A stretch of 63,371 bases of DNA, filler included, from Rhabdomonas costata (Eukaryota): assembly GCA_019059605.1 (NCBI GenBank). It is 41 parts of 41 records of this genome, joined end to end, with 100 filler letters (N's around TTAATTAATTAA, not from the genome) between each part and the next. Parts side by side here need not be neighbours in the genome. Positions count along the whole stretch, not along the records: positions 47,994 to 49,441 come from JAHMHO010015693.1; 40 more parts are not named here. The stretch is one strand, 5' to 3'. The notes beneath the pieces are model-generated. The model saw only the letters and a list, made by a program, of their open reading frames with translations. It was not told the DNA's origin and did no database searches. Shown here one piece after another: positions 1 through 63,371 of the stretch. Numbering within the stretch: the first letter of the stretch is position 1; each line of letters starts with the position of its first letter. Both the position numbers and the translations under genes were made by a program.

Positions 1-10862: not shown

Positions 10863-12240
10863 GTTCCTACAGCCTGCCTGCTTCATCTCAACGGGGCGTG
10901 CAAGTGGGGGGAGCACTGCAACCAGGCCCACATCAGCCGAGAGTGGCTGCAGGCCCGAAACCACGACTTCGAGCTGTGGATGGAGGCCCGCCGCGCCGAC
11001 TTTACTCAGCTGCCCCCCTCGCAGCTGCTCCGGGTGTACCACCCCAACCTCTACGAGGTCGTGCAGATCTCCAAGGAGTCCATCATTCAGTTTACCCGGG
11101 GCCTTTTCCAGGTCTCCAGCTGTGCCCCATTCAGTGGAGTTGAGATGACGTCGATTAATTTGGTCATAGCCTCTTCCATTCTGACGTCTTGCACAGAGCT
11201 GCATTTCTGACCAACCGCCTTCAACCCGCAGCCACGCGATCACAGAAAAGTTCAATGACCGCACTGCTCAATTTGTTGAGTCAGTGCCTTTCACGGAAAA
11301 GGAATTTCATTAATCCAGCACAGACAGACGCAAAAGCAATTATGAAGTTTCGCCCCTCCCACACTCTCCTCACTGCTTTCGGAACTGCTGACCTGCTGTT
11401 CGTCACTCAATTGTAACGTGACGTGACGTGACGAAAATTGAAAACAGATCTTCTATCTTTTGAGCCAAGCAAATTCAAAGTGTGAAGTTCTGTTCTCACC
11501 CAGTCTCCAAGCTCCCAGCACTCTTTCCTGTGTCACAGGCTGGGGACAAGGTTCCCAGTGTGTGCCTGCTTTTCCAGAAGAACCGTTGCAGCTGCGGGGA
11601 GCTTTGCAAGCAGGTGCGCGAGGATTGTGCCTGTACATGTGACTATGACTTATGTGTGGGTATTTCTGTAATTGTACTTTTTGGGTACTTGTGTACAGGT
11701 GACTTATGCGTGGGTATTTTTATGGTATCTGGCGGTGTGTATTTGTTTATGGTGCAAAAAAAAAACGAGTGTTTCCGTGAAGGTCCTGCAAACCTTGTCT
11801 TGTCCGTGGCCTCTGTGAGTGGTTGTTTGAGGCGTGTCTTCCGGACTTTGACTTGGGACAGAGAGAAAACAGCGAGAACTGGCTGCTTTTGCTTCATGGC
11901 AAATCGATTCCAATATTTTTTCCAGCCTGCCACGGGTTGCATTATTTTTCGCGAGGGCGAGCGCCATTCGCGGCATCTTTGGCATTGTTTCTTTTTGCCT
12001 TCCCCGGAGCGGTGAATTCTTTGAACGTTGAATTCGCAATCAGGTGAGTTTGCCGTGGTGGGTGAGCCGAATCGCGTTCCCTACTTTCTGCTGGGTGGGA
12101 GAAGCGAGGGACGGGTGGGCGACAATCATTGAAAGTGGTAAACTGGCACCTGTGACATTTGTGTTGTTGCCCTTAGATCCACGCCAACCTGGAGCACATG
12201 ACCTTCCACCGCCTGCCCCCGTCCGAGGGCACCGCTGGCG
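10863..12240 (+). CDS. Tandem CCCH zinc-finger (probable RNA-binding) protein, partial (exons 10863-11111, 11539-11613, 12177-~12240)
   Basis: Finger 1 is CLLHLNGACKWGEHCNQAH (C-x7-C-x5-C-x3-H). Finger 2, CLLFQKNRCSCGELCKQ|IH, is completed across a phase-0 GT-AG intron. All splice sites are canonical and frame-consistent. Confidence 0.85.
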
Positions 12241-12630
12241 GGGTCGCTGCGCGACGCCACCACCCCCCACACACACCCACCACANNNNNNNNNNNNNNNN
12301 NNNNNNNNNNNNNNNNNNNNNNNNNNNNTTAATTAATTAANNNNNNNNNNNNNNNNNNNNNNNNNNNNNNNNNNNNNNNNNNNNCTTTGCGTGGGGAAGG
12401 GGAAGGGCATGGAGGCATCCCGGAGGACGGGGAGAGTCAATGGGAAAAGTTCCCTTTCACGCAAAACACATACCTACTAGCTCGGTGTAGTTAAAGTAAA
12501 GTGGCTCTTTCGAAGTTTTAAACCTTCAAAACCTTCACTTCACCTTGCTGTGCTAATTTTCACACGTTTTTTTTTGCGGTTTAAACAAAAAGAATCAGGG
12601 CAGGGAGTTGGCAGCCAGAGAGGTGGGGGA

Positions 12631-13450
12631 CCTGTGGGGCGAGCAGGAGCAGCCTCTTGAGTTGGGTATGGTGCTTCCGAAGGTGCTCGCACTGCAGCGC
12701 CAGGCGGTCCTCGGTGAGCTCCCCCGCAGGGATCCGAAACCCAAACAGGTCGCCCTAAAACCACCACCAAATCGCTTCAAAGGTTTAACAAGGAAAAATG
12801 CAGTAATGCAGCATGCCCCAGAGCGGGCAGGGGAACTGTGCACTGGTCTTTCTTTTTTTATCCTAAGAAAAGGGAACAGCAGCGGAATATCTCGAGAGCG
12901 CCTTGTGCTGCGATGTTCCAAGTTCATGGATTCTTAAATATTCCCAAATTCGGAAGTGATCATGAAGCACGCAAACATCCAACTACATCTGTGTTTAGAT
13001 GCATACAGGGGGTCCTAATTCAAACCCGAGAACTAATGGGGCACACATTGGGGGGTGGGGTGAAGAGGTGCATTTTTCGAGTGCAGGCCAAACAAAGATT
13101 TTTGGCCAAAGTCCGGGGCCCTTCCCTTTCCCTCGAGAAATGTTGGTCTTCCGGGTAGTTTTGCCGGATCATGGGACGTAAGTCTTTATGAAACCTTCCC
13201 TCTCCAGCCTAACAAATCATCACGTTCGCCCCTTACTTTCTACCCCAAAACATCTTTCTCTTCCGATCCCTTTTTGGCGCTGCTCCGTTTCACCCCCCTC
13301 TCCTCCTCACTGAGCGAGAGACCGGCTGCAAGTCTGCGGCGCTCCAGCACCGCGGCCGCAGCCTTGCTGGGCGAGGCGAGCGTGTGTTGGCGGCGGGGTG
13401 GGGGGAGACCCCGCCATCCCTCGGGGACGTTAGAAGGCTCCCCTCCCCTG
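12631..13450 (-). CDS. Hypothetical protein, probable exons ~13450-13310 and 12755-12632
   Basis: GC-rich open frame tttag|GDLFGFRIPAGELTEDRLALQCEHLRKHHTQLKRLLLLAPQ|gt with canonical splice sites. The upstream GC-rich block follows a gcag acceptor, but its frame is uncertain. Confidence 0.45.
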
Positions 13451-13937
13451 CAGCCCCACAAGAGAGAGAAAATGCGAAGAGGGATTGCAGCAAAAAAAAA
13501 AGAAGTGATAATGAAGCGCCATTATGACAAAAACAACTTCTCACGGCAAATTGAGAGAGACGTTTCCTTTTTCTTAGACGGCTTTCACACCACCCCAAAA
13601 AAGCAAAAAAACAGCAAAGCTTCGTCAGAGTACCAAACCTGCAGAGGCAAACCTGCAAAGGCAGTGCAAGGGGAGATTCAGGCGAATCAGAGAGGCGCTT
13701 GGGGCGATGTGGGCGGTAGGAGAAGGAGAATATTCCCAGGGAAAATTACGCGCACGTGAACCCTATGAAAGCCTTCTGAGACAACAGCAATGACTGCGGT
13801 TCAAGAGATGACCACGAGATGACCACCACCACNNNNNNNNNNNNNNNNNNNNNNNNNNNNNNNNNNNNNNNNNNNNTTAATTAATTAANNNNNNNNNNNN
13901 NNNNNNNNNNNNNNNNNNNNNNNNNNNNNNNNGTTGG

Positions 13938-14138
13938 TTTGTCGTGTACTATTCCCCTTAACGCCAGGTCATTCGCTCCATGGACCTTTCTTTAAATGGG
14001 AATGAGAGCAGAATGCAGAGCGGGCGACACCTCCGCTGTCTCTTCAGACTTGTCCTGAAGGTCGTACTCCAGAATTCCATTCAAAGAAAGGTCCATGGAG
14101 CGAATGACCTGGCGTTAAGGGGAATAGTACACGACAAA
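13938..14138. repeat. 56-bp perfect inverted repeat with an 89-bp spacer
   Basis: 13938-13993 is the exact reverse complement of 14083-14138. Confidence 0.95.
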
Positions 14139-14343
14139 GGAATTCATGTCTTCATCAGTCTACGAGCGATGCGCGGAAGCGATGCTGCAACAAAAATGGT
14201 CCAAGCGTTCGCTTCCCTCTCTCTCCCTTCACAATAACTGCAAGCAAATAAGGAAGGAGAACAGAGCAGCGGCTTCCAGTGCATTCTGGGAGGGATTGCA
14301 CTGCAATTCTAGCACCATCTCATATCCACTGATAATGTACTAC

Positions 14344-14573
14344 TCAGCACCCAAATGTAACCTGGTTTGAAAAGAGGAAGACAGCTTTTTTCAGTGAATT
14401 CAGATAGGCAGGCTCTCACACCCAACAAAATGGTGTGGAGTGGCGTCAACGTCAACCCCAGCCAAACAAACATAATCGCGAGCACAAAAGACGCGAATTG
14501 CATACGACAGTGTCGACAGTCTTCTTCGTGGTAACCTTCTTCTTAATCTTCTTGGTCTTCTTCTCATCTCCCT
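14344..14573 (-). CDS. Probable last two exons of an unknown protein with a Lys-rich C-terminus (EGDEKKTKKIKKKVTTKKTVDTV|VTFGC*)
   Basis: tttcag|AG GGA GAT...GTC|gtatgc and aaaccag|GTT ACA TTT GGG TGC TGA. Splice sites are canonical and frame-consistent. Confidence 0.45.
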
Positions 14574-15592
14574 CTGAAAGATAATGGCAGAGTTGAGAGG
14601 CATCTCGAAGAGAAACACCACGGATGAGGCACCAAAACCCGTGCAAAGCTCATATGTCTGGCATCCCATCCCAGCCTAGCGCAGCGAAACAAAAAACAGT
14701 CGAGGATGACAGACAGCGGGAGGGAAAATGAGAGACACGGCAAAACGTTTCCGTGGAAATGAAAAAATGGAAGCGAGCCATTTGGAAATGCCCAGAATGG
14801 AGTATCTCGCATCTGAACGTCAACCTCTCCCTCTCCCTCTCTCGCGCTGTCGAACACCAGGGAGCCACGGCTTTAGCAAACGCAAAAAAAAAAAGCACTG
14901 CATCGACGATCACCAACAAAAGGGAAGCCGCTCTTTTGAATGGATTTTTTTTGACCGCTTTTGTTTTTTCGAAAGGGGGCTCCTTTTTTCTTCTTTTTCC
15001 AAGCTCGCTCGGGTCGTCGCACCCCCGGCCCTTTAATTACTGCGAGCTGGATGAACCATGGTGAACATAAGCAAGCAAGGGGGGAACCCGCACATGGCGG
15101 TCTCTTTCTCCGCTTGCAAAACTGCAAGAATGCAGGAAACGCAAAGAGGGTTTTTTCTTACGCGGGGCCGCTTGCTATCAACAACGGGTGAGAAGAAAAC
15201 ATAAAGCAGGCAGAACCGTAAACTGAGACTTTTGTCAGAGCACACACTGCAACTGCACTGCACCTTTTCAGGCTGAACAGTATACAATCAGTACAAGAAT
15301 ACCTCTGCCTACTTGAGAAATCTCTTCTGCAAAGGTCGTCGTCCCTCATATCTACATCCCTGCCCTACCAACACCACCCCNNNNNNNNNNNNNNNNNNNN
15401 NNNNNNNNNNNNNNNNNNNNNNNNTTAATTAATTAANNNNNNNNNNNNNNNNNNNNNNNNNNNNNNNNNNNNNNNNNNNNGGTTTTTGTGCGCCTTATAT
15501 ATTAGAACTAGTCACAGAAAAACAAACCTGCAGTGCCTTCACGCAGGTTGTTCACCTGACGAGTCTTCTGTTGTTCTCCTTGTTTAACGTAG

Positions 15593-16450
15593 TGTGGACT
15601 TGGGCAAATACTGAGGCTTTCGGAGAAGCCGGAAGCCGGAAGACGGCTGTGAAGAGGACGGTGTCTGAGGTGCATACAATAGTTTGGAGGCAATGGAGCT
15701 TATTGGTGTGGTTTGTAATCGTGGGGATTCCGCAGGTGCTAAGACTGTACCGCACGATTCTGAAGGAGGGCGAGAGCTGGGGATCCAGAAGAGCGAGGCG
15801 GGCCCTGGAGTTCCCAGAAGAGGTGCCTGCGAAGCCAGCAAGGGGTCGCTGTGATTTCGCTCACTTTTTTGTGTAAGTACGGTGTCAAGTTGCGGCCTCT
15901 TATGGATGGTCTATGGTAAGTTTTTTCAGCCCGTTTGCTTTTCAATTTTACCCTCCTGCTGCAACCAACCACATGGCCGTTGTTCTGTCCCGGGGCGCTC
16001 CCCGTTTCCTCCGCTTCAGGTGGAGACAGAGCGGAAGTACATTCGCTGGGAAGCGCAAAGGTACTGCGGGGTGGCGTGCAGGAACGGCGGTTTAGCACTT
16101 CCTCGAAACCCTCATCCGTTGTTCTGGGCTTTCTGACTTTTAGGCTGTTCAAAAGAAACAAGAACATCACTGACATGAGCATCATTGATGCGAAGATTTT
16201 TGAAGCCACTACTCGGCTGGAGCTGGCGGTATGCCGTGTTGAATCCGTTTTCGTTGAAATCACCCCCAATTCGGAGCTGTGCTTGCTGGTGTTGTCTTGG
16301 TGCTCGATTTGTTGCCCTCCTTTCTCTCGCTTTATTTTGATTTGGGGCAGCAACATTACCAGAACCCGTACCCGCGGCACAGCGGTGGGATGCTGACGGG
16401 GCCAGACTATTCTAACCTGGCCTACATGCACTCATACTCCCCGCTGAATG
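15593..16450 (+). CDS. LYRM1: LYR-motif protein LYRM1 homolog (exons ~15593-15669, 15736-15822, 16020-16060, 16144-16228, 16351-~16450)
   Basis: The spliced product VLRLYRTILKEGESW...ERKYIRWEAQRLFKRNKNITDMSIIDAKIFEATTRLELAQHYQNPYPR...AYMHSY matches LYRM1 (VLxLYRxI..W..EKxYIxxEAxxLFxxNKNxTD...R.E..HYxxPYPR). Introns are GT-AG with compatible phases. The 5' and 3' ends are approximate. Confidence 0.88.
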
Positions 16451-17636
16451 GTGGGGTGGATGCCACCTTTCTCACCATGGTCGGCGCACGGTGTGTGCTG
16501 CGGTTTTTTGTAAGGAAGCGGGTGGTGGTTTTTAATGTGACCGCCACTGAGAAAGCAGACACCTTTCTGCCCCCGAATTCAGGGTGTACTTCAGTAACGA
16601 ATGCGTTCATTATTCTGGTTGATTAGAAGGCAGATTTGACTGGACTTTGCCCGGGAAGGGCGATGATTCCCAGGAGATTGCCGACAAAGGAACATAGTTA
16701 TATTAGTAGCGAAGGCGGCTGAGGTAGGCGCGTTCTCTGGGGGGAGTCGGAGAGTTGCCATAGTCATGGGCTCCAAAAGCGACACAGTTTTGCGGAGTGC
16801 TCGCGTGGCCGAGCATACCAACCTGTCAGTCAAGTTTAGTTCGTCACCCGTTAATAATCTTTAACCGTTCAATGTTCTTTAACCGTTTAATACCACCCCC
16901 CCCCAAAAAAAAAACACAAAAAAAAACANNNNNNNNNNNNNNNNNNNNNNNNNNNNNNNNNNNNNNNNNNNNTTAATTAATTAANNNNNNNNNNNNNNNN
17001 NNNNNNNNNNNNNNNNNNNNNNNNNNNNTGTGGGGACAATTCCGAGTCGGAGCCGGAGTTTCTCTCTTCTGACACTTTGTTTGTGGGAGGAGGAGGGGGG
17101 GGGGCTAGACCTTTCCTTTCTTTATTTGCTTTTTGTACGTTTTTGATGATCAACTGAGTAAAACTGTGCTTGCCCAATCTTGTGGGTGTCCCTCGCTCAA
17201 ATTTCAGGGGTCCATCTCTCACAGTGAAGAGCACAACAATGACATCCAACTGAAGGCCCTAATGAGAAACCCACGACATTACTGCGACCCTCTTCCCGGC
17301 ACTACCGTTGACCCAATTTCAAGCCTAAAGAAGAGGATCAAGCGGGGCTGCAACTCCATCGCCAAAACCCACACCCCTGTGAAAGGAACCCAGATCTCGC
17401 AGAGCGAAATGAGCAATTGCATTTAGGAGGAGCAAAGAAACGAATGCGGGACCATCATTTGATTGAATTCAAACGAACCGAACATAACCCTCAACCGGTC
17501 ACTTCGCAGCAGGTACCCACGTCTCTGGACTGAAAGGGGGAATAAAAGGGGTCACTAAAATCGCCGATGATAATCAGCATTCGGAGAATGAAAAAAAAGC
17601 TTCCCCTCCACCTCCACCTGCCTTAGGCTGTACATG

Positions 17637-18398
17637 TACCTCTGACAGACCCGACGGATGAGCCCGCCCGAAGAAGCGTCGTTTCAGGCGTTGCAGCAGC
17701 GACGTCCCATAGACCGTTCCCCGGCGGGACTGCGCGAGTGTGGGCGGGGTGTGACCACAGAACGGCAAGCATACAGGGCGAAGACCATGGCACCGGCTTC
17801 CTTTCCTAGCTACACAATCAACCCCGAAGGTGCGGCAATGCCATAACTGGCAACCGTCAACAGCTCCGCGAAATAACATAGCTGCTGGCACATTAAGGTT
17901 GAATCGGAAGCCTTTAAAAATGGGGTAACATGGCCACCACAAACCTTTGTTAGAGAACATCGGGCGATGAGGCAAGCAAAACCGAAGCAGGCTTGGATCT
18001 TTTGAAGATACAGCACGCCCTCCGAAACGCTCCGGTCCTTGGGGTCAGAATATTCCAACCTTTCCCTCGGCCGCTTGAGGTGCCACTTAGCGCACTTTGC
18101 GGCACTTTCGTATACCTTCTGTTTTGCCCCACGCTTTGTAAGAGTTGACAGCGTGGGTATTTCCAAGGGCGACAGGAGCGATAGTTGTTGCAACTGAGAA
18201 GGTGCGGGGACCTGCCGGCGAAGGCCCTCGGAGGGAATCGTGGTTTCTGTGGTGAAGGCCCCGGTGAGGTGGTCGTAGATAAGATCCAGGTCCTCCGCGG
18301 AGATCGCCCCACTGCCCGTGCACTGCAGCGTGCCCTGGGCCTGCAGCTCGTCCACCGCATCGTAGACATCCTTACTGTTGCATTGCAACCCCCGAGCT
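17637..18398 (-). CDS. Hypothetical protein, exons 18398-18212 and ~17730-17640
   Basis: GC-rich exon SKDVYDAVDELQAQGTLQCTGSGAISAEDLDLIYDHLTGAF...GLRRQ bounded by tttcag and gtcccc. A plausible phase-0 downstream exon ends at gag|gtacat. Confidence 0.55.
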
Positions 18399-18576
18399 CT
18401 GAAAACGAAGAGAGAGGGGGGGGGGGGAGGGGAAGGTAGATCGGTACACAAGGGGCGATGAGCGACATATGGCTTGNNNNNNNNNNNNNNNNNNNNNNNN
18501 NNNNNNNNNNNNNNNNNNNNTTAATTAATTAANNNNNNNNNNNNNNNNNNNNNNNNNNNNNNNNNNNNNNNNNNNN

Positions 18577-20024
18577 GTGTTTTGTGGGAGTGTTCGTGAC
18601 TGACCCTGCGGATGCTTCGTCCTGCCCCCCATGGGTCGGCACAGACACCGTTGCTGCTTTCCAGGCTCTGCGCAAAAACCTGCCCACTCTTTTCGGAAAG
18701 CTGGACATCCAAGAGCAGACCTACCGGGCCTGGCAGGACTGGCTCAAGCAAGCCGCACCAGAGACCTGTGTGAACATGGCAGTGAAGCAGGAGCTCACCC
18801 TTTTCGAGCAGAACCTCGTCGTGGCGACCTTTCGCCCGGACCGTCTCCCGGTTTCCTTGGAGATCCTGGCCTGCCGGCTTCTGGAGCTTGAGAGTCTGAC
18901 CCCTCCGGCAATGAACCTCGCCAGCATCGCGAAAGAAGTATCGGCCACGGAGCCTGTGTTGATGATCACCACGCCCGGGGCAGATCACTCCCAGGAGTGG
19001 GCCGAAATCGCCCAGCAGGTGGTGGGCACCGGGAAGTTCACCCAGCTCGCCATGGGAGGTGGCCAAACCGATGAGGCCATCAACCTTCTTCGACAAGCAG
19101 CCCACTCCGGGGACTGGCTGCTTCTGAAGAACCTGCACCTTGTCGTGGCCTGGGTGGACACTCTGGAGAAGGAGTTTACCAACCTGGCCCCTGCAGAGGG
19201 CTTCCGGCTGTGGCTCACCAGCGAGCCTCACGATGCCTTCCCTGGGATCCTGCTGCGGTCCTCTCTGAAGATTACTTTCCAGAGCCCTCCAGGGATTCGC
19301 AAGAACTTGCTTAGGACGTACGATATGTGGACTCCTGAGTACCTGGAGCAGGTGAGAAATGTTGCCGTGTATTTTTTGTTGGGACGATTTTATTGAGACG
19401 TTTCTGTCACTGTGATATACAGTCTGTTTTTGCTTGCGGTATTGCTACTTGCTTGTTGCATTTTTGTACAGGGGAGCGTGCTCCGTGCCAGAATTCTACT
19501 CGTCCTAGCCTTCTTCCATGCCATTTGCATGGAGCGCCGCACGTACATTCCTCAGGTGTGGAGTACTGTTTAGTGTACTGTGGAGTAAATGCCCGCAGTT
19601 GCTTCGTGAGATCTTTTTGACTTGATCATATTTTGTCTAGTCGTGCGGTAAATGATGGTAAGCTGCTGGCCTTTTGGCTGGCAGCTTGCCACAAATCATC
19701 TCTCCCACACCGTGAATCTTGTCTCCATTTCCCTTCTTGAACATACCGGTGCATTTTCCCATTGAACACTCTCCTCTCATTCTCTCTTCGCTGATCCTTC
19801 CACTGCTCATATGCCAAAGTATTGCTTTTCTGACGCCTGACCCACCTGAAGTAGGACCCTTCCCTGGAATTTCCTGTTACCGTTTTTTATTTCTGTGTTG
19901 CCGTTGCGCTGCACTTTGACCTCTAGGCAATGTGATAACGCCGATGCTGGAATTCCATCTGCTTCCGACGCATATCTGTCTGTGTAGGGATGGGTGAAGT
20001 TCTATGAGGGCAGCGTGGCGGATC
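18577..20024 (+). CDS. DYNC2H1: Cytoplasmic dynein 2 (retrograde IFT) heavy chain, AAA6 region, partial (exons <18577-19351, 19472-19555, 19988->20024)
   Basis: FRPDRL...EPVLMITTPGADHSQE...LAMGGGQ...GDWLLLKNLHLVVAWV..LEKE...FRLWLTSEPH..FPGILLRSSLKITFQSPPGIRKNLLRTYDMWTPE|...FFHAICMERRTYIPQ|GWVKFYE. The KNLHLVVxW and MERRxYIPQGW motifs are typical of dynein-2. Confidence 0.93.
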
Positions 20025-20166
20025 NNNNNNNNNNNNNNNNNNNNNNNNNNNNNNNNNNNNNNNNNNNNTTAATTAATTAANNNNNNNNNNNNNNNNNNNN
20101 NNNNNNNNNNNNNNNNNNNNNNNNGTGTGGGTGTGTTTGGGGGGTGGGAGTTATTTTGGAGCATAC

Positions 20167-21313
20167 CTGAGAGATGGACCATTGTTTTGGAACGGGTGAC
20201 GAGTCACTGAGGAGGGAATGCAGCTTGGACATTAGGGCCTCCATCTCCCCCTCCTGGAAACGGAAATCCCGACTGACATGCACGTGAGATAAAACTCATC
20301 AGTTGGCACGAAGGAGCCGCCTCCATATTCCATTTCCTTCCAGGCAGCACTCGAAAAGAAATCAAAACGGGTCAAAAGGGCGCTTGCAAATTAACGACAA
20401 GAAAAGCAAAAGAAAGATGACAAGATGCCCGCCCCGGATTCCCGTTGGTGATCAAGGCTGAAGACCGGGAGATACGCACTGGCAAGTGGGAAGTCTTGGA
20501 TAAATCTCGAAACGTATGCTTTGGCTTGTTTCATGGGACCTGTAATTCAGTGGGGTCCAACCTCGCTTTCTTTGTGCTTCTATGCCGTTCGTTTTATTTT
20601 GCTGTGTAGCGGTGAACAACGGGCTTTCTTGTTGGATACGTCACTTTCTGGGATGGAGGGGGGGGGGTACAGTTTTATAGTTGTTGAACTTCACCGATAA
20701 AATGTCGGGAGGTATGCCCATCCGCAGCGTAGCCCGGACAGGCGGCTGAGGCGGGAGCGTCCCTTGGGGGGTACAATGAAAAATGGTTTTGTCGCTTCAC
20801 TTCAATAGTGAGAAATGTCCATTGATGAGAGCATTTTGGAAAATGTTGGAAAGTGAAAAACAGAGGTCGTTGCATTGGCATTCCCCAAGTTTATACCATT
20901 TTATTTTAGATTCTGTGAAATTCTCACTTTGAATGTGAAGCGGGCCTTATTTTCAGCGGTTAACCCCGTTAACACACAAAAAAATAAATAAATTCCTTTG
21001 ATGTCGTGTTGATTTTGGCGACGTTGTATTCCGAGCGCGGGGTGAGAAATGCAGTGCAGGCGCCCGTAGATCATATCTGGACAAAAGAAGTTCTGGTTTA
21101 CCGTGCCACTGAACCCTTAGCTGGAGTTTTATCGCCCTCCCCCCAAAAGTACGCAAGAGTCACAAAAATAAGGTACGCCGCTTCCCCAGCGATCCACCCC
21201 CCACAGGTATACCTGAAGCTCTCCTCGACCCGAGAGCTCAGGGCAGGACTCGTAGTGCACTTCACACTGCAGCGGGCGGCCCGGGTACGCCCCCACACAC
21301 CGCGGCGTGGAGG
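20167..21313 (-). CDS. Hypothetical multi-exon gene (exons ~21313-21212 and ~20253-20167)
   Basis: Two GC-rich open frames with cag acceptors and cag|gtat donors: ASTPRCVGAYPGRPLQCEVHYESCPELSGRGELQ and EGEMEALMSKLHSLLSDSSPVPKQWSISQ. Confidence 0.45.
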
Positions 21314-22649
21314 CCTGGGTGCACGTCGGCGTGCGCCAGAAAATAGCACCACAGGAGTTTGCAAAGGCGAATAACAAAAACCCGATGTCGGGGCAAACCT
21401 TGCAGGTTTTGTCTGAGGAAAACCGTTTGATTATGGAGGGAGTGGATTTTTAGGAAACTTTCCCTTTCAGCACCAACAGTCACAACCAATTCAATGTGCT
21501 GAGGGGTTTCGAGCTGCCCTGTGATCGTTCTGAACACAGTACGCTTCAGGAAGGAACCTCCCCCCACCACANNNNNNNNNNNNNNNNNNNNNNNNNNNNN
21601 NNNNNNNNNNNNNNNTTAATTAATTAANNNNNNNNNNNNNNNNNNNNNNNNNNNNNNNNNNNNNNNNNNNNTTTGTGTTGTTTGCCACATTTTTATACTT
21701 AGATAGATATCTTTTTCCGAGTGTTGAGCAATTTTGCACACGGTGCGCTGGAATCGAATGCCTTTTAAGTTCGATTCCACTGTCGGGGTCTTGATTCCTT
21801 GCGGTGCAAGATCTCATGTGTCATCTTCCGCATCATACTGCGTCCTACTGCAGAGACTCGTATGGGTAATCTTGCGTGTCGTGCTTCCAGTAGCCTGTGT
21901 TGCCCCTCGTTTGCCCGCTTGACCTTTCTCATTTTTTGTGTTCCGACATTTTCACAACTTCACAACTGTGTTTTGATCCGTGAGGCTGCTTGACGTGCAG
22001 GAATGTGCGATTTTTGTTGCCTGCAGTAAATGCCTCCGGTTGCTTGCTGGCTTCCATAACACCTCGAATTGGAGCTGGGCGACATTCGGAACTCAGCGGA
22101 CCTCACAGCGGTTTTTGCCCAAATTCCCGTCGCCGATCATTGGCAAAACTCGATTTAAAAAAGTGCCGTCACTATGGGGAAATGGACAATACTTCACCCA
22201 TTCTCCTTGCAAAGGCTCGTTAGTTCCTGTTTTCTCCGATAATGATTGGCTGCCATGAACTGTGTTTCGAACTCCACTTTCTTCGACCATGACGCCCGGC
22301 CGGGCCATGTTTTAGGCTTTTTTTCTTCGCCTTTTTCATTTGGCCCATTCAAAATGATAGATTGGGAACTTTTTTGGTAATGTGTCCTTGCCGTGCACAT
22401 TGTCAGCCGAACATGAACCAACGGTTGAAATGGGTAATGAGATACAGAAGTATTGCCAATTTTAAGCCCCTTTGCATTTCGAGTATTTTTTTCCATTGTA
22501 TTGTTGTGCGGCGAGTTGGAGACCAATAGATCCTGCAGTACCGCTATGCATGGCCATATTTACCTCCGATTTGGGAATGGCCGCACCCCCTCTCGTGTTC
22601 ATCGTCAAGGGTGAGCGGGTGAGATGATACTTGGGAAGGGGGGTGCCTG

Positions 22650-22816
22650 TATAATGGGGTATTATAGCCATGATACTATAATATCGTTAACTATAATTTC
22701 ATTGTACTATAATGATATTATTGCCTATTATCGTAGCATTCGCTATAATGATATGATATTATAGTAGAATGATATTATAGCATAATGCCTATGATACCCC
22801 ATTATAGGTATTATAC
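22650..22816. repeat. AT-rich degenerate (TATAA/TATGA)-type satellite
   Basis: Abrupt low-complexity A/T block built from tataat, tattat and atgata units, in an otherwise ~50% GC contig. Confidence 0.8.
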
Positions 22817-23563
22817 ACGGCGACCTGTTAGTGAATCTTTCTATTTACGATCTTGGGCCAGACATCCTGGAAAACGATTCCAAGTCCTTACCATGCAACA
22901 CAAAAAAACAACCTCCTCTGAAGTTCAGTCGATAAACAAGGAAAAGATAACAAAAATCTTACCCTTTTCGAGCGCAGAACCCGCCATGTCGCGTAGTGCT
23001 CGCAGCGCTGCCCTAGCGTTGGCCGCGCGTGCACGCCCGCTGACGGTCCCGGCTTCCCTGGCCAGGGTCCGCGTGGCGCCCTGGGTGGGATAACCGCGGT
23101 GGCTCGGAACACACCCACCNNNNNNNNNNNNNNNNNNNNNNNNNNNNNNNNNNNNNNNNNNNNTTAATTAATTAANNNNNNNNNNNNNNNNNNNNNNNNN
23201 NNNNNNNNNNNNNNNNNNNTGTGGGGGGTGACATCAATGGTAGTAGGACTTTGTACGGCGGTTGGGCAGTTGGGGCTGTTGTCATGTGCAGGTTTTGCTT
23301 GTACTGAAGAAACCACGACAGAGCAACCACGACAGAAAAAAGATGCGCACCAACAAAGGCCAACGCTGCAGTACACAAGCCGCACAACTTTCTTTGTCTT
23401 TGTTTAACATTCGCCCTCCTTGCGGAACTGCTGCAATTGTAACGGTTAATCATCCATTACTCACGGGGCTCAGCAAACTTGACTGCTTGATATGCTGAAC
23501 ATGGGTGCGTTGATGAAGGAAGGGTAGGTGAGTGGATGGGCGAGGAACTTCTCGTGTGCTGAC

Positions 23564-24484
23564 CTCGTTTCCAATAAGGGCCAGCCCACTCAGGGTGTTG
23601 TTGCAGCCCAGGGCCTCCAGCAGTGCGGAGCCCCCAGCGGTACCGATCTTGTTGAACCGCAGGTCCATGCACACCAGCGTCTGGTTGGCCGTGAGCATCT
23701 GCGCCAGGGCCCGCGCCCCCTCTGCGGTGATCTTGTTGTTCCGCAGGTCCAGCTCGGTGATCGTCCGGTTTACTCGCAGCGCCTACCATACAATAGCGCG
23801 TGTGGAAACCATCTACCATCCGTAACAGCGCCGCTAGCGCTCTTTTTCCCCGTGAAGGCAGTTCCGCAAGTCACTGGCATTCATACTGCGACCTGGCAAT
23901 TTTCACTTAAGGATGGCGTCCGTTAGCTTCGTGTGGCAATGACAATTGTGGACCCTCAAATATCAGCATACGATTTGTTTGCTCTCATTTTAGAGGAAGC
24001 CAGAATCTTTGAAAAGAAACACGTGAACCATCTTGCAAAGTACCCATTCGGTTGCGATGTGACACAAATAGCGGGTGGGCACAAATTTCCACCTTTGTTT
24101 ATCCCATTGGCTGTCAGATCCAGAGATCACTCACCAGTATTTTAGGGAAAGACCCATCACCATTTTCTCTCGTTGTTTCATCAGTTGACTACAACAGGAC
24201 GAATTTTTATTGGCCAAACCGCCCTTCTCGGAAGGTCCAACTGTATCGTCATTGTGCAAAATTCCCGTACGGGGAACATTTCGTGAAGTTCGGTGCAACT
24301 TGGCATGACCGCATCTCCACTCTCACCGCACCCAAAGAGCCCAAAGAGCCCACCTGAGCCAGGGCAGCTATTCCACTCTCGGGGGAGCCGATGTTGTTCC
24401 ACTCCAGCGACAGGGCTTTCAGAGAGCGCGTAGCCTCCACAAGACGGGCTACCGCCACCGCACCCTCGGCACGGATGTTGTTGC
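23564..24484 (-). CDS. LRRC45: RNI-like leucine-rich repeat protein LRRC45 homolog, partial (exons 24484-24354 and 23782-23564)
   Basis: GNNIRAEGAVAVARL...LSLEWNNIG...|ALRVNRTITELDLRNNKITAEGA...MDLRFNKIGTAGGSALL..L..NNTL..LALIGN. The succession GNN-LEWN-LDLRNN-DLR(W/F)N-LxGN is that of LRRC45. Splice sites are canonical. Confidence 0.8.
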
Positions 24485-25392
24485 CTGTGGGGAGAGGGGA
24501 GGCAGTAATCTCCACTTTCATTGCAAGTCAGATGAAGCTTCGTTCTCTTCAACCTTGCCACGCAACGATTCACATACTTTATCACGCCAAACCATCACAT
24601 CAAGAAAGGGTAGTGTGATTTCGCGGGCCAGCGCATCTCGCTTCGGGTAATTAAGTCCAAAAAACCNNNNNNNNNNNNNNNNNNNNNNNNNNNNNNNNNN
24701 NNNNNNNNNNTTAATTAATTAANNNNNNNNNNNNNNNNNNNNNNNNNNNNNNNNNNNNNNNNNNNNGGGGTGGGGTCATATTTTTTCAGGAGTTCTCTTT
24801 TCATTGCATGCAAGTGCACAAGCTGTTGCAAGAGGTCGGAAGGTGCGCTTCTGGATTTCCTGTGTCACAGGAAGTGCGTCCTGGTGGAGCTGTTTTTTTG
24901 GAGCAGGTTATGTACGTATGTATTCGTACACTGCACAAGGTGACTTACTTAAATGGTGCTCTGAAAGGCCAGAAAGGTTATGGTGTAGAGCTATCTCTAG
25001 GGGACGTTGGGTGAATGCCCATTTTTGTTTTAAGCGGCTTGTCCTGATGTTCATTTCCTCCCAGAGAAAATCTGGCCTGATGGCCCGACCGCCTTGTCAA
25101 AACGTTTTCCGTTCTCTAGATTACTCAGTGGCTGGAGTCCGTAGCAAGCCCATTGGCTAGCAAGCAAAGGCTAAATAAGGCTAATGAAACATTTGTGCCC
25201 CCCTCAGCACCCGTGCAGTGCCTTTGTGTTTGCTGGCGCCAACCTTTGGCCTGTTTTTGTGTCGTTGAACTGCCTGCACCCTCCGTCAGCGCGGGCATGC
25301 TTGTTTTACCTCTGTGCCGTAGAGTTTTCACAAAGGCCTTGTCTTGCAACACAGAAACGTTTTGGGTAGTATCCTTATTTTGCTGGCCTCAG

Positions 25393-25657
25393 AGCGTGAT
25401 CGGGGGAGGAGCCAAGGACGGGCTGTTCTACTCACTGATCGTGAACGTCTCTCCGCTGTACTCCGCGAGGTGCATGGCGCGTTTGTCCCGGATGACCGCG
25501 CGGTGGCTGATGCACCGGGGGTTTAGTATCGGGATCGACGACGTCACACCCAGCCCCTTGCTGATGGAGGAGAAGCACCGCATTGTCCGCGAGGGCTATG
25601 CCCGGTGCACCCAGCTGATCTCGGACTACCAGCAGGGCAAGCTGGAGCCCTCGCCAG
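25393..25657 (+). CDS. POLR3A: RNA polymerase III largest subunit RPC1, internal exon
   Basis: SVIGGGAKDGLFYSLI...MARLSRMTARWLMHRGFSIGIDDVTP...EGYARCTQLISDYQQGKLEPSPG. The GFSIGIxDVTP motif with MxRLxR and GYxxC is characteristic of RPC1. Bounded by cag and gt. Confidence 0.9.
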
Positions 25658-26330
25658 GTGCCCTCCTGGACACTTTAGGGGGCAGGGAGAGGGTGCCCCC
25701 ATCAGGGGTCTGTGAACCCTATTAACCCCCTCTGGGCGAGAGCCTTTAGAGGCATTCGTCTTCCACGGAAGCATCATATCTACCGTGGGGTGGTCGTATT
25801 TTTATACAGATGGATTCATCATAAGCACAGCGACACAAGAAAGGGTCGCAGGATGTTTTTGTGTCTTCATTCACGCCAACCGTGGTGGTCAGCTCACTCC
25901 GTTCTCTCATTGCCGACGTGATATGGGCGATCACTAGAGCCATGATATGGCCATCCTTCAAGCATAAGCCGGTTCGCTGAGTAAAATATACCCACCCCGG
26001 GGCGATTCTGAGTGGCCTGACCCCCGTTTTTTTTAGCTAACAGGCCCCAGGGCCCAAGAAATGCTGGGGTGTTATCTTCATTACACCATTTGGGTTCCTT
26101 CTCAGTCGAGCCTCACTGGGTGGTTCCTTTGGTATGTATTTTGTATGTGCGTCTATCCTTGGGCTGTTCCATTGGTTTGTCAACTCGTGGAACAGCCCAA
26201 GGATAAACCCACACNNNNNNNNNNNNNNNNNNNNNNNNNNNNNNNNNNNNNNNNNNNNTTAATTAATTAANNNNNNNNNNNNNNNNNNNNNNNNNNNNNN
26301 NNNNNNNNNNNNNNCTTGTTCTCCACTGAC

Positions 26331-26332
<2 letters not shown>

Positions 26333-26366
<34 letters not shown>
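26333..26366. repeat. (GA)n microsatellite
   Basis: Directly visible. Confidence 0.95.
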
Positions 26367-26368
<2 letters not shown>

Positions 26369-28452
26369 GGTGCGGAAAGCTGCTCTCTCCAGGATAGTAG
26401 TTGCTGTCACGATGCCATGTTCCTGAGACAAAACCGCAGCTGCGTACGGTTTACGTAAATATTTCGGTTCAATTTTAAATCTGAACGCGGGGAGGGTTCG
26501 TTTTCGATGTGGGAACAATTTTTTGATCCGCAATTCTCAACTTTCCACATGCACAGTTTTGGTTACCTCTGATTGCGGAAAACCCAAACACTTCACCTGA
26601 ACTTCCTTCCAACATACTCTAGCGTGGCTGCCCTTACCGTCGTTTAGACCACCAGCACACAAAAGCCCACCCCTTTTCAGGGCGATGTCCTCTCTGGAAT
26701 GGCGTGAAAACAAACCGTTCAGAATGATTCTAGACTACACCTTACGCGTTAGACTTACCCTTTCACACCAAATTCCCAACTTTATTTGGAGGCACAGGAT
26801 TTGGAAATTGTACCAGTTAACAAAAAATGCTGCTTCTGCGTCAGCGCAATTTACAGCCGTACGTATTTTCCCGTGATTTGTCATTGCTTACTCCGTTTAT
26901 GGTTGGAACTCTTCATCGAAGAGAATCCGTTTCACTCTCTTTGTCACCGTTTTAATCTCTTTCTCACAAGATTCCGGCTGGGTTTTCCCTAGAGCTGAAG
27001 GACTGCACGACTGAACGTCCAAACACACTTAAACGTGCAATTTCCTTCGCACAAAACCATAAGAACTCGGATTCCCTTCCCTCAGTAGCATTGACCCCCA
27101 CCCCGCGATAGCAAATGCTGTCGGAAGGTCACCTTTAGACGACACTCAATAGCATGTGCTATGCACGAGGGGGGCGGGGGGCGAAGAGGTTCCCTGACCG
27201 ATTTCAAACTTGGGGGAGATTGTAGAGGACGAGACTTCACTGACCCGCAAACGTTCGTACAACAGGGAAAGAGTGAAACGCACGTGTTGATGGGCACACG
27301 GAGGAGGGGAAGTGGGTCTGGATGGGCTCAAATCCGTAACCCCATGACATCTGAAACAGAAACGCAAATGTTGCGGGTTGGTGAGCAGGATAAGATACGG
27401 GCGGGAAAGGGGTGACCCTATTTTGTACAGTTCTTGTGTGTGGACAGGGGACAGAAACCGTTTGCTGTGGTTGCGGTTCCAGTCTTTCACTTTCCCTCCA
27501 GCAAAGTCCTCAAACCCCAAAAAGAAACATCTTCAGCGAAACAACAAACCTGCACATGAAGCAAGTAGCGACATGCACCTGCCAAAAACAAGGCATGCAA
27601 GGTATGTTAGAAGTTCTCTCAGTGCGGTGTCGGTTGCCGCTATCAACCCTCCATTGAGACACTTTTCCTTTTTACACGTCGGACACAAAGTCCGCGTCGG
27701 TCACCTTTACCATGACAACGGCAGGTTCCCGTTCCATGCAAATTCGGATTAGACCCCCCAAAANNNNNNNNNNNNNNNNNNNNNNNNNNNNNNNNNNNNN
27801 NNNNNNNTTAATTAATTAANNNNNNNNNNNNNNNNNNNNNNNNNNNNNNNNNNNNNNNNNNNNGGTTGGTTGGTAATGAGTGGAACCGTGAAGCGGTGGA
27901 GTGAACCATCAGGAGGAGGCATGCGAGGCACCGAGCATGACGACGACAAGAAGACAGGAGGAACGAGCGCGTAGCGAGTGACGACACGTGATCGATAGAA
28001 AGAATAACGGGAGCATTCGAAGACCTGAGAATGCGACTCTTCAACCACTTAACCCAGTGAACAGGAGACATGAACGCAGTGAGTGTCGAGTGTGACGTCG
28101 TGAGGAGTGGAAGCGCGTAGCGGTGGAACGACGAACTACCACATTACGAACGGAGTGAGTGGAGCGTAGCGTAACGAACGTAGTGAGAGCGTCGCCGTAG
28201 GCGGTCTTCATCTTTACTCTCTTACCGGTCGGCCTTCGCTACACGCTCAGACCTCCCTCTATCATCACTCTTAGCATCTCAGTCCCCTTGTGCCTGGCAT
28301 CGTCACTGTCGGGGTGTCCTCAGTGTGGGAGTGTGGTCATCACCGTCACCCTCTGTCACACTCTCTCTCACTCTTACCCTTACGCTAGAATACCCCAACG
28401 TGGGGTGAAAGGTGAGGAGGGTTGGATGCTGAGGGTGGATTCGACGCAGCGG

Positions 28453-28872
28453 TCACCCTGTCACTGCTCGGTCCACACACGCTATGGTTGTTGTGTCATG
28501 GTACATCCTTCGTGTAGGTTGGGTAGTACCATGGTGGTCAGGGCGCACGACTTCCCCTTCCACGACACCACGACATAAGGTTACGAGTGATGCCGGCTGT
28601 GTGAGTTGTCGACCTAGCTGGTGTTGCGTGCATATATGGTGATGAGCCACACTTCCGCTCACAGTGTCGTAATCGACATCCTCACCCTCACTCATGGAGG
28701 CTGGGTAGACATAGCCACAAGGTGTGGTTGCCATCCACCATTCACCTCCACTTCCACAATCGGGGTCAGTGCCTAGGAGTTGAGTGCACGTGTCACCGTT
28801 CCTCCCTGTCCTTCCCTCATTGCGTGTCAGGTAGCCTTCGTACCAGATTGTCGCAATCGGATCACTTCTTGC
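28453..28872 (-). CDS. Intronless open frame (139 codons; ATG at 28734), possibly a degenerate His-Me finger/HNH-like endonuclease
   Basis: C..GEWWMATTPCGY...VAHHHI...LGRQL...LVTLCRG...VVRPDHH loosely follows CWxWxG...GY...AHR...G.IP...V.H.C...CVNPxHL. Key residues are altered, so the assignment is speculative. Confidence 0.3.
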   Translation of the reverse strand, partial: ARSDPIATIWYEGYLTRNEGRTGRNGDTCTQLLGTDPDCGSGGEWWMATTPCGYVYPASMSEGEDVDYDTVSGSVAHHHICTQHQLGRQLTQPASLVTLCRGVVEGEVVRPDHHGTTQPTRRMYHDTTTIACVDRAVTG

Positions 28873-29949
28873 TCAAGGTAGCTCTCATTGTCCTGTGTCC
28901 ACGTACGGAATGTTCTAAATGCGGGGCGTCTGTGATCTCACCTCTCGATAGGAGGAAGGAAGGCCAACGAAAGGAAACACGAGCAACACTGAGGATCACA
29001 CCGGGAACCACTTCAACCCCGCGGACAGCCAAGCACCGGCAACAACACCACGGAACCCACACCAACGACTCAACGACTCCGACTCACCCAACGACCCAAA
29101 ACCAATTAGCCCAAGAACCCGCCCTCCGAAGAGGGAAGAAGGAAACCGAACCCGAAGACAGAACCGTGAACCCTGAACCCGAAGACAGAATGCAAAGACC
29201 GATACACTCCTGACCCTGAACCCTGAACTCTGACCCTCACCCTGACGACAGAAACGCGTGACACCGTGACCCTCACACCCAACGCTTCGACTCACCCAAC
29301 GACCAAAAAAANNNNNNNNNNNNNNNNNNNNNNNNNNNNNNNNNNNNNNNNNNNNTTAATTAATTAANNNNNNNNNNNNNNNNNNNNNNNNNNNNNNNNN
29401 NNNNNNNNNNNGGGTTTTGGGGCAAGATTGGGCAGTTCTTAACAGGCCCTTTGGGATCAGAAGGAAGCTGGTTTGCGGACTTGTGCTGTGTCCATCACCA
29501 TGAAACAGTCAGTTGTACGAAGTAAGAGCGGGGCGTGGGAGGGTGGGTAGATGGGTTGCTCACGCCCTGTGGCTGTGGTTGGTCTATCCCAGCCCAGACC
29601 ATGGGAGTCGTGGGGTGGTGTTGTGCGTGTATTGTCCTCGACGCGGAAATTCTTCTTCAGAGGGTGGTGGTTCGTGTTTGCCGTTGTTTGTGCCGACTCG
29701 TCCTCTTGAGCTGCGGACCGCCACAGCCGGCACCGTGAGGTTCTGTCCAGCTTGCTTACCAAGAGGTTGGGGAAATACAATACTCTTTCGCCTCTTGCAC
29801 CGCAGTTTTCATTGACGACGGGTATGGGTTGGTGTTGGTAAAGTCCCGAATGTCCACCGACGAGGCCGTGCAGTGGAAACCTCTACATTGCGATTTGTGC
29901 AGAAGTGGCAAAAGTTCTCAGCAATAGGGTAGCTACCTTGTCCGACGAA

Positions 29950-30640
29950 CCTTAAGTTGAAGTGAAAGTGCGAATTTGGTCCGGACCAGGGCTTCAGTTA
30001 ATTCAAGTTACGAACAAGCCGCCACGGGCGGGACTCTTGGAAAATGTTCGGCTCACGGCCGGCTGCCGGAAAGCAACCCGAAACAGGACCAACACGCAGG
30101 CGGTACTTATCGAGGAAGAAGCAGTCAAAGACGCGCCCGGCCAAAAAGCCTGTGGTGCCCGGCCGTCCTGGTCAAGGCTGGGTTAGCTCAGCGTCCGCTC
30201 AATTGACGCAGAACGATAAGAGGACCAGTACGGACCAGGGCGGCTTCAAAAATAAGACCGGTCTGCCCTTTGCCGTTGCGTTTGTCTGTGTTCCGATTTT
30301 TGTGTGTTCCTGTTTAAGCGCCCGAAAGTTAGGTATCACGTTTGCTAGACAAGAGATTTTGTAAGGGAATGTTGGGCCCAAAGCAGTTCCATTGACGGAC
30401 AGACAGCTTAGAGCTGAACTGTTGCAGATGTTTTGAGCGAAGTGAGAATCAGTGAAATCTCATGAGATCGGTGAGGTGCCGATATGAAGTGAAGCTCAAG
30501 AGCTTAGCGTTCAAGAAAGTTGCAGAGAAAGAGGGAAGACCTTTGTAAGGAGTGGACCTTTGAGAGGAGAAAAGTGCGTGGAAAGGCGAGCGCCGAAGAG
30601 AAAGAAGAAATTGCAGAGCGCATGTGTCGAGGACGACCTG
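29950..30640 (+). mobile_element. Decayed ingi/I-group non-LTR retrotransposon (RT thumb to RNase H)
   Basis: VRLTAGCRKAT...QAVLIEE (cf. ARxITGCxxSTPxxxLxxEA), then LRAELL at ~30409 (RNase H AEL motif) and EWTF..KVRGKASAEE (cf. QWVPxHxGxxGNExAD). The order is right but the frames are broken. Confidence 0.45.
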
Positions 30641-31032
30641 GCTTGAGGACGCCGCTGTTGACGAGCAAGCTGGGGAGGAGGAGTTTGACGAGCAGCTGGT
30701 CTTGTAAAGTTAAGAAGGAGTGCGCAAGGAGTCCTTGGAGCAGTACAGGAATGCATGGCAGGCCAGCGGAACGAGGAGAAGCAGAGAGTGCAGGTTGAGG
30801 CCGCGAGGCCCCGGCCAGCAGCGAAAGGGAAGCCCCGACCCTCGGAGTAAGAGAAAAAGNNNNNNNNNNNNNNNNNNNNNNNNNNNNNNNNNNNNNNNNN
30901 NNNTTAATTAATTAANNNNNNNNNNNNNNNNNNNNNNNNNNNNNNNNNNNNNNNNNNNNAACCGTATCGCAGAACCGCTTGCATTTTTGTTTGATCACAG
31001 AGCTGATACATCAGTGGTGGTTTGCTTTGTAG

Positions 31033-31202
31033 GTTTATGTCACCTTTTCCCGGGGAATGGCGTTGTGGCAGAAGGAGCGGGTCCCAACCACTTCCCCGTC
31101 TGCTACTGCAGCTGCTTCTGCGGCCGCGGCAACCCAACCCACGGATTCGGAAGCCACGCAGACTGGGGCGGAAGACGCGGAAGTTTGTGGTGTATCGAAT
31201 GG
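31033..31202 (+). CDS. Probable exon of an unknown protein (frame uncertain)
   Basis: GC-rich block between tttgtag and a strong gtgagc donor, open in more than one frame. Confidence 0.35.
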
Positions 31203-32634
31203 GTGAGCTCTTCTCAACGGAAGTGGTGGGTCTGGTTCAATGGAAGTCAGACAGTGGACGAGGCTGACCCCAGAGCCGTTGATTCCGAAGCGAGTTTCCT
31301 CCCATGTTTCCTTATCGCTCTGGGACTTAAAGCAGTACCGACGGTGTCCTCCTAGTGAATTAAAAACCACTTGGTGAAGGAAGGCTGTCTTGAAACCCAT
31401 CGACGGAAGCACTGAGCAGAAACGCCTGAACTGTTGTGTAGTACTGCTTTTTGGGAAACCCCGAAGCGGAAATCTTTAGCTGAGGTATTAGCCTGTGTCT
31501 TTCCGAAATTAGCGGGATGTCCCTTCTCTCCCTCCTTCTACTCCAACCCGCCCGGTCCCCTTCTCCTTTGCACAGGGCACGCGGTCGCCGCCGGGGCGTC
31601 AGTCCCCATCTCCCCAGGATACAGAAATGAGGTTGCACAACCGCAAGCGTTATCCCCCTCCAGCTCCCATTTGTCTCTGCTTTTATCTCACCCCCACTCC
31701 ACGCCGTAGGCATGGTCCGTATGCACTTGCACGCCTCCCGTCATGCACCTCATGGGCTTCTTCGGGGGTAGGGGTGATCCACGTGACGTCCAAAGAGGAT
31801 TTGCTGGCATGATTCGCTAGGGCACAGAACTATCACTTCTCATCCCCACCCGCGGCAGCGGTTTGCAGCGGCTGTTACAATGCTGCGATGGGCTTGATAA
31901 CGGGCTTATATGTCGACTTTGCATTTTTCCGTTTATTTTGTATTTTGCAAATACATCAGCGAATACGATGCTGGAAACATGTCCCCAGACCCCACCCCTT
32001 GCCCACGATTGGCGGCCAGCTTCGCGGCTCCCGCTGAACGTCTTCGATAACTTTAAGTGGGACCACGACCAAATCTGAGAATAGGTAAAGACAATAATAT
32101 AAGCATAGTTACACCCCAAAACTCAGAAGAACGTGACGTAAGTCAACCTGGAGTCATCAGACCCTGTATAACTGCCATCGTCTTCAGCAGGATGGCTATA
32201 TGGTCCCGCGACTCCCCCTGCCATCTTGGCTCGCACCCATATCAAGGAAAGGTCTTGTTTTGTGTTGCTACGCACCGCAGACGCGAGAAAAATTGCACCC
32301 AGAATGCTTCCACATCACGCCTGCGGGTTGTGTGGATTTTGGTCCTTAGACGGGTACGTTTTCTGCTTGGAAAGCGCAAAACAGCTCAAAAAAAAAGAAG
32401 AATTCTGNNNNNNNNNNNNNNNNNNNNNNNNNNNNNNNNNNNNNNNNNNNNTTAATTAATTAANNNNNNNNNNNNNNNNNNNNNNNNNNNNNNNNNNNNN
32501 NNNNNNNGGGGCATTTGCTTCAGACGCTGCCAAAGGGAACGTCCGTCTCCCATCCGTCTTCCAGCGGCATTTTCAACTGTGGGTGGGTCTGAGATCCGTT
32601 CTTGGAAACCGGTGTGCTTGGTTTGTTCCGTCAG

Positions 32635-33150
32635 GACATGGAGGATACCATGCGGCTGAAGGCGATGCGAATCGCCCGCGGAGCGCTGGCGGTGGCTAAG
32701 AGTCTGCCCCTGCCCAGCCACATCCGCCTTACTTTGGAGGGCATCGACATCTGCCGCCGCTACGGGGTGCAGGCTCTGGGGGTATATGCATGCGCCGCGG
32801 ACCTTTCTGTGAGTGGGTGGGCAAGGAAGTGTTTCTTTTCTTCTCTTTCCACCCCGCCCTTGAAGTCAGAGTGTTCTAGCAAACCATGTCGTCGATAGTA
32901 GAAACGGTGCCTGCTCTGGGATAGATACACTCTCACACATTGTCGCACCCTCAATCACTCACTCACTCCAGGTACATGTGATGGCATCAGGGGCGGGATC
33001 CCATGGTTTGCTTCCAGATGCCGTGCTGTTTGGAGGTTGAGCGGGTGAGACTTGCGGGAAAGAAATTTGGTGTGCCCCCCCTCCTTGGTGTGCGCTCCCA
33101 GGGTTTGCTTCTGCGGGATGAGGTGTTCGAGGCGATCAACATGCTGCTGC
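32635..33150 (+). CDS. Hypothetical multi-exon gene (main exon 32635-32808, smaller exons downstream)
   Basis: cag|DMEDTMRLKAMRIARGALAVAKSLPLPSHIRLTLEGIDICRRYGVQALGVYACAADLS|gtgagt, with further cag-bounded exons near 32972 and 33102. Confidence 0.55.
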
Positions 33151-35700
33151 GTGCAGTGGGAGAAATAGACGGTTGGTGGTGGGTTAGACGGAAATTCCCC
33201 TTTCTGCGATTTGTTTCCCTCCCCAATTAACGATTACCCCTCCCCCCTCGACACTGTTGAACAGGACCAACTGCAGTACCTAAGATGAGGTGATGTCCCA
33301 GTGCGTGTGCACATCGCTTCCGTGTGTGGGTCCCCAGTGCGTGTGTGCTCCCTCCGGGTAGTCGGGTCCCAATGAGTGCGCTTGCGAGTTGTTGGAAGTC
33401 CAGATTGCTCCCATGGTGGCACTTTCTGCTGCCCCCCCCCCTTGCATGAGAATCCGGATATGGGTGGCAGCTTCCGCCAACCCCTACCTCCCTGAGAGTA
33501 TGAGAGTACACATTTTGTGTGTGGTCGTCTTTTCCTGCTTTGCTATGGTGGCGGTTCTAATTACTGAGTAAAGTATGTGGTACAACATACAGAGGGAAGG
33601 GAGGGCCAACGGGCCCACTTGGCGTCAAGTCACTTGGAGCTCAGCACACAACCCTTTGTGAACTCACAGAAATCGGAAGTTTTCAAAAGTATTGGTTTGG
33701 CCCTGCCTCGTCCTACTGAGCCCCCCCCGGGGGGGGGGTTGCATTCCAACGAAGCGAGTGACGGCCTGAGAATTGGTGTTCCATCTTAAGAGGTCTGGTA
33801 GTTGTCATGAGAGGTGCGAACAGAAACCGGCATAAGTGCATTTATGCCCCCCCCCCACCTCGCCACGTACCCCTCCCAAAAAGCTTCTATTTTAATCCCG
33901 GAAACCGTGCATCTCCTCCTAACCCCCTGCAAACTCAGAAAGGGGACCAAAAACCNNNNNNNNNNNNNNNNNNNNNNNNNNNNNNNNNNNNNNNNNNNNT
34001 TAATTAATTAANNNNNNNNNNNNNNNNNNNNNNNNNNNNNNNNNNNNNNNNNNNNGTTGGTTTGGCACTACTAAACGTTTTGGCTTGTGCTTTCTGGTAC
34101 TCTCGTGGGTGAACTTTGGCAAACATACGAAAAGACTATTTTAGGTGCTAAGGCCAGCGCCGCGGAGGCCAGTCCGCGGCGCGGCCGTAGCGAGCGGATG
34201 GGTAGGGACGTTCCATGGGGTGGACGATGGTCCGTTAAGTACTGCTATGCGCATAGCAGTGCTAAACGACCGGGTCGCATTTTATTTTTAAGGCACTGGG
34301 GTCAGGTAAATTGAGTCAAGTACTTCTAAATGCATTTATTTTAGAAAAATAGGGTCAGGTGTATTGTTGTTCGCCCCCTGGACAGACACAGTTTACTTTA
34401 GGGGGTTTAGGAAATTCACGACCGTATGGCAGTGCTAAACATTTAACACCCCCCCCCCAAAAAAAAAATACAAGAGGACCCCAATGACGCATTGCCGAAG
34501 AAAACCCTGGCCTATCCAGACCAAATGTGGTTTCCACAACAAGCAAAGGGGAGAGTGATTCGTGCGGTGGGCACAGGGTGGGAGACAGGCAAGCCACTGG
34601 CAGGAACAAAAAAAGGTCGAAATTGAGGCGACCACGACCAAAATCCCACAGCAAAAAACAAAAAGTGAAGGGAAAAGTGTTTGCTCCCAGCAATGCATTC
34701 ACCTGCACGCACTTGACTTCGCATCTTCGTTCACTTGCATTCCAACACACACTGTACATTCGGGCTTCACTCCGAAAAGCGCCCCGCGAAGTTCGACGGC
34801 CAGCATAGCTGGGGAAACATACGCTTTTGTCCGGAGGGGGAAGGGGTGTACACGGCACACCTAGATGCCGAGGCAAGCGTTAGGCTCCGATTCCGATGGA
34901 GCGCAAACGTACACCAAGGAGACGGGAGAGGGAAGGGGAAAAGTGTATGGGTATGAAAAGCGGTGAGCGCACAACAGCTAGAACTTCGAACAGCACCTTT
35001 TTTGAGAAAATCCCTCTGTAGAAACAACCCAAAGCGCCAGTCGACAAGACACGGGCGTATCTATGTCTGGTCTCGATGCGGCGCTCCATTCAGGAAACCC
35101 GACGTCGAAACTACAAAAGAAAAGCGTGTGCTAAATTCTCGCCCTCCGTATCCCTCCGTGTTGAAAGAAAGGCACCAGTTTTCCAACCATGCAGAATTGC
35201 ACGATGCTCCCAAAACATATTGAAAAAAGACACAGGCTGCACAAGAACACAATGTATTGGATCCAATATAGCAAGCGTGGGAAAAGAGACCTTGCATAGG
35301 GATGACCTCGCTAAAGCCTCCCTATAGAATGGTGGCGATGCCCATTTCAGTGGCGATCTCCAGCTGCAGCTTCACCAGATTGGAAACCGTCAAGGGCTGC
35401 GGCTGCTCATCCTCCTCTTCTCCCTCCTCCACCTCCGCGGCACAGTGGGTACCAAGACCCACCGCCGGAGGAGGCAGCGGCGGATCCTATCCCCCCACAC
35501 ACANNNNNNNNNNNNNNNNNNNNNNNNNNNNNNNNNNNNNNNNNNNNTTAATTAATTAANNNNNNNNNNNNNNNNNNNNNNNNNNNNNNNNNNNNNNNNN
35601 NNNTTGTTTGATGAATGGTCATTTGGCGCAACAATTGTTTAATGACTCTATAGGCTGTGCGGTTCCGATGGTGGGATGGGGTGGGATGGGGTGGCCTCAG

Positions 35701-36988
35701 GTCCAGGCCCTCTACAAGCGGGTCGCTGAGGTGGTGAGGGCGACGGAGGAGGCGACGTTGGTGAGGATGCAGGAGGCCGCCCGGGCAGCGGAGCTGCAGC
35801 GCGCCGGGGAGGAGGCGCAGAGCCTGATGCGCGCCAAGGACGCTTTCTTTGCGGTGATGTCGCACGAGATGCGTACCCCACTCTCGGCAGTTCTGGGTAC
35901 ATGTGGGCATGTGGGCATGTGGGCATGCGCGTGCTTGCGTGCATCTTGGGTGTGTTTATCAACCGATTTTAGTACCGAAGTCCATTTTGGCCTTAAAGGG
36001 GAAGTTGTCGCTACCGCTCGTCAAGTTTTTGGTACTGCAGTGGCATTGGTTTAGGTCTCGCCGTTTTTTCGCATATCTTGCTTACGACCATACTCGCCTG
36101 TTTCGCGGATATTTGCTCGGCTTGTATTTGTGACGTCTTAGTGTGGTTTCGATGGCGTGGAAGGCAGCCATGAAAAGGATAGATGTCAATGAGATATTGA
36201 TTCGGCCCAACAACACAAAGAGGAAGTTTCGCTTGCCTTGACTCTTGACTCTTCCGAGCGCTGATGTGTTCTGCCAGCGAGCAGGGCTGGCGGTGGTCCG
36301 GCTGTCTCTGCAGGGACGTCGCGTGAGCACTGGGTGTCGGGTGCAAGCCGTTTTTTCTGCTCCCGTCCTCTCAGCACCACCCAAACAAAGGAATGGCGGA
36401 GAACTTGCTGACCATGGATCTGGAGCCCAGGCAGGAGGAGTGCGTGGAGGCCGTTCTAACCCACGGGGGCTCGCTGCTCTCCTTGGTGAACGACATCCTA
36501 GGTAATTAATTAGCTCTCTCACCCTGCAAAAGCGTGCTTGCCCTGATCGTCTTGGCTTTGCCAGGCTTAGTTTTTCCGGAAAAGAAGGGAATGAAGGAAC
36601 GAATTTAGAAACTCGAGGATTCATCTCAGGTTACTTCCCAGTGGAAATATTTTTCAATGCATCCACCGCTCTCCAGCTCGTTGGGAAGGGAGAGATTGCT
36701 GCCATCCTATCATCGGTATGATTTTCTGATCCGTCCTTCATTCTTTTCCCTGCTCAGACTTCTCGAAGATGGAGGCAGACCGGTTCGAGCTCGACCCCGC
36801 GCCCTTCAGCCTGCGGGAGTGCATCGAGCAGGCCGCCAGCGCGGTGCAGGTCAAGGCCGAGGAGAAGGGCCTGGAGCTGGTGGTGCGGGTAGGGCGGGAG
36901 ATCCCCCGGCATTGCTTCGGGGACGCCCGGAGGCTGCACCGCGTGCTGCTCAACATGCTCTCCAACGCCATCAAGTTCACCTCCCAAG
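35701..36988 (+). CDS. Sensor histidine kinase (HisKA plus HATPase_c), partial (exons 35701-35896, 36391-36501, 36758-36988)
   Basis: H-box AKDAFFAVMSHEMRTPLSAVLG|MAENL, then LLSLVNDIL|DFSKMEA, and N-box GDARRLHRVLLNMLSNAIKFT. Two phase-1 GT-AG introns give a continuous frame. Confidence 0.95.
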
Positions 36989-38880
36989 GTCCTCTCTTCA
37001 AATTGACAGAGAGGCGAACTGTGTTTTTATTTGTTATGGCGACACAAACACNNNNNNNNNNNNNNNNNNNNNNNNNNNNNNNNNNNNNNNNNNNNTTAAT
37101 TAATTAANNNNNNNNNNNNNNNNNNNNNNNNNNNNNNNNNNNNNNNNNNNNGGTTTGTTGTTTTCTCTCCGGATAGTTATATCCTTTCAGGTCGGAAATT
37201 GAGCTTGAGCCCTCCCATTCACCTGGGCTACTTTTCGCCTTCGCTATCCTATATATTGCACGCCTTTCGCTTGGCTTCGGCGGGCAGTGGTTGTGCACCC
37301 AGCACTCTGGGCCATTGTTTGCCATACTGTGTATGAAAAAGGAAGGTCCGCCTTTGGGGATAGCACTTTCTCGGGGCTTAGGCGGCCCAATTGGAGTTGC
37401 GTATGTATGTGTGTGTATGTGTGGGGGTACCAGCGACTATTGGTAACATGTGCAGAGCACCCTCGAAAAAGCTTTAAACTTAAGAGGGTTGGGTCATCTG
37501 GGGCATTTCTTTGGTAGTTCCTCACTTTTGTTGGCAAATCAGATTGGGATGGGATGGGATGGATGGGTTTGTGCAGGCTGGCGATGGTCCCCAGCATGAG
37601 TCTGCCCCCACCTCTTATCCCCTTACGACTACGGGGTTGACCGGACAAGGGCAAGCGGCCCCGAAATCCCCCCAGGCGAATCCCTCCGCTGTGCTTAACC
37701 TGCTTCGGGTTGTCTTTTCTCCATTCCTATTTTTTTTTGCTGGGAGTGGTGGTGGCGGTGGTGACTTTTATCATTAAAGGATATCTCCTGCTGGGCAAGC
37801 GTTGACACGTGATGGTGCCCAGTGGGCGAATAACGCCACTGCAGAAAAAAGGAGCCAAATCAGGATGTGCGCGCGGAAGAGTAAGGCCCTGAAGTCCCAT
37901 GCTGACCTGAATGCTGGGCGGATGTGCGGTCACTGTGTGTGTGTACCTCTTCATTCCTCCATGTGCCTTTTCCTGTCTTTGGATGGGCTTTGTGGGTTGG
38001 TGTGGGATCCGTATGGTTGGTTGCGTTGTTTGCGGTGGCGGCTGTGGTTGTGCTCTCCCAAAACGGCTTTCCTGGATATGCTGTGTGGTGGGGCCCTTTT
38101 CAGGCCGTCGGGGCTCCTCCGCCGCAGCCTCAGGGGCAGGCCCGCTCCTCGGAGCCTCTGTCCGAGCCGTGCGTCGCACCCCCAGCCGAACCGCGGCCCT
38201 CGCGCACCCAGGGAAAGCTTCTGAAGTTGTGGAACAGTTGGGATGGCCCTCATGAGGTGTGGCCGAAAAAGGAAAGGGGTGGGGCGTCCAGTTTTCTGCT
38301 GTAATTTTGTTCCAGCTGGTGACTGGACTAACTACCTCTTCTTTTTTCCTGTTATTTCTCTTCCCTGACGGGACGATTCCGCTGCGTATCTGCTGTGTGT
38401 CAATTTTCTGTGGAGAGCGTCACTTTCATACATTTCCGGTCTTTTTCATGGGCTAAGTGGTCAAAGCATTGAACTGAGCTCGGACCATGCGCCGCCGGGT
38501 TCCAGCTCGGCCTAAGGCAGCCGAGGTTGGCTGTGTCCGTTGGGCTTCCAGGAATCTGGAACGGCAGACAATGACAACAAATGTTAGACACACAAACACN
38601 NNNNNNNNNNNNNNNNNNNNNNNNNNNNNNNNNNNNNNNNNNNTTAATTAATTAANNNNNNNNNNNNNNNNNNNNNNNNNNNNNNNNNNNNNNNNNNNNT
38701 TTTTGGTGTTGTACCAGCTGCATCGCAGGATATGGTACCCCACTGCGTACCCCCTCCCTCCCCGTCGCCCCAAACTCATTCTTCGCTTCTCTTCATTTCT
38801 TGCCACGAAGAATTTTGGTGATCTTAGCAGCATGGTGATTGCTTGCCAAGCTGTTTTTTCTTTTTTGATCGACCCGAAAG

Positions 38881-39651
38881 TGTGGCTGCATCCGTGCTCG
38901 AGGCTTACGGCTTTTATGACCTTTCGACTCTGGTTGGGGAGGGAGATAGAGTTCCTTCGACAGCGTTGTTGTATGAGTACATGCTCTTGCAGATCCCCAA
39001 AACTAACCTCGGCACGACAGACAGCCTGCCAGATCCCTGCAGACACCAGTATTTCACTCTTAGTGCGTTTTCGCTAAGTGCTTTTTCAATGTTAGGCGGG
39101 ATTTTTGTTGGTGTCCCAGTGCTGACAGCGAAACCAAATTGCATTGCTGGATGTGAGATGCAGTACTTCAAATGGGTTTTCTTCTTGAGCTACCTACTTT
39201 GTAAAACTGGGGTCTTTAGACTTGGCGCGTCATGTACTTGTGGACCGCTTCATGAGTCTGGTATAATGCAGGAGGGTGGCCGTTTGCTTCACCTCCATCG
39301 ATTGGGATCATGTTCCAGTCTTCAGCGTTGACTGCAAGGATGGGGCTCAGGCTTGTCCCAAAAAAAATTATGTCAAATGTTTGGGTTTGCTTAAGTACGC
39401 TTGTCTTTAAGAGGCCCCCGCGTTTGCACAGTTCCTTGTTTGTTTTCTTGTCCGATCGGTGTTCCTGAGCCTGAGCCCTCCGTCGCCCACCGGAGCCAGT
39501 GTACCCTCTCTTCATCAAAATGGGCGTATGTCTCGTTCACCCGTTTTAAACCGCTGCTCCTGTTTTCACTCCCATTGGTTGGATGGTTCCTTTGCCTCAA
39601 TTTGTAGCCCAGTGAATATCCGACTGCAGTTTGACAGAGAAGAGCTTCTGG
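38881..39651 (+). CDS. Hypothetical gene made of many short exons
   Basis: Frame-compatible exons of about 40-70 nt with AG/GT ends: VAASVLEAYGFYDLSTL | IPKTNLGTTDSLPDPCRHQYFTL | GIFVGVPVLTAKPNCIAG | LARHVLVDRFMSL, and probably PVNIRLQFDREELL. Confidence 0.45.
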
Positions 39652-40269
39652 GTGACTTTTCGCTGATCTAAACTAATTGCCAATTGTGAATCTTTTTGTT
39701 TTTTTTATCAGCTGGCTTTCGGACTACCCAAAGAAAAGCAGAACAACAGCAAAGCCAAATAGCAACCGTACACAAAGTGAAAGCGCATTGAAAGAAAGGT
39801 GGCTCGGTTTTCTGCTTTTCTCACCGTCCTCTTAATTTCCAGCCCCCATGCTTCAAGCACCCCAGCATAGCAGCCAACACCGTCACAACCCGTGAACGGG
39901 GGTGACGAGGCGGGATAACGAGTGAGTCAGTGAAGGGAATGCAGTTGCACAGTTGTGCTTTCCCTGCTGACGGACGTTCGTTTGCTTTGCACAAAGCTGC
40001 AAAAATGTGGTTACGTTGCCTTGCCTATGTAACATACAGCTTGCGCGCACCAGGACCCACACACACACACACGCACAGAACACCGTAATCCCCGTCAGTC
40101 CAGCGCGCTATGCGCCCATCACGCACAGAACGGTCCACCCCCACCCCNNNNNNNNNNNNNNNNNNNNNNNNNNNNNNNNNNNNNNNNNNNNTTAATTAAT
40201 TAANNNNNNNNNNNNNNNNNNNNNNNNNNNNNNNNNNNNNNNNNNNNTTGTTTTTTGAGAGACCCGGAG

Positions 40270-40480
40270 GACTTGACAGCTTGCATTTTGCAAGGTTCAC
40301 CTTCATGCCGAGCTCCTGGAAACTCCGGAAAATGTCGAGAGCCAAACAGGGCCTCGGGCTCGCCAAGTACGCTGTCATCCAAGAACCAGACCGCCAGTCG
40401 ACGTCCAGAAGGTCTTGCAGGGGTCTGATGGCGCGCTGCACCGCGAGCGCGGAAAAAACAGGGCCAGGATAGATCTCAAG
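40270..40480 (-). mobile_element. Reverse transcriptase relic of a non-LTR retrotransposon (CRE-like W/YLDD type)
   Basis: PGPVFSALAV (cf. QGDPLGPxLFxLA), VWFLDDSVLG at 40388-40374 (YxDD catalytic motif) and ELGMKVNLAKCKL (cf. GLxxNxxKC). Frameshifts lie between the motifs. Confidence 0.65.
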
Positions 40481-40549
40481 GGGGCTCCCTCAGGGCCAAG
40501 ACATTAAGACGTCCTTCATATTTCCAACTTGAGAAAAAGTGGATCTTCA

Positions 40550-41357
40550 ATGGTCGCAAAATACATTGGTTTATGATAGTGATGCACCAGTTTCAAGAAT
40601 CTGGGTTCGTTTTTTGTTTCTGTTCCTTTTGCTTCAGGAAAAAAGACCCACACAAAGAAGAAGAAGGGTTTCGCCAAGCGCGGTGGCCGTGAGAAACACT
40701 TAACCCCAAAGGAACGTTTGGCCAAGGAGAACGAGCTGATTGACAAAATCGCGGAAAAGAATGCCGCGCGGCAGCAAAAGCTCTACAGGCGTCAACTGGA
40801 AGCTTATACAGCAACCATGGAACGACCCACTGAGCCTCGTGAAGTATGCGAGTGGTGCCCTTGTCCTTCGACACAGTTGTTTTTCTAAATCGTTTTCTTC
40901 GCATTCTGCTCTTTTCTCTTTCAGGACAAAAGTTCATACGATCAGTTGTGCTCATTTCTGGAGAGCAGCAATCCTGAAGTGACTGATGTGGAGGATGTTT
41001 CCACTGACGAAGAAGTTGAGGAAAGGAACTCTGAAGGTCCCAAGGAAGCCGCGAAAGATCGTGCTCCAGAGCAGAGCGAAGAAAATGTTGACGAGGACGA
41101 GGAGGAAGAGGAGGATGGAAAAGACGACGAATCTGACGGTTGCGAGAATGGCGACATTGTCCTCAGCGAGGAAGAGGCCGCTGACGAGTTGGACACGAAG
41201 GCGGAACACCAGGAAGCAGCGGAGGAAGAAGGGAATGACAGCTACAACATTGACGAGGAAGGCGATGAGGACGACAATGAAGCCGAAAGTAAGCCAAAGA
41301 AAGCAGAAGGCGAAGCCGAACAGGCCCCACAAATATACGACGATTTCATCCAGTTGA
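40550..41357 (+). CDS. N-terminus of a basic-then-acidic nucleolar-type protein, possibly UTP25/DIEXF (exons 40550-40568, 40638-40843, 40925-~41357)
   Basis: MVAKYIG|KKTHTKKKKGFAKRGGREKHLTPKERL...|DKSSYDQLCSFL followed by a long D/E tract and YDDF. Splice sites are frame-consistent. The layout resembles the UTP25 N-terminus, but identity is unproven. Confidence 0.6.
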
Positions 41358-42392
41358 GTGGTGTGTCTTGCTCACTTGCTTGAACATGCTTGTATTCAAA
41401 GAAACAGTTATTTCCCAGCTTTTGCCCTATCCCTGGCTGGGTCAATGTTAGTCTTTATGCTTGGCTATGATCGACCTCTCATTAAGGTTTAGGGGACCTT
41501 GTACTTTTTGATCAGCAACACTTAAAATTAAAATAGACAATCACAATAAACCCTTAATGAGAAGCACACGTGAGGTCTCATGTGTCAACGCTGCGAAGCC
41601 GGTCCTTGGGATTTCCTGACCTTTCACCTCAGCGGCTTGTGGTGTCCCGTGGGAGCACTAGCATCCATTTTGTGCCGTTGGTTGCCCCACACACANNNNN
41701 NNNNNNNNNNNNNNNNNNNNNNNNNNNNNNNNNNNNNNNTTAATTAATTAANNNNNNNNNNNNNNNNNNNNNNNNNNNNNNNNNNNNNNNNNNNNGGTGT
41801 TTGTCCTGCCCATCGCCACTTTCGATGCCTGTGCCCGCAGTCAAAGTGTTATTTGATATTCCTGAGCCCCGGCAGTGAAGACGGAAGTGAAGACGAGAGG
41901 TTTCCTCTGCCAGTGCGTGTGCTTGTGTTTGTTTGGTGGAAACTTTGCGGCGCCAGGGCCAGCACGACTTTGTGTTTGAGTGAAATTCTTTGTCAGGATT
42001 TATAGTCGATAGCTGCTGACTCGGATGGTCCGTGGTTTTGGTTGGTGTGGGATGGGCTTACCATGTGGTGCTTTGCCGTTCGTTCAGGTGACTGCGTATT
42101 GTATTTATTGTATGTATCAACTGTTTCTTTGGGTTTTGCTTATGATTGGTACAGATTTAATTTGTGGAGGGAATTACGCCCCCCCCCCCGGTCATTTAAG
42201 CACGCTTGCTTCATGCTTTGTCTCTTGTTCTCCCTTTCATACATCCCCTTCTCTTCCTCCATCCCCCCCAAGCCTTTTTTTATGGGTATGCTCTCTTACC
42301 ATCCGTGCGGTTCCCATGCACACGCAAAGGGCACAAAAAGCCACGAGGTCTGTAGACTGCCTTCCTGAGGTAGGGCTTGTTTTTTCCCTCAG

Positions 42393-42957
42393 GGCACTGC
42401 AGGGCCCTGACCTCGCTGCGGCTCAGTCACAACGCCCTGGGCACGGGGTTCATGCCCGCGCTGTGCGCCTCGTGGGGCCCATCCGCTACTTGTGATGGGG
42501 TGGCCCCCAAGGATCCTCCTGCGCTGCGCACTCTTGGTGTGGTAGGCTGCGGGCTGCGCGGGGCTCAGGTGGCCCAGCTATGCTGCATGGTCAGTGTGGC
42601 TCTACTCCCCCGTTGCCCCTCCTTCAATGCCATCTGTGAAGAAGGACCCGCAGGTAATACTCAGCAGAAAGACCAGTCGTCAGCAGATGTGGGAAGGGAA
42701 CTCCACTTTTTTCCGTGCAGTCGGGGGGGGGGGGCAAGAGGTATAAGAGCACTCATTTGGGCCAATCTTCGTATGGTGAATTCATTGGGACTCGACGGAC
42801 GGTGTAAGATTCGTTGCATGACAGACAACAGTTGTTCTTGGCGCAGGTCACCTCCAGACAGCTTCCCCACTTGACAGACCTGAACCTCTCTCACAACGCG
42901 GTGGACTCCGAGGGAATCTCTGCTATTTGTGAAATGCTCCGCAACGGGCTGCTCCAG
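42393..42957 (+). CDS. RNI-like LRR protein, partial (exons 42393-42589 and 42847-42957)
   Basis: LTSLRLSHNALG, LRTLGVVGCGL and LPHLTDLNLSHNAVDSEGISAICEML are LxxLxLxxNxL repeats. Intron is GT-AG, phase 0. Confidence 0.8.
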
Positions 42958-44152
42958 GTTCACCCCTCCACGGCTTTTTATGTTATGACCTCAAAGAAGA
43001 CAGGAGAAGCGGCGTCTTCGGAGGCGCAGCCTGCAGTGGCTCCATTTATACAAAGCTCTGTGTGTTTGGGACGTGTTGTTCGAGCTCGTGTCCATGGTCG
43101 TGTGACACTATATGTGCCACTGCATATGCGGTACGAATTCGCTGGATTGGTGATTGCGCCTGGAGTGAGTATGTTTATGTCCCTCATGATGTGCATTGCG
43201 GTCTGTTTTTGTCTGTGTGTGGATTCCTTCGCCCCCCACCCCCCNNNNNNNNNNNNNNNNNNNNNNNNNNNNNNNNNNNNNNNNNNNNTTAATTAATTAA
43301 NNNNNNNNNNNNNNNNNNNNNNNNNNNNNNNNNNNNNNNNNNNNGTGGGTGTTTTGATGATTTTTGTTTGGCGGAGTGGACACGGGACGCTCTTCTCCCG
43401 ATCAACGAATTCAGATCTTGGGAATGTGGTGGTGAACCGAAGTTTTTCTGCGAGGAAGATTTCGTTGTACTTCCGGTTGGATGCAGCAGAAAAAACATTC
43501 CCTTCTGTTTACCTTTTCTGGAATTAATCGTACTTACAATATGTGAGACAACATGAAAGAACTATGTTGACCAATTGTGCCCATGTCCTGTCGTGCAGCG
43601 CTCATAAGTCATAAGATTTTTCGGACCGCAGGACGCTCTAAATGGAAAGAATGGGTGTATAAAAATGGAAGACATTTTGCTGCAGTAGGGCGTAGTGCGT
43701 TTTCTTTCTAGTTGTCCCTTTTCGCTACGCGTGTTTATCTTTTCACGCCAATTTCTCATAGCACAATAAAACAATAAAACAAATCAAATCCTTGTGCACA
43801 GTTACCACGGTTATCTTAACCTCTTTTGCCGCTGCGTTGGGAAAGAATCCAAAAGCATATTCCAGTTTGCCCTTGCCGCAGCATCTATAAGTGCGAAAAA
43901 GCGGCAATCCCGCAAATTCACCAACTGCGTCCTCTCCTTCACCCCAGCCATTGGCTTGGGTGGGGGCTGCTTCGAGAAGCGTTGAGTCCGTGATGCGGTT
44001 TCCTTTCTGTGGAGTGTATACTATCGTGTTTTGAAAGAAGAGAGTGAACGCTATAAATGGGAGTAACCCCAAACAATGGGAGAAACCCCAAACAACACTT
44101 TGTCAGGTTCATGATACTCTCTTTCCCTCCTTTTTCTTGTGCGTTCGTTCCG

Positions 44153-44414
44153 ATGCGCTGCGTGTTCCTTACTTTCCTGATGGTTTTCGCGTGCGGTGTG
44201 GTGCCGGGGGCTGGGCTTCCTGGCGGGGGCACTAGCCTGCACATCTACTCTGACGCCCCGGTGGCCATTCTGAAGGAGTTCACCGCGCTGGCGAACTCCA
44301 CGTCATTCACGATGGAGGTGTGGTACAACTTCTTCCTGAACGGAATTATGGGCTCGATCACGTCGCTGGTGACGGAGGAGAACAACCAGTTCTTCCACAT
44401 CGTGGCGCAAGAGG
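44153..44414 (+). CDS. First exon of a secreted or surface protein with a probable LamG/ConA-like domain
   Basis: Signal peptide MRCVFLTFLMVFACGVVPG, then NSTSFTMEVWYN (cf. LamG SFTxExW). Strong donor g|gtgagt. Confidence 0.55.
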
Positions 44415-45253
44415 GTGAGTGAGCTGCTTCTTTATTATTATTCTTTTTGTGGTGGGGATGGGGGTGGATTGACGATCTTTTTTTTGTTTTCTTGTGATAT
44501 TCCCCAACTCTTGTGATATTTGGATACCCAGGAGTTTAGAGCGGTGACGAATTCCGAAACTGCCCCCCATCACCACCACCCGCAGGCGTTAGAAAACAGG
44601 GTTATGTGTCCCAACGAAAAACAGGACCCTACCATAACGTTTTGGCGAAGTTTAGATCGTTTCGTTTCGTTTCGGACCCTTTAGCGCCTGCGCGCAGCGC
44701 TCTCATTGGGCTTGCGTCTTTTAGTTTTCGTTTTCTTTGTCTCACACGTGACCCAAGGAATCTCATAATTTAGGGAGGCTCGCAAACCACAANNNNNNNN
44801 NNNNNNNNNNNNNNNNNNNNNNNNNNNNNNNNNNNNTTAATTAATTAANNNNNNNNNNNNNNNNNNNNNNNNNNNNNNNNNNNNNNNNNNNNTGTTTTTG
44901 TGCTTCGTTCGTTTGAGTTAGATTTCAGAAGCGTTTTTTCTGGTGGTGGTAGCGGAAGCACCGTTGCCAAATAGTTAAACGGAATTGTCTTGCTTACAAA
45001 GTTTCCCGTTGCAGAAAAGTTCAAAAAAAAACTAAAAAAAATATTGTCTGTCCTTGCCGTTTTTTTCTTCTAAATTTTTAAATTTTGCTTCTTGTTCCGT
45101 CTTATTTCTCCTATGTCTTAAGCAAGAGTTCGTCCGATTCTTCCTCCTCTCTGCCTCCTGACTGTTCGGAGGCGGACCAGCGACCCCACTATGACTGAAA
45201 AATGCGCAATACCAAGTTGATTTGAAGGTCAGCCTACCTTTTCAGGAAAGCGC

Positions 45254-45256
<3 letters not shown>

Positions 45257-45288
<32 letters not shown>
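45257..45288. repeat. (GT)n microsatellite
   Basis: Directly visible. Confidence 0.95.
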
Positions 45289-45290
<2 letters not shown>

Positions 45291-45550
45291 AGGCTAAGCT
45301 CCGCACTTCATTGCGCTAGTGCCGTAAGTGCCGTAATGTCTGTTCTCAAGTACGACAACAACGCAGCAAGTCTGCTGACGAGAATTCATGGAGGGCGCGA
45401 AGATTCAAGAGGCACAGAAACGCGCTTTCGAAAGGGGACTAAAAATCTACACAAAGAGTTGAGGCCTGGGTGCATTTTTGGTCCTCCTTCCGAAGAACAG
45501 TTCGCGAAACTCGGTCTTTGGGTTGCGCCTTGGTTTTCCGTCCCACACAG

Positions 45551-46142
45551 CTTGTCCAGGCGCTGCAGTCTTCGGAGCAGCCGGGGGCCGGCAGCGCCGC
45601 AGAGTTCAGCATCGCCGCTCAGCTCGGGGCCAAGGCCAACCTGGGCGGCGCTATGAATTCCAAGGCAAGACAGGGCAAAGGGGTGGGTGGTCTGGCTTTC
45701 TTATTTCGACACAATCACGTTTTCCCCAGTGGTTCAGTACCGAGCAGCACATCGGAAACATTTGCGGCCTCACGACCTCGTGGCCCATGCTGGATGTGCA
45801 GTTACTCGGCACACCCTTTTTTCTTTTCGTTTATTTATTTATTTTTTGATATTTTTGTATTTTGCAGTGCACCTTTCACCCCCAGCCCACTTGCAGAAGT
45901 TTCTTATGCCGTGAATGCGGAAAAGCACACGTCTGGCACGGGGGCTGCGGGGCATTTTGGTGCTCCTGCGCACTGCTGAATATTTGCCTGGTTGTACTGG
46001 TTACGCTCAGATTCTCGCGGCCCTGGAGGGTATTCGGGTGGACCGGGGGCTGCGGCGGCTGGACTTTTCCGACTACGGAATCACCAACGACCTGGCCGCG
46101 GCGCTGGTGAAGTGCGTCGCGGAGAATCCCTCAATCGTTGCG
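45551..46142 (+). CDS. RNI-like LRR protein, partial (exons 45551-~45664 and 46011-~46142)
   Basis: ILAALEGIRVDRGLRRLDFSDYGITNDLAAALVKCVAENPSI resembles an RNI/tropomodulin-type LRR. Both exons have cag acceptors. Confidence 0.6.
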
Positions 46143-46903
46143 GTCCTCTTCCCACCTACCAACGCGGATGCGTGCCCTTCCACATCCATTTTGCCCACAT
46201 CCGCGCGGGCGGGGGGGGAGTGGGTGCCCTCTTTCCTGGACTGACTTTGATTCCTTAGAACGTGGACGGAACCAACAACAATCGCAATTGGAGTCTGAGA
46301 GGTCGATCTCTCTCTTCTATATGCGTGGGCACCCTAGATCAACCCCAACCNNNNNNNNNNNNNNNNNNNNNNNNNNNNNNNNNNNNNNNNNNNNTTAATT
46401 AATTAANNNNNNNNNNNNNNNNNNNNNNNNNNNNNNNNNNNNNNNNNNNNGGTGTGTGGGGGTCGAGTTTATAGTGAAAAGAAAGACGGCGCTATTGGTG
46501 GTTGTTTGTACGTGAGCAGTGGTAAGACTGATTACAAGTGGCAATCAGGGACAAGACAGGACATCTCTCTATACGCGATACGCGGGATTTCTGCACGCTG
46601 GTCCGCTGAACGGGCACAGAGTCTGGCCTTGTGGGTGCTTGCAGGTGCCTTTGGAAGCGATGGATTTCCTAATCTGTAGCATTGTGCGCTTAAAATTAAG
46701 CACAGCAAATTACGGTGAAAACCATGGTATGTAGAGGAAGCCATTATTTTGGACTGGATTTTTTGGTTTCTTATTTCGTTGGGAAAAAAGAAGAGCTGAT
46801 GACAACAGCCAATACACCCAGGACGAATCCGTTTGCAGGCCCTGCTGCAATGAAAGGTCCCTCTCAGGAAGGCAAAGCCCGAATAGTGTCAGCAGCACAT
46901 ACA

Positions 46904-47116
46904 CCTGGCACTCTTCAGCGTTCTCGTCGTCGAAAGTCTCGAACTTGCTGGGATCGATCGCACTGGCATTGTGAGAGCTGGAGTGCCCCGAGGAGGAGGG
47001 CTGAGCGCCCTCCTCGCCAGCACAGTGGGGCACAAGGATGGACTCTGAAGCTGAAATCCGGATCAGGTCTACCTCATTTCGGTGCGTCCTCAACCACTCC
47101 CGCAGGGCGAGGAGGT
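46904..47116 (-). CDS. Hypothetical protein exon(s)
   Basis: cag|NLLALREWLRTHRNE...AIDPSKFETFDDENAEECQ|gtgtat, a GC-rich open frame. Confidence 0.4.
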
Positions 47117-47993
47117 TCTGACCAAGCCACAGCCGCAAGAAAGGAACAGGAAAGTTCCACTGCGCGGGGGGTGGAGGGTCGGGAAAGCTCACCTCTTAAA
47201 ACCCATCATAAGGTCAAATTCACGGTGACACGGTGCCTGTATTCCAACAGACGCCCCACTCCGTTAATTACTTTGCATTGCCACTCGCTTTTTGCGAAAC
47301 AAGAGCTACTCACGTTTCGGTAAACTTTTGTATTGGGTTAGAGGGTGATACATGCCCCGCGGGACTCCATTATAGATTTGGCGGGGGTTGGGGGGCAACG
47401 TGCATGTGCTTGCTCATGATCGGGCAGAGGAGCAATTGCACTCCGTGTTTGCGTAGCATCAGTCTGAAGAACTGGTTCCCATTGGCAATCCAGCTGACGG
47501 GAGAGGCAGACGGGAGGGCTCTTAACACATCCACAAAAACAAATGCATGCGACCCTACCTTTTGACAATCACACCATTTCCAACGTTCACAGTGGGCCCC
47601 CATAACACCGCCCACAAAGGCCAGAGCTTCTCCAGAACGCCCACATGCCATCATCTCATCGTGGAGACACAGGCGGTAAGCTCGGCGCAGCAAACAACGC
47701 GATTGCAAGCAAAACCTGCATTTGCTCATCGCTGACTGCGGGCTGTTCTGGCTGTGCTTCGCGGGGCTTTTCTTGTGCGGCCTATGAGAAGGTTGCAGAA
47801 GTCAAGAAGCTGGGTCAGCACCAGGATACCCCTCCTCCGTCCCACGCTGTATGCCAACGTACCAGCCAGCACATTTATTCACACCCCACCACANNNNNNN
47901 NNNNNNNNNNNNNNNNNNNNNNNNNNNNNNNNNNNNNTTAATTAATTAANNNNNNNNNNNNNNNNNNNNNNNNNNNNNNNNNNNNNNNNNNNN

Positions 47994-49441
47994 GGGGGGG
48001 CACCACCAGAGGGAGGGAGGCCGAAGGCCGACCACGTATACCCTACCAGCGGTGCCGATGCTATTCCGGGTGCCCACCCTCATGTCGGGATGTGGTGCTT
48101 GCTTTTGGCGCGCCGACGGCGCTCCCTCCAAAGAACCGCCCACCCGGCGGCGGCAAATGCACAAATCGCCCCGGTGTGGTGCTGTTGGTGGTGTTCTCTC
48201 TTGCCCACGTAAGGGAGGATTTAGCAGAACGGCCAAGGTTCATGGGGCAAAGGATTGAAGCGGCCAGCAACGAGGCGGTATTGTTGCAACCCGCTTGGTG
48301 GGTCAGGCGGTCGTTTCGACATCGCAGGCTGGGAAAAAGCTACAAGGCATCAACTGGGAGGAAATGAAAAGCAACCCGAAGATCCGGCAAACCACTCCAA
48401 CACGGAGGCTGGAAACAGCGGGTTTTTCAAAGCGCAGTTTTACGTAAGCGCGGGAAAGTGTCTCCCAAGGGCCGGCATTGGAGAAAACAGTTGGGCTGAT
48501 TCTTTGACTTTTCGTGGCCTATCCGCCTTAGGGCGCTGTGCTGCGGCCAGGTAATGTGACCGGGATTTCAAGGTAAAGGCCAACGCACATTCCGCATGAA
48601 ATGTGGTGCCCGATTCGTGCAATTGGGTTTAGTTCTTTTTGCGGGGTTTTGTTCCTGGAAGCCCGCGCGCTTACTATGTCTGTTTCTACCGATGGCGGTA
48701 AGAACCATGGTGATACGTCGTACGAATACGGGGGTTATGCCAGTGCCTACTCATCCTTAAAATATGCGCATAGAGTCCCCGAAGCGACCGACAGAAACCG
48801 AAACGGAAGACAGGATAGCTGATACAAAGAGAGCCTGTGTTCCAACCGAGACCAAATGCCGAATGCCGAATGCAGAAAACCGAGCACAAAGACCCGAACC
48901 CCAACCCAGAATGCCGATACCCTAACATCCTCAACTCGGGAACACTAACACCAACCAAAAGAAGAAACCCAACCCCGAATGCAAAAACCGAACCCCAAAT
49001 ACCAACCCCAAATTTTACGCAAGACCCAACCCCATGACCAAATGCATACATCCACCAAGAGTCACCAAGACCCTACACCACTTGGACCTACGCATACCCA
49101 ATTGGATCCCCTACCCTCGAAAATGCCCGGTGCATACGACCACGGCATGATACCACCCTAGATGCACTTGATGATACGTGTGTGATTCTTGGCGCCCCTG
49201 GGGTTTTGCTGGTCGCATGTTCCTTCGCCACGTGGTACCTATGAGTGATGGTTCAGTGATGATGCGCTCCCAGCATAAGCCGCCTACGCATATTGACCTA
49301 CCCCCTACACCCCCGGGGGGGCACCACCAGAGGGAGGGAGGCCGAAGGCCGACCACGTATACCCTACCAGCGGTGCCGATGCTATTCCGGGTGCCCACCC
49401 TCATGTCGGGATGTGGTGCTTGCTTTTGGCGCGCCGACGGC
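47994..49441. other. Contig with an exact 127-bp terminal direct repeat: a 1,321-bp circular DNA or tandem-repeat unit
   Basis: 47994-48120 is identical to 49315-49441 (127 nt, the usual k=127 de Bruijn loop overlap). It lacks the A/C-only 3' tail seen on most other contigs. Confidence 0.9.
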
Positions 49442-49837
49442 NNNNNNNNNNNNNNNNNNNNNNNNNNNNNNNNNNNNNNNNNNNNTTAATTAATTAANNN
49501 NNNNNNNNNNNNNNNNNNNNNNNNNNNNNNNNNNNNNNNNNGGTGTGGTGTTGAAAAAGCACAAGGACCATCAACCTAGAAGAGAAAAAAACTTGTTCTT
49601 TTCTCTTCTAGGTTGATGGTCCTTGTGCTTTTTCTACACCATTCCACCTGCTTTTGTACATAGTGCACTTTTGGGACTCGCCCTGCTTGGTTTGTGCTTT
49701 TCCGTTGGTTAAAAAAAGCGATTAAAACCAAGTACAAGCGATCAAAAGCGAGCACAAGTCCCAAATTCCCAGGTTATAAAAAACACAACTGCAGCCTCGA
49801 TGTTTGCTCGAATTCCGAAAACAAGTGAGAGAGCAAC

Positions 49838-50916
49838 CTGAAGACTCAACAGCTTGTCTTCGTTCATCTGGAGAGCTGCCACCACAAAGCGAAATATGGT
49901 CTTCCACTCCTCGAAGAAGAAGGAATCCCAAACCCTCTTGAGCAGCTCCCAGTGCAGTGAGTCGGCGAAAAGCGCAACGAAAACCGCAGTGAAGAACTCC
50001 ATCGGAAAGGGCTGAACAAAAAATGAGGAGAGTGGCTCTTGTGCGAAACCAAAACCGCTTGTCGTGGATTAAGTCCATTTCTCCCTCCTGATTTCCCTCC
50101 CAAAGGATAAAAACCACTCAAAAAAACATTCAGCAATTAGCGGTTTCTTCACCAAACAAGGTCACAGGAATGACACTCAATCGGCGTTCTTTGCCTTTAC
50201 TTCCCGAGAAAGGCTGAAACTGAAGAGCAAACGAACCGAGCCGCTTTTTTGCGGCGGGTACAAGCGATCGTACAACTTCCGCGTGAACTTGAAGATGACT
50301 TCCTTCAGCTGTGTTAGGCAGAGTTTCACAAAAGGGAAGTCATGGATGAGTGCGTTGTGGTAATTGTAGCGGTCCATCAAGCAAACCAGCACCCAGAAGC
50401 TGTCCTCCTCCGACATGAAAATGACCAAGACGCCAACAAAAAACGCCATTCCCTGAAAAGGAACAGCAGGTGGCAGCAACCAAGAGCTCAGCAAAATAAA
50501 ACCAGCGGCGAAGGTTTCACTTGAGTTGGCCATGTCTGCAAAAACCCACAGGTGCGCGAGACATTTACGAGACGGGACGGGTGCTAACACCAGCGGAAGA
50601 ACAAACCCACCTGCACAAAACCAACCGCAGGGTCATAGATCGCGTAAGCATGAAGCACATTGCTCAGCTTGTCTGCGGGTGGCGAAAATCGTTCTCCCCT
50701 CGAGGTTTTATAGTGAGTTCGAGGAATGTCGAGACTTATCTGCCGAGCCACGGCTTCCGGCAAAGGCTGCTTGAGCAGTGTCAAGTACTTGTGCTTGCTC
50801 TGCATCTTCAAATCAACGCTACCCGCCAGAAACTGCCACGCAACCCCACGACAACTGTCCGGAATTCCTTGCCGAACGTAGGTCTTGAGCTTGTCCTCGT
50901 GTTCTTCAGCAAACTT
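49838..50916 (-). CDS. TBC-domain Rab GTPase-activating protein, partial (exons 50916-50611, 50452-~50262, ~50011-49838)
   Basis: YVRQGIPDSCRGVAWQFLAG, Arg finger QISLDIPRT, LSNVLHAYAIYDPAVGFVQ|GMAF (Gln finger), MSEEDSFWVLVCLM and LLKRVWDSFFFE. The exon 2-3 junction is not resolved. Confidence 0.92.
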
Positions 50917-51089
50917 CTGAAAGGTTGTGTAAGACTGGCAAAAACACCCCTGCTTTATTTATTTTGAGTGAAAGCACACATATGAGAGGNNNNNNNNNNN
51001 NNNNNNNNNNNNNNNNNNNNNNNNNNNNNNNNNTTAATTAATTAANNNNNNNNNNNNNNNNNNNNNNNNNNNNNNNNNNNNNNNNNNNN

Positions 51090-52283
51090 GGTTTTGTGTC
51101 TCCACTGATATGGGTTTGCATCACTCGAAGAGCGCTTGTAGGGCTGGTGATATACCTGGTGGGCATCGCCGCTGTGGCGGCGTTTGTGGCCATGGAGCAG
51201 CCGCTTTTCCAGTGGGCAGTGGTGACTCACCACATAGTTCCTGAGATCTCCCCGACCCTGAAGGCGTGGCACTGGTTTATCAACATCGTTCAGCTGCAGA
51301 CCCTTAACTTCATGTTCTTCGGTGTTCGTCTTCCCTCCCCTGTTTTTCTTTTTCAGGGCGCACGAAAGAGGCACAAAGGCTCATGAAAGGAGGGGGAGAG
51401 TACAGTTGCGCAAGAAAAATGAAACAGTGAGGGTTACACGATGGGCCCCGAGGCCTTTGGCTCATGACCTTGCTGTTGTCCTCATCCGTGCTGCTTTTCT
51501 TTGCGGATTTTGTCGCAGGGTACATCATGGCCGCCCTGGGCACCCGAATGAAGGAGCACGAGGAGCTGCAGAAGCAGGTCGAGGAACTGACGCAGAAGGT
51601 GGTGAGCTTTGACCTTGACTCCATTGCTCCGCCCCCAGCAGGGGCACCTGCGCTGCAGCAGAGCTTGTACACCATCGTTTGCCGGATCCGTGAGTGGAAG
51701 CCGTTCATTCCAGCTGCCGTGTTCTTCTGCGACGAGGCCGACGCAGGCAGCTTGAACCCCAGCAGCCCAGTCGAGCCTGCCAAAAGTTTTGTCGTGAAGC
51801 CCGAAAAGCCCAGGCGCTCTGTCGGGGCCTCTTCTTCTCGCGGTTACGAGATCCGCAGCGAGTCCTGCGAGTCGGTGCTTCACTTGGAATCCGAACACGG
51901 AAACCCAAGTAGCTTGGGGGTTAAATCAATTGAGCCCCATCCCAAAACTGTTGCCCATGTTAGCGAATGAAGGCTCACGCCACCTGATTGAATGACGCTT
52001 TCTAACATGAGAGAAAATGCTATTGATTTATTTCGCAAATGAATTTAAAGCAAACATGACCACCTGCTTGATGATGCTCCACAAGCGTTCTTTGCAACCG
52101 GGGTGCAGGCAGAAGGAATAGAAGGATTTTTTGGTTTGTTGCGGTGACGGTGACGGTGACGTCGAATCTAAAGGGCTAGATCTGTGGCATGCTGAGTCCT
52201 GTCTCTCGACGTTCTTCAACACCGTGCACGAGTGCGTCACTGCGGAGCGTGGGGCAGTCCACCAATACTTTGGAAACCTGATG
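51090..52283 (+). CDS. Multi-TM receptor-type class III adenylate/guanylate cyclase-like protein, partial
   Basis: TM-rich exon (~51130-51321), then an exon from 51519 with a coiled coil and FDLD...IREWKPFIPAAVF (pre-catalytic xPF/YxP linker). Exon 52180-52283 reads FFNTVHECVTAERGAVHQYFGNLM (cf. GGxVxKFxGDxxM). Confidence 0.6.
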
Positions 52284-52913
52284 GTATTTCTGCTTGCAGC
52301 CTTGTGTGTCAAACCAAAGTTAACGTTGCCCCCCTCCCCGGTCACTATATTATGACATGATGTCCTTTGATTCCTTGCCCCCTCCCCATCAATGGTGGAT
52401 CGCACTTACTATCTTGTGAAAGGTTTTATATTAGGTAGTCTACAGCTTCTGCTTCTGTGAATTATTATTGCTTCCAAAAAAAACTGAAGCTGTTTGCGTC
52501 ACACACGGAAGGGATCCTGGTGCCCCTCCACCCCCCCNNNNNNNNNNNNNNNNNNNNNNNNNNNNNNNNNNNNNNNNNNNNTTAATTAATTAANNNNNNN
52601 NNNNNNNNNNNNNNNNNNNNNNNNNNNNNNNNNNNNNGGAAGGAAGTGCGAGGCAAAACCTTTTGCACCAACGAGCTCGCTAACAAGGAATGAGCAATGC
52701 TGGTGCAATTGTGTATTTATGGAATCCTTGCAGGTGATTTCTGGGAATGGGGAGGGCGATGCGTATGTGGGAGGCCACGTGCCACGATAAGGTCGGTAAG
52801 CGCCAATCACACTATTGAGGTTTCTGGTTATCTCATCAAAAACAATCAAAAGGGGACATAAACTGAGCCAAAGACCCTCGTAACTCTCGTACAGGTTGAT
52901 GACGACATACATA

Positions 52914-53776
52914 CCTGAGCACCCCCCCCTTCTCCCCAGAGGCCCGGAGTCACCCACTGGCAGCAAAGATTAGAAGACTTTCCAGATCCAACCTCAAAGC
53001 CTTCGTTTTTTTTTACGTGTTTTGGGTCTGTTCTTTTTTTGGAAAACTTATTTTATTTTACTTCCCCAAGTCCACGTTCCACAACATACTCAGCTTACAA
53101 GCACAGAGCTACCGCAAACAGCTGGTCACTTGGCGTAACATGGAAAACGGCACATCAATCACGGCAAAGCACTCGCACACATGCACGCCAAAGAACGCCT
53201 AAGAGAAGGAGCTTACCGCCTTCTCAAAGGCACTCTCTCAGGGGCAAAACAACGAAGAATCAAAGCGAAAATCAAAAAAGCAGTTCAGCATTGGTAAAAA
53301 GGGGCGCCTTGCTCACCGCTGGCCCCTCGGCACCCCTGGAGATGTCGTAGGAGGCAGTGGGGCATTGCCTCACCTTACGCAACTTTAACTATTTCTTTGC
53401 CCCTCGTTCTCTCTCTCCTTGCCCCCGGCCTTTCTCTTGGGGACGGCATCTGCCCAAGACGAAGGTTGGAGTCAACCCAAACCAACCCAAACCCATGCAT
53501 TGTGCATTGTGTATGAAGGCTCGGGGACCGCCAGAAAAAGCGGGGGCACAGCGCAGCTATGTTGAGGGCAGTTTCGGGGTGCAACCGGGCGCATATTTTT
53601 TAATGGGGTGTCAGCTTTTGTTTTCGTCAAAAGGTAACTCCCGAGAAGTTGACCAGGATGGTGCTGAGGAAGGAGCACAGGAGCTTGGGGTCGGCGGCCA
53701 TTGCAGAGGAGAAGTCGGGGAAGGTCTTTGCGCTGATCTCGTCGAACTCCCCCATCGCCGCAGTCATACACGTCAC
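52914..53776 (-). CDS. Hypothetical multi-exon gene
   Basis: ctcag|VTCMTAAMGEFDEISAKTFPDFSSAMAADPKLLCSFLSTIL..., plus further short GC-rich exons ending at gtgagc (~53316) and gtatgt (~52914). Confidence 0.4.
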
Positions 53777-54551
53777 CTGAGTTGAGAGGGCCCCAAACCT
53801 ACCCCTTCTCCCCTATCTCGAATCGACACCCTCTCCTATCCCAGGACCTGTAGGGTCCGGGGCATTTGGGAAGGGGAATTGGGGGGGGGGGGTAAACGGT
53901 ATAACGAAGTCATACCGTTTACCCCACCACCAATACCCACCCACACACTGAGCTGGGTGCGAAGGGAGAACACTGGTACGAATACTGTCAGGCACCGAGG
54001 TCGGCTCGATCATGGTCTAACACGCTGGTCTCGATTAGGCGTTAGGATGAAGGCAACTCTGGCCCCTCCAAGTGGTTGGGGACATNNNNNNNNNNNNNNN
54101 NNNNNNNNNNNNNNNNNNNNNNNNNNNNNTTAATTAATTAANNNNNNNNNNNNNNNNNNNNNNNNNNNNNNNNNNNNNNNNNNNNTGTTGTGTAGAGAGC
54201 GGGTGTCAGAAACCTTGTGTGCGTGTGTGTGTGGGTGTGTGTGTGTGTACACGCAGCTTTTGAAGAAGCGCTAATTCGGAAGCCTTCTGCGACGCCTTTT
54301 CAAGTGTCCAGGAAAAGGCCTGGAAATGATTAGGGTTCGTCGGTGTGCTCCAGCTTTAGGGTTCATATATTCGCACTCATATGCAATCAAATGGCAAATT
54401 GCTTCTGCCACCCTCCCTTGTTCAATCGAGTCTGTCTATCTCTCTCTCGTCAACTCGAATCGAATTCTTTTGAAGTGGAAGCGGTAAGCACAGGAAGGAG
54501 CATCCAGAGCGAGCCGGTGCCGGTGAGTGTGGTTGATGCTGCTGCTGTAAA

Positions 54552-54611
54552 AAAAATATTCCTTGGATGCGCTGCATACATATATATGCAGCGCACCCAA
54601 GGAATATTTTT
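54552..54611. repeat. 60-bp near-perfect palindrome upstream of acetyl-CoA synthetase
   Basis: aaaaatattccttgg-a-tgcgctgcata-c-atat-a-tatgcagcgca-c-ccaaggaatattttt is self-complementary except for two mispairs. Confidence 0.92.
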
Positions 54612-54866
54612 CTGCGCGTGTACCAAACCCTTAAACCCTTGGCGACTTTCGGGGTGTCCATTTTTGTTTTTTACATACACCGTGTACCATGTACCACCAT
54701 GTACCGAAAGACAGCTGGCAACCAAAGTCTGAAGGCCTGTGGTGGGATCAGAATCATTCTGTTTCCCTCTCTCTTTCCGTATTTGCAGCCACCCTCCCTT
54801 CTCCGATCCGGTACTTTTCTCTGGTTTTCTCTCTGTGGAATCTCTCTTTCCCTTCTTTGCTTGGGA

Positions 54867-55633
54867 ATGGCCGAGTACACCGTGGTGCCTCCCACTGCGG
54901 ACATCGTCGCGCGGTCCTGGCTGAAGAGCCTGGAGGTTGGCTGCCTGTCCTGTAAATTCTGATGCCTGCACGATGGAGCAAAAGAGCACGGGAAGGGAGG
55001 AACGGGACCGCGGAGCACTTTGGTAAGAATCCGGCATATTTCCCTTCCCCGGCGAGGTCGGTGTGTCTCTATGGATGCTCAGCAGCAGGAGTAACGTTCA
55101 CGCTATGTGAAGATGGGAAGGGACTGCTTTAAGTGCGTTGTGAAGGCGCACATTAGGCGTTGACATCCATGCCTTCCCTTCCAATCTGAGTTCCCCTGTC
55201 GCCACGATGCTCTCAATGTCTGCTCTTCTTAGGGTCGCAAGGCGCTGTACGCGAAGTCCATTGAGGACCCGAACAGCTTCTGGTCAGACTATGCCAAGTA
55301 CGTCGCCTCTCCGTGCTCTGCGCCATCTGCGCCATCCACCTTGCCTCCTTTCCCGGCTGCTCGGCTTCAGATGGGAGTGTGGGTGAGTGTGGGTCCCCCG
55401 GGTCCTCTGAGATCTCACCCAAAAATGGGCCATATCCCCCGCACCCAGACCTCGTTGAGGCTTTCAGAGAAGTACAGGGAGCTCAGTCAGAGGAACAGAG
55501 GAACGTCGGCCTAATCACAGTCCCCGTGCGCCTCTTCATCCTTGTTCCTATTTTCTGTTTTATATAGGGACAACTTCCGCTGGGAGAAGCTGTGGGAGGG
55601 CAACCAGGTCTGCAGCTACAAATACGACGTCCG
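54867..55633 (+). CDS. ACS: Acetyl-CoA synthetase (AMP-forming), N-terminal exons 54867-54935, 55233-55297, 55568->55633
   Basis: MAEYTVVPPTADIVARSWLKSLE|GRKALYAKSIEDPNSFWSDYAK|DNFRWEKLW contains the ACAS_N motif LYxxSIxDPxxFWxxxA followed by FxW. Intron phases are compatible. Confidence 0.88.
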
Positions 55634-56314
55634 NNNNNNNNNNNNNNNNNNNNNNNNNNNNNNNNNNNNNNNNNNNNTTAATTAATTAANNNNNNNNNNN
55701 NNNNNNNNNNNNNNNNNNNNNNNNNNNNNNNNNGCATCTTTCCGTTTGCTCGTCGGAAGTGCCCTCCGCACATTTTCACACACTGGCACTCTGATGACGG
55801 TCACCCGTTCCGGTGGACCAGGGACCAGCTGGCCAGAAGAACGGGCAGTCGGTGCCCGTGGTGAAGTGCAGCGTGCAATTGGAGGCGAGCGAACGGGCAA
55901 GCAGATGAAAGGAAAGGCGGTGGACAAGGGAATCGATGATCTCGGGGATCTTGCGATGACTTCACTTGCCCAAAACGGTAAGGGCAAGGGCAAGGGCACG
56001 GGGTATGGGAAAACGGAAAAACAGGAAAGAAAAATATCTCACCAGTCCCGGAAAAAAGCAACCGAGAAAGAAGGAAGCAAAGGAAGCACCGGAACGGTGA
56101 GCCAAAGGCTGTCGGATGCACGGAGTAGCTCACAGAGACACGAGCTAAAAAAAAAGAAAATAACAAAAAAAAATGTCGTTCGCATAAGAACCACTGGCAC
56201 CTCCCCAATCACCCAACCACACACACGCACACATACACACGAGCAAAACCTGCAAAACCGTGCAAGTCCACAAGATCCTATAGAACCAGTGAGTGACGTC
56301 TACCGTTCTCTCGC

Positions 56315-57076
56315 TCAACTCACTTGCTTCGCAACTCGAATGATTCCGTCGCACAGGATCGCCGACCCGTCGCCGCCAGTGGTGGTGGTAGCCTCGCACA
56401 GCTCCACCATCGCTTTGGAGGGCTGGTCCGAGGGAAGCACAGAGAGGGCCTCGTGGAACCATGGCAATGCCCCTCGAGGGTCACCGCTAATGTATAACGC
56501 GATTCCCTGCAGTCGGAGTGTGTCGAATCAAGTAAAAAAACACAAGGAATTCTTTTATATGTAAATCATTCACAGAATATTTTGACGCATCAAAATTTCG
56601 ACAGCAGCGTTCGCAGTTTGGCTGGAAGCCAGATGAAAGACAATTAAATCAAGGCAATACCCAATTCCAGGAGAAAATGACGTCCCCCCTGTCTGCACAC
56701 CTGCGGCTTTTTGTTCAACAAATGGCTTTCCAAGCACTGATTTCGTTAAGAAAAAGACGTTGTTTGATGCATCCGATCAGTTTCAGGACAGCATCTGGGA
56801 AGATAGACCTCATTTCTAAAGAAATTTAGCACTGGATGACTGTGAGACTGCTTGGGATTCATCTTTGGAGGCGCCCCCGCTTAGATAGAAAGATACAACG
56901 TTCAAAAAGAGCGAAGCAACCCGTTTCAAGTGCTTTCACAAAAATGACCCCTGTTCCCTGAAGATACAGAGAGCGAGAAAGGGCATATATGCGTACCCAC
57001 ACGTAGGCTTGCACTGCTCGCCGTAGGAGGTCCCTGGGGATCCACTGCCAGTTGTGCAGAACCTTCTGATCGAACG
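56315..57076 (-). CDS. C-terminal TPR-like tail of a class III adenylate/guanylate cyclase (exons 57076-56997 and 56506-~56315)
   Basis: AVQAYVW|GIALYISGDPRGALPWFHEALSVLPSDQPSKAMVELC...CDGIIRVAK fits the cyclase C-tail pattern GxxxYxxGxWxxAxxxF...PxDxPS...C...WDG...K. Confidence 0.6.
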
Positions 57077-57688
57077 CTGTGGTACCCCCCCACACACAAA
57101 AACAAAAAGCCCTTTACTCTTCGGAATTCCCACAGCCGCAATTCGTCCGCACTCAGGACACGCCCAGCAACACCACCCCCCNNNNNNNNNNNNNNNNNNN
57201 NNNNNNNNNNNNNNNNNNNNNNNNNTTAATTAATTAANNNNNNNNNNNNNNNNNNNNNNNNNNNNNNNNNNNNNNNNNNNNGGTTTTTTGTATGCATGGA
57301 TTGTATTTGACGTTGATGTGAGTGTGTTTTGCTGTTGTGCATGTCCATCTTCTGCCCACAAACTGCCTGTTTGCACTGTGGTGGCTTGTGTTAGTGATTC
57401 TCCTAATCTTAACTTGCAAAATGCAGTGTGCTGAATTTTTTTTAGCGGACAGCGTTGGAGGGAAGCTTCCCGTCCTCTTAAACGTAGAAGACATCGGTTG
57501 AACTTACCTGGAGGTGTTTTTGTTTCCTTTTGGCCTGTTCTTTGTGTCCATTCCTACCTCTTGCTTTTGAAATGACGCGGAGCATCTCTTCGGTGTCATC
57601 CTCCTCGCTCTTTTTTCTTCGTTCTCCTCAGGGTTGCAGCTTTGCCTGACCTGCTTTCTTCACCAATCCCGTTGCCTTTTTTTTTTGC

Positions 57689-58729
57689 ATGTCAACGATG
57701 AAGCCCCCACCAGAGCATCCCAACTCACCAGTACCCTTTTCCCAAGCAGTGTCCTCCCGACTGAGCTCAGGATTTCCCATCGACTGCCTGCAGATAATCT
57801 TCAGCTTTGCCCGGAGCCACGGGTCTGTTTGTGGGGTTTGCCGGCAGTGGTACGCACTCGCTCACCTCCGCCACGTCGTCCTCGAAGAGCCATGTTGGGC
57901 ACTTGCCTCCGAGAAGGTGGCGTTGCGGGAGATGCTTGCAAAGGCGCGAACGGTTCGGGTTTCCATTCGTGTCACAAAGAGTGGACCCCCTCCTCTCTTT
58001 GAGGCGTCCGACAAGGGGTGTGTGGAGCTTGCCGAGCTTCTGCTGCGTGGTCAGGTGGACATCAACCAGGTCCAGAAGGACAGAGCCTCTCCACTTTTCA
58101 TCTCATGCCAAAATGGCCACGTTAAGATTGTCGAGCTTCTGCTTCGCCACCATGCCGATGTAAACCTGTGCACGAAGAATGGTTTATCACCTCTTTATAT
58201 TGCCTGTCAAAACGGCCACCGCAAGCTCGTGGGGTTGCTGCTGAACAACCAGGCAGACGTAAGCCATCTGACGAAAGCAGAAGGCGCCTCCGCCGTATAC
58301 ATCGCCTCTCAAAATGGTCACCTTGAGATTGCAGCGTTGCTGCTGCGTCATCAAGCGGACGTTCACCAGACTACAGAGAGCGGGGCCTCCCCTCTTATCA
58401 TCGCCTCTGAAAGGGGCTATCGTGAGATTGTAGGGTTGCTGCTGCGTCATCAGGCGGACGTTCACCAGACTACAGAGAGGGGTTGGCATCACTCCTCTTT
58501 GGATTTACCTCCGGATATGGCTACAGCGACGTCGTGCAGCTGCTGCTGCATTACCAGGCGGACGTTAACCCGTCGGGGGAGTATCCTACCCCTCTTATGA
58601 TAGCAGCGTACTACAGTCATAGGAAGGTGGTGAAGGTGCTTTTTCAGTTCGGTGCCTGTGTGGAGGCGGAGGACGGCGAAGGGGCCACGGCGTTGAAGTG
58701 GGCTCGCCGCCCTCCGCCTCCACACCACA
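57689..58729 (+). CDS. F-box plus ankyrin-repeat protein, intronless here, with a frameshift at ~58483 (pseudogene or sequencing error)
   Basis: F-box-like FPIDCLQIIFSF...VCGVCRQWYALA, then ANK repeats (SPLFISCQNGHVKIVELLL and similar). The repeats continue in a different frame after 58483 (GYSDVVQLLLHYQADVN...TPLMIAAYYSHRKVVKVL...DGEGATALKWA). Confidence 0.88.
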
Positions 58730-60160
58730 NNNNNNNNNNNNNNNNNNNNNNNNNNNNNNNNNNNNNNNNNNNNTTAATTAATTAANNNNNNNNNNNNNNN
58801 NNNNNNNNNNNNNNNNNNNNNNNNNNNNNTTAAGAAAGCCTGGGATAGAATTCCCCAGAAAACCATTGACGTGATTTGCAGCGGTTTTGAATCAAGGCTC
58901 AAGAAGGTATTGCAGAGAGGTGGCCGTTGTTGATACGTTTGCGGCTTGTACTGCATGGTGCTGTGTATGTTTGTCCGCGTCACCTCAAAAAGGCATAACT
59001 GCAAAAGTGTGCACTAAATCAGGGGTTTTTGGACTTAGAAGTTAAATCGGGTCGTGGAAAAAGGAATTTTGAATACAGATGTGCTTTGTTGGTGTTTTGT
59101 GACCCTTGTGTGATCTCTTACTTTTCACATGAAGAGGGCCATATAATTTGGTTTAAGGAAGAACTCAACCCACACACATCTATTTAGAGAGCACAAAAAT
59201 ATAAAAGCCCATTTTCATGGGGCATTCCCCGTTGCTCACCTCCTCTCTGGCTCATTTGGACCCGGATGGGCCTTGGAAAAGACGAAGTCAAAGGCAACAG
59301 GAACTGTGACCACCAAAATGTGGCACAGCGCCAAAGAGCACGAACGCAATCAACAGCACCGGCAAGGATCAAAAGGAGCCGTTTTGGCATTGGAAATCTC
59401 GCCCCTGTCCCACCATACCTCGGTGAGCCGGGATCCTTGCCCCATCCATAACTAGGCACCTCGTGCCCGGCCGGCTTGTTGCGGTTATTGCTCCTTGCTC
59501 CTGCTTGCGTTTTGCTCCCATGGTGGGATCGAAGAGCGGAGTCCCTTGGTCTTGGTTTCCTTGTTTTTTTTTTTTGTGGAGGAGCAGCCATCCTGGCCGC
59601 CAAACACGGGACGAGGAACCAAGGCGGTGAGAGGGACTAGGATGATGTGCCCACCCCGGGGCGCGGTGACTCCACGGCAACGGCCCGTTTGAGATATTTG
59701 AATGACTCTGATGTTTTTTAATGATCCATGAATCATCTAAGTTGTGTGGCATGTTAAATGATTCAAGTTAATTGCAAAACCTACATTAACGCCGTTTATC
59801 AAAACGCTAACGTCTCCTGAATTACAATAAATGTTCACACTACAAATTGCTCTATTGATTCATCTCAGAAACACTTGATCGGTGCTACAAAAAATCGTGA
59901 TATACGTATCAAGAAATGTTTCACGGAAAGTATAAGTAACGTTCTGCAACGCACATATGCAAGCAAACTAAGGAAAGTCTCCAACGGCTATATAATTTCA
60001 AATTTATAAACCAAAGTAGGCATTAGTCGTGCGCAATTAGTTAACACTTGACGAAGTATCCATTTTGATATAAATTTTACTTAAAATGCGTTTGATTTCA
60101 TTTGGCTGAGATTTGCGTGAGCGGTAAATTAAGCAAAATATCGGCTATATACAGTATTTA

Positions 60161-60269
60161 GTGTACACATCAGTATCTTTGACAATTATGTATGCCAGTG
60201 TTAATGACACAACTTTAAAATATAAGTAAGATTGGAAAACATAATTGTCAAAGATACTGATGTGTACAC
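60161..60269. repeat. 31-bp perfect inverted repeat with a 47-bp spacer, at the contig end
   Basis: 60161-60191 (gtgtacacatcagtatctttgacaattatgt) is the reverse complement of 60239-60269. Confidence 0.93.
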
Positions 60270-60439
60270 AAAACANNNNNNNNNNNNNNNNNNNNNNNNN
60301 NNNNNNNNNNNNNNNNNNNTTAATTAATTAANNNNNNNNNNNNNNNNNNNNNNNNNNNNNNNNNNNNNNNNNNNNGTGTGGGGTCCACTTCCCTTGGGTG
60401 CTTCATGTCCATTGGGTTGGCTGGCCTCCTTCCTGCCAC

Positions 60440-60819
60440 CTTGCGTGCGCTGCCTCCACGTCGGTCTCCACTCCAGAAGCGCGGCCAACACGGGGCAGGT
60501 GGACGCCGCGCACCGCCGCCTCTTCCCGCAGTGCAGGATCGCTGAGTACGGCGCCGGAGAAGCCTCTCCGGATTCCGCAGAGGCATCTCCAGCGCTGGGC
60601 AGTACGACACTTCGGTCCCGGGCGCGCTTCGTGGAATGTGGCGGGGACAGGTACGCGTCTAGGGAGGTCTGCATGGGGTTGCATTTCTGAGGGGGCCGAG
60701 GAAGTCCGCTTGGAGGAGCGGGGGGCTGGGCATCACAGGCCTCCACGTCGATTTCAACAGTGGCACGGACCGCTTTTACGGCCAGGCTATGTCCATTGCA
60801 TTTCATGCTCACGTCCTCT
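60440..60819 (-). CDS. Exon of an unknown protein containing a PIP-box-like motif (QTSLDAYL)
   Basis: GC-rich open frame after a tttctcttcag acceptor. It encodes a Pro/Ser-rich, probably disordered region with a Qxx(L)xx(Y)(L) motif followed by basic residues. Confidence 0.5.
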
Positions 60820-63371
60820 CTGAAGAGAAAAGACTGATGAAAAGGGAACCGACCGTATGATTATTCCTGCAGCCTGCAAACCAGCAGGATGTCCAATCAT
60901 CCGAAAGTCAGGCAAGGTTGTGGAGTTTGTCAACCTCCTTGATTCTCAGAGTGTTCCGAAGCAGACGCAGCATGTATGCGGCTGCCCTTCGAAAACATGA
61001 AGCCAAGTCCAATTGACCGCCTCGTGTCAACATATGTCCTATCTTCCGAGGGAGAGTTTTCACAACTGAGAAGATCGAAGCATGGACATATCCCTCCGGA
61101 AAGATCCGGATACTCGGATGGAGATATTTCTCACCAGCTCTGAAAGAACAACCAAATCCATCCTACCAATCAGGTGCCGTCAGGTAAGATGCATTCAAGG
61201 CATTCCAAAATTGCTGAACTACCAACCCGTTCCAGAACAGCCCTACGAAAAAACACACCACAGGCGCACAAAAACTCGGGGCGCGTATACTTCTCATTCT
61301 CTCTCTCTCTCTCACCAATAGGGCAACCGCGCCTAATGGCCCACAGGTTCACCGTAACGGGTTTCACGCAGAGAGACACGGACAAGGGCGCGAATCTTTC
61401 CATCTTCGAGCCCGCCCCCGTCCCAACAAGGCTCACCTTTACTGGGAAGGGGGGGGGCTACGCGAGGAGACCACAGGTGACTCAGCGGGCTCGACCAAAG
61501 GAGAAGCCCGCAGCGCACGTCACCATGCCAGCGACGGCAGGAAGGACAAGGGAGACAGGGGTTGGGAACACAACAGTGATATGGCTCTTGGCCATGCAGC
61601 AGGATAGCCACCGGAAGCCGACGAAGACGAGGTCATTCCGGGGCAGGGCTTACCTGAGAGAACACAAACAAAAATGAAAACGCGATAGTACCGGCACGAA
61701 AGAATGGCCATGACTATATAGGGGGAGGCATTTATCAAAATCGCATGAGGTTGGGTCAGTCCGGGTCGGTCTATTCTTTTTCGTCAGTCGCCAGAGCTTG
61801 AGGGGAGAGAACCCCACACAAACNNNNNNNNNNNNNNNNNNNNNNNNNNNNNNNNNNNNNNNNNNNNTTAATTAATTAANNNNNNNNNNNNNNNNNNNNN
61901 NNNNNNNNNNNNNNNNNNNNNNNTTGTTTGGGTCTTTATTTCGTTGTACGTATGTAGGTCGGTGATGTCGGTGATTTGCAAGCTTGCGGCTTGCTTAGCA
62001 TCCGCTTATTTCCATTTTTTTTTCAAGTTCTTCAGTTCTGTCTATTCGGGCATATAAACGTAGTCTTTGGTTTTATTCTTTGAGCCTGATGATAGATTAC
62101 TTCATTGCATTTTAATTCTCATGATCGAAGCTTCGGGTATATTCTCATTTTTCGTGAAGAAAGATTTTTCGTTTGGTGTTGCTTATTGAAAGCCCCTAAG
62201 CAGGTGGCGCCACAGTGGCTTATCGGGTTACCTTGTTTATGGAAGCCTGTACCAAGCTTTTTGGAGGATGGTGGGACGGAACTGGGACTTTCATGTATGC
62301 CCACTGTGGGTGTGAGATCGTTGGTTTGCATCTAACCCGAAGCTAACAGTGCAACACCCCAAGCCCTGTTTGATGGCACGCGTGATGCCACGGAAGCTGG
62401 ACCACCCTGCTTGATTTGTTCAGCTCGTAGTCGTGCAAAAGGCAGAAGTCGCTTCAGTCGGCTCTCAAGGGCAAGTTGAACAGAACACAACACAGAAGCA
62501 ACACAGAAGAAATCCACTCCCCAGCTCCTGTCCTCCAAATGGAAGCGGAAACGTTTCGAATCCAGAGCAAACCAGAGCAGGAGCGCAGGGAATACCTGGT
62601 GCTGTTAGTCCTGAGACAGAAAGCCCGGGAACCCGCCTCACTCGCCTCCTTTCCTTTTGCCGGTGGGTCTAGTCCGCTGAACCCGGATCAGTGAGCTCGC
62701 AGTTCCAGTTCTTTGGGGTGTGACTCAAATGCGTAACAAAGTTGAAGCCTCATTTTGAATCATTTTTACGAGCAAGCAGTTGCATATGTGACATGTCATC
62801 GTGACCTCGAAGCTCACAATGGAAGCAGTGCTTTTCCTTTTTCAGTGGTGAGAAACTGTGCATTGCATGGGTTAATGGAGCTTGGGAGGTATCTGTGGCA
62901 GAGAACGCGAGTGAAGTGCAGTTGAAGTGGAACCGATGCGTGTGTCAAAAAGGTCTCATAGTTGGGCTAGGAATTCGCGGAATTCAGGGGACAGCCATGA
63001 CTGGAGAGGCTTGGAGACTAAAGGCGAATTTTTTTCTTCAACTTCTTTCTTTCTGGACACGCTTTTCTCTGTTTTTGCCGAAGAAATACCCTTATCCTTA
63101 GAGATGATGTTGTCCCTTCGCCTTTCCGAGGATACATTGGTTCACACCTTTCGTACCTGCGGCTGGTTTGCAAGCGGTTTCGACGCGTGGTTGATGAGAA
63201 TCTGGCCTCAGAGTGGAAAATTGTGCTCCGTCCCCCAAGCACCCAAATTGACCTCACGGACAGGGAAAATGCCGCTCGCGGCTCGGGGCTTGCTTGCTCT
63301 GCCACAGTGATTTCGGTGAGAAAGAAGAAGCTCTTGGAACACTTGCTTGGGGTCGGTGCGAAAACACCACC

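Follow-up and report, generated by a model that had tools for sequence, protein, structure and literature searches.

A 1321-bp non-coding unit on a self-closing contig: a candidate tandem repeat of a protist nuclear genome, collapsed in assembly

Introduction

Kinetoplast minicircles are A+T-rich, have a guide-RNA cassette layout and carry the 12-mer GGGGTTGGTGTA, known as conserved sequence block 3 (CSB-3) or the universal minicircle 12-mer, and the mitochondrial chromosomes of diplonemids are several kb in size. DNA satellites of the geminivirus type measure about 1.3 kb, and the origin of such satellites, like that of CRESS replicons, is a stem-loop with a NANTATTAC-type nonanucleotide. For Euglena gracilis, about 1000 eccDNA candidates have been reported, many of which come from repeats (bioRxiv 10.1101/2023.11.29.569251). 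Euglenozoan mitochondrial contigs, in turn, are told from nuclear ones in PMC6792441 by lower GC, by tetranucleotide use and by coverage, and PMC8219788 reports a genetic code with TGA=W and TAG=Y for a euglenid mitochondrion.

Here we describe a contig of a draft genome that closes on itself and contains a single 1321-bp unit. The initial annotation had considered an extrachromosomal minicircle, with mitochondrial, plasmid and satellite-like options, and the last of these is the preferred reading here. Specifically, the most likely source of the contig, with a probability of roughly one half, is a candidate homogeneous tandem (satellite-type) repeat of the host nuclear genome that has been collapsed in assembly.

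The window and its host contigs

The window, that is, the whole stretch of DNA that was analysed (63,371 bases), is not a single locus, and is made up of 41 separate contigs of 1442-1458 bp each, ordered by size, with spacers of N and TTAATTAATTAA between them. The contig of interest is a complete one that lies between two of these N/TTAATTAATTAA spacers (Table 1). The remaining 40 contigs, in which GC varies between 0.431 and 0.563, have the appearance of pieces of a eukaryotic nuclear genome with introns. There is also a genome-wide scarcity of TAA and TAG, with a TpA observed/expected ratio of 0.36-0.81 across contigs.

In one of these contigs, 18578-19396 is an exon for the heavy chain of cytoplasmic (IFT) dynein-2, with both PF03028 and PF18198 present, and in a tblastn comparison the match reaches about position 988 of the contig (window 18578-19564). 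Identity to the best relatives is 47-50% over most of the length, with a maximum of 59% at partial coverage. In a tree of named relatives the exon pairs with a kinetoplastid sequence (SH-aLRT 95), in a data set of 10 rows with one euglenozoan only and with both of the paired branches long. The euglenozoan affinity of the host, which had been assumed beforehand, appears plausible from this comparison of sequences. Two further open frames were noticed among the other contigs, namely one of 316 aa at 57650-58600 (+), judged by eye to contain ankyrin-type repeats, and one at 25120-25725 (+), the middle of which resembles, by eye only, an exon of the RNA polymerase largest subunit.

Table 1. Coordinates of the self-closing contig, of the features within it and of the snap-back contig ends in the same window
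Feature	Position	Strand	Basis or remark
Contig closing on itself, 1448 bp	47994-49441		Loop edge of k=127 de Bruijn graph; terminal overlap
Single repeat unit, 1321 bp, non-coding, GC 0.547	47994-49314		Overlap spacing; gene searches empty
Terminal overlap copy 1, 127 nt, anchor vertex of loop	47994-48120		100% identical to 49315-49441
Terminal overlap copy 2, 127 nt	49315-49441		100% identical to 47994-48120
Palindrome CCCCCGGGGG, C5 then G7, across unit junction	49310-49319		Sequence inspection
Hairpin GGCC-GAA-GGCC, GGCCGAAGGCC	48019-48029		Present; overall hairpin density at chance
Hairpin GCGCC-GAC-GGCGC, GCGCCGACGGCGC	48110-48122		Present; overall hairpin density at chance
Strand-asymmetric A/C-rich degenerate low-complexity block; words CCAACC, AACCCC, CCGAA, GAATGC	48785-49110	+	
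Snap-back inverted repeat, contig starting at 7744	9084-9188		
Snap-back inverted repeat, contig starting at 24767	26146-26213		
Snap-back inverted repeat, contig starting at 49542	49546-49641		
Snap-back inverted repeat, contig starting at 57282	58658-58725		
Snap-back inverted repeat, contig starting at 58830	60161-60269		

Closure of the contig and its junction

The two ends of the contig form an exact direct overlap of 127 nt, identical throughout and 1321 bp apart, so that the terminal identity and the 1321-bp unit claimed in the initial annotation are both confirmed. An exact terminal direct overlap of at least 11 nt was found in this contig alone (1/41). The number 127 is the largest default k in one widely used assembler, and an overlap of exactly k is the mark of a loop edge whose anchor is a single k-mer vertex. 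It follows from an overlap of exactly this length that reads truly linked the end of the unit to its start. The assembly graph does contain a closed cycle, and the 1321-bp non-coding unit occurs head-to-tail in the sequenced DNA. The k-mer terminal overlap alone does not prove a circle, and a circle, a collapsed head-to-tail array and a false junction all yield an identical contig.

In the CCCCCGGGGG(GG) palindrome, the contig start coincides exactly with the C|G centre. The start of a loop normally marks the place where a branch was last attached to the cycle, so that the palindrome centre may be the site of a variant, of a homopolymer prone to errors or of a true boundary. At and near the junction, the palindrome and both triloop hairpins lie where they had been placed, but the ‘origin-like hairpin cluster’ that they were thought to form finds no support, as hairpin density is no higher than expected by chance. 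More specifically, 18 perfect hairpins (stem of at least 4, loop of 3-6) were counted in the unit against 22.0 +/- 5.7 in 300 dinucleotide shuffles, 237 of which contained at least 18, and 3 hairpins with a stem of at least 5 against 5.8 +/- 2.6 in such shuffles. Seven of the 18 fall into the two bins flanking the junction, and one bin, 47994-48093, has the highest G+C (0.67) of all 100-nt bins of the contig. G-quadruplex motifs were considered as a special origin feature and rejected, since 23 of the 41 contigs contain at least one.

The A/C-rich block

The strand-skewed, A/C-rich repeat block is confirmed, and none of the other 40 contigs has a stronger one. Its A+C content reaches 0.795 per 200-nt window (the second contig in this ranking, 27864-29311, reaches 0.755 in 200 nt) and amounts to 0.76-0.80 in the two 100-nt bins that begin at 48894 and 48994. 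Sub-periodicity within the block is weak, with lags of 6, 7, 13 and 20, and the arrays that it contains are tiny and degenerate (AATGCCG x3.3 and a 13-nt unit x2.4). The presence of a comparable A/C-rich block on the ordinary contig 27864-29311 indicates that this style of sequence is native to the genome.

That other degenerate block occupies 28964-29311, at the end of its contig, and features the words GAACCC, CCGAA and CAGAATGC. Homology between the two blocks was considered and rejected as not significant, the best alignment being of 20 nt at 90% identity (E 0.22).

Gene, RNA and composition searches

The absence of any recognisable gene, as proposed in the initial annotation, is borne out by searches at the levels of RNA and protein, all of which came back empty. 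Rfam returned no family at E<=1 on the contig, rRNA and 5S included, and no gathering-level match across the whole window, and ARAGORN predicted no tRNA on the contig, in agreement with the statement that rRNA, 5S and tRNA genes are absent. At the protein level, 5 + 17 frames were compared with Pfam under three codes (standard, TGA=W, and TGA=W plus TAG=Y, the last of these being applied to 17 of 20 listed frames that span at least 50 aa), and no family came up below E 0.03.

The longest standard-code ORF on the circle has 149 codons, a length reached in 167 of 300 dinucleotide shuffles. With TGA read as W, a frame of 420 codons nearly circles the unit, and this length was reached in 0/200 mononucleotide and 5/300 dinucleotide shuffles; we attribute it to the genome-wide shortage of TAA and TAG. 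Indeed, frames free of TAA and TAG extend to at least 420 codons in 3 and to at least 405 codons in 5 of the other 40 contigs, which implies that such TGA-read-through ‘ORFs’ arise from composition alone. A phmmer search with the 254-aa linear part of the 420-codon frame gave no match in 1.84 billion representative proteins. A coding reading of this frame was rejected, given the similar frames in other contigs and the lack of a Pfam or phmmer match.

Local folding of the unit is unremarkable on average, with a mean z of -0.20 and 2 of 68 windows below -2, and the 120-nt window that starts at 48794 (+) folds with z = -3.6. Two further candidates were rejected: a structured RNA or viroid-like rod, the fold being branched and without a ribozyme family at Rfam E<=1, and a transposon, as no terminal inverted repeats or transposon ends were found in the unit.

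In composition, the unit resembles its neighbours. Its GC lies inside their range, its trinucleotide distance ranks 5th of the 41 contigs, and its CpG and TpA observed/expected ratios (0.86 and 0.75) are both within the range of the other contigs. The distinct, organelle-type GC or oligonucleotide use by which mitochondrial contigs are recognised in PMC6792441 was not seen in the unit.

A collapsed tandem repeat as the most likely source

A nuclear tandem repeat is considered the most likely source because of the host-like composition of the unit, the lack of a replicon or gene signature, its micro-repeats and the comparable A/C-rich block elsewhere in the window. More specifically, (i) the composition matches that of neighbouring contigs, at least one of which carries a nuclear-type exon (dynein-2), (ii) degenerate micro-repeats like those inside the unit are a typical trait of satellite monomers, (iii) there is no gene, and the longest standard ORF stays within the range of the shuffles, and (iv) exact CSB-3, TATTAC and terminal inverted repeats were not found in the unit, and hairpins are at chance level. 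On the other side, a single clean cycle with no variants in the 40 neighbours fits a clonal circle equally well, and repeat-derived eccDNA is reported from a euglenid (bioRxiv 10.1101/2023.11.29.569251). The 420-codon read-through frame, rarely matched in dinucleotide shuffles, also counts against a tandem repeat, a point which is offset by the contigs that have frames at least as long.

A collapsed array could have given rise to the contig as follows. Reads linked the end of the unit to its start over at least 128 nt, so that the k=127 graph contains a closed cycle, and the assembler put this out as one loop edge, with the anchor 127-mer at both ends. Every copy of the array would collapse onto the same cycle, and the low-coverage flanks of the array would probably be clipped. 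The anchor at the C5|G7 palindrome may stem from a former branch, due either to a variant or error in homopolymer length or to the boundary of the array. From what is generally known of satellites, the unit would be expected to encode nothing, unequal crossing-over together with gene conversion would account for its uniformity, and the A/C-rich core may have grown by slippage of short motifs of the CCGAA/CCCAA/GAATGC type. Such arrays may also loop out as extrachromosomal circles, and tandem and circular forms may coexist.

Alternative explanations

The first alternative to be weighed is a true 1321-bp extrachromosomal circle, be it repeat-derived nuclear eccDNA, a gene-less plasmid-like circle or a mitochondrial minicircle, and we regard it as rather unlikely overall. 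Within this reading most of the weight falls on repeat-derived eccDNA, and the mitochondrial minicircle, with a small share, is the least likely form. A closed cycle with a k-mer overlap is just what a circle would be expected to produce, and it is a single clean one, with no variants among the neighbouring contigs. However, eccDNA from a random locus is rarely present at assembly depth, and the hairpins of the unit are not enriched. The many repeat-derived candidates described for Euglena gracilis in bioRxiv 10.1101/2023.11.29.569251 speak for a circle, as do the pairing of the host with a kinetoplastid in the small dynein tree of 10 rows (SH-aLRT 95, both branches long) and the kb-sized mitochondrial circles of euglenozoans that are mentioned in PMC6792441.

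The mitochondrial form of this alternative, which the initial annotation had put forward, is disfavoured by a nuclear-like composition, by the lack of an exact CSB-3 and of a gene module, and by the fact that the unit shares no sequence beyond 20 nt with the other 40 contigs. For the CSB-3 12-mer there is no exact or 1-mismatch match in the unit, and its single 2-mismatch match, at 48998-49009 (-), resembles 11 others elsewhere in the window, which contains 12 such matches against 4.8 +/- 2.1 expected. No mitochondrial gene-fragment cassette of the diplonemid type was detected by Pfam below E 0.03 in frames of at least 50 aa, and neither a gene module nor a protein family emerged under mitochondrial codes. 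Among the 41 contigs of the window, none of the other 40 shares more than 20 nt with the unit, and no common constant region was seen within this set. The GC and trinucleotide use of the unit are like those of nuclear-type contigs, from which mitochondrial ones are reported to be distinct in PMC6792441.

An artefact of amplification or assembly is improbable. Under this reading, whole-genome amplification would have created a chimeric head-to-tail junction, perhaps through template switching within the C5/G7 run, and a linear locus of single copy would thereby have been turned into a false cycle. The exact placement of the contig start at the centre of the G/C palindrome would fit such an event, and the window does contain suspicious joins. 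Specifically, 5 of the 41 contigs have terminal inverted repeats (Table 1) located 1-6 nt from the contig end, their arms matching over 21-50 bases and enclosing loops of 1-35 nt, and there is also one internal, loop-free palindrome at 54552-54611, in contig 54186-55633, in which 28 bases match in each arm. Terminal snap-back inverted repeats are the usual mark of amplification chimeras, and those seen here resemble chimeric or hairpin artefacts of the library; it follows that the sequencing library was probably amplified and contains artefactual joins. An example of a similarly fragmented euglenid draft made from amplified DNA is found in PMC8219788. Against this explanation, the artefacts seen here are inverted joins and not direct ones, a false cycle requires that both true flanks be missing or clipped, and the junction would have needed read cover over at least 128 nt that survived graph cleaning, as judged from the behaviour of assemblers.

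There is a very slight chance that the unit is that of a tandem non-coding RNA gene, such as one for spliced-leader RNA or a snoRNA cluster, whose divergence puts it beyond the reach of current models. Genes of the spliced-leader RNA and snoRNA type are tandemly repeated in euglenids, one canonical C-box, GTGATGA, is present at unit offset 1262, some 58 nt upstream of the junction, and the 120-nt window at 48794 (+) stands out by its folding. Against this, Rfam has no match at E<=1, and mean local folding is near zero, with few windows below -2. The 3' part of a published euglenid spliced leader has no match at up to 3 mismatches, none of the 9 matches to TTTTTTCGGT in the window (at up to 1 mismatch) falls inside the unit, and a euglenid SL-RNA repeat, i.e. 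an exon ending in a T-run plus CG, then GT, found no match inside 47994-49441. The search for snoRNAs of the C/D-box type (RTGATGA C box and CTGA D box, 30-115 nt apart, with a terminal stem) gave 1 C box and 0 C-D pairs, the sole C box having no D box 30-115 nt past it.

A contaminant, whether a bacterial, viral or plasmid circle or the satellite of a circular ssDNA virus, is scarcely credible, its size near that of the 1.3-kb geminivirus-type satellites being set against a host-like composition, the lack of TATTAC on either strand of the unit and of any ORF or family, the lack of a blastn match to the unit in plasmids and phages, and exact 24-mer searches, which detect near-identical DNA only, in which two 24-mers of the unit had no match in metagenome contigs and one of the two had none in prokaryote genomes or in viral contigs.

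Significance

If the unit is a satellite, its import is little: the genome of a poorly sampled protist would have one more lineage-specific repeat. A different meaning would attach to a gene-less 1.3-kb circle that is stable, present in high copy and autonomously replicating, be it nuclear or mitochondrial, and unrelated to kinetoplast minicircles, for which we see a slim chance. Within that reading, the A/C-rich block with its C-tracts would be a cis-acting replication or maintenance element, and the host would be a euglenozoan-like, intron-bearing flagellate. If a euglenid- or diplonemid-like host did maintain such a circle, this would represent a new kind of small replicon in a group with bizarre organelle genomes and would bear on the origin of minicircle systems. 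No result obtained here lifts this possibility beyond a small probability.

Comparison with known systems

In the plasmid, phage, metagenome, prokaryote and viral collections searched the unit is without a known relative, and it is ordinary in kind. Among the matches listed, no related euglenid tandem satellite DNA was found in the literature.

With kinetoplast minicircles the unit shares the size class of about 1 kb, an assembly that looks circular and a host affinity that is possibly euglenozoan. It differs from them in its G+C of 0.547, in having no exact CSB-3 and in showing no recognisable organisation into guide-RNA cassettes, and the host genes here contain introns. Diplonemid mitochondrial chromosomes are likewise circular and mostly non-coding, but they have a gene module and common constant regions, whereas in the unit no module was detected and nothing is shared with the other 40 contigs of the window. 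The geminivirus-associated DNA satellites of about 1.3 kb resemble the unit in size and in a purine/A-rich, strand-biased block, and the unit departs from them in its high G+C and in the lack of a TATTAC-type nonanucleotide hairpin, of a betaC1- or Rep-like ORF and of a match in viral collections.

The repeat-derived eccDNA of Euglena gracilis, as presented in bioRxiv 10.1101/2023.11.29.569251, is another comparable system, being sub-kb to kb in size and gene-poor, and it would assemble identically; it was enriched there by exonuclease, whereas here there is an assembled contig alone. Compared with long-monomer satellite DNA, the unit had no related monomer in the 40 neighbours or in the collections searched, but it shares with such satellites the head-to-tail junction, the non-coding nature, the host-like composition, the micro-repeats and the k-mer terminal overlap.
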